A stretch of 64,000 nt of DNA from Candidatus Heimdallarchaeota archaeon. Its GTDB lineage: Archaea > Asgardarchaeota > Heimdallarchaeia > Hodarchaeales > Hodarchaeaceae. Within the stretch, counting starts at the first letter, position 1. Every line of letters starts with the position of its first letter. The stretch spans positions 3,520,050-3,584,049 of the forward strand of contig CP070695.1 in NCBI GenBank assembly GCA_020353515.1, written 5' to 3'. Both the position numbers and the translations under genes were made by a program. Below the pieces are notes generated by a model. It did not search any database. It was not told where the DNA came from and worked only from the letters and a program-made list of their open reading frames with translations. Positions 1 to 64,000 of the stretch are shown piece after piece.

Positions 1-88
1 TCTTAGAAGACGGGAAAAATATAAGCCGACAATATTATTAAAGACCTACTCATTGTAATTTAGCAAAGGCTTTTGGTTAATTACGCTG

Positions 89-430
89 GTGTGTGGCCTT
101 CTTATGTATTGGGATTCGTTTTTCAGACAATTAAATTCTGAAAATTCGAAAAAGGAAAAATCTTTTCTATGCATTTGTCGTGATCCTGGGAAGGGGGGGT
201 TAATTCATGAACCAGGCAGAAGATTACGTTTCGTTGGCCAATGTTCTCAAGATAAAGCGTGCTTTAAGATTCGTTTTGATTCTAAGCGAAGCCTTTCCAG
301 AAAGTTACAGATCGTTTCTAAACCAAAAAAGAGGAAGGAAGAGGAGAGAAAAGACATACGTCTTACATTGGATGCATTTCTAAGTCCTTCTTATAGTCTC
401 TTAGATCCTAAAGAGGACGCAGCTGAATAG
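89..430 (+). CDS. Small basic hypothetical protein, Cys/His-containing (start may be the ATG at 104)
   Basis: 113-aa ORF converging on the thiolase gene; CxC...H...C...C residues, Lys/Arg-rich stretch; no family recognised. Confidence 0.45.
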   Translation: MCGLLMYWDSFFRQLNSENSKKEKSFLCICRDPGKGGLIHEPGRRLRFVGQCSQDKACFKIRFDSKRSLSRKLQIVSKPKKRKEEERKDIRLTLDAFLSPSYSLLDPKEDAAE

Positions 431-438
431 AAGGATCT

Positions 439-1635
439 TCACACATCACGAGATAATAAAAGAGACATACCCAATCCACCCCCTCCACATAATGTGCTAA
501 GCCCTAGGGAGATTTGACGCTTTTGCATTTCATGGAGTAATGTCACTACTATTCGTGTTCCTGTACACCCTACCGGGTGTCCTAATCCTATACCTGAACC
601 GTTAACATTCGTGATGCTTCGATCTAAGTTTAGTTCCCTCTCTGCGGCTAAATAAGTTGCAGCGAAAGCTTCGTTAACTTCGATCAGCGAGACATCATCA
701 AGAGTGTATTCTGTTATCTTAGAAAACAGATTATTTGTTGCAGGTATCGGGCCTAATCCCATTCGATCTGGTTCAACACCACCAATCCCATATCCAACAA
801 TCTTAGCTAAAGGGATGATCCCAAGCTCATCTGCTTTTGTCTGACTCATAATTATTACTGCAGCTGCTCCATCATTGATACCCGAAGAATTTCCTGCCGT
901 TACAACTCCACCATTGGGTTTAAAAACTGGTTTCATTTTTGCTAAATCTTCTAGTGAGTATTCACGTGGATGTTCATCAGTGTCAAAGTTATGTAAACCT
1001 GTTCTAGTTTTCAATTCAATAGGGACTATCTCATCCTTAAATCGTCCTGTTTTATTTGCTTTGATAGCATTAGTGTGAGATCGTAAAGCAACTTCATCTA
1101 ATTCTTCACGTTTAAGCTTAAACTCTTCAGCAAGGATTTCAGCAGTCATACCCATTAATTTATCTCCGCCTGCTTTTAATCCTTCCATAACACCATCCAC
1201 CATTTTTTTATCAAAGTATCTAGAACCCCAACGCATATCATAGGAGAGGTACGGTATTGTTGACATGCTTTCAACTCCTCCAGCTAAAATTGTTTCGCAC
1301 TTGTCTTCTGCTTGAATTTGGTGCATACCAGATACAATAGCCTCCATCGCTGATGTACACACACGATTCATCGTGACAGCGGGAACTTCTTTCGGGATAC
1401 TAGCTCTTAAAGCTGCGATCCTTGTCACATTCATGTATCGATTATCCTCAACACAACAACCAAATCGTACATCATTTATTTGATTCACTAAATTTGGGAT
1501 TTCTACACGATCAATTGTTGCTTTCATTGCTACTGCTGCTAAATCAGGTGCATGAAGATCTTTTAATGCTCCCCCAAAGTCGCCAATGGCGGTTCTAACT
1601 GCAGAAACGATTACAACATCATCTAACTGGGTCAT
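439..1635 (-). CDS. Acetyl-CoA C-acetyltransferase (thiolase)
   Basis: RTAIG, NRVCTS, GGVESMS, TAGNSSGINDGAAA, NEAFA, GHPVGCTG and LCGGGG thiolase motifs. Confidence 0.95.
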   Translation of the reverse strand: MTQLDDVVIVSAVRTAIGDFGGALKDLHAPDLAAVAMKATIDRVEIPNLVNQINDVRFGCCVEDNRYMNVTRIAALRASIPKEVPAVTMNRVCTSAMEAIVSGMHQIQAEDKCETILAGGVESMSTIPYLSYDMRWGSRYFDKKMVDGVMEGLKAGGDKLMGMTAEILAEEFKLKREELDEVALRSHTNAIKANKTGRFKDEIVPIELKTRTGLHNFDTDEHPREYSLEDLAKMKPVFKPNGGVVTAGNSSGINDGAAAVIIMSQTKADELGIIPLAKIVGYGIGGVEPDRMGLGPIPATNNLFSKITEYTLDDVSLIEVNEAFAATYLAAERELNLDRSITNVNGSGIGLGHPVGCTGTRIVVTLLHEMQKRQISLGLSTLCGGGGLGMSLLLSRDV

Positions 1636-1695
1636 TTTAGCATCAAATCCTTTAGATTAAAAAAGGAGGATAGCGATTCTATGTATTGACAATCG

Positions 1696-2136
1696 CTATG
1701 TTCGTGATTTATTAGTAATTGAAAGTAAGACTGCGATCGTTGGAGCTAAAGCCAAGGGTAGAGCAAAAAAGAATTGATCTAACCATTGATCTAAATCGAT
1801 TACTACAGTACCACCTTCAAGTAATGGCTTTATCAGCCAGGCAATGACTATGGCAAAACTTGCAATTATCCATAGAATAAAGAACATCAAACTTAATAAT
1901 CCAACTCTTTCTCCTTCTTCAATCCAGCGGGTAGAACCCCAACCTGACAAAAATGTGACTATAAACCATGCAATAGCAAAAACTAATAATACGGTGCGTG
2001 CTGGTGTTAGTAAATCGATACCTAGCTGGGTAAATACATCTGATAGAATATCAGATATAATTAGCGATAGGAGATATCCAAGAATGACGAAAACAAATGT
2101 TGAAACGTAAACAGCCATTTTTTCTGAACCTTTCAT
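1696..2136 (-). CDS. Hypothetical membrane protein (about 4 TM)
   Basis: Four hydrophobic segments; same strand as and upstream of the thiolase. Confidence 0.7.
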   Translation of the reverse strand: MKGSEKMAVYVSTFVFVILGYLLSLIISDILSDVFTQLGIDLLTPARTVLLVFAIAWFIVTFLSGWGSTRWIEEGERVGLLSLMFFILWIIASFAIVIAWLIKPLLEGGTVVIDLDQWLDQFFFALPLALAPTIAVLLSITNKSRT

Positions 2137-2514
2137 TATAATTCAACCTTCGATGAATTCATTACTACGTTAATTTAATGTAAAACGCTCGTAAGTAATG
2201 GCATTTATTAATATTCCTCCATTTTTCCAAGAAACTATTTTCTAATAGAAATATCTAAATTATTTAGAACTAGAAACATTTCCAAATTAACGGTAAAATT
2301 AGAAATTAATCAAGATGTTGACGAGTTATCTGTTCCATTCTGATTAAACCAAATTAGTTTAAAATTAACAAAGATCAAAAGGGCCTTATAGTCACTGAAT
2401 AATTTTCAGGGCATTGAATAATTATTTCACTATATTAAGGATAATTTTTAAGGAGCAAAAGCTTAAAGTGGAATACAGCGTATTTCATAAGAAGCTAGAA
2501 TTTTGGTGTAAGGA

Positions 2515-2904
2515 ATGCTAGAAGACGACGCTGAGATCATGGATCGTTTGCAGCAAATTGAACGAATACTTCGGGAGGTTCAAAGCAGAATTCCTGATCT
2601 TGAAGGATTAGCAGTAGTTACTAGAGATGGCCTCCCAATTGCTAGTGCACTCTACACCAACACTGATGAAGATCGAATTTCTGCTATGACTGCAGCAAGT
2701 CTTTCTCTTTCTGAACGTGTTGTATTAGAATTAGAGAGGGGAATAATGGAACAACTAATCATAACAGGCTCAAATGGCCTCGTAATAATTCGTGATGCTG
2801 GTGAGCATGCAGTTTTAGTAGGGATTGCACGAGTTGATGCAAAATTAGGATTAGTTTTACTTGACATGAAAAGAGCTGCTAAGAAACTTTCTTCAATGAT
2901 CTAA
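2515..2904 (+). CDS. Roadblock/LC7 (MglB-like) domain protein
   Basis: AVVTRDGLPIAS, DEDRISAMTAA, ERVVLELERG, AKLGLVLLDMKRAA pattern typical of Roadblock/LC7 proteins. Confidence 0.92.
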   Translation: MLEDDAEIMDRLQQIERILREVQSRIPDLEGLAVVTRDGLPIASALYTNTDEDRISAMTAASLSLSERVVLELERGIMEQLIITGSNGLVIIRDAGEHAVLVGIARVDAKLGLVLLDMKRAAKKLSSMI

Positions 2905-2934
2905 TACCTTAATCTATTCTCCTATTCTGTTTTT

Positions 2935-4101
2935 TCAACTATTTACGTCTAGGCTGTGACTTTCCATGCTAGGATGTTCAGGGATACCTAGGTTTTTTGC
3001 TAACTGTGCAATACAAGATTCAAAAGTAATAGAAGTTGCATATTCAAATTTGGGGAAATACATCTCATATTTAGTTAATTGAAGATTTTCCAGTATTGTT
3101 TTTAGGTTTCTCCCAGATATGACAAGAAATTCATCTGATTTCTTTGCAATTTGGGATTGAGAAGAGGAAGTAATACTAAATACCTTCAGTTGACTCATTT
3201 TTGCATTTTCTATCATTTTTAGCATCATTGAAGAAGTACCACTCCCAGATAATGTTATTAGTAAGTCTCCTTCACGACGGAATCGCCAATCATTTATCGA
3301 AAGAACTTTCATTCCTAATGATTGAAGCCTCAATGAACTCATTGTGGCTACAATGCTATTTATCCCATTACCATAAAAGAAAACTTTGGAATCCGGCTTG
3401 AAGCAATAATCACTTAAAAACTCCATGAGTGTAGTAAGTCTTGGGTTATGTTCTAAATCGTTGAATGTATTTTCTGCTGACCTTAAAATCTCAGTAGTAG
3501 CTTCATTAAAGCCTTTGGTACATGAACCTTTATGGACACCATTAATGACTCCAAAACCTGTTATCATTGCAGTTAATTCAAAAATGGTTCCTAAAGGAGA
3601 TAATGGATCATGTTCTCTTGTGAATAGACTAATATGATCCTGTGGATGATATCCCATAGGACATTGAATTACTCCATCAGATAATTTAGCTGCCTTGGAA
3701 TCTAATGCTCCTGTAAATGTTAAGACTATACTTTTTTTCCGAACGACCTCCTCGAGAACCATAGTTGTAAGTTTAGTCCACCCAGAACCAGTGATAGCGA
3801 TGACGACATCATTTTTCTTAACAGGTTGGATGATATTTTCTCCAAGATAAAATACTCTGCTTGAAAATCCGATATTTTTTAGACATTCACCAAGAATCAT
3901 TCCAATCAATCGTGATCGACCTACTCCTACAATATGAATCAGTTTATCCTTATTTTCAAGAGCATCAGAGAGAGTTTGACAAAAAATCGCGAGGTGATGA
4001 GGATCTTGATTAATTGTATTAACTGAGCGTTGAGCTGTACGCATCAATAATAGATAAGCTGATTTGAAAGCGGAAATATCACTTTTATGAGAACTATTCA
4101 T
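2935..4101 (-). CDS. Tandem SIS-domain protein, 6-phospho-3-hexuloisomerase (PHI/HxlB)-like duplication
   Basis: Two repeats: IHIVGVGRS...VIAITGSGWT...SPLGTIFE and VFFYGNGIN...LITLSGSGTS...PKFEY; the second repeat is degenerate. Confidence 0.8.
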   Translation of the reverse strand: MNSSHKSDISAFKSAYLLLMRTAQRSVNTINQDPHHLAIFCQTLSDALENKDKLIHIVGVGRSRLIGMILGECLKNIGFSSRVFYLGENIIQPVKKNDVVIAITGSGWTKLTTMVLEEVVRKKSIVLTFTGALDSKAAKLSDGVIQCPMGYHPQDHISLFTREHDPLSPLGTIFELTAMITGFGVINGVHKGSCTKGFNEATTEILRSAENTFNDLEHNPRLTTLMEFLSDYCFKPDSKVFFYGNGINSIVATMSSLRLQSLGMKVLSINDWRFRREGDLLITLSGSGTSSMMLKMIENAKMSQLKVFSITSSSQSQIAKKSDEFLVISGRNLKTILENLQLTKYEMYFPKFEYATSITFESCIAQLAKNLGIPEHPSMESHSLDVNS

Positions 4102-4146
4102 TTTCTTCTACACACATGAAATATGGTTCAGTTGAAGCACTACTCA

Positions 4147-5445
4147 TCAAACCACACGCTCTAGGAGCACTGATTCAATTATAACTGGTCTCAATTTAGC
4201 AATCAATCCCCTAACTTCATTGAGCGCGGATTCAGAAGATGTATAAACCCGAAAAACTACCTCTCCTTTCCGAACAGATTCTTTCTTAGCTAAAATCTCT
4301 ATCCCTGCACAAGGATCGCTAGGAGCTCCTGCAGCTCTAGCAACTTCCTTCAACGCATAATTCGACCAGGTGTGAGGCCACCCATCACTGGGAGCTTTAT
4401 ATTCTAAAACAGGACGATTTTCTAGTTTTTGGTTAAGGCTTTCTGGGGTTACGCTTGGATCTCCACCTTGAGCTTCAATAATTTCTTGCATTTTAGCTAA
4501 GGCTTTGCCGCCATTCAATAACTCACCTGCATATTGTTTACCAAAACCTCGGGGAGTCATTCCAGCCATTTCAAACACAATACCAGCCAGTTCACAGCTT
4601 TTTTCAATTAAAGATGTTGGACCCTTTCCCTCCAGAGCTTCAAGGGCTTCCCGAGCTTCAAGTAGTGGACCAATAGTGTGACCAACTGGAACCGCTGCAT
4701 ACGTTAATGCCGCTTCTGTTTTGATACCTAAGCGATCTGCAAGATCTACAAATTTTCTAGCTAATACACGCCCTTCCTCTTCTGTAGCTACCTTTTCAGT
4801 TCCAATAGGAACATCTAAAACGAGAAAGTCAACCCCCATTGCTATTTTTTTGGCAAGAATCCCTGCAAAAATAAGACTAATAGGATCAATACCTAGAGGA
4901 AATGCCGCATCTTGAATAATTTTATCAACAACTGGAGCTATACCCATTTCATTCCCAGTTACTATACATCCTTTTGTCTCATTAACAATCTCAATTACCT
5001 TCTCAGCTTTAATTTCAACTGGGGCTAGAACACCCATTGTATCTGCAGTTCCACTAGCAGATGTGATCGCATGTGTGGATGTTTTCGGAATTAATAGACC
5101 AGCTGCTGCTAAGATAGGAACAATTAATAAAGTGATTTTATTGCCCGGAACACCTCCGAGACTATGTTTAGCGAACGTAGGCCCAGTAAAATCGAAGATT
5201 CTTCCTGATTCAGCAAAAGATCTTGCCATAACTTCAATTTCATCAAGAGAGTATTTTGTGAAATGTTGTGATAGTACAAAAGCAGATCCGTGATGACTTG
5301 AAATGTTTGAATCCATAAATCCTTGAGTAATTTGGTCAATGTCCTCTTTATCGAAAATTGTAGTACTATCTTTCACTTTATTGATTATTAGTCTATGAGC
5401 GCTCGAATCATATGACTGCTTTAAATCTTTAACGTTTGAAATCAT
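4147..5445 (-). CDS. AMP/thymidine phosphorylase family protein, short paralog lacking most of the N-terminal AMPpase domain
   Basis: KHSLGGVPGNK, IPKTSTHAITSASGTAD, LEAREAL, IIEAQGG, ARAAGAP; start placed at the ATG at 5445, preceded by a GAGGTG Shine-Dalgarno-like site. Confidence 0.88.
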   Translation of the reverse strand: MISNVKDLKQSYDSSAHRLIINKVKDSTTIFDKEDIDQITQGFMDSNISSHHGSAFVLSQHFTKYSLDEIEVMARSFAESGRIFDFTGPTFAKHSLGGVPGNKITLLIVPILAAAGLLIPKTSTHAITSASGTADTMGVLAPVEIKAEKVIEIVNETKGCIVTGNEMGIAPVVDKIIQDAAFPLGIDPISLIFAGILAKKIAMGVDFLVLDVPIGTEKVATEEEGRVLARKFVDLADRLGIKTEAALTYAAVPVGHTIGPLLEAREALEALEGKGPTSLIEKSCELAGIVFEMAGMTPRGFGKQYAGELLNGGKALAKMQEIIEAQGGDPSVTPESLNQKLENRPVLEYKAPSDGWPHTWSNYALKEVARAAGAPSDPCAGIEILAKKESVRKGEVVFRVYTSSESALNEVRGLIAKLRPVIIESVLLERVV

Positions 5446-5735
5446 CTTATGACACCTCTCAATCCTTACAAATAAATTCAATAGCATAATTTCAACATTT
5501 AATTCAAATAATATCTGAAAGGATATTCGTTGGGTTTCAAATAAATCTATTCAGACTGTAGGTTTATTATTAAACCATCCCCACATTTATTTAAATGTAT
5601 ATATACTAAGAAAAATGATTTACAAAAGAATAGACCTTATTTCTGTACGAAATGCTTCGGAAAAACTGTATCGATGTCAACGTGTTTTGCTTAAAGTGAA
5701 GAATAGCTTAAAAAATCCCCAAGTCCTAATCAGGA

Positions 5736-7298
5736 TTAGACGCGACCTATAAGCATCCCTTCAATTGTTATTGGATTTAATTTAGCGAATTTTCCTTCTG
5801 CTGCAGATAAACGAGATTCTGATGAAGAATGAATACGAATAAGCGATTCTCCACGTTTAACTGCGTCTTTTTTCTTCAGAAAATAAATTCCAGCACCTTT
5901 ATCTTTAGGACATCCAGCAGTCCGCGCAATTTCAGCAATTTTCACATTATCTATCTCAACAATCCAACCGGAGCTGGGACTTAAGATCTCACAGAAATGT
6001 TCTCCTACAGGAATATCGTCTGGTTTTAAGTTCTTATCACCACCTTGGGCTTCAAGAATCTCATAGAATTTATCTAGGGCTTGTCCATCATTAAGAATTT
6101 GCTTAGCGTACTCTCGTCCCTGACCCCGAAGTGCCTTACCTGCCATTTCAAGTAAAATCCCTGATAATTCACATGATTTTTCTATAAGTGAGGAAGGGCC
6201 TTCCCGAGGTTTCATCAAAGTCCTGAGCGCTTCCCGTGCTTCTAATCCTGAACCAACGCTATGGCCTACTGGATGCGCACCAAACGTGATACCACTCTCA
6301 ACTCGAATCCCTAATCTACGACCAAGTTCAGCAAAATCACGGCCCAATGCCTGCGCAGTTCCGATATCTGCTATTTTCGTTCCATGCCCTGTTGGCAAAT
6401 CCATCACTAGGAAGTGAATGCCTGTAGCTAACTTCTTTGACATGATAGAGGCAAGCATCATTGATGAAGGGTTAACTCCTAAAGGAAATTCAACATCTCT
6501 GATTAAAATGTCATCTGCAGGTGCTAAATTGAAACCTCCTCCCCATACAATCATACCTCGTGTTTTTTGAGATATCTCAACTAACTCTTCAGCTGAAAAT
6601 ACTACATCGCACCCAAACGCTTCCATTGTATCAGCTGTTCCAGATGGACTTGTTATTGCACGGCTACTTGTTTTAGGTATTAACAATCCCGCAGCTGCGA
6701 TTATAGGAACAATGAGAAGGGAAACTTTGTTTCCAGGGACCCCACCTGTCGAGTGTTTTCCAAAACAAGTCTCCTGTCCGAAATCTATCATCTCTCCTGT
6801 TTGAGCCATGGCTCTAGACAACTCTTCTATTTCATCCATGTTAAAAGGGTCAAAGACTTGGGACAGTACGAATGCGGTTTTTTCTAATTGACTTAAGCGA
6901 TGATGAGCAATATCATTTACTATCATTGCAATTTCATTTTGTTTGAAAGGACGTTTTTGAACCATACGTTTCCTAAGTAACCAATAACTGTCTGGTGGTG
7001 TTCTACTAAGTGGTAGAACTTGGATCTTTGCCCCTTCATCAATTTCCAATTCAACTAACGTTTCACCTGAAACCCAGATCTCTGCAAGTGGAACATGATC
7101 CGATAATACAATATGTTCTGTGAAAATAGTACGTGTTTCACTTATCAATTGTACTTGTGGATTTTTAAAAGCCCCTTTGAATAATCCCGCCTCTGGAGAC
7201 AGGATTACAGTATTTTTAGGGAAGATCTGAGCTTTTTCTACAATAAATTCGCGAATATCTGAAGGCTTTTTTATTGGGGTAAGGGACATTATGAACAC
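5736..7298 (-). CDS. AMP phosphorylase family protein, full-length paralog
   Basis: KHSTGGVPGNK, PKTSSRAITSPSGTAD, VWGG, LAPADD, ASIMSKK, LEAREAL, DKGAG; has the N-terminal extension of archaeal AMP phosphorylases. Confidence 0.9.
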   Translation of the reverse strand: MFIMSLTPIKKPSDIREFIVEKAQIFPKNTVILSPEAGLFKGAFKNPQVQLISETRTIFTEHIVLSDHVPLAEIWVSGETLVELEIDEGAKIQVLPLSRTPPDSYWLLRKRMVQKRPFKQNEIAMIVNDIAHHRLSQLEKTAFVLSQVFDPFNMDEIEELSRAMAQTGEMIDFGQETCFGKHSTGGVPGNKVSLLIVPIIAAAGLLIPKTSSRAITSPSGTADTMEAFGCDVVFSAEELVEISQKTRGMIVWGGGFNLAPADDILIRDVEFPLGVNPSSMMLASIMSKKLATGIHFLVMDLPTGHGTKIADIGTAQALGRDFAELGRRLGIRVESGITFGAHPVGHSVGSGLEAREALRTLMKPREGPSSLIEKSCELSGILLEMAGKALRGQGREYAKQILNDGQALDKFYEILEAQGGDKNLKPDDIPVGEHFCEILSPSSGWIVEIDNVKIAEIARTAGCPKDKGAGIYFLKKKDAVKRGESLIRIHSSSESRLSAAEGKFAKLNPITIEGMLIGRV

Positions 7299-7424
7299 TT
7301 TCTAGATTGATTTGTCTATATCTCAAACATTAGTAGCCCTTTTGCAAAGGCCTAAAAAATTATTTGCAATTGGAAGACAAATGACATTCAAATCGCTTTT
7401 AACATACATATTTGGTGAGAAAAC

Positions 7425-8192
7425 TTGGTAGACCTCTCAGGTATCACCACATTGCTGTTTGACATTGATAACACCCTCTTATTATTTGATGATCATGAAT
7501 TTATTCGGATCTATATTACATCAATCCACAAATATTTCAAAGAAGAACAACCGAATCTTGAGAAGTTTATGAGTATTTTTTTAACTTCTACCAATAAAAT
7601 GACCAGAATAGATAAGTCTAATCTTAACAATCTCTCAAAATTCGGAGTTGATTTTGGATCAAGAATTGGTCTTTCACGATCGGAGATCATTAAACGATTT
7701 CTTAGTTTTTATCAAACTGATTTTAGAGAAGTATGTCAAATAATGACTTTACATCCAATAGCAAAAGATCTACTCAAATTAGCATCAAATCATTTTCAGC
7801 TTGTTGCAGCTACTAATCCTCTCTTTCCAACAATAGCAAATGAGACGCGATTCTCTCAGACAGGTTTAGATACTTTTCCATGGTTGGAAATTACTTCAGC
7901 AGAAGACTATCACTTTGCAAAACCTCACATCGAATTCTATGAAGAACTTTTGGTTAGAATTGATAAAAAACGCTCCGAATGTATGATTATTGGTGATGAT
8001 CCAATAAATGATATGGTAGCAGGGAGACTTGGAATAAGGACGTTTTTAGTCAAAACGGATGGACGTGCTTTTGCTAATATAATTAAGACGGATCCGAAAT
8101 ACGAAAATATTGATTTTCCAATAGATTATATAGGAACCTTGGAGGATCTACATAAATCACTCCAACTAAAATACTCATCTAAGTTTGTGTAG
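7425..8192 (+). CDS. HAD-superfamily hydrolase
   Basis: FDIDNTLL (motif I), ATNP, KP, IGDDPINDMVAG (motif IV). Confidence 0.9.
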   Translation: MVDLSGITTLLFDIDNTLLLFDDHEFIRIYITSIHKYFKEEQPNLEKFMSIFLTSTNKMTRIDKSNLNNLSKFGVDFGSRIGLSRSEIIKRFLSFYQTDFREVCQIMTLHPIAKDLLKLASNHFQLVAATNPLFPTIANETRFSQTGLDTFPWLEITSAEDYHFAKPHIEFYEELLVRIDKKRSECMIIGDDPINDMVAGRLGIRTFLVKTDGRAFANIIKTDPKYENIDFPIDYIGTLEDLHKSLQLKYSSKFV

Positions 8193-8213
8193 ATAAGACT
8201 AAGAGATAAATTT

Positions 8214-8756
8214 CTATTTAGGCTTAGAAATATGGTTATCATTATACTTTAACTCCCATAACACTCCTAACAAGAAATAATACCCACTTGAGTTTCCAAA
8301 TGTTCTAATTTTCCGAACTTCATGTTCAAATTGTAATTTTTCCTGATTATCCAGCTGAGCTTTTAATAGCTTAATGAAAGGAATTATTTCTGGTGGGAAA
8401 TTCTGATTCAAAAAACGACGAATTAGCTGAGCTGATCTCGAATTTGTGAGCTTTTCAAAAGGTAAATTAGTGAGATATCTAAAAATTTCAGATACCTCTT
8501 TGTTTAAACAATATTTTGCCGTTAGAATTCCTAAAAATAGATCATCAGATTGAGGTGTACTTCCTAATCCATAGCCCAAAATTTGGGATAAATTTCTCAT
8601 TAATGAATCAATTTGTTTCTCCCTCAGATTCATAAAATCTTTTTGAAATTCTTTTAAAGGACTATTTATCATCTGTAGCATATTTTGTTCATTGAGAAGA
8701 GGAAATTGGTGATTTAACAATGAATCCAAAGAAGGTTCTTTTCTTACAGGATTCAA
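8214..8756 (-). CDS. DUF2877 (YlbF/AllH-like) family protein, short
   Basis: LGYGLGSTPQSDDLFLG resembles the GxGxGLTPSGDD signature; C-terminal GNSSG. Confidence 0.7.
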   Translation of the reverse strand: MNPVRKEPSLDSLLNHQFPLLNEQNMLQMINSPLKEFQKDFMNLREKQIDSLMRNLSQILGYGLGSTPQSDDLFLGILTAKYCLNKEVSEIFRYLTNLPFEKLTNSRSAQLIRRFLNQNFPPEIIPFIKLLKAQLDNQEKLQFEHEVRKIRTFGNSSGYYFLLGVLWELKYNDNHISKPK

Positions 8757-8953
8757 AACTTCCTCTAAGCATTGAATATGTTGATCTTTTAATTGAAAAA
8801 CCTCAATTGAAAGTTAATTCTCCTTCTTCTTATTTTTTTCTTTCGTGATTTCTGATATAGATCCTCTTATCTCGAAGTTTATTATTTGTATTAAAAGAAA
8901 TCGAAAAGTAAGAGTTAAATTCATTGTTTTATTGAGAGTTTCAGTGGTTTTCA

Positions 8954-9316
8954 GTGGTTGCAGAGAAAATGTCATCGAGAGTAGTAGAGTACTTTAGCAA
9001 TTTTTCTGACTATTATCAAAAAACGCTCCTTAGGCGCTTGATTGTTGGATTAATCATTGGAAGCATACTCTGGTTAAGTCTATTTTTATTATCAAACATA
9101 TTGGCTATTATTCTAGATAATAATATTTGGTGGGATACATTCTTATACGACCTTCCTCTTGTAGGAGCGATTATAGCGTTAATTGTTACCTTACAAATAT
9201 GGGGAATATTACCTCAACCAGCTAATACTGAAGATGACCATCTATTCAGAGAAAACATAGGAAATGAGGAGCACAACAAAGAAGAAGCAAATTCAGAGGA
9301 ATCAGAACTAGATTAG
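8954..9316 (+). CDS. Small two-TM membrane protein with acidic C-terminal tail
   Basis: Two hydrophobic helices followed by a Glu/Asp-rich tail. Confidence 0.65.
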   Translation: MVAEKMSSRVVEYFSNFSDYYQKTLLRRLIVGLIIGSILWLSLFLLSNILAIILDNNIWWDTFLYDLPLVGAIIALIVTLQIWGILPQPANTEDDHLFRENIGNEEHNKEEANSEESELD

Positions 9317-9341
9317 GTTAAGTGAAAACAATTAAATGGGT

Positions 9342-10409
9342 TTAATCCTTTAAATCAACGGAATTCTCCTTCTTTTCCTGTTCGTATTCTTTTGTATTGA
9401 TATAAGAAAGTGTAGTAACAACCCCAAAGAGAATTAGAGCGCCAATAATCTGTGTTAAAGAAAGTGTAAACCCTAAGAAGATAAAATTAATAAAAATAGC
9501 TAATAGAGGAAAAGCTAGCTCAGCTAAACCACTAACAGAAGCTTTTGACCATCTAAGACCAAAGTAGTAAAGAGCCAAAGGAATAATCCCCCCAGTTAAG
9601 ATCGCTGAATAAGTAATACAAATGATTCCAAGCATTGGAATTCCAAAATTGGTTTCAAAAAATCTTGGAAAAGTAGTGAATGATTCGCCAAGAGCATTAA
9701 AATTATCAGGTGTGTATGCCAAGACTATTATATTGAAAAATATTAATATTAGCGCTCCGCCAATGTATCGAAATGTTGTTATATCCCAATAATCAGCTTT
9801 TTCCGTCAATATTCGCCCAAAGACAGTGTTTGATCCCCAAAAAACTGCAGCTATTATTGAACATAAAGCAGCTAGAGCCTCAAAGCTAAATGTAATTCGA
9901 AAAGGATCTTCAAATGCGATTAAAAATATCCCAATAATAGAAAAGAATACTGCAATATAGTAGAACTTTGTAGGTCTTTCTTTCAATAAAATCATTGCTA
10001 CTAGCAAAGTAATTAGAGGTTGAGTTTTTTGAAGTAGGATTGCTACAGTTGGATTCCCTAATGCGAAGGAAATCAGAAAGAAATACAAACCTAATCCAGA
10101 TCCTAGCGAAACAAAAGCAATACTTATCCTTTCTCTGTTTTGAAAATCCTTCAATAAGGAGATAAAATGTGATTTTCCACGACGTATTAAGAGAATAGGA
10201 GTGATAATCAGAACACCAATGATATGTTCAATTGTTACAATAAAAGAAGAAAAACTACTTAATCGTAAAGCACTAGTTATATTCTGCACCCAGGTGTATC
10301 TACTTAACAGTAACGGATAACGGACTGGAGCATCTAATGCTCGCATCGCATTAGCGGTAGCCACAATTGCTGGCCCTATAAAAACTTCTTTTTGTTCGTC
10401 AGGATCCAA
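9342..10409 (-). CDS. DMT/EamA family transporter
   Basis: About 10 TM; LLQKTQPL...LLKER and YYFGL...AS..EL.FPL repeats. Confidence 0.88.
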   Translation of the reverse strand: MDPDEQKEVFIGPAIVATANAMRALDAPVRYPLLLSRYTWVQNITSALRLSSFSSFIVTIEHIIGVLIITPILLIRRGKSHFISLLKDFQNRERISIAFVSLGSGLGLYFFLISFALGNPTVAILLQKTQPLITLLVAMILLKERPTKFYYIAVFFSIIGIFLIAFEDPFRITFSFEALAALCSIIAAVFWGSNTVFGRILTEKADYWDITTFRYIGGALILIFFNIIVLAYTPDNFNALGESFTTFPRFFETNFGIPMLGIICITYSAILTGGIIPLALYYFGLRWSKASVSGLAELAFPLLAIFINFIFLGFTLSLTQIIGALILFGVVTTLSYINTKEYEQEKKENSVDLKD

Positions 10410-10776
10410 AAAAGTCCCTTCTTACTTTTATATTCGTATAAATAGAGTAGATCGATGATAAATTTATGCAAGGACATTTCAACAAAAAGATCAAGTTCTA
10501 CTATAAATGTTACGATTAAGGAGGAGTTCCTCCAAAAATGAGTATTTATACATTCCTCTCTTAATTATTTCTAATATTAGTTTAAATCGTGAAAATGAAT
10601 CAAAAAAATTGCTGAGAAATCTTGGGTAAATTTGAGTTATGAAGAATCCTTTAATCATAAAATTCACACATAATTAGTAATAACATTAATAAAAACGTAT
10701 AGATTTTCCATCTGAGTGTTGTTTAAAACTAGAATTAAAATAATAGGATGAAGATCAAGAAACGTACTTTATTTTT

Positions 10777-11400
10777 TTGAGAAAGGTGAGAGATATATTG
10801 GTATCTAAAGAGTTGACATTCAGAGCTCCTTCCTGGGATGATATAGAATCAATAACTGTCGAGCTTTATAATTTAGTAAGAAAAGATGGATATTCTCCTG
10901 ACATCATTGCTGGAATAAGTCGTGGAGGATTAGTTCCAGCGAGAATTATCAGTGATCTTTTTCTATGTCAATCTAAAAAACCTACTTTAGCAATTATGCA
11001 GATTGGGTTTTATTCGGGAGTGGGGAAGACAGAAAAAGAACCCATTATATACCAAGATCTCCCAGGACACATACATGGTAAGAAAATTTTACTTATTGAT
11101 GATGTTGCCGACAGTGGGGTATCGCTCGATTTTGCAATGAAATATTTAAACATGAAAAAACCTCTAGAGGTAAGAATAGGTACTCTATACTACAAACCAT
11201 GGTCAATGATAAAACCCCGATATTATGTAGAGGAAACAGAGAGCTGGATAATTTTCCCTCATGAAAGATATGAATTCATGGCGGAACAGTTAAAAAATAA
11301 AGAGATGGATACGAAAGAAGCGAGAAAATTTTTTATGGAAGAAGCTGGACTTCCTGATTACTCAATTAATCAGTTCCTTAAAATTATAAAAAAGAGATAA
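10777..11400 (+). CDS. Type I phosphoribosyltransferase, archaeal hypoxanthine/guanine/xanthine PRT-like
   Basis: IAGISRGGLVPA, PRPP-binding ILLIDDVADSGVSL, WIIFPHE. Confidence 0.9.
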   Translation: MRKVRDILVSKELTFRAPSWDDIESITVELYNLVRKDGYSPDIIAGISRGGLVPARIISDLFLCQSKKPTLAIMQIGFYSGVGKTEKEPIIYQDLPGHIHGKKILLIDDVADSGVSLDFAMKYLNMKKPLEVRIGTLYYKPWSMIKPRYYVEETESWIIFPHERYEFMAEQLKNKEMDTKEARKFFMEEAGLPDYSINQFLKIIKKR

Positions 11401-11408
11401 ATCAAGAA

Positions 11409-12734
11409 TTATCTTTTCTTCATATTTCTCTCAATATTCTCTACTACTCGATCTACAATCTCTGGTGCCAAACCAATATACTTTTTGGGATCTAGGATAT
11501 CATCAATTTCTTTTTCCAAGAATATTGTTTTGATTTGTGGATGATTTTTTACTGCATTGACAAAATCATCTTCTTTTGTAAGATCACGTAAGATTTCATG
11601 AGCTTTTTGCCTGCCTATTGAGCTTGTTAGCTTAACTAGCAAATTTTCACTACACTGGCGTCCCTTTAACAAGTATAGATTTCTCTCAACGTTTTCTTCA
11701 TTAATTATCAATTCGTTGAGGAGTTCTTTCATCTCTAGGAGGGAGAAATCAATCAGAATGATAAGCTGTGGGAGGATTATTCGTTCGTTGCTAGAATTAG
11801 ACATATCTCTTTCATGTTCTAATGAAACATTTTCTATTACTGATGGTATTATGGAACGAAGATATCGTGCAATTCCGCAAATCCGTTCTAGTCTCCAAGG
11901 ATTTTGTTTTTGCGGCATTGTTGAAGACCCAACTTGTTTTTGTGTACTTGTTTCACTTACTTCCCCAATTTCAGTCCGTTGTAAATTTCTTAATTCTCTT
12001 GCTAATTTGTCAAGTACTGCACTAACGGCTATTAAAGAGGAAACAAAGTGAAAATATATAACTCTAGGTACAACTTGAGTTGAAATCATAGATGATTCTA
12101 ATCCTAATTTGCGCATGACATCCTTTTCAATTTCACTTGTGCCATATGCTGCATAAGTACCTACTGCACCGGAGAGCTTACCATAAATAACCGTTTCCAA
12201 TAAATTTTCTCTAGTAATATAAAGCTCATTGAGAAAATTAGCGAATTTAAACCCGTATGTTGTTGGGATTGCATGTTTTCCATGAGTTCGGCCGATACAA
12301 ACAAGGTTACGATATTTCTTCGCCAACTGAATTAAAGTATACAATAAATCATCAATATGTTCAAGGAGAAGATTTTTTGCTTCTTTAAGTTGTAATGCTG
12401 TGACAGTATCTTGAATATCGCTAGAAGTGGCTCCTAGATGAATAAATTGACCATAATTTGGACAAACTTCAGTAGCAGCCATTATAACGCTAAAAAGATC
12501 ATGTCGAGTTTCTTTTTCTATTTCTTTTACTCTTTTTAATGATATATTTTCGAGTTTAACATATTTTTCGATTTCTTCCGCTGCTTCTTGTGGAATTTTA
12601 CCATAAACGGCATTAGCTTCAGCTAATTTTCGTTCAACGAGAAGTTGAAGTTCTAGTTGCTTTTCTTCTTCAAAAATATCAGCAATAGGTGTTTTATAGC
12701 GTTTATAAGCAAAAGATGTCATAACACATGCCAC
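11409..12734 (-). CDS. purB: Adenylosuccinate lyase
   Basis: HLGATSSDI, GRTHGKHA, GSSTMPQKQNP signature, HERDMSNS. Confidence 0.95.
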   Translation of the reverse strand: MACVMTSFAYKRYKTPIADIFEEEKQLELQLLVERKLAEANAVYGKIPQEAAEEIEKYVKLENISLKRVKEIEKETRHDLFSVIMAATEVCPNYGQFIHLGATSSDIQDTVTALQLKEAKNLLLEHIDDLLYTLIQLAKKYRNLVCIGRTHGKHAIPTTYGFKFANFLNELYITRENLLETVIYGKLSGAVGTYAAYGTSEIEKDVMRKLGLESSMISTQVVPRVIYFHFVSSLIAVSAVLDKLARELRNLQRTEIGEVSETSTQKQVGSSTMPQKQNPWRLERICGIARYLRSIIPSVIENVSLEHERDMSNSSNERIILPQLIILIDFSLLEMKELLNELIINEENVERNLYLLKGRQCSENLLVKLTSSIGRQKAHEILRDLTKEDDFVNAVKNHPQIKTIFLEKEIDDILDPKKYIGLAPEIVDRVVENIERNMKKR

Positions 12735-12937
12735 AGAAATTAATTTTCAGAGATCTCATTAGTAATATCAATTAATTAAATACCATTTGAGATGTGAAGA
12801 AATAACACATAAATTTTTTTTGAAAAAGGAAGGAATACAACATAAAAGTAATAAAATGATATGATTGAATTTGTGAATGTACCTCATTTTATGAATTACA
12901 ATTTTTAATATCTTGAATAAACGGAGTTTAGTCTAAG

Positions 12938-13942
12938 ATGACATGTGATATCGTTTGTGGGGGATTTTGGGGTGATGAAGGAAAGGGAAAGATTATTAGC
13001 TATCTTGTAAACAAGCGTCGAGCAAGAGTTGTAGCTAAAGGAGGCGTAGGACCAAATGCTGGTCATACAATAGTCATAAAAGACAAAGAGTACAAACTTC
13101 GGATGATTCCCTCTGGAATTGGTGGCTCACATGTTGATAAACTTCTTATTGGACCTGGTGTCCTAGTAAACCCAGACATTTTCTTGAAAGAGTTAGAAAT
13201 GACAGAAACTGAGGGGATATCTTATCTTGATCCGCAATGTGGTATAATAACTCCTAAACATATTGAGATTGATACAACCGACAAACACTTAACTCAAATC
13301 GTTGGAACTTCTGGAGCAGGTACTGGACCTGCTAATCAAGATCGGATCCGTCGCGTATTAAATCTGGCACGAGATGTTGATGAATTAAAACCCTATCTTT
13401 TAGATGTTCCTCATGAAGTAAACAAAACTATAGATAATAACTATCCTGTTTTAATAGAGGGAACGCAAGCGACTCATTTATCTCTATTTCACGGAACTTA
13501 CCCATTTGTTACTTCAAAAGACGTGACTGCTTCATCTATTTGTGCTGATGTGGGAATTGGACCTACAAAAATTACTGATGTAGTTCTTGTTTTCAAGGCG
13601 TATGTCACTCGTGTTGGTGAAGGACCATTACCTAACCAACTATCTGAAGAAGAAACTCGAAGAAAAGGATGGGTTGAATATGGTACGGTTACAGGACGCC
13701 TTCGGAGAGCTGCACCTTTTAATATTGATCTTGCAAGAAGAAGTATCATGCTAAATGGCGCTACAAAACTTGCTTTGACAAAATTGGATATTATATACCC
13801 GAATGAAGCAGGTAAACGTCACTTTAATGATTTAGAAACTGAAACTAAGAAGTGGATAAGTGAAATTGAAGAGAAAATAGGTATGAAATTTCATTTTATT
13901 GGAACAGGACCTGCTAATGTTGATATCATAGATCGAGAATAA
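12938..13942 (+). CDS. purA: Adenylosuccinate synthetase (short archaeal type)
   Basis: WGDEGKGK, GPNAGHT, IEGTQ, GTYPFVTS, YGTVTGRLRR, LTKLD. Confidence 0.96.
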   Translation: MTCDIVCGGFWGDEGKGKIISYLVNKRRARVVAKGGVGPNAGHTIVIKDKEYKLRMIPSGIGGSHVDKLLIGPGVLVNPDIFLKELEMTETEGISYLDPQCGIITPKHIEIDTTDKHLTQIVGTSGAGTGPANQDRIRRVLNLARDVDELKPYLLDVPHEVNKTIDNNYPVLIEGTQATHLSLFHGTYPFVTSKDVTASSICADVGIGPTKITDVVLVFKAYVTRVGEGPLPNQLSEEETRRKGWVEYGTVTGRLRRAAPFNIDLARRSIMLNGATKLALTKLDIIYPNEAGKRHFNDLETETKKWISEIEEKIGMKFHFIGTGPANVDIIDRE

Positions 13943-14015
13943 TACCATATGTCAATGCCAATTTCGATGGACATTTATTAGAAATTGTAAACACTGATAT
14001 AAAGGTTGAAGTATA

Positions 14016-14780
14016 ATGAATGAAGAACCAGTTGAAGTAGTCGCGGTAGGCCCACATCCTGATGATGTTGAACTAGGTATTGGGGGTACCCTGGCAAAAT
14101 TATCAAAAAAAGGTATCAAGACTGGTATAATCGATTTAACTAACGCAGAACCAACTCCCAAAAACGTAAAATATCGTTCTCCTGATGATTATGACCCAGA
14201 TTATGCTGAACAAAGAATAAACGAGGCTAAAGAAGCAGCTCGTATCCTAGGAGCAGAAAGAATAACATTAGATCTCCCAAATCGACGACTTTTTGATACA
14301 TTCGAAACACGCTGTAAATTGGCTACAATATTTCGGGAATGGCGTCCTAAGGTGGTTATTTCGATGTATGGTAAGACTTTGATGGCTTCGCCTGATCATT
14401 ACCAGGCACAACAAATAGTAGAGGCAGCAATATTCTACTCTAGATTAACGAAATGGGATAAATACTTCGAGAATCTCCCTGTTCATCGCATCAATTCATT
14501 ATTATATTTTCCAGTCCGATTTATTGATTTACATCCAGAAGGTTACACATCATTTTTCATTGATATCACAAATGAAGTTGATCTTAAAGAAAAAGCTATC
14601 CTTGTGTATAAATCTCAGGGATTTGTCCCGAGTAAAACAACTCAAATCTCTCACTTTCCATCAATGCTCCTAACATGGAATAAAACCCTTGGATCACGAA
14701 TTGGAGTGGAATATGCAGAACATCTAGTATCTCCTGTTCCCCTCCGCTGTGATGATTTTGGTTATTTCATGAACAAATAG
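14016..14780 (+). CDS. PIG-L/LmbE family deacetylase (BshB1-like)
   Basis: GPHPDDVELGIGGT, EAKEAARILG, PDH, YKSQ, GVEYAE. Confidence 0.88.
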   Translation: MNEEPVEVVAVGPHPDDVELGIGGTLAKLSKKGIKTGIIDLTNAEPTPKNVKYRSPDDYDPDYAEQRINEAKEAARILGAERITLDLPNRRLFDTFETRCKLATIFREWRPKVVISMYGKTLMASPDHYQAQQIVEAAIFYSRLTKWDKYFENLPVHRINSLLYFPVRFIDLHPEGYTSFFIDITNEVDLKEKAILVYKSQGFVPSKTTQISHFPSMLLTWNKTLGSRIGVEYAEHLVSPVPLRCDDFGYFMNK

Positions 14781-15729
14781 TATTTTCATTAGCTTCTCGG
14801 GTAGTTATTAACACCCAGAGACTCTCTGCTCTGCTTACTATTTTTTCTTCTACTCTTTCCTTAAAGATAACTACAATCATTGATTGTGAATAAGTAGAAC
14901 CTGTTTGTGTTAGAGATAAACTTCCATTGACGCTGTCTAAATAGTACCATTGGCCATCATCCAATTGAATGAACCCTTTCATTCGTCTTGTTTTTTTTGC
15001 TAATTCAGAGAAGTATTCCCGTACTTTTTGTGAGTCTAATCCATGATTGGCTCTTAACGAAATATCGATAGCGCTTTTTGTAGTTGCAAATGTACCGGGA
15101 AAGTCTTTTTCCACAACCTTTCTTTTTGAATACATTTTTTCTAATTTATCTTGTGATAGATCCCCAAAACTAGTTCTTATAATTTTAATTCTCGAATTAA
15201 TTGAGCGAAGCTTGTGTTTTATTTCCAAGACTCTCTTTGGGGTTACCAAATCAATTTTATTGATTATAGCTACTGATGCATACTGAATTTGCTTTTCAAT
15301 TGTCTGAACTACATCAACAAGACTTATGAAATGAAGTGAATCAATTAAACAAATATTTCCAGAATAAGCATATATTTCCCCAATTTTTTTTCTAACTATC
15401 TGCAAATCTTTATCCATTGTAACGGGGTCTGCAAGTCCAGATGCCTCAATGAATAGAACATCTATCGGAGTTGTGGATAATTGGATTAATTCTTCAACGA
15501 AGGTATCATGTCGACATTGGCAGAAAATTGATCCCCCATTGATTTCTATCAATTCGAGCTCGTTTTGAGGTAATAATAATCCGTCAATCCCGATTTCACC
15601 AAATTCATTCATTAAAACTCCACATTTTTGAGAAGAGAAAAGAGACAGCAACTTTAGTAAAAATGTTGTCTTTCCTGAACCTAAGAAACCATTAATCAAA
15701 AAGAGATGGATTTGTTTCTCTTGCATCAC
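14767..15729 (-). CDS. CobW/COG0523 G3E-family GTPase metallochaperone
   Basis: GFLGSGKTT, NEFGEIGID, GSIFCQC, IEASGLADP, NKID; C-terminal RMKGF domain. Confidence 0.9.
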   Translation of the reverse strand: MMQEKQIHLFLINGFLGSGKTTFLLKLLSLFSSQKCGVLMNEFGEIGIDGLLLPQNELELIEINGGSIFCQCRHDTFVEELIQLSTTPIDVLFIEASGLADPVTMDKDLQIVRKKIGEIYAYSGNICLIDSLHFISLVDVVQTIEKQIQYASVAIINKIDLVTPKRVLEIKHKLRSINSRIKIIRTSFGDLSQDKLEKMYSKRKVVEKDFPGTFATTKSAIDISLRANHGLDSQKVREYFSELAKKTRRMKGFIQLDDGQWYYLDSVNGSLSLTQTGSTYSQSMIVVIFKERVEEKIVSRAESLWVLITTREANENTICS

Positions 15730-17117
15730 AGTACTCTCTTTATTTCATTGATTAATTCCTCTTTATTAGGGATAATTGAGGACCATTTTAGCTCACCATT
15801 TATTAAAATACAAGGAAGGTGTTGGATATTCAATTTTTTTGCTCGTGCAACATTCTCTCGTTTGATAAATCTGTATTCTGTCAGTTCTATTTTGTCCCCA
15901 AATTCTTTCTTTGCATCAAGGGCTGTTGCAAGCATATACCCGCAAGCTGCACATGTAGCAGAGTCAATGGTAAAAACTTCAATAATAGGTTTGGTTAAAC
16001 TCTTGTAGTCTGGTAATTCAACCTCGATATCTATTTCCGCGATTTCATAATTTGTTAGTGACTTTTTAATTAGTTCAGGCTCCTTAATTGCTTGAAACGC
16101 TCCAATCACATTATCAGGGGGAACATCATATGGCATGTCGCAACCCGGGGCGATAATCAAATTGTCCTTTCCGACATCATCAATTAATTTGATAACATAT
16201 TTCATATTATCTTGTTGAGAGCCGAATAACATAACGGTTGTAAGAGGAATATTCCCACCTAGTACAATATTTTTCGGTTTAACTATGTTCATTGCTTTTA
16301 TCATATCAATATTTTCATCTACAAACATAGAATCGGGATTTGTCTTTGCAATTAGTGATAAGTTTTTAGTGGCATCTCCACATACAAAAAAGGATGAAAA
16401 ATGGTTTTTTCTCTTAATTTCGTGGAATATCTCCTGAAAATGGTTTGTCAGATATTCCTCAAATGTGTGCGGGGAGATTTGTGATACAACTGGATCTACA
16501 ACAGCAATAACATCCATTCCTGCGTTAATATAATGATCATTCACTTTTTGACAAACTTGGGTCGTATAATCAAGTAATTCGTGCACGAACTCCTTATTTT
16601 GGAATAAATCCAAATATACATTTGTTCCACGGAGATGAGACGCTAGAGTCAAAGGACCTGTTGTTAAACCAAAGAGGGCTGTTCTGTCTCCAATCATTCT
16701 TTTCAATTCATCCATTACCTCAAGAATCATTGGGAGTCTTCCATCAGTAGCTTGGGGTAAATTTGTTGGAACAACTGGATTGTTTTTTAAAGGATGAGAA
16801 ATAACCATTGGAGGGTTCTTATCACTCCATTTTAAACCACAACCCAAAATCTCAGCCTCAACTTGTAAATCAAACAGAACTGGTTGACCATCAGGATGAT
16901 ACAGCTTATTAACTTCAATTAAGCATTCAAATAATCTGTTTTTATTAGTTAGTATATCAGTGGCAGTGTATTTCTTTAGAAAAGCGGAATGTACTCCTGC
17001 AAATGGAACCCAAGGGATTTGATCTACTTTTTGATGTTTAAATACCTTAAAAAGCAGTTCTTTACCCCTTTCTTGATTATGGCTGTGTATATTCACTATC
17101 TTTTGCCTCTCATTCAA
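15726..17117 (-). CDS. Uroporphyrinogen-decarboxylase/MtaA-like methyltransferase family protein with C-terminal thioredoxin-like domain
   Basis: DLQVEAEILG, GPLTLAS, FVCG, LGGNI, IIAPGCD; C-terminal DSATCAAC...LPCILING. Confidence 0.85.
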   Translation of the reverse strand: MNERQKIVNIHSHNQERGKELLFKVFKHQKVDQIPWVPFAGVHSAFLKKYTATDILTNKNRLFECLIEVNKLYHPDGQPVLFDLQVEAEILGCGLKWSDKNPPMVISHPLKNNPVVPTNLPQATDGRLPMILEVMDELKRMIGDRTALFGLTTGPLTLASHLRGTNVYLDLFQNKEFVHELLDYTTQVCQKVNDHYINAGMDVIAVVDPVVSQISPHTFEEYLTNHFQEIFHEIKRKNHFSSFFVCGDATKNLSLIAKTNPDSMFVDENIDMIKAMNIVKPKNIVLGGNIPLTTVMLFGSQQDNMKYVIKLIDDVGKDNLIIAPGCDMPYDVPPDNVIGAFQAIKEPELIKKSLTNYEIAEIDIEVELPDYKSLTKPIIEVFTIDSATCAACGYMLATALDAKKEFGDKIELTEYRFIKRENVARAKKLNIQHLPCILINGELKWSSIIPNKEELINEIKRVL

Positions 17118-17200
17118 GGACGCACTAAGTTATAATCATCATAACTTAAAAATTTCTGCTTATTTAGATTGTTATCAAAGGAATAAGTTGGTGAAAATCT

Positions 17201-18655
17201 ATGCCATTAAAAACACCTGAAGAATATCTTGAGAGTATCAAAAGAGAAGTAACTCTGTATATGTTTGGTGAAAAAATTAAAGAATTTTGGAAACACCCAT
17301 ATTTTAAAATAATTGAGCCCTCAATTAACACAGTAAGAAAAATTTATGAACTCGCTCAAATGGATGAATACAAACATCTCATGACTGCTACATCACACCT
17401 GACTGGTGGGACTGTGAATCGTTTTACCCACATTCACCAATCTGTTGAAGATCTAATTCTTAAAATAAAAATGCAAAGACTTGTCGGGCAACAGACAGCA
17501 TGTTGTTTTCAACGATGTGTTGGCTTTGATGCTGCAAATGCCCTCTATAGTGTAACCTGGGAGATAGATAAAAAATGTGGTACAAACTATCATGAACGCT
17601 TTAAGAACTATTGGATTGGGGTTCAAAAAGAAGATCTAATGGTAGCAGGAACAATGACAGATACAAAAGGTGATCGTAGTAAAAGACCAAATCAACAATC
17701 TGACCCAGATCAATACCTACGCGTCGTTGAGGAAGGTGAAGATGGAATTATAGTTCGAGGAGCAAAGATTCATCAGACAGGTTTTCTTAACTCTCATAAG
17801 GCTATTATTATGCCTACTCTATCTTTGAGACCTGGGGAAGAGGACTATGCTGTTAGTTTTGGCATAGATACAAACGAAAAAGGTATAACAATGGTTTACG
17901 GTAGACAGACATGTGATACTCGTAAAATGGAGGAAGGAAAGTATGATATTGGAAATTGGAAATATGGTGGACAAGAGATTTTTGTAATCTTTGATGATGT
18001 GTTTGTCCCTGTCGATCAAATTTTCATGAAAGGAGAAATAAAGTTTTCAGGAGATTTAGTAAATAGATTTGCAGGTTTCCATAGACAATCTTATGGTGGA
18101 TGCAAAGTCGGAGTAGGTGACGTTCTAATCGGTGCAACAGCGTTAATAGCTCAATATAATGGAGTTGAGAGAGTATCACATCTTAGAGATAAGATAGTTG
18201 AAATGCTACATCTAAATGAAACACTTTATTGTTGTGGTATTGCCTGTAGCTCTTTAGGTTTTCAAAGAGAAGCAGGAAATTATGAAATGGACATGCTTCT
18301 AGCAAACATATGTAAACAGAATGTCACGAGATTTCCTTATGAGATCGGTCGCTTAGCAGAAGATGTAGCTGGAGGAATTATTTGTACGATGCCATCTCAG
18401 GCCGATTTTGATTCCAAAGAAGTTGGGGCTTTAGTAAAGAAATACCTCTCAACTTGTGATGATGTACCAGTGGAAGCACGTTATAAGCTTCTTCGATTCA
18501 TAGAAAATCTATCAATGGGTGTTGCCTCTCTAAGTTATAAAACAGAATCATTACATGGCGCTGGTTCTCCACAAGCACAAAGGATTATGATAAGCAGACA
18601 GGGGAATTTAGAAGAGAAAATTCTTCTAGTGAAAGAAATTCTTGATATAGATTAA
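17201..18655 (+). CDS. abfD: 4-hydroxybutyryl-CoA dehydratase
   Basis: CFQRCVGFD and FHRQSYGGCK [4Fe-4S] ligand motifs; MTDTKGDRS; HGAGSPQAQ. Confidence 0.88.
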   Translation: MPLKTPEEYLESIKREVTLYMFGEKIKEFWKHPYFKIIEPSINTVRKIYELAQMDEYKHLMTATSHLTGGTVNRFTHIHQSVEDLILKIKMQRLVGQQTACCFQRCVGFDAANALYSVTWEIDKKCGTNYHERFKNYWIGVQKEDLMVAGTMTDTKGDRSKRPNQQSDPDQYLRVVEEGEDGIIVRGAKIHQTGFLNSHKAIIMPTLSLRPGEEDYAVSFGIDTNEKGITMVYGRQTCDTRKMEEGKYDIGNWKYGGQEIFVIFDDVFVPVDQIFMKGEIKFSGDLVNRFAGFHRQSYGGCKVGVGDVLIGATALIAQYNGVERVSHLRDKIVEMLHLNETLYCCGIACSSLGFQREAGNYEMDMLLANICKQNVTRFPYEIGRLAEDVAGGIICTMPSQADFDSKEVGALVKKYLSTCDDVPVEARYKLLRFIENLSMGVASLSYKTESLHGAGSPQAQRIMISRQGNLEEKILLVKEILDID

Positions 18656-18662
18656 GATGAAT

Positions 18663-19739
18663 TTATGTTTCTTTGATTTTCTCAAGAAATAATTGAAATT
18701 GGTTTTGAGTCAAAAATGCACCACAGGCTTTTGGATGTCCGCCTCCAAATCCAGAGAACATCGGTATAAAATTTATATCGCTGTCTGATGGTGCTCTTGC
18801 AGATACTCGACAAAATTTTTTACATGAATAAGCTACAACTGGTTTTCCGATCAATTCTGCTATTATTCTTCCAATAACCCCATTTCCTATTAAAGAAGTA
18901 TTATTGATTAACCATATACCAGATTTTGTTGTCTCAGTTGGCTTTTTTGGGACTTGTTGGACAATGTTGAAAAACTCTTGATTATTCTTGCTAAGAATTT
19001 TTCTTACAAGTTCTTGTGCTGTTGATAGATCGGTTATTTCGTTGATAAATCGAAGATATAATTCTTTCCAACCTTCTTCTACACCTTCAAAGCTTAATGC
19101 TTCGATTTTTTCCTTAAAATAGGGATAAATCAGTCCATCGTAATTTTTTTGTTCAAAGAGATAGTCAAACTGGACATGGCTTTCTTCAAAGATATTTTTA
19201 AGTTTCGGATCGTAAAAATATTTAATTTTTCTATCCTGATTCACTGTGAAATTAATACCCGCGTCTGCTAATATCCCTAACAAGTTCAAGTAATCATATA
19301 ATGGTTCAGTTTTAAGTCCTAATTCCATTATAACTTCATAAACTAAAAAAGTAGCTGGGAGGTAACATTTACCGTCCTTACATGGATTGTACATAACGAC
19401 TCGTTGTGGAAATCCTTTTTCGCTTGTTACATGATGATCAATTGCAAAAGATTGCCTTGCTTGGTTTGCTGCTCTACGATAGTTTGGTGTATTGTCATAA
19501 GCTAAATCCACCATGATTAAAATATCGAATTCTTGATCGATTGGAATCTCCCATCGTAATTCATTTCGAAAATATGTTTCTACTTCGATATCAAACAAAT
19601 TAAAGAGTGCAAGATCAAGTAAAATGGCACTAAATACTCCATCAAGATCATTATCAGCTGCTATGGCAACTGAAGGATCATTAGAACTTAAAATTGATTT
19701 TAAAGAAGCAGTGAAATCATTTAGTGTTAAAAACATCAT
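18663..19739 (-). CDS. DHH/DHHA1 phosphoesterase (RecJ/NrnA-like)
   Basis: DNDLDG, VD, IDHH, GILAD, SAR, GGGHPKACG. Confidence 0.88.
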   Translation of the reverse strand: MMFLTLNDFTASLKSILSSNDPSVAIAADNDLDGVFSAILLDLALFNLFDIEVETYFRNELRWEIPIDQEFDILIMVDLAYDNTPNYRRAANQARQSFAIDHHVTSEKGFPQRVVMYNPCKDGKCYLPATFLVYEVIMELGLKTEPLYDYLNLLGILADAGINFTVNQDRKIKYFYDPKLKNIFEESHVQFDYLFEQKNYDGLIYPYFKEKIEALSFEGVEEGWKELYLRFINEITDLSTAQELVRKILSKNNQEFFNIVQQVPKKPTETTKSGIWLINNTSLIGNGVIGRIIAELIGKPVVAYSCKKFCRVSARAPSDSDINFIPMFSGFGGGHPKACGAFLTQNQFQLFLEKIKET

Positions 19740-19804
19740 TTCAACCTCAAATAATCACTCAAGTTTTAAGGGGTCTGTGGATTCTCTCAAAGCCTTTAGA
19801 TTTA

Positions 19805-20731
19805 TTATTTCATAAAATCAGTCAATTTTGGAGCATTAAAAGTCTTTTCAAACTCACTAATACGTCTTTCAGCTAATGCTACATAGTTTTCTTCTATCTC
19901 ATAACCAATATAGTAGCGATTTGTTTTAATAGCTGCTATAGCTGTTTGTCCGCTTCCAATGAAAGGATCAAGGATTATATCATTTTCATATGAATTAAGT
20001 TGAATTATTCTATAAGGTAACTCAACTGGAAAAGGTGCTGGATGGCCAATCCTCTTTGCGGATTCTGTTGAAAATTTCCACACACTTTTAGTTAATTCCA
20101 AAAATTCATCCCTAGTAATAGTGCTTTTTCGTTTGTCAGGTGTCTCTCGTTTGTACTGATCTTTGGAAAATATAAGGATGTACTCATGAACATCTCTTAA
20201 TGAGGGATTAGTAGGAGACATCCAACTACCCCAAGCTGTTGAGGTTCCAGCACTAGCAGATTTATCCCAGATGATTTCTCCTCTCATTAAAAAACCTATT
20301 TCTAACATTGTATTAATTATGAAAGAGTGTAAAGGAATGTAAGGTTTTCTTCCTAGATTTGCAACGTTTATACAAGCCCTACCACTAGGAACAAGAACCC
20401 TCTGAACCTCCTTCCAAACGCGTTTAAGAAAAGCTAGATATTCTTTCAGAGTGAGATTATTATCATAGTCTTTACCAACGTTATAGGGGGGTGATGTGAC
20501 CATTAAATGGATGCTATTGTCTGGAAGCTCCTCCATATATTCCGAACTGGAGGTAAAAATTTTATTTAGGTATCTTGAAGGGATTGGATTCTCAATATAT
20601 TGAACGCTCTCTTCATTTGGAAGATTGTTATACAGTCTGCTACTATAAAACATTGTCGAATCATGGCCTTCTCTACCTGGAGATCCGAATGTACTGGTTT
20701 TAGTTCTTTTTCCTCTTTTCTTTTCCTCCAT
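19805..20731 (-). CDS. Site-specific DNA methyltransferase, beta class (N4-C/N6-A), apparently orphan
   Basis: VTSPPYN (motif IV) precedes HPAPFP and ILDPFIGSG (motif I). Confidence 0.93.
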   Translation of the reverse strand: MEEKKRGKRTKTSTFGSPGREGHDSTMFYSSRLYNNLPNEESVQYIENPIPSRYLNKIFTSSSEYMEELPDNSIHLMVTSPPYNVGKDYDNNLTLKEYLAFLKRVWKEVQRVLVPSGRACINVANLGRKPYIPLHSFIINTMLEIGFLMRGEIIWDKSASAGTSTAWGSWMSPTNPSLRDVHEYILIFSKDQYKRETPDKRKSTITRDEFLELTKSVWKFSTESAKRIGHPAPFPVELPYRIIQLNSYENDIILDPFIGSGQTAIAAIKTNRYYIGYEIEENYVALAERRISEFEKTFNAPKLTDFMK

Positions 20732-20885
20732 TTAAATCATCCATCTAGTAATCAATCTATTCTATAGAGTTATTCTCAAATTAGTTCATTTGAATAGCGT
20801 ACATTTCCGATAGTGTGGTGAAAGACACCTTTAACTTATGTTACACACACAATTAGGTCTATTAATTTAAGAGCTCTTTTTTATT

Positions 20886-21128
20886 TTGATGAAAATGAAA
20901 GAATTTTTCCATGTGATGCAGATTGGTTCGATATTAGGTAGTGGTATTTTTTTCATTGGGACTATTTTTGCCTATTACTACCAAGAATCATCTCAAGGCA
21001 TGCTACCAGTAATTCATTATCCATTTCGTGAACTTAGTGGAAGTTTCTTAATAATCACTGTATTCTTATTATTTTTATTTTTGTCTATCACAATATACCA
21101 CGAATCTACGAAACAATCAACAGATTAA
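20886..21128 (+). CDS. Small two-TM hypothetical protein
   Basis: Two hydrophobic segments; fills an intergenic gap. Confidence 0.55.
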   Translation: MMKMKEFFHVMQIGSILGSGIFFIGTIFAYYYQESSQGMLPVIHYPFRELSGSFLIITVFLLFLFLSITIYHESTKQSTD

Positions 21129-21137
21129 CATAAGAGA

Positions 21138-21338
21138 TTAGTCTTTTGTTCTCACCTTTTGATTTGACTTAGTAATCGCTTTCAAAATAATATCAAGATT
21201 TGTTTTTGACCACTCTGCAAAGAGATGTAAAGAAAATTCCTTTCGAACATCATTTAAGGTTCCCTTATAAAGATAGGATGCAACTTTATCGAACATTTCT
21301 TCTTCAGGAGATCTTTCAACAGACATAATCTTTAACAC
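21138..21338 (-). CDS. Small hypothetical protein
   Basis: 66-aa ORF with no overlaps and protein-like composition. Confidence 0.45.
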   Translation of the reverse strand: MLKIMSVERSPEEEMFDKVASYLYKGTLNDVRKEFSLHLFAEWSKTNLDIILKAITKSNQKVRTKD

Positions 21339-21429
21339 TCACTTTCATCACAGCGAATCTATCCATTAAATAATATTCTTGATCACAAGTTCAAAAATAG
21401 ACTAATATTCAATTCCTCCCCTATTTCGA

Positions 21430-22275
21430 TTGATAAAAGAAAGTGTGATAATGGAACAGTTTACAAAATTTTTACCTCAGATTCGGGAGGATATTAATCA
21501 TAGCCTTGATATTTGGAAAAATCTCTTAATCAATGAATTCAAAGAGAATATTGAATTTATATATGCTAAAGGATCAGCAGTAAAGCAATGGGATTCACCG
21601 CTAGATTATGTTCCAATCTTAAGTGATCTTGATATTCACTTCAAGCTGGTCGACAATTATGTGATATTTCAAAATATTTCAGATCCAGTAATAAAATCAC
21701 TTGAAATCTCAGAAAAATATGAGCAAATCTTCAGAACAAAGTATACTAAGTCTCTTCATTTACCTCGTACCCAGATAGTTACAATAAATCATCTAAAAAA
21801 AATACCACAATATGTTCCTCCTAGATTAAGTGATGTTCAGGTTATTTATGGCAAACCAATCCTCCCATCAAATCCTGGACCTCAGAGAATTCGTGAAATC
21901 GATTACGATCATCTCATCAAATCCAAGGAGACCCTCGAAAACACTCCGATGAGTCTCATCGATCGAAGTGGCCTTGATTATTGGGTTCTAATTAGAAGAA
22001 TTAACTGGCAAGTATCTCCTACCCCTTTTCGAGTATTAACACAAATATCAAATATTGCTCCTATGGAAATTTGGAGTTGGAACCGTTCAAAGATAATAAC
22101 TGAACTAAGAAATCATGGCCTTGAAGAAATAGTTGAACACTACATACAATTTTATCTAAATGGATGGGAAGCCTTTTTAGCTCAACATCGAAATTCTCAA
22201 CACCTACGGCAAATTATCTTTCATGGGTGTAAGGTTCTTCATTCAGCACTACAAATTCTGCAAGAACTAAAATAA
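21430..22275 (+). CDS. Pol-beta-superfamily nucleotidyltransferase-like protein
   Basis: hYxKGS...SDLDIH catalytic pattern. Confidence 0.65.
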   Translation: MIKESVIMEQFTKFLPQIREDINHSLDIWKNLLINEFKENIEFIYAKGSAVKQWDSPLDYVPILSDLDIHFKLVDNYVIFQNISDPVIKSLEISEKYEQIFRTKYTKSLHLPRTQIVTINHLKKIPQYVPPRLSDVQVIYGKPILPSNPGPQRIREIDYDHLIKSKETLENTPMSLIDRSGLDYWVLIRRINWQVSPTPFRVLTQISNIAPMEIWSWNRSKIITELRNHGLEEIVEHYIQFYLNGWEAFLAQHRNSQHLRQIIFHGCKVLHSALQILQELK

Positions 22276-22316
22276 AACATGATATGTTTCTTCAATTCGC
22301 TTAGGAGATTCATTTT

Positions 22317-22991
22317 ATGGTTACCCAAGCAGAGTTACTCAAGATAGATACAATAATCTTTGACTTTGATGGTACACTACACAAAGGTGACATTTTAAGT
22401 CTCCCCATTTTCCATGAATGCCTTCAAGCACTTTATAATGAATTTCAAATTGATCTAAAATATCCTTCAGACGAAATAATTCTCTCACAGTTCGGAAAAC
22501 AAGCTGATGACATATACCCATCACTTTTAAAGACTACTGACCTGCAAATCATCTCTACATTTGAAAAATGTGTGGAGGAAGCTGAAGTACAGGCGTTCAA
22601 TGACGGAAAAGGTGAACTATATCCTAATGTTGACTCAACTCTAACTACTCTGAAAAATCGTAAATACAGATTAGCACTTTGCACTAACGCCCGTGTTGAT
22701 TACTTCGAAGCAGCTGTAGAAAACTTTAATTTAGGTAAATATTTTGACGAAATGATGGCTGCAGGTCATAATCCAGGGAAAAACAAGACATGGATGGTTT
22801 GCAAGATTGTTGAAAAATTGAAATCAAAGCGTTTCGCAGTTGTAGGTGATAGATTCCACGATATTCAGGCTGCAAAAAACAATGGAGGGATTGCGATAGG
22901 ATGTGAATACGGATTTGGGAAAACAGAAGTAAAAGAAGCTGATCTTCAAATTACACATTTTGAAGAGCTTCTTGCCATTTTTCAAAGGTGA
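22317..22991 (+). CDS. HAD-superfamily hydrolase (phosphoglycolate phosphatase/nucleotidase-like)
   Basis: FDFDGTL, CTN, K, VGDRFHDIQAA, YGFG. Confidence 0.9.
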   Translation: MVTQAELLKIDTIIFDFDGTLHKGDILSLPIFHECLQALYNEFQIDLKYPSDEIILSQFGKQADDIYPSLLKTTDLQIISTFEKCVEEAEVQAFNDGKGELYPNVDSTLTTLKNRKYRLALCTNARVDYFEAAVENFNLGKYFDEMMAAGHNPGKNKTWMVCKIVEKLKSKRFAVVGDRFHDIQAAKNNGGIAIGCEYGFGKTEVKEADLQITHFEELLAIFQR

Positions 22992-23154
22992 ATTTCCTAT
23001 ATTAGAGCAGGTTATATTGTAATTCTAATATAAACACAATTTTCTTATATATAATTCTAAGAAGAACGTTTAGTATAAGAAATTGGGTTAAGGCTACAAT
23101 TCTAAGGCTAACCTATTATTCTTATCTTATTAGAAATAAATTAACAAAAATGAC

Positions 23155-23508
23155 GTGATAAATATGGGCGCTGGAAAAGACGCAGTAGTAGAATTTGTTA
23201 ACGCAATAAACGCAAATGATGAAGTAAAAGGAATGCTAAAAAATTGGGTAAAAAACGCATGTTACAAACTCGAAGGTGAAGATGGACCATTCTGGGTAGA
23301 GCATAAAGCAGATGGTTCCGCAGAATTTCATGATGGAGAACCAGACAAAGCTCACTTCACATTCATTGGACCAACTCAAATCTGGGCAGATATCTCTACT
23401 GGGAAAGAAGATGCACAAAAAGCCTTCTTTGCTAAAAAATATAAGATTGAGGGAGATGTGATGGGAACAATGAAGTTACTGCCCGTTATTAAGAAGCTGC
23501 AAACATAA
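23155..23508 (+). CDS. SCP2 sterol/lipid-binding domain protein
   Basis: TGKEDAQKAFFAKKYKIEGDVMGTMKL matches the SCP2 C-terminal pattern. Confidence 0.85.
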   Translation: MINMGAGKDAVVEFVNAINANDEVKGMLKNWVKNACYKLEGEDGPFWVEHKADGSAEFHDGEPDKAHFTFIGPTQIWADISTGKEDAQKAFFAKKYKIEGDVMGTMKLLPVIKKLQT

Positions 23509-23555
23509 TTTCCCTTTCTTCTCTTTCATTTCTCTTTTTCTTTAATTTTTTCTTC
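23509..23555 (+). terminator. Probable archaeal oligo-T terminator after the SCP2 gene
   Basis: Long T/C-rich tract immediately after the stop codon. Confidence 0.45.
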
Positions 23556-23862
23556 ACATAATTCTGTTGGTATTTTTGTTTGTATTTTACAAAATTTTTA
23601 ATTACTTATTAACGAATCCAAATTATTTTTAACAATTTCTCCCAAACTGTAATCACAAAATAGCAGTAATAAAGCCGTAGAGCAAAAAAAAAGCGCAAAT
23701 ATTTTTAATTAAACCCTTATTGTTTGAATCAATTCCAGTTACTATAGCTATAGAAGGAGTACCCTTCAAAATTACCCTCACTCGGAAAAAAAGAGATAAA
23801 TTTTGAAAAACCCTCCTTTTCTGTGGACTTCATAAGGAATTAATCTAAAAGATAAAGAATAA

Positions 23863-25068
23863 ATGGTGAAAAAAGTTATGCATGAAGTTGTAATAGCTGA
23901 TTATCTTCGCACACCGTTTTCACGATCCCGTCCAGCTCAACCCGAAAGAGACAAGTTAAATGACTTTCGTATGGATATTCTAGCAGGAAAACTCATCAAA
24001 ACGATGATTGATAGAAAAGGGATCAATCCAGCAGAAATTGGTGATGTTTTAGTAGGATCCGCTTCGCAAGTAGGTGAACAATGGCTTTATGGTGGTAGGG
24101 GTGTTGTTGCTATGGCAGAGCTGCCTGAAACTGTACCTGCACAAGGTATAGATAGACAATGTGGTTCTTCTATGAATACAATACACACTGGAGCCATGCA
24201 AATTATGACAGGGTATTCAGATATTGTAGTTTCAGCTGGTCTTGAACATATGACACATGTACCAATGGCACCACAAGATAACATTGATCCGCCAATGTTT
24301 CTTGCAGCAGAGGAAAAATACAAGCAATATGATTTTGAAACAGGCTTCAATATGGGGTGGACTGCAGAGAAGCTTTTCAAACAAGCAGCGAAAAAATTTG
24401 GAGTGACACGAGAAGATTTAGATAAGTACAGTCTTGAATCACATGAACTGGCAGCTAAAGGTCAGGATGAAGGATTCTTTAACGATGAATTAATGCCCAT
24501 CGAGCTATCTTCGGGAGACAATTTTGATTCCGACGCATCAGTCCGTCGGGGTAGTACCATGGAAATAATGGGCAGTTTAATGCCATCTTTCGATTTCGAA
24601 GGTGTTTGTACTCCGGGAAACTCAAGTCCATTAAATGCTGGAGCAACAGCAATGATTCTCATGTCAAAGGAAAAGGCTAAAGAATACGGAATTAATCCGA
24701 TAGCAACAATTAAATCATTAGGATGGGCAGCTGTTAACCCTGGAATTATGGGATTTGGGCCAGTCCCAGCCAGTAAAAAAGCTTTGAAGCATGCGGGTTT
24801 AGAAGTGAAAGATATTGATTTCTGGGAAATTAATGAAGCATTTGCGATTGTTGCTTTAAACTGTATTAAAGAACTTGGCATTGATCGAAATAAAGTTAAT
24901 GTTAAAGGTGGAGCAATAGCTATTGGCCACCCACTTGGTGCTACAGGTACTCGACTTGTTGGTACTTTAGCTCGAATTCTTAATTGGGAGGATGGCCAAT
25001 ATGGCTTAGCTAACGCTTGTATTGGAGGAGGCCAAGGAATCGCAACTGTAATTGAAAAAGGAGGATAG
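23863..25068 (+). CDS. Acetyl-CoA acyltransferase (3-ketoacyl-CoA thiolase)
   Basis: DRQCGSS, GNSSPLNAGA, EINEAFA, GHPLGATG, CIGGGQG. Confidence 0.95.
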   Translation: MVKKVMHEVVIADYLRTPFSRSRPAQPERDKLNDFRMDILAGKLIKTMIDRKGINPAEIGDVLVGSASQVGEQWLYGGRGVVAMAELPETVPAQGIDRQCGSSMNTIHTGAMQIMTGYSDIVVSAGLEHMTHVPMAPQDNIDPPMFLAAEEKYKQYDFETGFNMGWTAEKLFKQAAKKFGVTREDLDKYSLESHELAAKGQDEGFFNDELMPIELSSGDNFDSDASVRRGSTMEIMGSLMPSFDFEGVCTPGNSSPLNAGATAMILMSKEKAKEYGINPIATIKSLGWAAVNPGIMGFGPVPASKKALKHAGLEVKDIDFWEINEAFAIVALNCIKELGIDRNKVNVKGGAIAIGHPLGATGTRLVGTLARILNWEDGQYGLANACIGGGQGIATVIEKGG

Positions 25069-25121
25069 AACCTCTAATTTTCAAATAATGAAGTATGATA
25101 AAAATAAAAGGTGAATAAATC

Positions 25122-27092
25122 ATGAAAATTGATGATATTAAACACGTAGCAGTCATAGGCGCTGGCGATATGGGACATGGGATCGCTGAAGTAGCTCTCA
25201 TGACTGGATATACAGTAAGTATGTATGATATTGCTGATGAATTTGTTGAAAAAGGAAAAGGTCGGATTGATTGGAGTCTTGCGAAGCTTGCCGAAAAAGC
25301 ACGAATTTCTGAAGCTGACCACAAGAAGTTCATGGCGAATCTTACCACAACGACAAATCTAGAGGAAGCTGTCAAAAATGCAGATCTTTGTATTGAGGCT
25401 GCTCCAGAAATACTGGATTTGAAAAAGGAAATCTTCAGCAATTTAGACAAATATGCTCCAAAACATGCTATTTTGGCATCAAACACTTCAAGTATGAGTA
25501 TTAATGAGATTGGGGCTACTACAAAAAGACCAGAAAAAGTGGCTGGATTACATTACTTTAATCCTCCTGTAATGATGCAGCTGATCGAGATTACGAAAGG
25601 CGAAAAGACCTCCGATGAGACCATAAAAATTCTCGTTGATTTCACTAAAAAAGCTCTTAAAGATCCAGTTGTATGTAAAAAAGACAGTCCAGGTTTTATC
25701 GCAAACCGAATTAATGCTCCTACAATGTTATGGATGTACCTCATGTATGATAACAAAGAATTTAACCCTGCAGAAGTTGATCGAGCTTGTATGAATATGG
25801 GCATGAGAATGGGTATATATGAATTAGCTGACTTCACAGGTTTAGATATATCCTATCATCTCTTAAATTATTTTGGGGATCGTCTTCATAAGGATTATAA
25901 ACCTCCTGCCAGTTTAGAAAAGTTATTCAAGGACAAAAATCTTGGTAAAAAAACAGGTTCTGGGATTTATGAATGGCCAGAGGTAGGAAGACCGGAGATT
26001 GGTGAAAAAGCAGCTGATTTTGATTTAATGAATCTGTTAAGGATCCAGATCAATGAAGCAGCCAAAGTATTAGAAGAAGGTCTTACTACAGCTAAGGAAA
26101 TCGACACTGCCATGAAAAAGGGATTTAATAATCCTTTTGGGCCTATTGAAATGGCTGAAACTACTGACCTAAAAGAATTAACTGAATTCTTAGATGGTCT
26201 TGCAGATAAATATGGCAAAGAAATTTACAAAGCCCACGATTGGATTCGAGATGGATCATTACCGGATCGTGCAAAAGGAGTAGCAAAAGAAGAGAAAAAA
26301 TCGCCTTATGAATTTGAAACCGTTAAAATCATTAAGGATCCAGAAAATTTTGTCACAACACTTCTGATGAATCGTCCCCCTCTAAATCTGATGGATACTC
26401 AACTTTTAACTGATCTCGGAAGCGCGTTAGAACTCCTTGTTGACGACAATGAAACTCGTGTAATTGTATTGAGAGGTGCAGCCAAGTGCTTCTCGGGTGG
26501 ATTTGACATGGCATCAGGTCTTTACGACAGCGCATGGGACGTGAAAAAGGGTGTTGTGAGAGGACAACGAACTTTCAAACGTTTCCGTGATATCCCCAAG
26601 CCTGTTATTGCAGCAATTGAACGATATGCATTTGGTGGGGGATTAGAACTAGCAATGAGTTGTGACTTACGTTTTGCCAAGAAAAGTGCCAAGATGGGGC
26701 TGACTGAAGTGACCCTAGGATTAATTCCAGGTTGGGGTGGTACACAACTAATGGTTCGACATCTAGGTATCGGTAAAACGATGGAACTGATTCTTACTGG
26801 TGAACGGATTGAAGCCAAACGAGCTTTCAAAATGGGATTAATCAATCGTGCAATTGATGATGAAGACTTTGAAGAAGAAGTCTATGAAGTCGCTAAGAAG
26901 ATCGCACTTAGAAGTGCTCCCATCTCAGTAGGTATTGTTAAACAATTAGTTAACTTTGGTAGTCAAATTCCTCTTGATGTGGGCCTCGAATGGGAAAGCT
27001 ATGGTTCTGCTCTTAATTTTACTACAGAAGATCTCCAAGAAGGTGTTATGTCCTTCATGCAGAAAAAGAAACCAGAGTTCAAATACCGATAA
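25122..27092 (+). CDS. 3-hydroxyacyl-CoA dehydrogenase / enoyl-CoA hydratase fusion (archaeal order, dehydrogenase first)
   Basis: GAGDMGHGIA, ASNTSS, GLHYFNP, GFIANR; C-terminal AFGGGLELAMSCD, PGWGGTQ. Confidence 0.94.
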   Translation: MKIDDIKHVAVIGAGDMGHGIAEVALMTGYTVSMYDIADEFVEKGKGRIDWSLAKLAEKARISEADHKKFMANLTTTTNLEEAVKNADLCIEAAPEILDLKKEIFSNLDKYAPKHAILASNTSSMSINEIGATTKRPEKVAGLHYFNPPVMMQLIEITKGEKTSDETIKILVDFTKKALKDPVVCKKDSPGFIANRINAPTMLWMYLMYDNKEFNPAEVDRACMNMGMRMGIYELADFTGLDISYHLLNYFGDRLHKDYKPPASLEKLFKDKNLGKKTGSGIYEWPEVGRPEIGEKAADFDLMNLLRIQINEAAKVLEEGLTTAKEIDTAMKKGFNNPFGPIEMAETTDLKELTEFLDGLADKYGKEIYKAHDWIRDGSLPDRAKGVAKEEKKSPYEFETVKIIKDPENFVTTLLMNRPPLNLMDTQLLTDLGSALELLVDDNETRVIVLRGAAKCFSGGFDMASGLYDSAWDVKKGVVRGQRTFKRFRDIPKPVIAAIERYAFGGGLELAMSCDLRFAKKSAKMGLTEVTLGLIPGWGGTQLMVRHLGIGKTMELILTGERIEAKRAFKMGLINRAIDDEDFEEEVYEVAKKIALRSAPISVGIVKQLVNFGSQIPLDVGLEWESYGSALNFTTEDLQEGVMSFMQKKKPEFKYR

Positions 27093-27141
27093 AATTCTCA
27101 AATACCCCCCCTTTTTCTCTTTTCTTTCTAAATATGTTATC

Positions 27142-27804
27142 TTATTTTATCTCTTTTGCAAAGATTAATGGTTTAACTTCAGGAGTATCTGGCCACATAC
27201 CGTTACCACTTAGCCCTTCATAAATCACAGAAAAATTAAGCTTTTGATAGAAGTTAACAGCCTTAATATTTCTGTCACTTGTTCCTAGATGAACCCCTGT
27301 TACATTACGATCTTTGAAATGATTTTCAAGTGCTTCCATTAGCTCCGTACCAATACCTTGACGTTGGTAGTTTTGAATGATATCAATGTGGAGATGGGCA
27401 GGATAAGGTTCAAGAAGTGATTCTATATTGGGAATCTTAGGTTCCTCATCCCATCTTTCCTTGAAATGCCAGAAGACCTTAAACGTTCTAGGATATCGCC
27501 AAAGAGTATAAAAGAAAGCCCTTAGTACTATTTTGCGAATCATGTATTTACGAAACTGTTCTTCCTGCTTTTTGGAATCTAAGCTGCTTAAAATATATCC
27601 TATTACTTGCCCAGTTTTTTCGTCTTCAGCAACAAAACAGTTCTCCGGTTCGTAATCAGTGTAGTATAGACAAAACAATAGACCAAAGAGATAAAGATCG
27701 TCAAAACGGCCAGCAGCACTTTTTCCCATATAACCCGTACGCCAACAGACATTTATTACATCTTTTCGATCCTTAGATTGGTAATTGCGAATATAGGTCA
27801 TCAT
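27142..27804 (-). CDS. GNAT family N-acetyltransferase
   Basis: AHLHIDI, QRQGIG, VHLG, N..AVNFYQKL. Confidence 0.9.
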   Translation of the reverse strand: MMTYIRNYQSKDRKDVINVCWRTGYMGKSAAGRFDDLYLFGLLFCLYYTDYEPENCFVAEDEKTGQVIGYILSSLDSKKQEEQFRKYMIRKIVLRAFFYTLWRYPRTFKVFWHFKERWDEEPKIPNIESLLEPYPAHLHIDIIQNYQRQGIGTELMEALENHFKDRNVTGVHLGTSDRNIKAVNFYQKLNFSVIYEGLSGNGMWPDTPEVKPLIFAKEIK

Positions 27805-27836
27805 AGGTTCTCCGTCTTAAAACGTGTAACAAAACC

Positions 27837-29285
27837 TTAGATTTGATCTAGGTTTGTTAGTATTCCTTTAACAATTCTCCAGATTAAATCCACAGATTTG
27901 ATATAAACCCGTTCTTGAGGGGAATGGACATCTTTAATCTCAGGTCCTATAGATACTAATTGTAATTCCGGATCAATCCCTTTGAATAATCCAGTTTCTA
28001 ATCCTGCATGAATTGCTTTCAGTTGTACTTCAGACCCATATACCTGATTATATTCTTGCTTTACTAAGTTAAGAAACGGTGAGTCTAATTCAGGTTGCCA
28101 ACCTGGGTATAGTGGTCCAAGAGTTACTTCAACAGCTATTCTTTCTCCTATTTCCACTAATTCAGATCTTATTCGATTTAACTCAGAGTCGATCGAACTG
28201 CGTGTACTCGTAACTATTTCAACTGAGTCTGGTAAAGTTTTTACAAGAGCAAGGTTGTTAGAAGTTTCCACAAGCTCTGGAATTATTTTAGAGAAAGTTA
28301 GGGCTCCATGAGGAATTTCATATAATAAGGTTAGAATTGAATTCGTTGACGTCAAACATGTGTTTTGAGACGTTTCATACATTTCAGCTTTAATATTAGA
28401 CTCGTCTTTACGATAGCTCTCAATTTGTTTTCCCCATTCATCAAACATCTGCCTAACAGCTTCATCATTATCCACAAGAAACTCACAATAGGCATCACGG
28501 GGAATAGCATTGTGTGCACTACCTCCATTGATAGTACTAATATGGAAATCATAATCTACTTTCTGCCGAAGATTGATCAATCCTTCTACTAGAACTTTGA
28601 TTGCATTTAATCGTGGTTTATGTATGTCTACACCTGAATGTCCACCTCTTAAACCACCTACAGAAAGCCTGAAACCTGTGAGTGAGGGTTTATTTTCCCA
28701 CTTGGTTGATATTGTGATTTTTGTATCGCCTCCTCCGGCACTTGATACTGTTATTTCTCCTTCTTTTTCAGAATCAAGATTGAGAAGATATTTATATTTA
28801 AAAAAAATTTTTTCTAATCCAAATGCACCTGTTAATCCTGTTTCTTCGTCCACAGTTAATAATACATCAATCGGGCCATGATTTAGGTCTGGATCACTTA
28901 TTGCAGTAAGAGCCATTGCCACCCCAATTCCATTGTCAGCTCCTAGGGTCGTACCTTCCGCTGTAACATAATCATCTTCGATTTTTATAGGAATCGGATC
29001 ATTATCAAAATCATGGGAGCTTTCAGGGATCTTTTGAGCTACCATATCAAGATGACCTTGTAGAATTATTCCAGGATAGTTTTCGTATCCTTTAGAAGCT
29101 GCAACTGATAGTAGAAGATTTCCGATGGAATCTTCTTCCCATGAAATTTGATGTTTGTCTGCCCAAGCTTTTACCCAAGCACGGATTTTTTCCTCTTTTT
29201 TCGACTCACGGGGGATCCTTGAAATATCCTCAAACATTCTCCAAACAATTTGCGGTTCTAACTTCTCTAGTATCCTTTTTTCCAA
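27837..29285 (-). CDS. pepD: M20C aminoacyl-histidine dipeptidase
   Basis: LQGHLDMV, TTLGADNGIG, DEETG, NLDSE, GGHSG, IHAGLE, HSPQE. Confidence 0.93.
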   Translation of the reverse strand: MEKRILEKLEPQIVWRMFEDISRIPRESKKEEKIRAWVKAWADKHQISWEEDSIGNLLLSVAASKGYENYPGIILQGHLDMVAQKIPESSHDFDNDPIPIKIEDDYVTAEGTTLGADNGIGVAMALTAISDPDLNHGPIDVLLTVDEETGLTGAFGLEKIFFKYKYLLNLDSEKEGEITVSSAGGGDTKITISTKWENKPSLTGFRLSVGGLRGGHSGVDIHKPRLNAIKVLVEGLINLRQKVDYDFHISTINGGSAHNAIPRDAYCEFLVDNDEAVRQMFDEWGKQIESYRKDESNIKAEMYETSQNTCLTSTNSILTLLYEIPHGALTFSKIIPELVETSNNLALVKTLPDSVEIVTSTRSSIDSELNRIRSELVEIGERIAVEVTLGPLYPGWQPELDSPFLNLVKQEYNQVYGSEVQLKAIHAGLETGLFKGIDPELQLVSIGPEIKDVHSPQERVYIKSVDLIWRIVKGILTNLDQI

Positions 29286-29309
29286 TCTTATTTCCTCTCT
29301 GATAACCGA

Positions 29310-30125
29310 CTAATCATTTAGCCATGAAATTTTAAGCTGATCTTCAGGAGTAAATAATTCCTTGACAAATAAGAACCCAATTAGTATTTCACCAATAAAC
29401 CCTGCTGACAAAATCATCAAGAAGATAATTACTTGATAGATAGCAGCAATCACTGGATTCACCCCTCCTATAATCATGCCACTCATTAATCCTGGAATGG
29501 TCACTATACCGAGTACAGCAACACGGTTAGTAGTAGGAAGAAGACCAGCTCGAAAAGAATCTTTCAATATTGGTTTCACCGAATTCCAGGCACTATCTCC
29601 TAGTGATAATGCAGCTTCGATTGCTCCTCTTGACTTTTTTATATCAGCAATTAATCTTTCCAAGACAATTGTAGTCATAACCATAACGTTAGCTATTACC
29701 ATTCCGCCCATTGGAATTATATACGTTCCCTGTCTCTCAATTATAGAGATAGGTGTTGAATCAATTGTTAGGATGGGAGTTGTAACTATTACCATCACAA
29801 AAATACTAGCTGTTGTTATCGCAATTAATTCTAGCCTGAAAATATTAGGATAAGGAAAGCGATTCTTTGCGGTATAAGCTGCAAATATACACATAAATAG
29901 AAGTACACCATAAAGTATTATTATATCTCTTAATTCAAATATGAATATTAGAATAGAAGCCATTAGAAGAATCTGAACAAATCCACGAGAAAAGCTCCAA
30001 ATGAATGCTTTCTCTAAATTAACTTTCTGCCAATAAGCCAATAACACAATTAATGTTAGAAGAAGAACTGAAAATAAAATTCTAAATACCATTTCTAAAA
30101 GTTCTGTTTCTGTGGGTAAAGCCAT
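29310..30125 (-). CDS. fetB: ABC transporter permease, UPF0014/FetB family
   Basis: YIIPMGGMVIAN, IEAALSLG, GIVTIPGLMSGMIIGG..P..A. Confidence 0.85.
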   Translation of the reverse strand: MALPTETELLEMVFRILFSVLLLTLIVLLAYWQKVNLEKAFIWSFSRGFVQILLMASILIFIFELRDIIILYGVLLFMCIFAAYTAKNRFPYPNIFRLELIAITTASIFVMVIVTTPILTIDSTPISIIERQGTYIIPMGGMVIANVMVMTTIVLERLIADIKKSRGAIEAALSLGDSAWNSVKPILKDSFRAGLLPTTNRVAVLGIVTIPGLMSGMIIGGVNPVIAAIYQVIIFLMILSAGFIGEILIGFLFVKELFTPEDQLKISWLND

Positions 30126-30131
30126 TTAAAT

Positions 30132-30902
30132 CTACTCTCCTTTCTCCTTTTTGAAAAATCCTCTAATCTCCTCCTCGTTGTATTTTTGAAAGAACTCTTT
30201 TGTTGATGTTTTCTCAATGAATTCTCCACCTTTTAAAAATAACAATTGATCCGTTAATCTTTTTGTTTGTTCCAAGGAATGAGTTACAATAATTATCTTT
30301 ATTTCTTCTTGAGATAATTTTCTTAGGGTATCCTCCAATATCTCCTCGGAGACAATATCCAAAGCACTGGTTGGTTCATCTAAAAGCAAAATATCGGGAT
30401 TATTGGATAAACTTCGAGCAACAGAGACACGCTGTTGCTCTCCTCCAGATAAATTTTCGATTTTACGGTCTAGAAATTCATGAGGAAGCGCAACTTTATC
30501 CAGAAGTTCAAAAAGATCTTTTTCTGTAAGATTGATTCCCCATATGCTTGGTCCATAAGTTAAATTATCACGAACTGTTTCAGGAAAGAGGTATGGTCGT
30601 TGTTGTACTAACCCAATTCTTTTTCTTAACTCTCGAACGGGAATCGTGTCGTACCATTCACTATCAAGACTGATTTTACCTGAAGTGGCTGATATTAATC
30701 GGTTCATCAAACGCAAAAGAGTGCTCTTTCCAGAACCTGATGGACCTATTATACCAGTAATTCCTTTTCTATCAATCTTAACAGAAATATCTTTTATGAT
30801 TCGATTAGAATTAATTTCAAAATTTACATTTTGAAAACAAATTGGACAATCTTCATCATTGATACCCTGTGTGTGACCAAGACTTGACTGATATTCATTC
30901 AA
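30132..30902 (-). CDS. ABC transporter ATP-binding protein (FetA-like)
   Basis: GPSGSGKS, LSGGEQQR, LLLDEPT, VTH; adjacent to the FetB-like permease. Confidence 0.9.
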   Translation of the reverse strand: MNEYQSSLGHTQGINDEDCPICFQNVNFEINSNRIIKDISVKIDRKGITGIIGPSGSGKSTLLRLMNRLISATSGKISLDSEWYDTIPVRELRKRIGLVQQRPYLFPETVRDNLTYGPSIWGINLTEKDLFELLDKVALPHEFLDRKIENLSGGEQQRVSVARSLSNNPDILLLDEPTSALDIVSEEILEDTLRKLSQEEIKIIIVTHSLEQTKRLTDQLLFLKGGEFIEKTSTKEFFQKYNEEEIRGFFKKEKGE

Positions 30903-31008
30903 CGAAATCCTTCCATGTATTTCAATTATGTAGAAGTGATTTGCTCTTAGAGAGAGGTCAGAGAAGCAAAATATTTTGATAAATAATTTTGTTTCTAGGG
31001 TTCTTTTT

Positions 31009-31215
31009 TATAGGTTAATCTATATCATATAGGTTGATCTATATCTAATTTCTACTAAGAATAAAGAATTTAATAAATTCAAAAGTTATATAGAATAATT
31101 TATAAAATAATATTCTAATTTTTACTTTTTTAGTCGGGTTAATTCTCAATAAATAATGGGAGATTCCTTTTTTGTCGGGTTATTCGATCTAGAATCTTTT
31201 ATAGGATAAACTATA
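31009..31215. repeat. Array of two motif classes: near-palindromic TATAG-N6-CTATA (three copies plus one degenerate copy) and CT6(A)GTCGGGTTA (two copies)
   Basis: TATAGGTTAATCTATA 31009-31024, TATAGGTTGATCTATA 31028-31043, TATAGAATAATTTATA 31089-31104, TATAGGATAAACTATA 31200-31215; GTCGGGTTA at 31133 and 31174. Confidence 0.75.
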
Positions 31216-31286
31216 TAAAACTGTATTCTCTTATAAAAATTAAATCCCATCGTTGAGTAAAATTTTAACTAACGGTGAATCACTAG

Positions 31287-31880
31287 ATGCCAAAGGGTAA
31301 CCGTGATGAGACTGATCGCGAACTGGAGCGAAGGATATCGCTTTTTGATCGACCAGTTGCGTTGAAAGAACTAGCTAAAGTCCTTAACTGGAACCCAGGG
31401 AAAGTTGATGGTGCTGTCAATCGTTTACAGGAAGAAGGGAAGGTTGCTACAGTCAAAGTTGTTCCTCCTAAAGGGCATCGTCAGCGATGGGTCGGATTAC
31501 CATCGAGAAAATACTATTGGAATAATTTCTTCCAGAATAAAATTCTTAAAGACCAAAATATTATTGTAGATGATCCCTTGAAAATTTTTGAAGGCATATC
31601 ACAAACATTAGATACAACGGATATTGAAAGAAAAAACCAAATTGATCTTAATCTTGCACAGGTATTACATGAATTCCAACCAAAAATAACTGAAACAGCG
31701 GAAAAATTAGGAACAAGCAGCAGTGAACTATTACGTACTATACTAACTGATGGATTAAATGAAAACACTCCCTTTTTCAAAGAACTAATAAAAGTCTTCA
31801 CCCAAGTTTATAGAGAAACAGAGAATCCAATCCTTAGGGATATGATTTTCAGGGCTCAACAATCGGTTAAAATGGGATAA
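31287..31880 (+). CDS. Putative DNA-binding protein: N-terminal winged HTH plus C-terminal ribbon-helix-helix-like segment
   Basis: LKELAKVLNWNPGKVDGAVNRLQEEGKV (wHTH); TAEKLGTSSSELLRTIL (RHH-like helices). Confidence 0.7.
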   Translation: MPKGNRDETDRELERRISLFDRPVALKELAKVLNWNPGKVDGAVNRLQEEGKVATVKVVPPKGHRQRWVGLPSRKYYWNNFFQNKILKDQNIIVDDPLKIFEGISQTLDTTDIERKNQIDLNLAQVLHEFQPKITETAEKLGTSSSELLRTILTDGLNENTPFFKELIKVFTQVYRETENPILRDMIFRAQQSVKMG

Positions 31881-31883
31881 TAA

Positions 31884-32963
31884 ATGTCAGATGATTTTTC
31901 ATCTTCCATTAGCTTGTTGGCGGATCTTGAGCTTCACGAATGTTCAAAATGTAAGAAACCCACCGAATCAACAAAATTAGACCAAGGACTATGTCCAGAA
32001 TGTAAGAAAAAAGCGAGGAAACGCTCAGCTTCAATTATTCCTGATAAAAAGAAAGGTTCACCAAAAGTAAGAAAATCTAAGTCTTCAAAAACTTTGAAAG
32101 AATTAGAAACTAGAATTTTAAAGCAACAAACTTTGATTGAGAGCTTAAAATCAAAGAATGAAGAATTAGAATCTCAGACTTTTGAATTAATGGATCGTAT
32201 TCGTGCCCTAGAATCAGGAACAACCTCAAAAGGAGCACAAGAAAAGATAGTTATTGCGTATTATTCATTTGAAAAGAAATATCATGAATTCTTCACTGCT
32301 ACTCAAGTAACTGATCAACTACTCCTTAAAATGATCTTATTAATTGAGACTTCTCTAAATAGCGCAGAGCAGATTCAAGCGTTGGAAATTATTGGTAATA
32401 ACTTCCTCCAAGATGGTAGGGCTACTCCAAAGGGGGATATAAGGGATTATATCCGTGTTTCAGCTGCTTCATTTACTAGATCATTTCTTCCTTTTAGCAA
32501 TGATGGAATTAGAAATTTGGGGATACGATCTTTTCATTGCGAAATATTATTAGAAACTTACACTGAGGATTTAATTCCAGTATATACCCCAACAACTCTC
32601 GGGGAACGATTCTTCACAATCAAATCAAATTATTTTAATCAGACACAAGTAATGAATAGAATAAAAACCTCTTTTGGAAGACACCTAATAACAAATAAAG
32701 GAAGGAAATTATACAAGGTGATTTTTGATCATTACATTGAGAATAAAAGACCAGTTACACGTCAAGAATTGTTTAATAATTATAATCTTGGGAAATATGA
32801 GATTGATAATTTTAAACACAATTTAATTGAAATAGGACTGATCAAAAAAGTACCTCTCCCAATAACAGAGAGGTATAATCAAAATCGTCAAATTCCACGT
32901 AGTGAGATTCCCTTACAACCTCGTCATTTAACAATTCCACCAAAGGATCTGGCGGGATACTAG
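31884..32963 (+). CDS. Hypothetical protein: Zn-ribbon, basic linker, coiled coil and probable winged-helix domain(s)
   Basis: CSKC...LCPEC; heptad LKELETRILKQQTLIESLKSKNEELESQTFELMDRIRALE; YTPTTLGERF wing-like motif; VTRQELFNNYNLGKYEIDNFKHNLIEIGLIKKV. Confidence 0.7.
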   Translation: MSDDFSSSISLLADLELHECSKCKKPTESTKLDQGLCPECKKKARKRSASIIPDKKKGSPKVRKSKSSKTLKELETRILKQQTLIESLKSKNEELESQTFELMDRIRALESGTTSKGAQEKIVIAYYSFEKKYHEFFTATQVTDQLLLKMILLIETSLNSAEQIQALEIIGNNFLQDGRATPKGDIRDYIRVSAASFTRSFLPFSNDGIRNLGIRSFHCEILLETYTEDLIPVYTPTTLGERFFTIKSNYFNQTQVMNRIKTSFGRHLITNKGRKLYKVIFDHYIENKRPVTRQELFNNYNLGKYEIDNFKHNLIEIGLIKKVPLPITERYNQNRQIPRSEIPLQPRHLTIPPKDLAGY

Positions 32964-33004
32964 GGATTAGTGATGTTAAAGAAGCTGCACAGTAAAAGAC
33001 AGGG

Positions 33005-34429
33005 TTAGTTTCTCTGACTTCTTTTTTTCTTCCATATCCCTGACACAAATAACGCAATTGGAATAATAATCACAAAGATATTAGGGAAAATTGAAGTTTT
33101 ATCTGCTGAAGTTGACACTGGTTCCGTTATGCCATGACTATAATAAATATCCATTTCATTCTCTCGACCATCACTCCATACTACATGGGGGAAATCTTTT
33201 GAGTCAACCTTTATGGTGAAATAATCCCCTGGTCGCGTGAAAGTACTTGAAGTATTTACACTAGCAATTGCAACTGGATCACTGTAGATAACTTCCTCTC
33301 CAGTTTCATTTGAAAATATAAGCATCCGATAATAAGGGCCATATGTATCTTCATGTTCATCATACCAAACTACATGAACCCTGCCATTAGAATCAATATC
33401 CATTTCAGGTTGCCATTGATTGCCTGCCCTCTTAGGATTCACTTGATAACGATCACTCCAATTCAAACCATAATCATCAGAATATCTGATAAATATATCC
33501 CATTCACCACCTTCGTGGTGTCTATCAGCCCATAATACATATAATCTATCACTCATGTCAAAACGGATGACTGGTAAGGTTGCTCGTGATGGTCTTTGAT
33601 CTAAAGTTGTTTCAAACGTAGCATTTTCAGATAATGGGTTGAGATCAATTTGTTCAGAAAATGTCTCTCCTTGGTCTTGGGAGGCAACAAGATAAACATC
33701 TCCCCAAGCAGTGAAAAACCATACCCAGGCCACATAAACATCATTATTACTATCTGTTGTCACATATGGCCCTAGATGGTCTTCAGGATGTGTTTCCGAG
33801 TCTATAATTACTCCAACTTCATCAAAGTTATCCCCATTATCTATTGAGCGAGTTAATCGCACAGTAGTGACATTTGTGTTGTAATTGATATCATCATACG
33901 CCACGTAAACAGTTCCGTCATTGCTGACAGTCATAGTTTCCTTATCTGCAAAACCTTCTCCATATGATGCTGCAACTGGGCTCCAAGTATCTCCCAGAGA
34001 AGTACTTTTTGCAACTGTTATCTGAGATAACTCATAAGAGTCAATAGAATATTCAAGATAGGCATAATATAGAATCTCATCATGCCATACTAACCACGGA
34101 TCTGACTGACCTGTGTTAATCCCTTTAAACATTGGCATATCAAATGGTTCTGACCAATCTTTACCATTATTAGTTGATTTTGAAAAACTAACCCTTACAC
34201 CAGGCCCATTATGACTAAAAGCATTTTTCCATCCCGCGAAAATTACATCATTCTCACTAATAGCTAAAGTGGGTTCAACATGATGGGTATAAGGAGAATC
34301 ACTTGTTGACAAGAGGATATTTTTTGAGAAACTTGTAATTAAATTTGAATCACTCTGCAAGATTCCATAAGAAGAACGGGATTGAATAATCATTATAAAA
34401 GCTATAAGTAATAGAATCCTGGTTTTCAT
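33005..34429 (-). CDS. Secreted, membrane-anchored BNR/Asp-box (sialidase-fold) protein
   Basis: Signal peptide; five SxDxGxxW/F-like Asp-boxes; C-terminal TM followed by KKKR. Confidence 0.85.
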   Translation of the reverse strand: MKTRILLLIAFIMIIQSRSSYGILQSDSNLITSFSKNILLSTSDSPYTHHVEPTLAISENDVIFAGWKNAFSHNGPGVRVSFSKSTNNGKDWSEPFDMPMFKGINTGQSDPWLVWHDEILYYAYLEYSIDSYELSQITVAKSTSLGDTWSPVAASYGEGFADKETMTVSNDGTVYVAYDDINYNTNVTTVRLTRSIDNGDNFDEVGVIIDSETHPEDHLGPYVTTDSNNDVYVAWVWFFTAWGDVYLVASQDQGETFSEQIDLNPLSENATFETTLDQRPSRATLPVIRFDMSDRLYVLWADRHHEGGEWDIFIRYSDDYGLNWSDRYQVNPKRAGNQWQPEMDIDSNGRVHVVWYDEHEDTYGPYYRMLIFSNETGEEVIYSDPVAIASVNTSSTFTRPGDYFTIKVDSKDFPHVVWSDGRENEMDIYYSHGITEPVSTSADKTSIFPNIFVIIIPIALFVSGIWKKKRSQRN

Positions 34430-34667
34430 AAGGAAAAAGTGCTTATTTTGTTATTTAAAAATCTAGAGGTAAATGCAATTTATTTCCTCTACTTCTTTTC
34501 TTAGCATCTTAAACATATTCCCCTATCTTAGATATTTTAATTTATAATAACCATACAAAATTGTGTAATAAGTGCAATTCGTAAGGGTATTGGCTTGATA
34601 AAAAGTGTTTATATAATACATGAATCGGGTATCTGTTTATTCGAAAAAGTTTATTCCCAAAATCCTG

Positions 34668-35960
34668 TTAATCTTTGAATACTCTTAGAGTAAACAGCGA
34701 AGCACCTATTAAGAATATTAAGACTCCTCCAACGAGAGTGAAGATGATTTCGGTTTGGAGTTGGGATATGTCATGACCAGATAAGAGAATTAAGTTCTGA
34801 GCTCTTACTATTTGAGAGAAAGGGTTTAGATCCCAGAGTAGGAGTGCTCGAGTCTCCCCAATACTTGTTGGTAGAAAATCAGGTATTAACACTACTTCAG
34901 GCAAGGGTAAAAAAGCACCTGAAAGAAAACCTAATGGGGCCGATAAAAATGCAGCAATTCCTGATGCATTTTCCCCTGTCTTATCTATGGCTGCAATAGT
35001 CAAACCTAATCCCATCGCAGGAATAGTAGCTAAAACACCAAAGAAAAAAGAATAAATCGGATTACCTTTCCCTTGAAATCCAAAGATATAAGCTGCTACT
35101 AACATAACAGCAACTTGACAACTTAAAATAAGAATTTGACTAGCTGAAAGACCAGTTAGATATTCTATGGGGTTCAGTTTACTTATTCTTAACCTATCAA
35201 GAGTTCCATGAGATCTTTCAGTACCAACTATAAACCCTATACTTGCAGAACCAAGAATAACTCCGAATATTAAAAATCCAGGGATATAATAATCAAAAGA
35301 AGTAAATGCAATGCTTGTTACATCCTCTGTTTGAATTGCAAATTGTCCCCCAATGAAGTCAATACCGTAAAAATAATCTATAAATTTCTGTAAAGCATCA
35401 GAGATCTCGGTCTGAAGTTGTTGGTAGGTTTGGTAACCACTATCCCCCTGAATTTTAATAGATGTATTTATATTTGCTAATTGAGAATCAACCGATGCAC
35501 CTTCTGTTAAGTTAATCTTATAATTTAATCCAGAAAGGATACTATGAGAGAAGGTTCTAGGGATTATTAAACATAAAACTATCTTACGTGATTTAATATC
35601 GTTTGTAGCTTTATCTAAGGAAGAGTAATCGTGTACTTTTAATGGTGAACCAGTGATATTGATAGATGTTGAACCTTCTAGGCTAGTGACGAAATATTCC
35701 CCAAATCCTTTTTCAAAAATTTCTTTTGTATCTGAAACTATATACGGACCAAATTCATTCTTCCAATTTGGTTCAATTTGATCTTTGTTTAGAACACCTA
35801 TCTCCAAAGTGGTTGAACCTAAAAATTCCGTCCCACCACCAAAAATAAAAGCAAAAGAAGCAACGAAAATTAATGGAAAAGCAAGAATGAGCGCTAATTG
35901 AGCTGGAGACCGAATTACTTGTTTAACACTTCGTATAAAGACTTTGATTACTACCATCAT
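34668..35960 (-). CDS. ABC-2 type exporter permease
   Basis: N-terminal TM, large extracellular loop, YIPG, ER..GTLDRL, SGAFLP; start placed at the ATG at 35960 with GGAGAG upstream. Confidence 0.88.
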   Translation of the reverse strand: MMVVIKVFIRSVKQVIRSPAQLALILAFPLIFVASFAFIFGGGTEFLGSTTLEIGVLNKDQIEPNWKNEFGPYIVSDTKEIFEKGFGEYFVTSLEGSTSINITGSPLKVHDYSSLDKATNDIKSRKIVLCLIIPRTFSHSILSGLNYKINLTEGASVDSQLANINTSIKIQGDSGYQTYQQLQTEISDALQKFIDYFYGIDFIGGQFAIQTEDVTSIAFTSFDYYIPGFLIFGVILGSASIGFIVGTERSHGTLDRLRISKLNPIEYLTGLSASQILILSCQVAVMLVAAYIFGFQGKGNPIYSFFFGVLATIPAMGLGLTIAAIDKTGENASGIAAFLSAPLGFLSGAFLPLPEVVLIPDFLPTSIGETRALLLWDLNPFSQIVRAQNLILLSGHDISQLQTEIIFTLVGGVLIFLIGASLFTLRVFKD

Positions 35961-35976
35961 TATACTCTCCGCTTTT

Positions 35977-37359
35977 TTAAATATCACCTGTAAATCGACG
36001 CTTTGAATATGCTGCAATACTAAATGCCAACAGCAATACATTTAGTACTGTTAAGAAGATTATTTCAGCAATAACATCTATTAAACTGAAATTATAAAGT
36101 AATACCGAACGTAAAGCACTGATAGCGTGTGTGGAAGGAAGTAAATCCCAGAGAGTAAAATCTCTTAATGCACCTGTAGCTGTAGGGAAGGAATCAGGTA
36201 TTAAAGTAATTTTTGGAGCATCCATGAATGCACCTGAGGCAAAAGCTAGGGGCGTTACACCAAAACCAATCGCCATACCAGCTGCGTCTGGTGATGTGAA
36301 AACTGCTGCAGCAACAAATGTTAAGCCAAGTGTAAAAAGTGTGGTTAGCCAACAAATGATAAATCCTTGAATAATGTCTCCTTCAGGTTGGAATCCTAGG
36401 ATGAAACTCATTCCCAACAACACAGCAATTTGTGCTGGTGAAATCACTAGCTGCAAAGTGCTAGCACCAACGATATATTCCCAGGGTTGAATTAATGAAA
36501 GTCGCAATCGTGAAATGGTTTTGTTTGGTGTCTGTATTTCACTGGATAAGAATGCAGATAAAATTCCAGCCTGTGTAAGGATTCCAAATATGATCATTCC
36601 AGGAAGAATGATATCAAAAACTGAATAATCCCGTACATTTATTGTTTCAGGCTCAATTGTAATCTCCACTGGATAATTTAATGATGATAATTCCTTTGCA
36701 TATTCACTGATAAAAAGAGTAACAATTTTTTCTACGATTTGGTAGTTTAAGTGCCCATTATCCCCAACAATTTCTACTGTTGTATTATCTCTTGTTGGAA
36801 ATGGTGGTCCAGTATATTGTAAAAATCCTCCAGATGCTTCAAGTATGGAATTATTTATTAATTCATGGATGTAGATTCCGTTTTGAATATAGAAAGCATT
36901 ATTTACCGCTGCCATTGTTGCATTCGAAAATCCTTTTGGAAAAACAATCAATCCATCAATTTCACGACTTTCTATGAGCTTCCTCGCCTCTTCTTCCTTC
37001 TCCTGTTCTGTTTGATAAACATTAAAAATTCGTATTTCTTCTCCTGGATAAGTTGTCGTATTCATTAATTCAATTAGGTCTACAGCGAATCCATTTTCAA
37101 TTGTTTCTTCTGTTAATCCTGTGGCATTAAAGTCAGAACTTAACACTCCCTTTATCTCCTCAGCTAATCCTCTATCATTATTTATAACTACAATATTGTA
37201 TGTTGTAGCCCCTGCGGTTCTGACACTCGAAAAAGCAAAGAAGAAAACGAAAATCATGAATCCTGGAAGCAGCAATAACATGATGAGAGTAAAGTGGTTT
37301 CTTTTCATCTCCCGCCATAACCGTTGCGTAACATACAAGAATGTTGGTAAGTTCATCAT
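35977..37359 (-). CDS. ABC-2 type exporter permease
   Basis: Paralog of the adjacent permease; ILPG, ASGAF, LPSTHAISALR. Confidence 0.88.
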   Translation of the reverse strand: MMNLPTFLYVTQRLWREMKRNHFTLIMLLLLPGFMIFVFFFAFSSVRTAGATTYNIVVINNDRGLAEEIKGVLSSDFNATGLTEETIENGFAVDLIELMNTTTYPGEEIRIFNVYQTEQEKEEEARKLIESREIDGLIVFPKGFSNATMAAVNNAFYIQNGIYIHELINNSILEASGGFLQYTGPPFPTRDNTTVEIVGDNGHLNYQIVEKIVTLFISEYAKELSSLNYPVEITIEPETINVRDYSVFDIILPGMIIFGILTQAGILSAFLSSEIQTPNKTISRLRLSLIQPWEYIVGASTLQLVISPAQIAVLLGMSFILGFQPEGDIIQGFIICWLTTLFTLGLTFVAAAVFTSPDAAGMAIGFGVTPLAFASGAFMDAPKITLIPDSFPTATGALRDFTLWDLLPSTHAISALRSVLLYNFSLIDVIAEIIFLTVLNVLLLAFSIAAYSKRRFTGDI

Positions 37360-37368
37360 TTATACCCT

Positions 37369-38355
37369 TTAGTCTCTTAAAGATCTTCCTGTCAAATTTA
37401 TGAATACATCTTCTAATGTTGTGTTTCGTATTCCTAAGTGCTCAATTTCTACATTAAGATCTTCAATCACATTTAATAATGCAGCCATTCTTGGAATAAC
37501 ATCAAGACAGCGGACGGTTAATTGATTAGCTGTGATATTTATTTCTTGAACACCCTTGAAATTCGAAAGGGCTTCTTTGGCCGCCTCTAATTTCTCACTT
37601 TCATTGATTTGAATTTCTATAAGATCACCTTCTCCTACGGATGCTTTCAATTTGTCAGGAGTGTCCAAGACAAGTATTTTTCCTTTATCAATAATCGCAA
37701 CCCGATCACTTAATCTGTCTGCTTCCTCCATAAAATGTGTTGTTAATACAACCGTTTTTCCTTCTTTTTTTACTAGGTTTTGAACAAATTCCCATACAGC
37801 TACTCTAGATTGTGGATCAAGGCCAGGAGTTGGTTCATCACACAAAATAACTACTGGATCATGAATTATCCCCATTATTAGGTTCAAACGTCTTTTTTGG
37901 CCTCCTGATAATGTCCGTGCAAGTGATTTCCGTTTTTCTCCAAGACCAATTTTCTTAATCAGTTCATCAATACGATTTTCTGCAATTTCCTTTGGTAATT
38001 TGTAGGCATTAGCCATGAACCACATGTTCTCTTCGACAGTCAAATCTTGATAAATTGAAATATCTTGGGGAATAATTCCAATTTTACTCTTCAGTTCATT
38101 TCTGGAATTTCTGTCTTTGGGAGTCATACCCAAGATCTGAACCTCTCCTTTAGTTTGTTCTAGTAAACCAACCATCATTCGTAAACTAGTCGTCTTCCCT
38201 GCACCATTTGGGCCTAGGAAACCAAATAACTCACCCTTATGAATAGTTAGAGAAATTCCTCTGACAGCCTCAACAGCTGATTCACCTTTACCATACGTTT
38301 TATGGATATCGAATACTTCTATAGCAGGTATTTCCATTTTCAATCCTCTATTCAA
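37369..38355 (-). CDS. ABC exporter ATP-binding protein (DrrA-like; start may be 38337)
   Basis: GPNGAGKT, LSGGQKRR, CDEPT, TTHFMEEA, TLEDVF. Confidence 0.93.
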   Translation of the reverse strand: MNRGLKMEIPAIEVFDIHKTYGKGESAVEAVRGISLTIHKGELFGFLGPNGAGKTTSLRMMVGLLEQTKGEVQILGMTPKDRNSRNELKSKIGIIPQDISIYQDLTVEENMWFMANAYKLPKEIAENRIDELIKKIGLGEKRKSLARTLSGGQKRRLNLIMGIIHDPVVILCDEPTPGLDPQSRVAVWEFVQNLVKKEGKTVVLTTHFMEEADRLSDRVAIIDKGKILVLDTPDKLKASVGEGDLIEIQINESEKLEAAKEALSNFKGVQEINITANQLTVRCLDVIPRMAALLNVIEDLNVEIEHLGIRNTTLEDVFINLTGRSLRD

Positions 38356-38566
38356 ATAAGACGACTTTTTCTTACAATCGTCAATGAATACAACCAGATC
38401 TTCAGAAATCCATTACTCATAAGCTACAAAAAAAGTGGTTTTAAAGAAATTTTATTTAGAAATCAAAATGCAGATTAGATTTGAAACTTTTGCTTCAGAA
38501 CAGCGTAAAGATCTAGATAAAAAAATATAACAGAATAAAATGACTTTCCCTTTGAAAAAGCGTTTT

Positions 38567-40486
38567 TTATGAATTTTCTTCAAGGATTCGTCGTGCATCC
38601 TCTAAATATCTATAAACAGATAACTCTTTAGTGCTGCTTAATTGTTGGCCTTCTTGTTCGATTAATGCTATACTTTCAATTGCTTTAGTTTTTTGTCTAT
38701 AAAGGTGATAAGTATCAGCATCTTTAATGATTTCTGAATATAATTGATAAGCTTTATCGTAATTAGAATGGATTCGAGCTAGGTGGGCTTTCAATAGGTT
38801 ACATTCGAGAATAAAAGCCGATAATTTCTTCTTTTTAACTTCAGTTTCTAGTTTCTTTAAGAGTGCTTCAGCTTCTTTGAATGCTTGTTGATTCCCCGTC
38901 TTAGACATTTCCACGAGAAGTTCTATGTACAAGAATTCCTCAGTTAAAGCAGATGCCCCTATTTCTTTTATTTTTTCGAGGAAAGAATTGAAAGCACGCT
39001 TAGCTAAGCCATAATTCATTTCATGTTTCTCAATTAAACCAAGCAGATGATAGTATTTAGCCTGATCCCAATTGGAGATATTTTTTGCTTTTTGGTCATT
39101 TAATTTGGTCCTCGCCTCTTCTGCCCTATTTAATGCTAATAAAACGTTAATCTCGAACTTTAAGATAATCAACTCATTATAGGGCTCTTTTTGTTTCGAT
39201 CTCATCTGATCATTAAGTCTTCTAGCTTTTGCGATTGCAATTGAAGCTTTTTCCAGGTAATTTTGTTGATAATACAAATCACTAAACAATAATTGGATGT
39301 AAATCTCTAACCAATTAGCATATTCATACTGAGAATTTTGTGCTAGAGTATACGCTTTAGCCATAATTTCCTCTGCTTCTTTGAATTTTCCAGAAAATTG
39401 AAGAGTACGAGCATATTCAGAAAAAACACTAATCCGCTTATAAGAAGCAGGTTTCCTACCTTTCACTGAAATGTCAGGTTGTGTTTCAAAAAATTTTAGT
39501 AGTGTTTTCCAAATTTTGATAGCTTTTTCCCACTCTCCCGTTAAATGTCGTAGCTTACCGATTCCCCAAAGTGCATTGTGGTAACCCTCCTGATCATTTA
39601 CTTTTTTAAATTCCTTTTGAGATTCCTTAAACCATTTAACAGCTTCTGGATATGCACCTTGCCCTCTAAAAGCTATTGCTAATGCACGTTTAATTTCTGC
39701 AGATTGTTCTAATTTTCGTTCGCTCTTTGGTAAGATTTTTTCGTAATTAAGAGTTTTCTTCAGTAAATCAACTGCTTGATTGAATTCAGCCTTTTTTTCT
39801 AATAAGAAACTCTTTTCAATTTGGGATTTGATATAGTCTTTACTCTCATAATCAGGGTCAGTACAACAAGAGTCAATTACTTTAATGGCTTCATTAATCT
39901 TCCCCTTTTTTATAAATGCCGTTGTTAATTCTTCTCGTAGTGAGGTTTGTATTTCTCGTTTCTCTTTTTCTGGTAAATGGATTGCAATAGCAGGTAAGAG
40001 TCTTTTATCTATGTCCTGGAGGATTTCTATAGCTTCATCGAATGATCTCTTCTCTCTAGCATTTACTCCAGTCTGCTTTACTGATTTTATTATAGATTTT
40101 ATTCCTGCTTCATCAAGCTTCTTTTCATTCAATTCAATTTGTTTCGATGCCTGAATCTTCTTCTTTAATTCAGGAAGCTCGATTTTTATAGTTCCTAATT
40201 CCTTCTCGATTGTTTTATCTATCTCTTCAATCCAGGATTTATTTCCAAAAATTTCTTCAATTCGAACAATAGCCTCATCTAAGCCTTTTAACGACAATTT
40301 AAAACCTTGAGCCACATCTTGTTGCAAATCTCTTGAGAGATTCTGTTTTAAATCTTCCTTTAGCAAATGTATCTTCTTACTCGTTCTCTGGAGCTTTTCT
40401 TGGTAATCATTGATAGGTATTAGTTCTTCAGAGTTCTTCTTATCCATAACATCTTTACTAGGTTTAGGTATTTTAATAACCTCCAA
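38567..40486 (-). CDS. Tetratricopeptide-repeat protein with N-terminal coiled coil
   Basis: Repeated TPR-like helices (LAIAFRGQGAYPEAVKWF, IGKLRHLTGEWEKAIKIW, YARTLQFSGKFKEAEEIM). Confidence 0.8.
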   Translation of the reverse strand: MEVIKIPKPSKDVMDKKNSEELIPINDYQEKLQRTSKKIHLLKEDLKQNLSRDLQQDVAQGFKLSLKGLDEAIVRIEEIFGNKSWIEEIDKTIEKELGTIKIELPELKKKIQASKQIELNEKKLDEAGIKSIIKSVKQTGVNAREKRSFDEAIEILQDIDKRLLPAIAIHLPEKEKREIQTSLREELTTAFIKKGKINEAIKVIDSCCTDPDYESKDYIKSQIEKSFLLEKKAEFNQAVDLLKKTLNYEKILPKSERKLEQSAEIKRALAIAFRGQGAYPEAVKWFKESQKEFKKVNDQEGYHNALWGIGKLRHLTGEWEKAIKIWKTLLKFFETQPDISVKGRKPASYKRISVFSEYARTLQFSGKFKEAEEIMAKAYTLAQNSQYEYANWLEIYIQLLFSDLYYQQNYLEKASIAIAKARRLNDQMRSKQKEPYNELIILKFEINVLLALNRAEEARTKLNDQKAKNISNWDQAKYYHLLGLIEKHEMNYGLAKRAFNSFLEKIKEIGASALTEEFLYIELLVEMSKTGNQQAFKEAEALLKKLETEVKKKKLSAFILECNLLKAHLARIHSNYDKAYQLYSEIIKDADTYHLYRQKTKAIESIALIEQEGQQLSSTKELSVYRYLEDARRILEENS

Positions 40487-40701
40487 GAAGAAAATGAATC
40501 ATAAAATAATAGAAGCCAGTCATTAAATAGAGTACATGCAGAAAAAAATCTCTATTACGTTGACTTATCTTTGATGACACCTTTATCAATTATGAGCATA
40601 AATATTTTATCTTCTGGGCAAGAAAGAAAGTATGAAAGAAGTTTTTGATGAAATTTTCATTCTATAAAATGTAAACTGCCTGATATGTAATAGAGGCAAT
40701 A

Positions 40702-41661
40702 CTATTTTGGCTCCTTGAGGCCTAAATCGATTAATTGACCATATACAACGGCAACAGCATAATTAGAGAACAACTCATTATAGGAAACATCGCTTCTCTT
40801 TTTCATTTCTAGTGTAGCAAATTGTTCTACTACATATCTCGTTTTTCCTTTCTCAGAGTATTTATTTTTAACGAAATCACGGAAATAATTCGAAAAATCA
40901 ACATGTTCCATCAAAACTTTTTTTACTCCTTCTTGACCTCTAACTACTCCAGCATGTGCAAATCCAACATTGAGAGGTTTTAAATCAATTATTTTCCTCA
41001 GGCTTTCCATATAAATCTTAAAATTAAATTCTGGAGGCATTGAACTGGGAACTGTCACTAATTTTTGTGAATGCATTAATCCTCCTGCACACTCACCTAT
41101 ATAGACGAATTCATTTATTCCATTATTAGATACTGTTGGACAAACGTGATCAGAAGTATGTCCAGGTGTTGATATAAGCTTAAATTGTTTTTTCAATCCA
41201 GGAATCGGAATGGATTCATTCTCTTTTACAATCTTATACGCATCATCAGGTAAAGGTTTCATTATTCCTATATGTTTACCAAAGGTTCTTTTTGCACGTC
41301 TAAGATGTTCTTTGGAATCTTGTAATAGTCTCTTGGTTGTTTCTGTTGTAACAATTTTCACATCAGGGCTATATTCTTTGATTTTCTTCCATAATTTCCA
41401 ACCACCTCCAAAGTGATCAAAATGATGATGTGATGGAACAAGGTATTTGACTTTTTCAAGTAAAATATTATTTTCTGTTAAGAACGTGAGTATGGAATCC
41501 ACATCATCTGACGTTCCAATGTCCATAATTGTAATTGACTCAGGGGTCATTAATATATATATTGAGCAAGAACGTGGTAAGTTGTATTGTAAAATGTCTA
41601 AATGATAAATATCGTCTGTTATCATACCTGATTTTTTTATAATATATTCAGAATCCGCCAA
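40702..41661 (-). CDS. MBL-fold metallo-hydrolase
   Basis: SHHHFDHFGG, TPGHTSDH, FAHAG. Confidence 0.9.
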   Translation of the reverse strand: MADSEYIIKKSGMITDDIYHLDILQYNLPRSCSIYILMTPESITIMDIGTSDDVDSILTFLTENNILLEKVKYLVPSHHHFDHFGGGWKLWKKIKEYSPDVKIVTTETTKRLLQDSKEHLRRAKRTFGKHIGIMKPLPDDAYKIVKENESIPIPGLKKQFKLISTPGHTSDHVCPTVSNNGINEFVYIGECAGGLMHSQKLVTVPSSMPPEFNFKIYMESLRKIIDLKPLNVGFAHAGVVRGQEGVKKVLMEHVDFSNYFRDFVKNKYSEKGKTRYVVEQFATLEMKKRSDVSYNELFSNYAVAVVYGQLIDLGLKEPK

Positions 41662-41854
41662 ATATTGCCTCCTTTTCCTATTACAGACAAATGTAGGTTA
41701 TTCTGACTTCTTAATTAAAATTATTCCTCCAAAATTCAGAATATATCATATTGAGACAATCAATCAATAGAAAAAAAAGAATTTTAACTCCCTACTCCTG
41801 ACCCGTATAAGGTTAATTTCCTTTAGGAACGTCATCATTGCTAAGGTGGTAGGA

Positions 41855-42013
41855 TTATTCTGGAAATTTATCTACCATCTCTTTAATACACTGAAGTCTA
41901 TCAATAACGTCACCAAGACATTCTTTGAGATGTTTCACTCTTTCTACTTGGTTCATCTCTTCATGATGACCTTTCTCATGCTTTCCACAAGAACATTTTT
42001 TATTTTCTGACAT
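41855..42013 (-). CDS. Small Cys/His-rich protein (52 aa; not in ORF track)
   Basis: Hand translation: MSENKKCSCGKHEKGHHEEMNQVERVKHLKECLGDVIDRLQCIKEMVDKFPE*; divergent from the HxlR gene. Confidence 0.6.
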   Translation of the reverse strand: MSENKKCSCGKHEKGHHEEMNQVERVKHLKECLGDVIDRLQCIKEMVDKFPE

Positions 42014-42129
42014 TTTTCTTCACTTTTACAAATTTTTTTTGAACTTTAATAAAGTGATTAACACCAAAAAATAAAGCTTAATAAATCCTTTACTAAACAC
42101 TTTGTTAGTTTCTACGGTGGAATTAAGAA

Positions 42130-42531
42130 TTGGAAACTCAATTAGAAATGGTGCAAAAATGCTTACCAATTGAAATCAATGGTATTTGCTTAAAACCACT
42201 TACAAAATACCTGAAATCAATCAGTAAAAAATGGATGATTTTTATCATCATGATTTTTCCAATAGAACATAATGAATTTAGTGGTAAAATTGAAAGACTA
42301 AGATATTCAGAAATCAAAACAAGAATTAAAGGATTAACATCAGAAAAAATAAGTGACACAACATTATCTGCACGTTTAAAAGAGCTAGAAGCAATTAAAA
42401 TCCTTAAGAAAGAACATTTCGCAGAAATTCCCCCTAGAGTTGAGTATTATCTAACTCCACTAGGTATCCAATTGCGAAATAGTCTTCTACCACTTATTGA
42501 GTGGGCAGTCCACGCATGTCATGAAACATGA
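42130..42531 (+). CDS. HxlR-family winged-HTH transcriptional regulator
   Basis: SKKW, RYSEIK, ISDTTLSARLKELE, EIPPRVEYYLTPLG. Confidence 0.9.
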   Translation: METQLEMVQKCLPIEINGICLKPLTKYLKSISKKWMIFIIMIFPIEHNEFSGKIERLRYSEIKTRIKGLTSEKISDTTLSARLKELEAIKILKKEHFAEIPPRVEYYLTPLGIQLRNSLLPLIEWAVHACHET

Positions 42532-44075
42532 CGTTGATAGATTTTACTAAGTCTAGCGATTTCCTTGCTTTGTTTATTTGTTAATTGCTCCCATGTAAAA
42601 CGCCATTCCCAATTATGACTTTCAGTTCCAGGATAATTCATTCTTCCTTCAGATCCTAAACGAAGTAGATCTTGTAGAGGAATTATACTAATTTTCGCAA
42701 CAGAACTCCAAGCTAGACGAATTAAATCTCTAACTATATCTTCTCCATCAGAATTAAGATAGCTCAATACTTCTTGCTTAACTTCTTTAGGTACAGTTCG
42801 AAACCAACCGAGGGTTGTATCATTGTCGTGAGTACCAGTATAAACGACCGTATTAGGGATATAGTTGTGGGGAAGATAGTCATTTCCAATATATTCTTCC
42901 TCTTCAATTCCAAAGGCAAATTGTAATACTCTCATGCCTGGAAATCCAGTTTGTTGAAGTAATTCATCAACGGCAGGTGTGATTATCCCGAGGTTTTCAG
43001 CAATAACTGGTAAAAATCCACAGACTTTCTTTAAGGTTAAAAAGAGATTAATACCTGGACCTTTAACCCATTTTCCATTAATGGCAGTTGTTTCTTCAGC
43101 CGGTATCTGCCAATACGCCTCAAATCCTCTAAAATGATCAATTCTTAGAATGTCAACAAGAGAAAAATTATGATTAATTCTTTTAATCCACCATTTATAC
43201 CCATTTTTTTGCATTCGATCCCATCGATAAATTGGATTTCCCCAACGTTGCCCTGTTTCAGAAAAATAGTCTGGTGGTACCCCAGCGACGTATTCCATTT
43301 CTCCATGATTGTCTAGATAAAAAAGATGTGGATTAGACCAGACATCTGCAGAATCATAAGCAACAAAAATTGGAATATCTCCGATTATTCTCACTTTCTT
43401 CTTATGAGCATAGTTCTTAGCATCATTCCATTGCTGAAAAAAAAGAAATTGACTAAATTTATGAAATTCTATCTTTTCTTGATGGCTTTTTTTCCATGAA
43501 GAGATTGCAGAAGAATCACGTATTCTTAACGATTCTTCCCATGTGTTCCATGCACGTAAATCATGTTCCTCTTTGATTGACATAAAAAGTGCAAAATCCT
43601 CTAGCCAATAATTGTGGGTTTCTAAAAACATTTTATACTGTGTCTGGACTGAGGATGAAAGATTTTTAGTGAAATTCGTATACGCCTTATTTAAAATCTC
43701 TGATTTAAACTCAAATACTTTTCCAAATTCTACTTTGATTTCAGGGAATTTAGGGATATTTATTTCATCAAAAGAAAGTAACCCAAGGTCAATGAGTTTC
43801 TCAGGACTAATCAACAACGGATTTCCTGCAAACGTTGAAAATGACTGATAAGGAGAATTTCCATAACCAGTGGGTCCTAGGGGTAAAATTTGGAGAAGGT
43901 GTTGGCGACTTGAGTGTAAAAAGTCTATAAACCGATAGAATTCTGATCCAAGATCTCCTATACCATACTTCCCAGGTAAACTTGTAAGGTGAACCAAAAT
44001 TCCTCCCTTACGATATTTTAGGAAAGAGGTTTCTAACGAAAGATGATCAGTAGTTCGGGATGATTTCATCCTCAA
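42519..44075 (-). CDS. malQ: 4-alpha-glucanotransferase (amylomaltase, GH77)
   Basis: QILPLGP, SPYQS, IIGDIPIFV, GVPPDYFS, RIDHFRGF, YTGTHDNDT. Confidence 0.96.
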   Translation of the reverse strand: MRMKSSRTTDHLSLETSFLKYRKGGILVHLTSLPGKYGIGDLGSEFYRFIDFLHSSRQHLLQILPLGPTGYGNSPYQSFSTFAGNPLLISPEKLIDLGLLSFDEINIPKFPEIKVEFGKVFEFKSEILNKAYTNFTKNLSSSVQTQYKMFLETHNYWLEDFALFMSIKEEHDLRAWNTWEESLRIRDSSAISSWKKSHQEKIEFHKFSQFLFFQQWNDAKNYAHKKKVRIIGDIPIFVAYDSADVWSNPHLFYLDNHGEMEYVAGVPPDYFSETGQRWGNPIYRWDRMQKNGYKWWIKRINHNFSLVDILRIDHFRGFEAYWQIPAEETTAINGKWVKGPGINLFLTLKKVCGFLPVIAENLGIITPAVDELLQQTGFPGMRVLQFAFGIEEEEYIGNDYLPHNYIPNTVVYTGTHDNDTTLGWFRTVPKEVKQEVLSYLNSDGEDIVRDLIRLAWSSVAKISIIPLQDLLRLGSEGRMNYPGTESHNWEWRFTWEQLTNKQSKEIARLSKIYQRHVS

Positions 44076-44130
44076 TTCTCCAAGATAAAGAAATTAATAA
44101 AGTTAATTTACCTTTAATCGTAAGGATACC

Positions 44131-44775
44131 TCAAAAGAACTCTTTTCTTTTATTTTGCTGTTTTTTGAGTATTACAAAAAATAAGCTTATTAACCCTAAT
44201 GTTAATTCAAATGAAGGTGTATTTATTGATTGTTTTGAGGAAGAAGAGGTTACTTCAGACGAAAGTTGTGTAGTATTTCTGGATGAGGTTATAGTTATTG
44301 TTGGTTTAATGAAAGGTCCAGTTTCATAAGGATAACCCGCATTTTTCCATGCATTAAACCCACTGTCCATATTGTTAACTTGGGTATATCCCAATGAGTC
44401 AAGGGTGTTACTGGCAGTGACAGAACGACCGCCAGATCTACAATAAACAAGAATGGGTTTAGATTTGTTTTTTGGAAGTTCATTTTCACGTGCTGAAATA
44501 TCATTCACAGGAATTAGGTAGGCTCCAGAAATATGACCATCCTCAAACTCCCATGGTTCTCGTACATCAAGAATAAATAGTTCGTCATTACTCTCAATTA
44601 AATCTTTTGCTTCAGAAACAGAAATCGTAACATAACTCCCTTTTGATATTATTCCAGTGACTGAATAGCATCCATAAGATAATGAAAGGAAGATAATAAA
44701 AAAAATGCAAACCAAAACCCAATTTTTTGTCATTTCGGCCTCTGTCTTCATTTTTATCAGCTTAAATAACCACAA
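44131..44775 (-). CDS. Exported rhodanese-domain protein with C-terminal sorting/anchor signal
   Basis: Signal-like N-terminus; LDVRE...GHISGA; YCRSGGRS; Ser/Thr linker; TPSFEL, TM and basic tail. Confidence 0.88.
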   Translation of the reverse strand: MWLFKLIKMKTEAEMTKNWVLVCIFFIIFLSLSYGCYSVTGIISKGSYVTISVSEAKDLIESNDELFILDVREPWEFEDGHISGAYLIPVNDISARENELPKNKSKPILVYCRSGGRSVTASNTLDSLGYTQVNNMDSGFNAWKNAGYPYETGPFIKPTITITSSRNTTQLSSEVTSSSSKQSINTPSFELTLGLISLFFVILKKQQNKRKEFF

Positions 44776-44814
44776 AAGATTTCTTAAAGGTTTTTCTTAT
44801 GAACTCATAATGAA

Positions 44815-45831
44815 TTAATGGAAATATTTCATATGGGCTCTATAACGAATTTCGCTGTCGAATTTTTTAGGACATAATTTACACCGATATTTAATACAAC
44901 TATTTTTCCTTTCATGAAGTCGAAGATCAACTAGACGATCGAATTTTTTCCCACACCTTGCGCATTTCAAATTCTGTTTTTTTTTAACTTTTTTTGCAAT
45001 TGGAGGAGGTGAAGAATCAAGTTTTTTCCTATAGATCCTATGTCTTAGTGAAAAAACATCAAAACTCTCTTTAAAAGATTGAGGGAGTATTTCCGTTCTG
45101 CCTAGAATCAGGAAACCGTTAGGAACCAACAAATTATCGAATTTTCTAAATATTTCCTTCTGAATCTCTTTAGAAAAATAAATTATCACGTTCCTACAAA
45201 AGATTATATTTAATTTTGGGAATCTATAGTTATCTTTCAATAAGTCTAGGTATGAATAATCCACCATTTTTCTGATATTATATTTTACTCTTTTTCCCTT
45301 TGCAAAAGGTTCAAAGTACTTCACTAGAAATTCCTTTGGAATATTTTCTAAGATTTCTCCCTCATAGATACCTCTTCTAGCTATCTGAAGAAGTTCATCA
45401 TTGAAATCTGTTGCGTAGATCTTCACATCATATTTTAGAAAATGATTACCTAGAGTATGATGGACAATAGAAGCAATACTATAGGATTCAGATCCTACAG
45501 CACAACCTGCACTCCAAATACGAAGAGAAGGAGATATTTCTCTTTCTTTGATTTCCTTTACATAGAAACTTAGTATTCTTTGAACTTCTTCCCATGTATC
45601 TGGGTCACGAAAATATTTGGTAACATTAATTGAAAGGCTCTTCTTAAGTAAGTTAATTTCCTTATCATTCTGGATTAGAATATCATAATAATCCTCATAT
45701 GTTTTACAATTATGACCCCTCATTCTAATAGCTAATCGGCGACTAATATATTTGTCTTTGTAAGAACTGATGTCACATCCCCTTTTATAGAGATATTGTT
45801 TGATTAAATTAAGTTGTTGATCAGGAAGCAT
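44815..45831 (-). CDS. cheR: CheR-type protein-glutamate O-methyltransferase with two C-terminal zinc fingers
   Basis: INVTKYFRD, RIWSAGC..G.E.YS, IYATD, IFCRNVIIYF, LILGRTE; C-terminal CARCGKKF...H...C and CKLCPKKF...H...H. Confidence 0.88.
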   Translation of the reverse strand: MLPDQQLNLIKQYLYKRGCDISSYKDKYISRRLAIRMRGHNCKTYEDYYDILIQNDKEINLLKKSLSINVTKYFRDPDTWEEVQRILSFYVKEIKEREISPSLRIWSAGCAVGSESYSIASIVHHTLGNHFLKYDVKIYATDFNDELLQIARRGIYEGEILENIPKEFLVKYFEPFAKGKRVKYNIRKMVDYSYLDLLKDNYRFPKLNIIFCRNVIIYFSKEIQKEIFRKFDNLLVPNGFLILGRTEILPQSFKESFDVFSLRHRIYRKKLDSSPPPIAKKVKKKQNLKCARCGKKFDRLVDLRLHERKNSCIKYRCKLCPKKFDSEIRYRAHMKYFH

Positions 45832-46026
45832 TTAGTTTCTTCTCAAGAATTCTTTGAATCATAACTTGGAAATCTTATGAAAGCTTATTCAAGAGTGAAC
45901 TGAGAGGTGGTTATTCTTACTGGAATATGAAAGTAAACAATCATCTATTACTTTAAAATATCAGCATTTAAATCATACAGTAAGAAAGAAATGATTCACG
46001 GATAGATCTAAGAAAGAATAGAAACG

Positions 46027-46374
46027 GTGAAATTTATGTCTAAAATTGAGGAGTTCAATTCATATAGAGAAAAAATGAATGAAGTTATTCTGAAAGAAGC
46101 AAATCTAGAGATTAAGAGGTTTTTTAATCTAGATTCACGTGCTTATAGTACAGGAGTTCTTTCCTCTAAGGTTAAAGAATTATTGGGATTAGTCGCCAGC
46201 CTTGTATTAAGATGTAATGATTGTATCACTTATCACATTCTGCAGTGCCATGAATTAGGTGTATCTAAAGAAGAATTTTATGAGGCATTCAACGTAGCAC
46301 TAGTTGTTGGAGGATCTATTGTAATCCCACATCTGAGAAGAGCAGTGGAAATTCTAGAAGAATGTTTTCAATGA
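46027..46374 (+). CDS. Carboxymuconolactone decarboxylase/AhpD-like protein
   Basis: KELLGLVASLVLRCNDCITYH, VALVVGG. Confidence 0.88.
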   Translation: MKFMSKIEEFNSYREKMNEVILKEANLEIKRFFNLDSRAYSTGVLSSKVKELLGLVASLVLRCNDCITYHILQCHELGVSKEEFYEAFNVALVVGGSIVIPHLRRAVEILEECFQ

Positions 46375-46442
46375 AATTTGTTATTTGTTAACAAACCACT
46401 ATTGTATTACCTTAAGAAAATAACAATTGGTTCTTTCTGGAC

Positions 46443-47777
46443 ATGATAAAAGTGGTAGGAATTACAGAAAAATTGCTAGAGTTTAAGCTTCTTGTTGGAT
46501 CAGAGTCAGAGAAGGGGTTCGTTTTCTCTCGCCATAAAATCTTCATTGTTTTTTGTTACTGTTTAAGCTTTATCCTTATTTTTATTCATTTTGCTACCTT
46601 ACCTGAGTCAGTAATCACTGATTGTAAAAATGCATATAGTGCAGGTCAAGAATGTAACCTCCCCAGTTCGGGATCATTGATTTTGGCAGTTTTTATCTAT
46701 TTATATATCTCATTTATGGCAATAGTAACAATATTTCGAAACGGAACCTTACCTTCTCGCTCCACAATAAGATTTCCTTCCCTGAGGAGGCGATATAAGA
46801 TATTAATTCTTTTTTTACTCTTTTTCTTTACTGGTTTAGTATTTGCGACCCTATACATTTCTATATTTGGCACTTTCCTTTTAGTTGTCTACTTGGGCCC
46901 TGTTATGTTCTATATCTGGATGATTCTGGAACCCTTCTTTTTATTAAGTGGAATTTTAGTATTTATTGACATTATTGACGCTGATTACCCCTTTCAGGGT
47001 TATACATCAAGAAATAAAAGATCTTTATGGTTTATTTTTATTATTGGATTCAATTTACCACTTTATTTCACTTGGTTCTTAATAAATAGAACAACCCCAG
47101 GAGACTTTGCAGAATTCGACATTTTAGGTTTAATAGATTTTTCTCTCTATAAACCTGGAGTAGTTTCATTTACTAGAACTTTCACCTCGGTTTTGACCTT
47201 AGCTCTCATTTTCATCACTCTGTGGTGGATAAAAGATCGATATAAGGTAAAATCAGCTTCAAGAGAACGAAAAAAAGGATTTTTACCTTGGTTTTTGGCA
47301 TTTACATTAATTTTCATTACTATAACTGTTGTACCTTTGATGATAAGTACAAGAGGTTCATTAAAACAAATTCAATCCATTTGGGACATATTAGGGTTAT
47401 TTACCGCGTTAATCATGGGTTTATGGCGTGTTTTAGGTCTAAAACACCGAGAAGAGCCCTTACATGGATGGGAACGAATAAATCCAAACCGAATTATTGC
47501 TCGGATTCATCCATATTCAAAAGCTCTTATTCTATTTGTGGTGTCGATTTTTGCATTCTTTGCTTCTATTCAAGCAGCAACCATTTCTGGAATCACTGGA
47601 CAACCTGATTCTCTTCAACTCTTGAGTTTATCTCTTTTGGCAGAATTCATTGGACTCTCCTTCATTATAGTTATCTGGCGTTATAAAGGGAAAGAAAGAA
47701 CATCTGATCCTGGATTTTTAAAATCTACTCAAAAACTTGTCAAAGACAAAGTTCAAAAATTCCGAGATTCTTTTTAA
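46443..47777 (+). CDS. Multi-pass hypothetical membrane protein
   Basis: About 10 hydrophobic segments; no family recognised. Confidence 0.75.
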   Translation: MIKVVGITEKLLEFKLLVGSESEKGFVFSRHKIFIVFCYCLSFILIFIHFATLPESVITDCKNAYSAGQECNLPSSGSLILAVFIYLYISFMAIVTIFRNGTLPSRSTIRFPSLRRRYKILILFLLFFFTGLVFATLYISIFGTFLLVVYLGPVMFYIWMILEPFFLLSGILVFIDIIDADYPFQGYTSRNKRSLWFIFIIGFNLPLYFTWFLINRTTPGDFAEFDILGLIDFSLYKPGVVSFTRTFTSVLTLALIFITLWWIKDRYKVKSASRERKKGFLPWFLAFTLIFITITVVPLMISTRGSLKQIQSIWDILGLFTALIMGLWRVLGLKHREEPLHGWERINPNRIIARIHPYSKALILFVVSIFAFFASIQAATISGITGQPDSLQLLSLSLLAEFIGLSFIIVIWRYKGKERTSDPGFLKSTQKLVKDKVQKFRDSF

Positions 47778-48553
47778 TAGTCTACTCTAAAGTAGTACCT
47801 TTGTCGAGTACCAAGTGTACGATGATCTTTAAGAAAAGAATAACCTTGATTTTGAAGATACTCTGTGAGGTTTTTATGTAATTTAGGAAGTGTGAGTTGA
47901 AAATAAACCTTTAGAGGAGCTTCAAAGCTTCTGATTTCTTCAATCAATCTTAGAATGAACTCATCACCTTCTTCTCCACCCACTAATTCGAGTTTTTGTC
48001 CAGCAAATCCTTTAATTAATGACTTTTTATGGAAATAGGATAGGTCATATTGAGGGGGATTACATATTATAGCATCAAATGTAGCCAAAGAATCAAAATA
48101 ACCCTTAAGAATCGAATTAGTATCTCTTACTTTTATTAACAGAATTTGAGATTCAAAATTGTTTTCTTTGATGTTATTTCTTGCACTTTGATAAGCAACT
48201 TCATCGAGCTCTGTTGCCTTCACATGACAACCTAATTTCGCTAGCATCATTGATAGAATCGCTGAAGCTCCTGTACCAACTTCTAGTACTTTCGAGGGTA
48301 TTTTCTCATGAATTATCCAACATACAAACTCCCATCTGCTACAAATCGTTGGAATGAGATATCCTGGTGGAACAGTAAAATCTAATCCCATGAAGTCCTG
48401 CAGAACTAGCCTATTATATAGTAGTAAGGCTTGACTGTTCCCTAAATCGATTTGATCACCATTGATTGCATATTTTCTTAGGGCTGGATATCGGGTAAAA
48501 GCTTCTTTGAAAGGAAGACCACACGGTTTTTCAGGGGAAAAAAGAGGGATCAT
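47774..48553 (-). CDS. RlmF/METTL16-related SAM-dependent adenine-N6 RNA methyltransferase
   Basis: YLIPTICSR, LEVGTGASAI, ATELD, CNPP, GGE. Confidence 0.8.
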   Translation of the reverse strand: MIPLFSPEKPCGLPFKEAFTRYPALRKYAINGDQIDLGNSQALLLYNRLVLQDFMGLDFTVPPGYLIPTICSRWEFVCWIIHEKIPSKVLEVGTGASAILSMMLAKLGCHVKATELDEVAYQSARNNIKENNFESQILLIKVRDTNSILKGYFDSLATFDAIICNPPQYDLSYFHKKSLIKGFAGQKLELVGGEEGDEFILRLIEEIRSFEAPLKVYFQLTLPKLHKNLTEYLQNQGYSFLKDHRTLGTRQRYYFRVDY

Positions 48554-48588
48554 GTTATATCAAGAAATATTCTCAAGTGTTTTTTTGA

Positions 48589-50028
48589 TTAGAGGATTGA
48601 TAAAGCTTTACTTAATGCCCTAATAGCATCATTTACTCCTTCTAAACCGACTGAATAACGAATAAGATTGTCTGAAACTCCCATTTTTTCACGCATTTCG
48701 GAAGTCATTTGTCCATGAGTCGTTGAAGCTGGATGACAAATCGTCGTATAGTTTCTTCCTAAATCAGCGACTTCTACTCCAAAATTAATAACTTCCACAA
48801 ATCGAACAGCTGCATCATACCCTCCAAGGATATAAAACGACAATAAATGACTGAATCCAACTGAATCATCTTCAAATCTCATTAATTTTTTAGCTAAATC
48901 GTGTTGAGGGTGTGAGGATAATCCTGGATAATTCACTTTTTCAATCTTATCATGCTTATCAAGAAAGTCTGCGATCTGAAGTGCGTTATCAGACATTGCT
49001 TTAATCTTTAATTGAAGTGTTACTAAATCATCCCAGATGGCTGCTGCAGATGGTGGATGCAAACAAGGACCCAAATTTCTAAAATGGCTTCTTTTTACCT
49101 TATTCACAAAATCCTCTCTCAAATCAGGTACTGATGTTGTTATATTCTTTTTTGCTATAATAGCTCCCCCAATAGCACGTCCACTACTTCCCATAACTTT
49201 TGAAATTGAATGAATTACAATATCAGCCCCATGTTCTAATGGCCGAAGGAGAGCGGGAGAAGCAACACTTGAATCGACAATAAGAGGAAGATTATAATCA
49301 TGAGCGAGCTTAGCAAGAGTAGGAATATTAGCAATGAATAAATTAGGGTTCGATGGGGTTTCTACATACAAAAGTTTGGTTTTTTGAATGATTTGTTCCT
49401 GCCAAGCTTCTACTGACCATGGTTCATGTACCCAATCAACAGTCCATCCCATTTTAGGATATGTTATGTTAAATAATTGTTCAGATCCACCGTAAATTTG
49501 ATTAGATGACAATATATGATCGCCTACTTCCAAAAAGGGCATCGTTGCCAAAAAAATCGCAGACATTCCAGATGACAAACATAAAGCTTGAGTTTCTTCA
49601 TCAATTGTCTTTCCTTCCAAAGCAGCTAATTTCATCGCTAAATGATCAATTGTTGTATTATCAATACGAGAATAGATTTTATTGGGATCATTAATTGTTT
49701 GAGAAGAAAGTAATAACGCCCCATCCAACAATGAATCAAAAGGCGCCCCTGTTGGGCTTGAAAATACTGGTAATGTCATAGATTTGAACATTTTCATATC
49801 ATCAGGACCATATAATCCCCACAAACTCACTGTATTGAATTCTTGATTTTTTGAGGAAAGTATTTGTTGTTGTCTTTGTATTAGTGTTTCAGCACTTCGC
49901 TTACGAAAATAATCCTCGTCAGATTTCGACTTTTTGAGCTTCTCGATTTCTCTTTCTAAATTGGTAATTCTCTTCTGAATATAAGACGAATTCTTTTTTA
50001 CTGGTTCTTGATTCATATCTAACACCAA
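48589..50028 (-). CDS. Cys/Met metabolism PLP-dependent enzyme (trans-sulfuration family) with N-terminal extension
   Basis: YSRIDN, SSGMSAI, YGGS, YVETPSNP, VIHSISK, HPASTTH, IRYSVGLE. Confidence 0.9.
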   Translation of the reverse strand: MVLDMNQEPVKKNSSYIQKRITNLEREIEKLKKSKSDEDYFRKRSAETLIQRQQQILSSKNQEFNTVSLWGLYGPDDMKMFKSMTLPVFSSPTGAPFDSLLDGALLLSSQTINDPNKIYSRIDNTTIDHLAMKLAALEGKTIDEETQALCLSSGMSAIFLATMPFLEVGDHILSSNQIYGGSEQLFNITYPKMGWTVDWVHEPWSVEAWQEQIIQKTKLLYVETPSNPNLFIANIPTLAKLAHDYNLPLIVDSSVASPALLRPLEHGADIVIHSISKVMGSSGRAIGGAIIAKKNITTSVPDLREDFVNKVKRSHFRNLGPCLHPPSAAAIWDDLVTLQLKIKAMSDNALQIADFLDKHDKIEKVNYPGLSSHPQHDLAKKLMRFEDDSVGFSHLLSFYILGGYDAAVRFVEVINFGVEVADLGRNYTTICHPASTTHGQMTSEMREKMGVSDNLIRYSVGLEGVNDAIRALSKALSIL

Positions 50029-50088
50029 TTATCTCTATTTCTAGATAAAAGTCCCATCCAAATTAACTTTCTTACAAATAAATTTTGA

Positions 50089-50724
50089 TTATAATGAGCA
50101 AAAATACGTCGTTTCGCCACTGATTTCTTTCATTCCTACAAAACCCATATTCTGAAGAATAGAAATGTTTTTTTCAGCTTCTGTAATCTTTTGTCCACTT
50201 TCTTGTGCAATCTCTTTAAGAGTTCCTTTCTCTAATGATATTAAAGCCAAGGCTGTAGATTGTAGTCGAGTGGGTAAGCTAAAAATCTCCGCAGTTCTGA
50301 GTTTTAAAGCAGGTTTAATTAATCTTGATTCGTCGATAACTGTTTCTTCTTGTACAATTTCGTGAATTTCTTTTTTGAAAGGTTCGAAAACGTTTAAATT
50401 GAAATCTCTCTGTGTTAATACATCCCCAAACTTCTTTATAAACCTTAATCCAATAGTCTGAATGATATTTTCTGGACTGTCGGGTACATCAGTAACTATC
50501 ACAATACGAATGGAACCAAACGATCTGGTATGATAAGAAAGACCCTCAATCTCAATAGAGTTGATTTCAGCGTCACTATCTGTCATTGCAGCCGTCATAT
50601 ATTGAATTGCGGTGAAAACTCCACCAAATAAAATACTATCTTTAATACCTTCAACAGATTGGAATTGTTCTGTTAATATTGTACGCCCATCGTCAGTTAT
50701 AACAAAGATTGCGTAGATAATCAT
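50089..50724 (-). CDS. Longin-like domain fused to winged HTH
   Basis: AIFVITDDGRTIL, LFGGVFTAIQYM, SIEIEG (Asgard longin-like); C-terminal GTLKEIAQESG...LQNMGFV. Confidence 0.75.
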   Translation of the reverse strand: MIIYAIFVITDDGRTILTEQFQSVEGIKDSILFGGVFTAIQYMTAAMTDSDAEINSIEIEGLSYHTRSFGSIRIVIVTDVPDSPENIIQTIGLRFIKKFGDVLTQRDFNLNVFEPFKKEIHEIVQEETVIDESRLIKPALKLRTAEIFSLPTRLQSTALALISLEKGTLKEIAQESGQKITEAEKNISILQNMGFVGMKEISGETTYFCSL

Positions 50725-51063
50725 TCTATTCGATTCCCCAAATTGATACCAATGTGTAGGATTTTAGGTAATAAAAACGTATCTCATAATACAAGAATCG
50801 TGGTTAGTTTCGTTTGACTTCTTTAGTTTTACTTAGAATTGTGCTTCATTCTTTCAAAACTTTTTCTTCTTCAAAAATATGAATATTAATAGTATCGTTA
50901 ATTCCCATCTTCATTATTTCACATAGAAAAAAGAAAAACGAGAAGTATTCAGAGGGTTAATAACTCTCAATAATTATTATTTAAATATGCATAATAGAAT
51001 AATGTAAGAAACGAATAGTTTAAATATATTGTATTTGAGTATATAAGTTAATTGGGTTTTATT

Positions 51064-51195
51064 ATGTCAAGAATTCAAAATCAAGACAGATTAAAATTAG
51101 TAGAAGTTACTCCTACTCCTCCCATTATACCCTTCGTTATTAGCCTTTTTATTGTTACTGGAAGATTTAGAAGAAGGAGAAGGAAAAAGTATTAA
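51064..51195 (+). CDS. 43-aa peptide consisting mainly of a TM plus basic tail (not in ORF track)
   Basis: Hand translation: MSRIQNQDRLKLVEVTPTPPIIPFVISLFIVTGRFRRRRRKKY*. Confidence 0.4.
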   Translation: MSRIQNQDRLKLVEVTPTPPIIPFVISLFIVTGRFRRRRRKKY

Positions 51196-51316
51196 AACAA
51201 TTAGAAGTTCCCTCATTTTTCATTTATTAGCTGTAACTAACTTCATCTCATTCAGACAGCTAATAAATTCTTAGGTACAAATCATACAAAGAACACATTT
51301 CAATAATGGTGATTTT

Positions 51317-51721
51317 TTGGTTGGAATTTCGAATTTAAAGACTTTGTTAAATTCAATGAATCCTAAATTAGTTGATGGTGAATTTGTGTTTTGTACAATA
51401 TCTGAATCTCGCTTTTCTAAACTTAAAATTATCCCCCTATTAATATTTAAAGAAGAAGAAGGGATCACGCTAATTATTAAACGCAATATGGCAGAATCAA
51501 ACTTTCTAAGTTATACCGAAATATGGGCCTGGATTATTCTGACTGTTCATTCTGATCTGTCAGCTGTTGGATTTTTAGCACGAATAACCAGTAAGCTTGC
51601 AGAATCTGGGATCAGTGTGAACGTGGTGTCAGCTTATTACCATGATCACCTATTTGTTCCAGTTAATCATGCAAATAGAGCAGTGATTCTTTTACAGGAA
51701 TTATCAGCATCAAAAATCTGA
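51317..51721 (+). CDS. ACT-domain protein (DUF2241/CASTOR-type ACT)
   Basis: EEEGITLI, LTVHSDLSAVGF, ISVNVVSAYYHDHLFV. Confidence 0.88.
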   Translation: MVGISNLKTLLNSMNPKLVDGEFVFCTISESRFSKLKIIPLLIFKEEEGITLIIKRNMAESNFLSYTEIWAWIILTVHSDLSAVGFLARITSKLAESGISVNVVSAYYHDHLFVPVNHANRAVILLQELSASKI

Positions 51722-51728
51722 GTTAATA

Positions 51729-52244
51729 CTACTTAATGATAGGTTTTCCTTTTAAAAGCTTATTTACTTCATCAGGATGGCTTTTAATAACCCGTCGGCA
51801 CGCTTTACGAGTGATGAATAGAGTTTTTTTATCATATGTATTTTTATCAAGCCACTTCTGAAGAGTTTTTATTACAAGGTTTGGATGTCGTCTAGAGATA
51901 TCTGCTGCAGTTTCTATCACTGGTAAAACGAAGATAAAGTTAATTTCCTCAAAACTGCAATTTCTAGCAATCAGAGATGCAAGATGTCTGACTTGCCAAC
52001 GACCGTTATTTATTAAAACTTCTAGTGATTGTTTTTTCACTGATATTGGGACTTTTTCTGCTATAATCTTTTGTCTAAGTTGACGTAAGGTCCAAACAAT
52101 ACCCTTCCCGATCCTCTGAGACTGGGGAATACTATCCTTGATCTTCTGAATCACCTCATATAGTGGTTCAGTATTTTTATCTACTAATAGACAATTGAAA
52201 ATATTATTCATTGACATTTTCTGTTTCTCAGGGTAAAAATACAT
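51729..52244 (-). CDS. HEAT-repeat protein, DNA alkylation repair (AlkD)-like; possibly internally deleted
   Basis: WQVRHLA and DISRRHPNLVIKTLQKW HEAT-like segments; short for the family. Confidence 0.5.
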   Translation of the reverse strand: MYFYPEKQKMSMNNIFNCLLVDKNTEPLYEVIQKIKDSIPQSQRIGKGIVWTLRQLRQKIIAEKVPISVKKQSLEVLINNGRWQVRHLASLIARNCSFEEINFIFVLPVIETAADISRRHPNLVIKTLQKWLDKNTYDKKTLFITRKACRRVIKSHPDEVNKLLKGKPIIK

Positions 52245-52332
52245 TAGAAGGAAATTCTCTCAAAGTTATTTTGTCATAATTTTTAAGCATCCGATTAAAA
52301 TATCATCAAAAAGAGTTGCTTTATCATCTTTT

Positions 52333-53394
52333 TTGGTTGATACATTAGGAGTTTGTCTAGTGGGATCATTTGTACCTAGCGATTTGATTGAGTATCCAAT
52401 TATAAATTACTTCAAATATAGGAATAAAGGAAAAATTAAAGATAAAGATCTTTCTTCATCATTTATTTCAGAATATACTCAATATTATCGGAAGGATCCC
52501 CGAGACTTCTTTCTTGAGAACTTTAAGCCGAAAACTTTTGATATCAAATGGAATAACCCAGTTTTTCGAGGTAAATTCCATCGATCTACAGGTCAATTAC
52601 TTAGTCCATTCCAACCATTATCTTCGATTCTCCAAGAACAAAAATACTATCCAAATCTCAATATGGTAGCGCACCACTATAAATCTAAGAACATTAATAG
52701 TACAAATAAGCAGACTGTGGTTCTTTTCATCCATGGATACGCCGAAACAACTTTTATTTTTCATGAAGTGAGTTATTTTAAATTTTTCAATAAAATATTT
52801 CATAGTGATGTTTTTGCGCTCGAACTACCCTATCATTTTAATCGTCAACCAAAAGATTCACCTTTTTCTGGAGCTTATTACCTCAATGGTAATCCGATTC
52901 GAATGTTGGAAGCAATTAGACAGTCTATTCAAGAAATTCTTCTTACAACCCTTTATTTAAAGGAAAAATATGAACGAATTATCTTATTTGGCGTCTCTTT
53001 AGGAGGACATTTAGTAGCGCTAGCTACTCAATTTCTCAGTGAAGTGGATATGATTTGCGCACTAGCTAGTCCATTTATCTTTAGTTTGAATCCTAAAATC
53101 GTACCTATTTCTACTGAAATTGTCTCACAGTTGAAAAGGAGAAATCAGACCAAGTGGTATAGACTCCTTTTTGCATGTAACTTGAAATATTTTGCCCCTT
53201 TTACTACTAATCGTCATACAGCAGTTATTGGGGGCCACTACGATCGTATTGTCGCTTTCAATCGAGTTCAGAGTCTTGCGAGAATGTTGAACAAACCACT
53301 TTTTTCTTACCCAGGTGGGCATTTATCTCTTATTTTTTGGCTTCGATCTCTCCTCTGTCGTATAAATCAACTATTTGAAGAATTAAGAGAGTAA
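52333..53394 (+). CDS. Alpha/beta hydrolase
   Basis: FIHG, LPYH..R, GVSLGG nucleophile elbow, YDRIV, GGH. Confidence 0.85.
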   Translation: MVDTLGVCLVGSFVPSDLIEYPIINYFKYRNKGKIKDKDLSSSFISEYTQYYRKDPRDFFLENFKPKTFDIKWNNPVFRGKFHRSTGQLLSPFQPLSSILQEQKYYPNLNMVAHHYKSKNINSTNKQTVVLFIHGYAETTFIFHEVSYFKFFNKIFHSDVFALELPYHFNRQPKDSPFSGAYYLNGNPIRMLEAIRQSIQEILLTTLYLKEKYERIILFGVSLGGHLVALATQFLSEVDMICALASPFIFSLNPKIVPISTEIVSQLKRRNQTKWYRLLFACNLKYFAPFTTNRHTAVIGGHYDRIVAFNRVQSLARMLNKPLFSYPGGHLSLIFWLRSLLCRINQLFEELRE

Positions 53395-53547
53395 ATTATC
53401 TCAAGATTGGATTAACTTCAAGGATTACATTATAACTTATAATTACCTCTTTCAGATATTTAAAAAATTATTGTGCTGATGATCCTATTTGCTAAATCTA
53501 CACTAAAACTTTAATCAAAAATGCTGGTCTAATGCTTAAAGAGAAGA

Positions 53548-56500
53548 ATGCTTTGTGGTAGTGAAACCGTGAAAATCCAGATAGAAGGTGCAAATGAAAA
53601 CAACCTAAAAAACATTAATGTTGAATTTGAAGACGGTTTAACTGTTGTAACTGGAATTTCAGGTAGTGGTAAAAGTTCCCTAGTCTTTTCAACACTTTAT
53701 CGTGAAGCCCGACGACGCTTTTCGGAAATTTTTGCTCAAGGGTCTAAACCCCGATTAGCTCCTGCTCATGTTCATCATATCTCAGGGTTAAGGCCTACAG
53801 TTGCAATCGAACAAAATGTCCTCAATCGTAATCCACTGTCAACGTTAGCATCAGCGTCAGGGTTACACCCTTTCTTCAGAATTTTCTTCATTAATTATGG
53901 CCAACGTCGTTGTTCTGAATGTGGATCAAAGATTAGGATTTATTCGGAGGATGAGATAATAAATCTGATATCCCAATTTCTAAAAAACAGTCCAATCACT
54001 CTTTATGCACCTCTAGTAAAGGGAATAAAAGGAAGTCATAGATCTCTCCTCCAAAGTCTTGTTAAGGAGTTTGGTAAGCAAGCCCTACTTGTGGATGGGA
54101 AAAAGTATCAACTAAAAGAATTGAATCCACAAGAGTCCCATGACATTGAAATTAAGACAATAAGGATTGAAGAACCTCTTTCAATTACTGAAATCAGAAA
54201 ATGTATTCAAAATATTGCAGCTCTAGGAACAAATGCGTTAAAGATTAAGTCTGGGAACCAAAATCAAAACCATTTAACATTATCATTTTCTAATGTCTGT
54301 CCAATATGTAATAGGTGGATCCAAGAAGTAAAAGCAAATATTTTCAATACATCATGTCCTTTTTGTAAACGAAAAGGGTGTGATAACTGTCTGGGAACAG
54401 GTTTACATCCAGAAGCTTTATCAATTACTTGGAACGGAATGAGCTTACCAGATCTCCTAAATTTGTCAGTTATTGAAGTTAATGATCTTTTCAAATATCC
54501 AGAGCTTCCATCGTCTGCAGATCGCTTGATTTTCGAGATACAAAAGCGATTAAAAGCATTATTAACAGTTGGATTAGGATATATAACGTTAAACCGTTCA
54601 TCCCCGACGTTATCTCGAGGAGAGTCCCAAAGAGTACGCATAGCTATAGCATTAATGAGTCGATTAGAAGATATGGTTCATGTATTAGATGAACCGACAA
54701 TTGGGTTAAGTATAACAGATGTCACTAAACTACTTCCAGCATTTCGACAACTTAATGGCCCAGTAATATTTGTTGAACATGATCGGATCGCAGCAGCCTC
54801 TGCAGATCAGGCAGTTGATCTTGGCCCAGGTGCAGGTATTAAAGGCGGAGATGTAGTATTCAGTGGAACATTACCTTCCTTATGGAAAACAGAAGGTTAC
54901 ACTGGTCGTTACTTCAGCCTGCAAGAAAGTGTGAGAATTCCAAAACATCGTTCTCCTCCTAATCAGTTCTTAGAGGTAATTCAAGCCAATCACCACAATC
55001 TAAAAAGGATAAACGTCAGAATACCAATTGGTCGTTTAACTGTGATAACAGGACCCAGTGGGAGCGGGAAGAGTACATTTGTAGAAGAAGTACTAAATTC
55101 ATCATTGAAAAATGGAAAACCAATTGGATGTAACAAAATTAAAGGATTAAAACTAAAACCTATTCTAGTAGATCAGTCACCAATTGGGAAAAATCCGCGA
55201 TCGAATCCAGCAACATACACAAATTTAGCAACAGTAATTCGAGATATCTTTGCTAAATTTACGAAGCTCTCCTCATCTCATTTCTCTTTTAATCGTGAGG
55301 AAGGTTGGTGTAAGAACTGTAAGGGAATGGGAGCAATTGAAGTTAAAATGAGGTATTTACCTTCAACTTGGATTCGATGTGAAATTTGTCAAGGAAAACG
55401 CTTTTCTGACGAGGTTCTTTCATCAAAAATAAAATTCAGGGAACAATCACTTTCTATAGCAGATTTTTATGAATTTTCGGTTGATGAGGCGTTTAAGTGG
55501 TTTATGGAAGGCACTAAAACTGCGATAACATCAAAAAGTCGATCTACAGCAATACGAATTCTGGAAGCGTTACAAGACATAGGTTTAGGTTACCTTCCCT
55601 TAGGACAACCGTCCCCAACTCTCTCTGGTGGAGAAGCACAGCGAGTAAAGTTAGCTAAATACCTCGGAAAGAAATCCCTAAAAGAACAGATGATTATACT
55701 TGATGAACCATCCACAGGCCTCCATCCACATGACATAACATGTTTATTAGATGTCTTAGATAAATTAGTTCGCTCAGGGGCAACATTAGTAGTTGTCGAA
55801 CATAATTCTGATTTTATTCGGGCAGCTGATTGGATTGTTGATCTTGGGCCTGAAGCAGGGCCTGAAGGAGGACAACTCATCTATAACGGCACTTCTCAAG
55901 GATTACTAAATATGAGTGAATCATTGACAACCCACGGCCTTCAGTATGAGGAAACCATACGTCCGAAGTCAAAGAAAATTCAACTTGATAAGAAGTCAAA
56001 CTCACTCCAGATCAAAAACGCTTCAGCTAATAACCTGAAAAATGTAACAATTAAACTTCCTAAACAAGCAATAACAGTTGTTACGGGAGTGTCAGGTTCA
56101 GGAAAATCAAGCTTAATTAGTGATGTGTTAAAAGCTGAAGCAGAAAGACGTTATCTCGAAACATTATCCCTCTATGAACGTCAGGGTTTAAAGGAAGGCC
56201 CAGAAGCACCAGTTGAAGCAGTATCAGGACTTGGTGTTACTATTAGCATTGACCCACGTCGAATAGGTAGATGGTACAATTATCGGGCAACTGTGGGTTT
56301 ATTAACAGAAATTTCTCACTATTTACCAATTCTATTTTCAAATCTTGGGGAATATCATTGTTCTGATTGCAATATATCTTGTCAAAAACATCAACAAGAA
56401 TGGATATGTCCTAAATGCGAGAAAAACTTTCCTATCCCTGAACCTAAGTACTTTTCACCATCAAATTATGCATCTGCTTGTACTAAATGTCAAGGAATAG

Positions 56501-58464
56501 GAACCCTTCAAATACCTAAACCAGAAAAACTAATTATCCATCCAGAAAAACCTCTGTGCAAAGGAGCGATGTACTCTCCAGGATTCTTTCCAAAGGGGTA
56601 CCTGTGCAAACGATATAATGGTGGGTATTATGTCATTAAAGCTTTAGCTGAACGATACAATTTCGATCCAATATCTACTCCTTGGAATGAAATGAGTACT
56701 GAAGCCCAACATGCTTTTCTATTCGGAGTAGAAGAACCACTAGAAGTCGCATTTGAAAGCAGGAGTAAAAGAATTGAAGATTATACTAGAACGATTAACT
56801 TTAGAGGTTTCTATGGGTGGATAGGGGATTGGGATGTCGGAGGAACCTATACCACCTCAGAATTGTGTCCTGAATGTAATGGGACAAGATTTAGACCAGA
56901 ATATCTTAAAGTAACTTTGAATGGTTACAACATTCACGAACTAAATGAGATGCCCTTTAATCATCTCTTGAGGGAATTAGAAAATCTATCATTACCTGAT
57001 ATACACGCAAACATTACAACATTTAGCTTGAAGACAATTCTTCATCGCTTAAAGTTTCTTAATCAGGTTGGGTTAAGTTATATCAACGCATCACGAATTG
57101 TTATGACGTTAAGTGCTGGGGAGGCACAACGTATAAGACTAGCAGGATTATTAGGAAGTAGTTTAACCTCTCTTACTGTACTAGCTGACGAACCAACCAG
57201 GGGGCTACATCCGAGTGAAATTGATGGATTATTAGCAGCTCTAAGTAACCTTAGAGAGACTAATACAGTTATTGTTGTGGAACATGATCCCCAAGTGATA
57301 AAAGCAGCAGATCACGTGATCGATGTAGGACCTGGACCTGGGCTTTCTGGCGGCGAAATTGTAGCACAGGGGACAGTTGAAGATGTTTCAAATTCCGAAA
57401 CTATAACGGGAATGTGGTTGAGAGGAAAACGACATTTCAAGCGTCCTAAAAAGTATGAATTCACTAGAAAGCCCAAAGGATGGTTAAAATTATACGGTGC
57501 TTCTCAAAATAACCTTAAAGGAGATCCAATGGAAATCCCATTAGGTACCCTTGTAGGTGTATGTGGTGTTTCTGGGTCAGGAAAAAGTACCCTTTTGATC
57601 GATACTTTGGGTCGCATCTTAGCTCCTAAAAAACACACAACTTCAGTTGCATATGAACCAATAGAGCCAGGCAAATATAACTCAATCGAAGGAGCTCCCT
57701 CAAGGGCAATGATTATTGACCAATCCAAGCAAGAAGTGAATACACCTTTAACCTATTTGAACTTGAAGAAACCACTCTTTGTATTATATGCTGAATGTGA
57801 TGATGCAAAAGCTCTTGAATTAGATGAAAAGGAATTATATAAGCAATGTACTGCTTGTAAAGGGAGGGGAAGAAGTCGATTGGACATGGGATTCCTTCCT
57901 GATGTATACACTCGATGTGATATTTGTCAAGGAACGGGTCTTACAGCAGAGGCGTGGATGGTTCGATTACATGGATATACATTACCAGAGTTATATGATT
58001 TAACACTTACTCAAATTTATGATCTATTTAAATATGATGAGAGAATTTCTAATCCATTAAAAGCAGCAAAAGAGGTGGGACTCGGTTATTTAGTTTTACG
58101 ACAACCACGTATCCACCTGTCAGGAGGAGAGTGCCAACGCTTGAAAATCGCAAAAGAACTCTGTAAAAAGAAATCTAAAACATCTACTCTTTATATCTTA
58201 GATGAACCTACCGTTGGTCAGCATTTACAAGATGTTTCTCGATTATTAAAGATTTTTCACCGATTAGTTGATGAAGGTAACACTGTTATAGTAATTGAAC
58301 ACCACCCCCATGTCCTTGCAGCCAGCGATTGGCTTATCGAAATCGGGCCTAGAGGAGGACCAGAGGGAGGTTATATAATCGCGAGTGGTACACCATTTGA
58401 AATATCTAAGGGAAATACACCCACGGCACAATATCTAAAGTCTGTGTTGGAGGGCCAATTATGA
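53548..58464 (+). CDS. Tandemly duplicated UvrA-family ABC ATPase (four nucleotide-binding domains)
   Basis: Four GxSGSGKS Walker A motifs, four LSxGExQR signatures, four DEP(T/S) and EH motifs, multiple CxxC Zn modules. Confidence 0.92.
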   Translation: MLCGSETVKIQIEGANENNLKNINVEFEDGLTVVTGISGSGKSSLVFSTLYREARRRFSEIFAQGSKPRLAPAHVHHISGLRPTVAIEQNVLNRNPLSTLASASGLHPFFRIFFINYGQRRCSECGSKIRIYSEDEIINLISQFLKNSPITLYAPLVKGIKGSHRSLLQSLVKEFGKQALLVDGKKYQLKELNPQESHDIEIKTIRIEEPLSITEIRKCIQNIAALGTNALKIKSGNQNQNHLTLSFSNVCPICNRWIQEVKANIFNTSCPFCKRKGCDNCLGTGLHPEALSITWNGMSLPDLLNLSVIEVNDLFKYPELPSSADRLIFEIQKRLKALLTVGLGYITLNRSSPTLSRGESQRVRIAIALMSRLEDMVHVLDEPTIGLSITDVTKLLPAFRQLNGPVIFVEHDRIAAASADQAVDLGPGAGIKGGDVVFSGTLPSLWKTEGYTGRYFSLQESVRIPKHRSPPNQFLEVIQANHHNLKRINVRIPIGRLTVITGPSGSGKSTFVEEVLNSSLKNGKPIGCNKIKGLKLKPILVDQSPIGKNPRSNPATYTNLATVIRDIFAKFTKLSSSHFSFNREEGWCKNCKGMGAIEVKMRYLPSTWIRCEICQGKRFSDEVLSSKIKFREQSLSIADFYEFSVDEAFKWFMEGTKTAITSKSRSTAIRILEALQDIGLGYLPLGQPSPTLSGGEAQRVKLAKYLGKKSLKEQMIILDEPSTGLHPHDITCLLDVLDKLVRSGATLVVVEHNSDFIRAADWIVDLGPEAGPEGGQLIYNGTSQGLLNMSESLTTHGLQYEETIRPKSKKIQLDKKSNSLQIKNASANNLKNVTIKLPKQAITVVTGVSGSGKSSLISDVLKAEAERRYLETLSLYERQGLKEGPEAPVEAVSGLGVTISIDPRRIGRWYNYRATVGLLTEISHYLPILFSNLGEYHCSDCNISCQKHQQEWICPKCEKNFPIPEPKYFSPSNYASACTKCQGIGTLQIPKPEKLIIHPEKPLCKGAMYSPGFFPKGYLCKRYNGGYYVIKALAERYNFDPISTPWNEMSTEAQHAFLFGVEEPLEVAFESRSKRIEDYTRTINFRGFYGWIGDWDVGGTYTTSELCPECNGTRFRPEYLKVTLNGYNIHELNEMPFNHLLRELENLSLPDIHANITTFSLKTILHRLKFLNQVGLSYINASRIVMTLSAGEAQRIRLAGLLGSSLTSLTVLADEPTRGLHPSEIDGLLAALSNLRETNTVIVVEHDPQVIKAADHVIDVGPGPGLSGGEIVAQGTVEDVSNSETITGMWLRGKRHFKRPKKYEFTRKPKGWLKLYGASQNNLKGDPMEIPLGTLVGVCGVSGSGKSTLLIDTLGRILAPKKHTTSVAYEPIEPGKYNSIEGAPSRAMIIDQSKQEVNTPLTYLNLKKPLFVLYAECDDAKALELDEKELYKQCTACKGRGRSRLDMGFLPDVYTRCDICQGTGLTAEAWMVRLHGYTLPELYDLTLTQIYDLFKYDERISNPLKAAKEVGLGYLVLRQPRIHLSGGECQRLKIAKELCKKKSKTSTLYILDEPTVGQHLQDVSRLLKIFHRLVDEGNTVIVIEHHPHVLAASDWLIEIGPRGGPEGGYIIASGTPFEISKGNTPTAQYLKSVLEGQL

Positions 58465-59483
58465 ACTGGATACCATTACTCTTAGCGGATCCGTCTCCAT
58501 GTTTACGATTGCTAGTTTTAAAGGAACTTTTACATAAGAAGGAATCAGACCCAGAAATCCAAGAATTGAAAGAGATGTTGAACTCAGATCCCTTGATAAT
58601 AAACCTGATTTCATTCCAGCAATCTGATGGATCATGGAAAGAAATAGATTCATCTACTTATACAGATAAAATTACGTCAACTTCGATGGTGTTGTTGAGA
58701 TTCGGATTCTTAGGGTTTTCCTCGGATCATCCTACCGTTCAGAAAGGGATTGAGTTTCTATTTTCAAAACAATTAGAAGATGGTTCATGGCCTCTTCCTC
58801 TTAAGAGTCAGAAAATCGATGGAGGGTATGATATGATCCCTTTACAGACAGCATTTCCCTTACGTGCTATAGCAGCATGTGGTTATTCTACTGATAAACG
58901 AGCTGAGCGTGGGTTTGATTGGTTACTGACTCACCGTTTAGAAGATGGGTCATGGCCAGCAGGGACGAAAGCTGGGACAAGGGGTTTCATTGCTGGATAT
59001 CGAAAACTCGCTCATTCCCGTTGGGGATGTCGTACGAATACGACTGCAATATTACACTGCTTAGCTTTACATCCCCAACGTAAAACCAGCAAAGAAGCTC
59101 GCAAAGCATTAAGGTTACTCTTGGCTCGAGAAACTCGGGAGAAACACACTCTCGGATTTGAAGTTGCCCGGATAATTGGATTTGAACCAATGAGTGGATA
59201 TTTCACCCATTTTGCGAAATTTGATGTAGCATTTCTTCTTCAACTATGTTGGCGAATTGGGGCGAGTATTGAGGATGAAAGAATAGCTAACCTGTTAGAA
59301 TTCATCTTCGACCTACAGGGATCTTATGGGTTATGGGAATATTCCCCTTATCCTCCAGCTTCTCGTTGGGTGACATTTGATTTATTACGATCTCTCTCTC
59401 AAATAGATGATACGACAGATTGGATAAATTTGGAACCCCGTACTCCATTCAAGGCTTATCCCAAGATAACGAAACGGTTTTGA
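58461..59483 (+). CDS. Prenyltransferase/squalene-oxidase-repeat (alpha/alpha barrel) protein
   Basis: QQSDGSW, QLEDGSW, RLEDGSW, QGSYGLW repeats; ATGA overlap with the UvrA-like gene. Confidence 0.75.
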   Translation: MNWIPLLLADPSPCLRLLVLKELLHKKESDPEIQELKEMLNSDPLIINLISFQQSDGSWKEIDSSTYTDKITSTSMVLLRFGFLGFSSDHPTVQKGIEFLFSKQLEDGSWPLPLKSQKIDGGYDMIPLQTAFPLRAIAACGYSTDKRAERGFDWLLTHRLEDGSWPAGTKAGTRGFIAGYRKLAHSRWGCRTNTTAILHCLALHPQRKTSKEARKALRLLLARETREKHTLGFEVARIIGFEPMSGYFTHFAKFDVAFLLQLCWRIGASIEDERIANLLEFIFDLQGSYGLWEYSPYPPASRWVTFDLLRSLSQIDDTTDWINLEPRTPFKAYPKITKRF

Positions 59484-59496
59484 AAAAATGAAATAG

Positions 59497-60834
59497 TCAT
59501 TCTATAGTTGATTTAGTAACAGGAGTAGCAACTTCTTTAACAATTTCTAGAAGCTGTAGGATTTGGGACTGGTTATGAGCCATTGATAACGACCCCAAAC
59601 CATGTAATCCTATAATACCACGATTGAACAATGCAAGTTGGAGTAAAGATTCGCGTTTTCTGTCAGTTAATTCTATAATTTCCTTGATTGTTGGTTCCTC
59701 TACCCATTTTGACATGATGTGAAGCATTATGATCGATTTAAATCCAGTTGCTACAATTGGTAACATTTCTTCTCTGAAGAATTGATCCAATTCTTGTTGA
59801 AGTTTTGTCCCTTCGGTGTTAATTCGTTTATACTCCTCGTTTGATTCTTTCAATAATTCTAAGGTCTTTAATCCAGTAGCCATACTAAGAGGATACCCAG
59901 AAAATGTACCACCCCCAATTAGAACTTGGTTCTTCATCCCAGGTGTAGCAAGTGCAATAACTTCTTTTTTGCCCCCGACAGCCCCAATAGGTAATCCTCC
60001 TCCGATAATTTTCCCCATGGTTGTTAGATCGGGAAAAATTCTTAGATCGTTTTGAAGTAGTCCATATGAAAAGCGATATCCAGTAATAACTTCATCAAAA
60101 ATTAACAAAGCCCCACATTTTTCAGTTTCTTCCCGCAGTCTTTTTAGGAAATCAGTATCAACAGGAAAACCACCTCCCCCTCCTAGTACGGGTTCTAAAA
60201 TAACAGCAGCAAGATCAGTTGCATTCTTCTGAATGAAATTAAAGATTTCTCTACTGTTTATTGGAAAAGTAAAGACACCTGCTTCTTCTTTATCCAAGAT
60301 ACCTGGGGTATCTTTACCAACGATTATGCCACCTACATCGTAAAATAAGGTGTCATTTGCTCCATGCCACCCAAGTTTCGCTTTGGCTACTACTCTTTTT
60401 TTCGTAAAGGCTCGGGCTAACCGTGAAGCGTACATAGTCGCTTCGGTTCCACTAGTACAAAATCTTACCTTTTCAATACTTGGATTGTCTCGAATAAGTG
60501 TTTCTGCTAATTTAACCTGATTTTCTGTATTCGTTCCAAAGTGCCATCCATATTTAGATCGGTCTTCTATCACTTTTTGAATTATAGGATGGTTATGTCC
60601 TAGAATCATGGCAAAATGACCGTTCCAACAATCAATGTACTCATTTCCATCAACATCCATGAGTTTGGAACCTTTAGCAGAATGGATAAATGAAGGAAAA
60701 GCACCAATAGATGGAAGGCCAAAATTCCTGATATTATGAGAAACTCCTCCTGCTAATGATTGGAGAGATTTTTCCCATAACTGTTTTGATTTGGGCCGTT
60801 TTCTTTGATAAATATCAATTTCCTCTTTTAACAT
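59497..60834 (-). CDS. Class-III aminotransferase (glutamate-1-semialdehyde aminomutase-like)
   Basis: DVDGNEYID, SGTEAT, WHG, LIFDEVITGYR, MGKIIGGGLPIGA, GTF. Confidence 0.9.
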   Translation of the reverse strand: MLKEEIDIYQRKRPKSKQLWEKSLQSLAGGVSHNIRNFGLPSIGAFPSFIHSAKGSKLMDVDGNEYIDCWNGHFAMILGHNHPIIQKVIEDRSKYGWHFGTNTENQVKLAETLIRDNPSIEKVRFCTSGTEATMYASRLARAFTKKRVVAKAKLGWHGANDTLFYDVGGIIVGKDTPGILDKEEAGVFTFPINSREIFNFIQKNATDLAAVILEPVLGGGGGFPVDTDFLKRLREETEKCGALLIFDEVITGYRFSYGLLQNDLRIFPDLTTMGKIIGGGLPIGAVGGKKEVIALATPGMKNQVLIGGGTFSGYPLSMATGLKTLELLKESNEEYKRINTEGTKLQQELDQFFREEMLPIVATGFKSIIMLHIMSKWVEEPTIKEIIELTDRKRESLLQLALFNRGIIGLHGLGSLSMAHNQSQILQLLEIVKEVATPVTKSTIE

Positions 60835-60983
60835 GAAAAAAACCTTTAAAGTTTTAAGTTTACTTGAGTAAATGACTTTTAATCAAGTTTGGCTATTGCT
60901 ATTGTTTTTCTGACAGATAAATTTAGTAAATATTAATTTAAAGTGTATGATGATATAGAAAGATACTAATTATGTGACCTGAA

Positions 60984-61310
60984 ATGATCCCCCAAATTTC
61001 AATCAATGAAATGATTAAGAAAATAAAAAAGCCTTGGAGCCCAGTTGTGATTGCTAGGGTTAATGATCAAGTTATACGCCTAGCGATGTTCAAAGGTTCT
61101 TATCCAATGCACAAACATTCTAATGAGGATGAATTATTCTACGTTTACCAAGGGAAAATTTCAATCCAATTAGAAAAGGGCGAAAAAATTATTCTCAAGC
61201 AAGGAGAAATGACTGTGGTTCCCAAGGGTGAGAATCACAGTCCTATAAGCGAAGAAGAAAGCTTTGTCTTAATGTTTGAACCATCCATATTAGAAAGCAG
61301 AGGAGATTAA
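60984..61310 (+). CDS. Cupin-domain protein
   Basis: HKHSNEDELFYV, VVPKGENHSP. Confidence 0.9.
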   Translation: MIPQISINEMIKKIKKPWSPVVIARVNDQVIRLAMFKGSYPMHKHSNEDELFYVYQGKISIQLEKGEKIILKQGEMTVVPKGENHSPISEEESFVLMFEPSILESRGD

Positions 61311-61340
61311 CACATATTTCCATAAATCTAAGCTACTTAA

Positions 61341-62609
61341 ATGGTATTTATAATGGACTTAGAAAATACTTTCTTTGAGTTAATTGATAAAGTAAATAAT
61401 GCTTTGGATAATACAACGCAAATTAATGCTAGAAAATATGCTTTAGAATTGATTACAAATCAGAAGAACTATTCACTTGAGAAAATCCCTAAAACCGAGT
61501 TAAAAGAAAAACTCCGACGTATTAAAGAAGATTGGCTTGATAAAATACCAGATTTATTAAAATTAGCAAAGCAAGGATTGAATTCTGTTGGGTGTGAAAT
61601 CTATTATGCCGAGACTCCAGATGAAGCACTCCAATATATAGAAAATATCGTGGGAAGCAAGAAATTAGTTGTGAAATCAAAAACAAATGCAGGATCGGAA
61701 ATTGGTCTTGTAAAATATCTTGAATCACGCAGAAATGAGGTTATCGAAACTGATCTAGGCGATCGGATTGTTCAGATGAGGAAAGAAAGAGGTACTCATC
61801 CAATTGCGCCAGCTATTCATGTTTCCAGAGAAGAAGTAGCTGAAATTTTCGAACTACCATCATCTGCAACAGTTGACGAAATTATAGCTAAAGCAAGAGG
61901 AGAAATTCGCAAGTATATTGTTGCTGCTGATGTTGGAATTTCAGGCTGCAATGCACTTGCTGCAGAAGAAGGTGCAATATTTCTTTGTGAAAATGAAGGA
62001 AATATACGATTCATATCGAATGCACCACCGATACATATTGCCATTTGTCCTTTGAATAAGATTGTACCAAACATTGACACAGCTTTCACTCAAATTAGAT
62101 TACTCTCTGTTTATGCAACAGGTCAAATAACACCTGTATATTTGTCAATGATTTCTGGTCCAAGCAAAACAGGTGATATTGAGTTTGATGTACGAAATGG
62201 AATGCATGGTCCAAAAGAAGTTCATGTGATATTGCTTGACAATCATCGAATAGAAGCTAGTAAGAGTCCTCTGAAAGAATCTCTACTTTGTATAGGGTGT
62301 GGTTCTTGTATTAATGAGTGTCCAGTTTATGAGCAATTAGGAATTGCCTTTGGAGGGCCAACATATGTTGGTCCGATTGGTATTGTTCACACAGCAGTTT
62401 TAACTGGGATCCAAACAGCAGTGGAATCAGGTCTAAATTTTTGTACAATGTGTAAGAGATGTGCCGATGTTTGTCCAGTTGATATTCCAATACCTGATCT
62501 CATCAAATATATAAGAGAATGTGCAACAGAAAAGGGATTCCTTTTACCTCCACTAGCAGACATTGAAAAGAGAATCGAGATGACTGGAAATCCATTTGGA
62601 AAAGTGTGA
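61341..62609 (+). CDS. LUD-domain 4Fe-4S protein (LutB/YkgF-like)
   Basis: ETDLGD, HPIAPA, ENEGN, GPSKTGDIE, HGP; CIGCGSCINECP and CTMCKRCADVCP. Confidence 0.9.
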   Translation: MVFIMDLENTFFELIDKVNNALDNTTQINARKYALELITNQKNYSLEKIPKTELKEKLRRIKEDWLDKIPDLLKLAKQGLNSVGCEIYYAETPDEALQYIENIVGSKKLVVKSKTNAGSEIGLVKYLESRRNEVIETDLGDRIVQMRKERGTHPIAPAIHVSREEVAEIFELPSSATVDEIIAKARGEIRKYIVAADVGISGCNALAAEEGAIFLCENEGNIRFISNAPPIHIAICPLNKIVPNIDTAFTQIRLLSVYATGQITPVYLSMISGPSKTGDIEFDVRNGMHGPKEVHVILLDNHRIEASKSPLKESLLCIGCGSCINECPVYEQLGIAFGGPTYVGPIGIVHTAVLTGIQTAVESGLNFCTMCKRCADVCPVDIPIPDLIKYIRECATEKGFLLPPLADIEKRIEMTGNPFGKV

Positions 62610-63316
62610 GAATAATGGTAGGAAATATTCTTCTATTTCATGGTTGTATGAACCGTTTCTATACCTCTCGAATTTCTGAAGCAACAGAAAAAATATTAAC
62701 AAAAGCAAAGGTTGAGTACATAAATTTAGACAACGAGGAGTGTTGTGGATTCATCTTATATGAAAATGGACAAGAAAAAACAGCAAAAGGATTAATGAAG
62801 AAGAATCAAGAGATTTTTTCAGGATTAAAGGAAGTCGATACAATTCTTACCAGCTGTCCCACATGTGCTTATATTTTCAAAAAACATTATCCAAAATATC
62901 TGAAAAATTTCGATTATAACATTATTCACGTTACAGAATTACTGGCAAGGTTAATCGAAGAGAAAAAAATTGATATTCCTAAGAAAAATATTAGTGTTAC
63001 TTATCACGATCCATGTCATCTTTTACGAGGCCTCCAGATCACCGAAGAACCACGGAACATTTTAAACGCTGTATTGGAAGGAAATATTATGGAAATGGAT
63101 CATTCTCGTGAAGCGTCAAAATGTTGTGGTGCTGGAAGTGGTGTACGCCTTTCATTTAGTCGAATTGCCCAAACTCTTGCACGAGATCGTATTGCAGAAG
63201 CAAAAAAAACTGATGCTTCTGTACTAGTAACGTCATGTCCCACGTGTATGCTTCATCTTCAAGAAAATGCAAAAATTCTAAAAGTAATAGATATTGTTGA
63301 AATAATTAATCTTTAA
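62606..63316 (+). CDS. CCG-domain Fe-S protein (HdrD/GlcF/LutA-like)
   Basis: ECCG, TSCPTC, YHDPCHL, CCGAG, TSCPTC; GTGA overlap with the upstream gene. Confidence 0.9.
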   Translation: MRIMVGNILLFHGCMNRFYTSRISEATEKILTKAKVEYINLDNEECCGFILYENGQEKTAKGLMKKNQEIFSGLKEVDTILTSCPTCAYIFKKHYPKYLKNFDYNIIHVTELLARLIEEKKIDIPKKNISVTYHDPCHLLRGLQITEEPRNILNAVLEGNIMEMDHSREASKCCGAGSGVRLSFSRIAQTLARDRIAEAKKTDASVLVTSCPTCMLHLQENAKILKVIDIVEIINL

Positions 63317-63358
63317 CTTCCTTGAGGTTCATTCTATAGAGTAAAATGATGAACAGTT

Positions 63359-64000
63359 ATGGATTTCTTGTTAGTTCATTTGAGCAGTATACAACAAGTA
63401 GCTCGGTTATTATCTGAGATTTTAGCTTTTTTTGGCTTCTTTGGAATAGCTTTTTCCATTGGAATACTCTTACGAAATTATTTACGTACAAAATCCCTTG
63501 ATTATCTTATCGTCGCAGGTATATTCTTTTTCATGAGTTTAATCTTATTTATAGGTGTGTTTGCTGTTCAAATAGTCCCTCCGATATCAGAACCTTTAGA
63601 GAAAATAACTCTATTTATTGTTGCTATTCTTTGGGGTATTCTAATTTTTCTCATTTTTCTTCATGTCCTTAGATTGAAATATGATTGGAATTCAATTCCC
63701 AAAATTTTATGGTTTTTTACAGTCTTATGGTATTTGTTATATTCAATAGTCGCATTTCTCATAACTTCTTTGGAGACCATATCTGGAATAATCTATACTC
63801 TCTCTATTTTTGTAATATTTATGTCTTATTTGACGATTGGAGTTTTTTTAACATTTGTTTATATTTCAGTGACTCCTGTCAAACCAACTGATAGAATTGA
63901 ATTAGTCAGAAAAGTGTATATACTGTTTGGAATAATTATGATAATGATGAGCTTAAACCAATTTCTTTTTGGATCTCTTTTCATCATTACGAATGACATA
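63359..64000 (+). CDS. Multi-pass membrane protein, runs off the window end (partial)
   Basis: Hand translation is open from ATG 63359 (MDFLLVHLSSIQQVARLLSEILAFFG...) to the end, with about 6 TM segments. Confidence 0.75.
   Translation, partial: MDFLLVHLSSIQQVARLLSEILAFFGFFGIAFSIGILLRNYLRTKSLDYLIVAGIFFFMSLILFIGVFAVQIVPPISEPLEKITLFIVAILWGILIFLIFLHVLRLKYDWNSIPKILWFFTVLWYLLYSIVAFLITSLETISGIIYTLSIFVIFMSYLTIGVFLTFVYISVTPVKPTDRIELVRKVYILFGIIMIMMSLNQFLFGSLFIITNDI

Follow-up and report, generated by a model that had tools for sequence, protein, structure and literature searches.

Archaeal winged-helix regulators, represented by Pyrococcus Phr and PH1932 and by proteins of the ArsR, MarR, Lrs14 and Sta1 types, carry a winged helix followed by long helices, and regulators such as Phr have palindromic sites in their own promoters. 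AspA, SegB, CdrS/CdrL and WhiP/Cdt1 are small DNA binders with wHTH, RHH or Zn-ribbon domains, whose targets are repeated sites close to the genes that encode them. Very little is known of gene regulation in Asgard archaea, and the locus described here, which pairs a regulator family with a candidate DNA site, lies in a 64,000-nucleotide stretch of a Hodarchaeales chromosome (the window, whose first letter is position 1). Its first gene, ORF1, likewise encodes a winged helix followed by long helices and has palindromic sites in its own promoter. Unlike the Phr, ArsR and MarR types, ORF1 belongs to none of their sequence families, has a C-terminal domain specific to its own family, is always paired with a Zn-ribbon/coiled-coil gene, and faces three to four sites over about 200 bp instead of a single operator. 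In contrast to AspA, SegB, CdrS/CdrL and WhiP/Cdt1, the locus has no ParA/SegA ATPase, ParB partner, ftsZ or origin context, and neither ORF1 nor ORF2 matches these proteins in sequence or in a specific fold. From sequence and model comparisons, we consider it reasonably probable that the two genes form a lineage-specific, self-regulating transcription-factor operon, with ORF1 as the candidate binder of palindromes in its own promoter and ORF2 as its partner.

An AT-rich gap between divergent gene pairs

The locus is situated at about 3.551 Mb of a 4.94 Mb genome with 36% GC, and is centered on a 384-bp divergent intergenic gap (30903..31286), whose GC content of 24.7% places it in the lowest 0.18% of equal-sized segments genome-wide. 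On the minus strand lie a fetA-like ABC ATPase, the divergent neighbor of the gap (30132..30902; Pfam ABC_tran, E 5e-34), and, as second gene of that operon, a fetB-like permease (29310..30125; Pfam UPF0014, E 4e-58), together giving the UPF0014 permease plus ABC ATPase composition of a FetAB-type ABC exporter. By direct reading, fetA starts at a TTG with a Shine-Dalgarno-like GGAAGGA run just upstream. On the plus strand, ORF1 (31287..31880, 197 aa) and ORF2 (31884..32963, 359 aa) are separated by 3 bp, and a GGTGA read directly at 31274..31278 (plus strand), 8 nt before the ORF1 ATG, may serve as a Shine-Dalgarno-like element. The gap and the tight two-gene operon are as the preliminary description had them. 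An Rfam scan of the gap gave chance-level matches only, and PADLOC returned only trivial weak matches and PHROGs none, which leaves nothing to suggest that the locus derives from a defence system or a virus.

The N-terminal part of ORF1 (residues ~6-95) is modeled by AF2 as a winged helix, with pLDDT ~90 at residues 10-70 and H-H-H-strand-strand topology, and is followed by a C-terminal helical domain (~120-197). Its best Foldseek matches are 2p4w, 1uly and 2cwe, along with MarR-family proteins (probability 0.95-1.0, E only 2e-3 to 1e-2), i.e. archaeal and bacterial regulators of the ArsR/MarR/Phr type, which argues for an autoregulated ORF1 operon. All scores against Pfam and NCBIfam stay under the curated cut-offs (best HTH_24, 15.8 bits vs 21.9), and the NCBIfam hints to Lrs14 and Sta1 are weak (Lrs14, 14 bits vs 90). 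While the winged helix that had been read from the ORF1 sequence is borne out by the model, the RHH-like segment proposed beside it was not confirmed: Pfam RHH_1 matches the C-terminus weakly (E 0.07-0.19) in one of eight family members, VapB26 gives E 0.87, and the AF2 monomer is all-helical there, with pLDDT 50-73. The family is restricted to one Hodarchaeales genus; a metagenome scan with the ORF1 profile yielded two paralogue-type loci only, and literature on the ORF1/ORF2 family or on Hodarchaeales origins was searched for and nothing was found. A scan of genome contigs gave three genomes, identical to those of the genome search.

The domains earlier ascribed to ORF2 hold at the model level. 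A Zn ribbon (residues 17-43), in which cysteines C20, C23, C37 and C40 are nearly invariant, is followed by a basic linker (44-68), a coiled coil (69-110), a middle winged-helix-like domain (~121-250) and a C-terminal winged helix (252-359), the model of which matches MarR, RPA32C and ORC winged helices at Z 8-9. For ORF2, an orphan, 1.84 billion representatives yielded 7 clusters; a metagenome scan with its profile found nothing, and an Atlas search gave generic winged-helix leads only. It represents a partner family confined to one genus, with no homologues elsewhere.

Palindromic sites in the gap

Motif A is a 16-bp palindrome, TATAG-N6-CTATA, with three exact copies in the gap: copy 1 (TATAGGTTAATCTATA, 31009..31024), copy 2 (TATAGGTTGATCTATA, 31028..31043), 19 bp from copy 1, and copy 3 (TATAGGATAAACTATA, 31200..31215), 72-87 bp upstream of the ORF1 ATG. 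A degenerate copy 4 (TATAGAATAATTTATA, 31089..31104), 80 bp from copy 1, is an exact TATAG-N6-CTATA in the related genomes G014 and G017. These copies, already described in the preliminary account, exceed expectation for the window (3 exact vs 0.12 expected), and at least three were seen in none of 100 shuffles. Genome-wide, 10 exact sites occur in 4.94 Mb, 3 of them in this gap, and a motif A matrix scores highest at the gap's own four copies (at least 17.4, next best in the genome 15.9). Only three loci in the genome carry a site cluster (at least three sites with at most one mismatch within 250 bp), two of them being the two ORF1-family promoters. This distribution, with the top four matches all in one gap, fits a local regulator. 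The same site class is also found upstream of a SatD-like gene.

The copies stand out from the gap when related genomes are aligned. Between G000, the genome of the window, and G014, 89% of motif A columns are identical against 58% elsewhere in the gap (Fisher p = 1e-6), and for G000 and G017 the values are 85% and 57% (p = 2e-4), although the carriers are close kin and these amount to few independent comparisons. Copy 1, a candidate ORF1 operator, is conserved in G014, G017 and G003, and copy 3 is identical at 16/16 positions in G014. This footprint favors an autoregulated ORF1 operon, whose first gene is preceded by conserved, specific sites that are rare elsewhere in the genome.

A different function for these sequences would be that of core promoter elements, i.e. 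TATA boxes with BRE-like inner bases of a bidirectional promoter region, which we consider very unlikely. The right half of copy 3 merges into CTATATAA (31210-31217), a putative TATA-box-like element by its letters, and the half-sites TTTTATAG and CTATATAA are similar to archaeal TATA boxes, while GATAAA, inside copy 3, is compatible with a purine-rich element of the BRE type, as judged against the archaeal promoter consensus. Core promoter elements would not account for four copies within 200 bp with a strict 6-bp spacer and two-fold symmetry, nor for a mere 10 exact sites in a genome with thousands of promoters, and the corresponding core at the paralogous operon described below, GACATGTC, is neither TATA-like nor BRE-like. 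As a counterpoint to the operator reading, some individual copies could be core promoter elements, given the TATA-box resemblance of the half-sites. A DtxR/IdeR iron box, prompted by a shared TAGGTTA, was rejected for motif A, as symmetry and length differ and there are no other strong genomic targets.

The second repeat class, motif B (GTCGGGTTA), has copies at 31133 and 31174, a distance of 41 bp (0.11 copies expected), as noted before. Extended to 15-mers, the copies are 93% identical to each other: copy 1 (TTTTTAGTCGGGTTA, 31127..31141, plus strand) is conserved at 13/15 positions in G017 and 10/15 in G014, and copy 2 (TTTTTTGTCGGGTTA, 31168..31182, plus strand) at 13/15 in G014. The genome G012 has ORF2 but no motif B, so co-occurrence does not support motif B as the ORF2 site. 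A micro-ORF over copy 2 (17 codons, ATG at 31155) was discarded, as a 1-nt indel separates the two B copies and the ATG is missing at this place in G014. The palindrome GAATTTA-A-TAAATTC at 31066..31080 is present as first described but is not conserved (6/15, 3/15 and 3/15 identical columns in relatives), and is probably nonfunctional.

The paralogous operon and the module in relatives

The genome of the window encodes one ORF1 paralogue, 52% identical over residues 1-107. Of 21 other genomes of the genus, 20 have this paralogue, in each case with a Zn-ribbon/coiled-coil gene behind it. The operon (G000:C1:2627801-2629583) consists of the ORF1-type gene and a gene for a Zn-finger/coiled-coil/polyproline/Zn-ribbon protein, and resembles the window module in ORF1 family, gene order, close spacing (3-10 bp between genes) and palindrome class upstream. 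Three to four conserved palindromes of the TATAG...CTATA class (TATAGACATGTCTATA) precede it, of which TTAGACATGTCTATA, TATAGRCNTGMTTATA and TTTAGACTTGCCTATA are strictly conserved within an otherwise divergent region. The partner protein has no winged-helix match in Pfam or NCBIfam, which leaves the ORF1-type protein as the only evident DNA binder of that operon, and the recurrence of same-class conserved palindromes upstream of it argues for autoregulation at the window locus as well. The two operons differ in the inner bases of their sites (GACATGTC, GC-containing and invariant across 9 genomes, vs GGTTAATC in motif A), in their partner proteins, which have only a Zn ribbon and a coiled coil in common (hhalign probability 50%), and in distribution, the paralogous operon being near-universal in the genus whereas the window module is sporadic. 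In a tree, window-type ORF1 proteins form a clade with 100/100 support, placed with weak support beside the paralogue of their own genome; the paralogue is older than the window ORF1.

The window module was detected in 5 of 21 other genomes of the genus, two of which retain remnants only, and ORF1 and ORF2 are adjacent in at least five genomes or MAGs (judged by consecutive locus tags and same-size contigs), a pairing that again favors one operon under ORF1 control. Both motifs are present in G014; G012 has ORF2 with neither. In G012 the N-terminal half of ORF1 is replaced, while its C-terminal domain (58% identical) and ORF2 are retained, and motif A gives way to another repeat, TTTGTGGTAT and related copies. 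This joint replacement of repeats and N-terminal domain supports the pairing of ORF1 with motif A. Two natural specificity variants are thereby at hand, i.e. paralogues with differing core bases and one domain swap alongside a site swap. The preliminary description had suggested a self-contained cis/trans system of two motif classes and two DNA-binding proteins, and of this the motif A and ORF1 half is supported, in the sense of a regulator, by the paralogue palindromes, the array loci, the footprint and the G012 swap.

Motif A might instead be chiefly an operator of the fetAB-like exporter, bound by an unlinked regulator or by the genus-wide paralogue, with ORF1 and ORF2 as bystanders or secondary users. 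Within the gap, copies 1 and 2 are the ones nearer to fetA, and in G003, which has lost ORF1 and most of ORF2, copy 1 upstream of fetA is perfect and copy 2 nearly so (14/16 and 11/16 conserved vs 45% for the remaining gap); another factor, perhaps the paralogue, may therefore use motif A there, or the deletion may be recent. G017 is an ambiguous case against ORF1 as the binder: copies 1, 2 and 4 are present along with motif B, and no ORF1 or ORF2 was found, but its contig stops inside the gap. In line with the exporter reading, ORF2 or its remnants adjoin fetAB wherever both exist among the searched genomes (G000, G014, G015, G003 and G008). We nonetheless regard this as unlikely to be the main role: a scan for exact sites found no motif A at eight other fetAB loci (G008, G011, G021, G006, G013, G002, G005 and G015), the same palindrome class is conserved at the paralogous operon, which has no fetAB neighbor, and best genomic matches confined to one gap would be unusual for an unlinked regulator. 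The alternative in the preliminary description, with motif A serving the divergent fetAB genes too, is probably correct in part, in view of copies 1 and 2 beside fetA in G003.

Regulation, replication and DNA organization

In the autoregulated operon that we favor, ORF1 would act as a dimeric winged-helix regulator that probably binds the four 16-bp palindromes of the gap. At the promoter-proximal copy 3, which abuts or overlaps the TATA-like element, it would act on the transcription of its own operon, and from the tandem copies 1 and 2 its control would probably extend to the divergent genes of the fetAB-like exporter. ORF2 is most likely a co-transcribed partner working with ORF1 through the ORF1 C-terminal domain, which is kept even where the N-terminus is replaced, and its role would most likely be that of a co-regulator or signal-sensing subunit. 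Observed are the sites, with their conservation and genomic uniqueness, the folds, the paralogous operon with its site class, and the G012 swap of domain and motif; from these patterns we infer ORF1 as the binder and its contact with ORF2, along with the sign of regulation and the control of fetAB.

An origin or partition function was among those first proposed for the locus. In the form of an accessory origin or centromere-like partition site, with a Cdt1/WhiP-like or Orc-like ORF2 and ORF1 as site-specific adaptor, it has some cause in the sequence: the gap is extremely AT-rich, palindromic sites lie on either side of an AT-rich stretch, and alignments of the C-terminal winged helix of ORF2 with ORC/Cdc6, RPA32 and MarR are of similar quality (Z 7.5-8.9). 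Accessory archaeal origins can also be dispensable. We find this reading extremely unlikely. The Orc1/Cdc6 genes (four Cdc6_C matches) lie at 1.49, 2.62, 2.72 and 3.82 Mb, the nearest 270 kb away, and cumulative GC skew, a check put forward with the proposal, has no inflection at the locus and no clear extremes anywhere in the genome, which makes it uninformative. Apart from ABC-transporter subunits, the neighborhood holds no ATPase, and no helicase, ParA, integrase or mobile-element gene, in a context of syntenic housekeeping genes. The ORF2 winged-helix matches are generic, those to ORC being no better than those to MarR, and in sequence ORF2 matches neither Cdt1/WhiP nor Orc. The occurrence of the site class upstream of the SatD-like gene is regulon-like, and close relatives lack the module or have it in decayed form. 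The module is most likely neither a replication origin nor a partition system, and with no bearing on replication or chromosome segregation its reach is modest. In five close genomes the paralogous operon has a 407-aa Orc1/Cdc6 paralogue at a distance of 7-8 kb; we set this linkage aside as ordinary synteny, since it is absent in G001, G007 and G015.

It is also conceivable, if quite unlikely, that ORF1/ORF2 and the paralogous pair constitute no simple repressor but a two-component DNA-organizing complex special to Hodarchaeales, coupling a signal to local chromatin architecture. The winged-helix subunit would mark palindrome arrays of fixed spacing, the Zn-ribbon/coiled-coil subunit would bridge or wrap the marked sites, and the signal might be metal status, given the conserved linkage to fetAB. 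Sites are spaced 79 and 71 bp apart at two paralogue-type loci, next to the 80 bp of copies 1 and 4 in the window.

Repeats and predicted DNA-binding proteins of the module

The 384-bp gap (30903-31286) between fetA, on the reverse strand, and ORF1, on the forward strand, has a GC content of 24.7%, among the lowest 0.18% of equal-sized windows, and every feature that the preliminary description had listed was found in its place when coordinates were checked. The palindrome TATAG-N6-CTATA (motif A) occurs in exact form three times in the window, where 0.12 copies are expected, and only 10 times in the whole genome. Copies 1, 2, 4 (degenerate) and 3, at 31009, 31028, 31089 and 31200, are the top four genome-wide matches to a matrix derived from the sites, scoring at least 17.4 against 15.9 for the next best. 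Between copies 4 and 3 lies motif B, whose core, GTCGGGTTA, is found twice in the window, 41 bp apart (0.11 expected), and six times in the genome when both strands are counted. The further palindrome at 31066-31080 is present but not conserved in relatives. Sites of this palindrome class with at most one mismatch number 282 in the genome (0.057 per kb; 0.22 per kb in AT-rich windows), and clusters of at least three of them within 250 bp occur at three loci only: the gap, the promoter of an ORF1 paralogue, and an intergenic stretch of 600 bp ahead of a SatD-like gene.

ORF1 (31287-31880; 197 aa) matches no Pfam or NCBIfam family above any cut-off. Its proposed winged helix is N-terminal and confident in the AlphaFold model (pLDDT about 90), the C-terminal half being helical and of lower confidence. 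The ribbon-helix-helix-like segment proposed for ORF1 gets weak Pfam RHH_1 scores (E 0.07-0.19) in 1 of 8 family members and is all-helical in the model; it may or may not have that fold. Among solved structures, ArsR/MarR-type regulators come closest, among them archaeal Phr and PH1932, with which ORF1 shares a layout of winged helix plus long helices. ORF2 (31884-32963, forward strand; 359 aa) has the Zn ribbon ascribed to it, with four nearly invariant cysteines, as well as the Lys/Arg-rich basic linker and the coiled coil (69-110). An Atlas model gives only a lead, namely a resemblance of its middle domain to ArnR1/EarA-type winged helices, and the C-terminal winged helix is generic, with Z scores of 8-9 to MarR, RPA32C and ORC/Cdc6 winged helices alike and a weak sequence match to PDB entry 2d1h (E 0.003). 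A profile of the C-terminal 240 residues reached 7 clusters among 1.84 billion representatives, and a search of 5.8 billion sequences returned 13 proteins, every one from Hodarchaeales-type MAGs; ORF2 is, on these searches, an orphan.

A paralogous operon with motif A-class sites

The single ORF1 paralogue of the studied genome, G000 (G000:C1:2628842-2629534, reverse strand; probably starting at the TTG of 'LPKGN'), is 52% identical over the winged helix. Outside G000, a family profile search recovered its type from 20 of 21 genomes of the genus and from 0 of 19 genomes belonging to other genera in the class. It forms an operon (G000:C1:2627801-2629830; L022:5801-7830) with a 342-aa partner that carries a Zn finger, a coiled coil, a polyproline tract and a terminal Zn ribbon. 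Wherever the downstream gene is readable, a gene of 333-373 aa adjoins the paralogue within a few bases and encodes a Zn finger, coiled coil and terminal Zn ribbon, the exception being the partner in G015, which resembles the ORF2 C-terminus without the N-terminal ribbon. Window-type ORF1 proteins form a single clade (100/100 support) on a long branch; its position, among paralogues from the closest genomes, is weakly supported. In this tree, whose root is not established, the pattern would agree with a gene duplication within the genus and rapid divergence thereafter.

Upstream of the paralogous operon, a nine-genome alignment consists of divergent sequence broken by three invariant blocks, all motif A-class palindromes (TTAGACATGTCTATA, TATAGRCNTGMTTATA and TTTAGACTTGCCTATA), and a fourth, weaker palindrome lies further upstream, giving 3-4 sites of the TATAGACATGTCTATA type. 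Neither Pfam nor NCBIfam gives a winged-helix match for the partner of the paralogue, leaving the ORF1-type protein as the evident candidate binder for sites of this class. The third array, three paralogue-type palindromes (G000:C1:2837393-2837559; L072:4394-4560), sits in the 600-bp gap that precedes a SatD-family gene and a gene for a small membrane protein, and its spacing of 79 and 71 bp matches that of the paralogue's array; the two genes are probably targets of the paralogous regulator. With conserved motif A-class palindromes at ORF1-family promoters, the regulator-type reading in the preliminary description is supported.

Co-variation, module loss and the fetAB genes

In G014, whose ORF1 and ORF2 orthologues are 82% and 71% identical, the four motif A copies retain 89% identity compared with 58% elsewhere in the gap (p = 1e-6), and motif B is kept at 77%. 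G017 retains motif A copies 1, 2 and 4 and motif B copy 1 on a contig that ends inside the gap, and neither ORF was found in that bin. In G012 (L020:6819-8865, G012:C494), the N-terminal ~110 residues of ORF1 are replaced by unrelated sequence; the C-terminal domain (58% identical) is retained, as is ORF2 (53%). The region upstream of ORF1 has neither motif; it holds a different repeat, with TTTGTGGTAT forming a perfect 10-nt inverted pair alongside TTGCGG/CCGCAA copies. That the DNA-binding domain and the repeat changed together is as a protein-site pair predicts. As ORF2 persists in G012 without motif A, the motif is not tied to ORF2; a search of the G012 genome did not find fetAB either, so this case cannot tell whether motif A follows ORF1 or fetAB.

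Five of the searched genomes have fetAB together with ORF2 or its remnants, and in each of the five the two are adjacent. G000 and G014 show the divergent arrangement; in G015, a lone ORF2 orthologue precedes fetA-fetB on the same strand (L021:6275-9257, G015:C1), with a 15-nt gap upstream of fetA. The visible part upstream of G015 ORF2, where ~100 nt are masked as N, reads TATAGATT then TTTTTTCAGTCGAATC, faintly resembling a motif A half-site plus motif B. An ORF2 remnant abuts fetA in G008 (L064:1627-2005, G008:C44; residues 256-356, two stops) and another lies next to fetA in G003 (L063:3800-4133, G003:C67; residues 322-356 only), ORF1 and the remaining ORF2 being deleted in both; the module has therefore been lost repeatedly.

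The alternative that motif A is a fetAB operator draws on G003, where, with ORF1 gone, copy 1 remains perfect upstream of fetA and copy 2 has one outer mismatch; either these sites also serve fetAB through another binder, most obviously the paralogue, or the deletion happened recently. Exact motif A is absent from the fetAB loci of eight other genomes, and it is therefore not a general fetAB operator. Most likely, the array serves both divergent promoters with locally encoded ORF1 as main binder, and motif A control would extend to the fetAB arm. Copy 3 ends in CTATATAA, which resembles a good archaeal TATA element and sits 70-77 bp ahead of the ORF1 ATG; GGTGA precedes this start codon. Judging by how archaeal promoters generally work, occupancy of this copy would hinder TBP/TFB and lead to ORF1 autorepression. 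For fetA, the TATA region may be a conserved TTATTTTGCTT block on its strand; copies 1 and 2, in tandem 19 bp apart, lie ~30-75 bp upstream of this block. For motif B, conserved in two relatives, ORF2 is a candidate binder only by elimination.

Genomic setting and the origin or partition reading

The window is G000:C1:3520050-3584049, and the names carried by homologues of its proteins point to Hodarchaeales/Heimdallarchaeia within Asgard. The G000 genome is a single contig of 4.94 Mb, and the surroundings of the module are ordinary chromosomal genes: acyl-CoA dehydrogenase/hydratase, GNAT acetyltransferase and PepD-like dipeptidase genes, then fetB and fetA, on the upstream side of the gap, and a BNR-repeat protein gene followed by ABC-2 transporter genes after ORF1 and ORF2. 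This order is common to G014 and, fetAB excepted, to G012, and the neighbourhood contains no integrase, transposase or viral gene. An origin- or partition-type module, also proposed, is unsupported by the positions of Cdc6_C matches (1.49, 2.62, 2.72 and 3.82 Mb), by the genes around the module, which encode no partition NTPase, and by its sporadic occurrence and decay in close relatives. Cumulative GC skew has no usable extremes. An accessory origin at the gap is unlikely, nothing specific pointing to one. Functionally ordinary in kind, ORF1 and ORF2 represent a family pair that is new and restricted to the genus.

A 407-aa Orc1/Cdc6 paralogue (G000:C1:2620489-2620737) is separated from the paralogous operon by 7-8 kb in G000, G008, G011, G014 and G017 and lies far from it in G001, G007 and G015, the proximity probably being plain synteny among close relatives. 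The BNR/sialidase-like repeat protein (window:33005-34429, reverse strand), convergent with ORF2, carries a signal-like segment at its N-terminus and, at its C-terminus, a hydrophobic tail with a basic cluster behind it, and is kept at the same position in G014 and G008.
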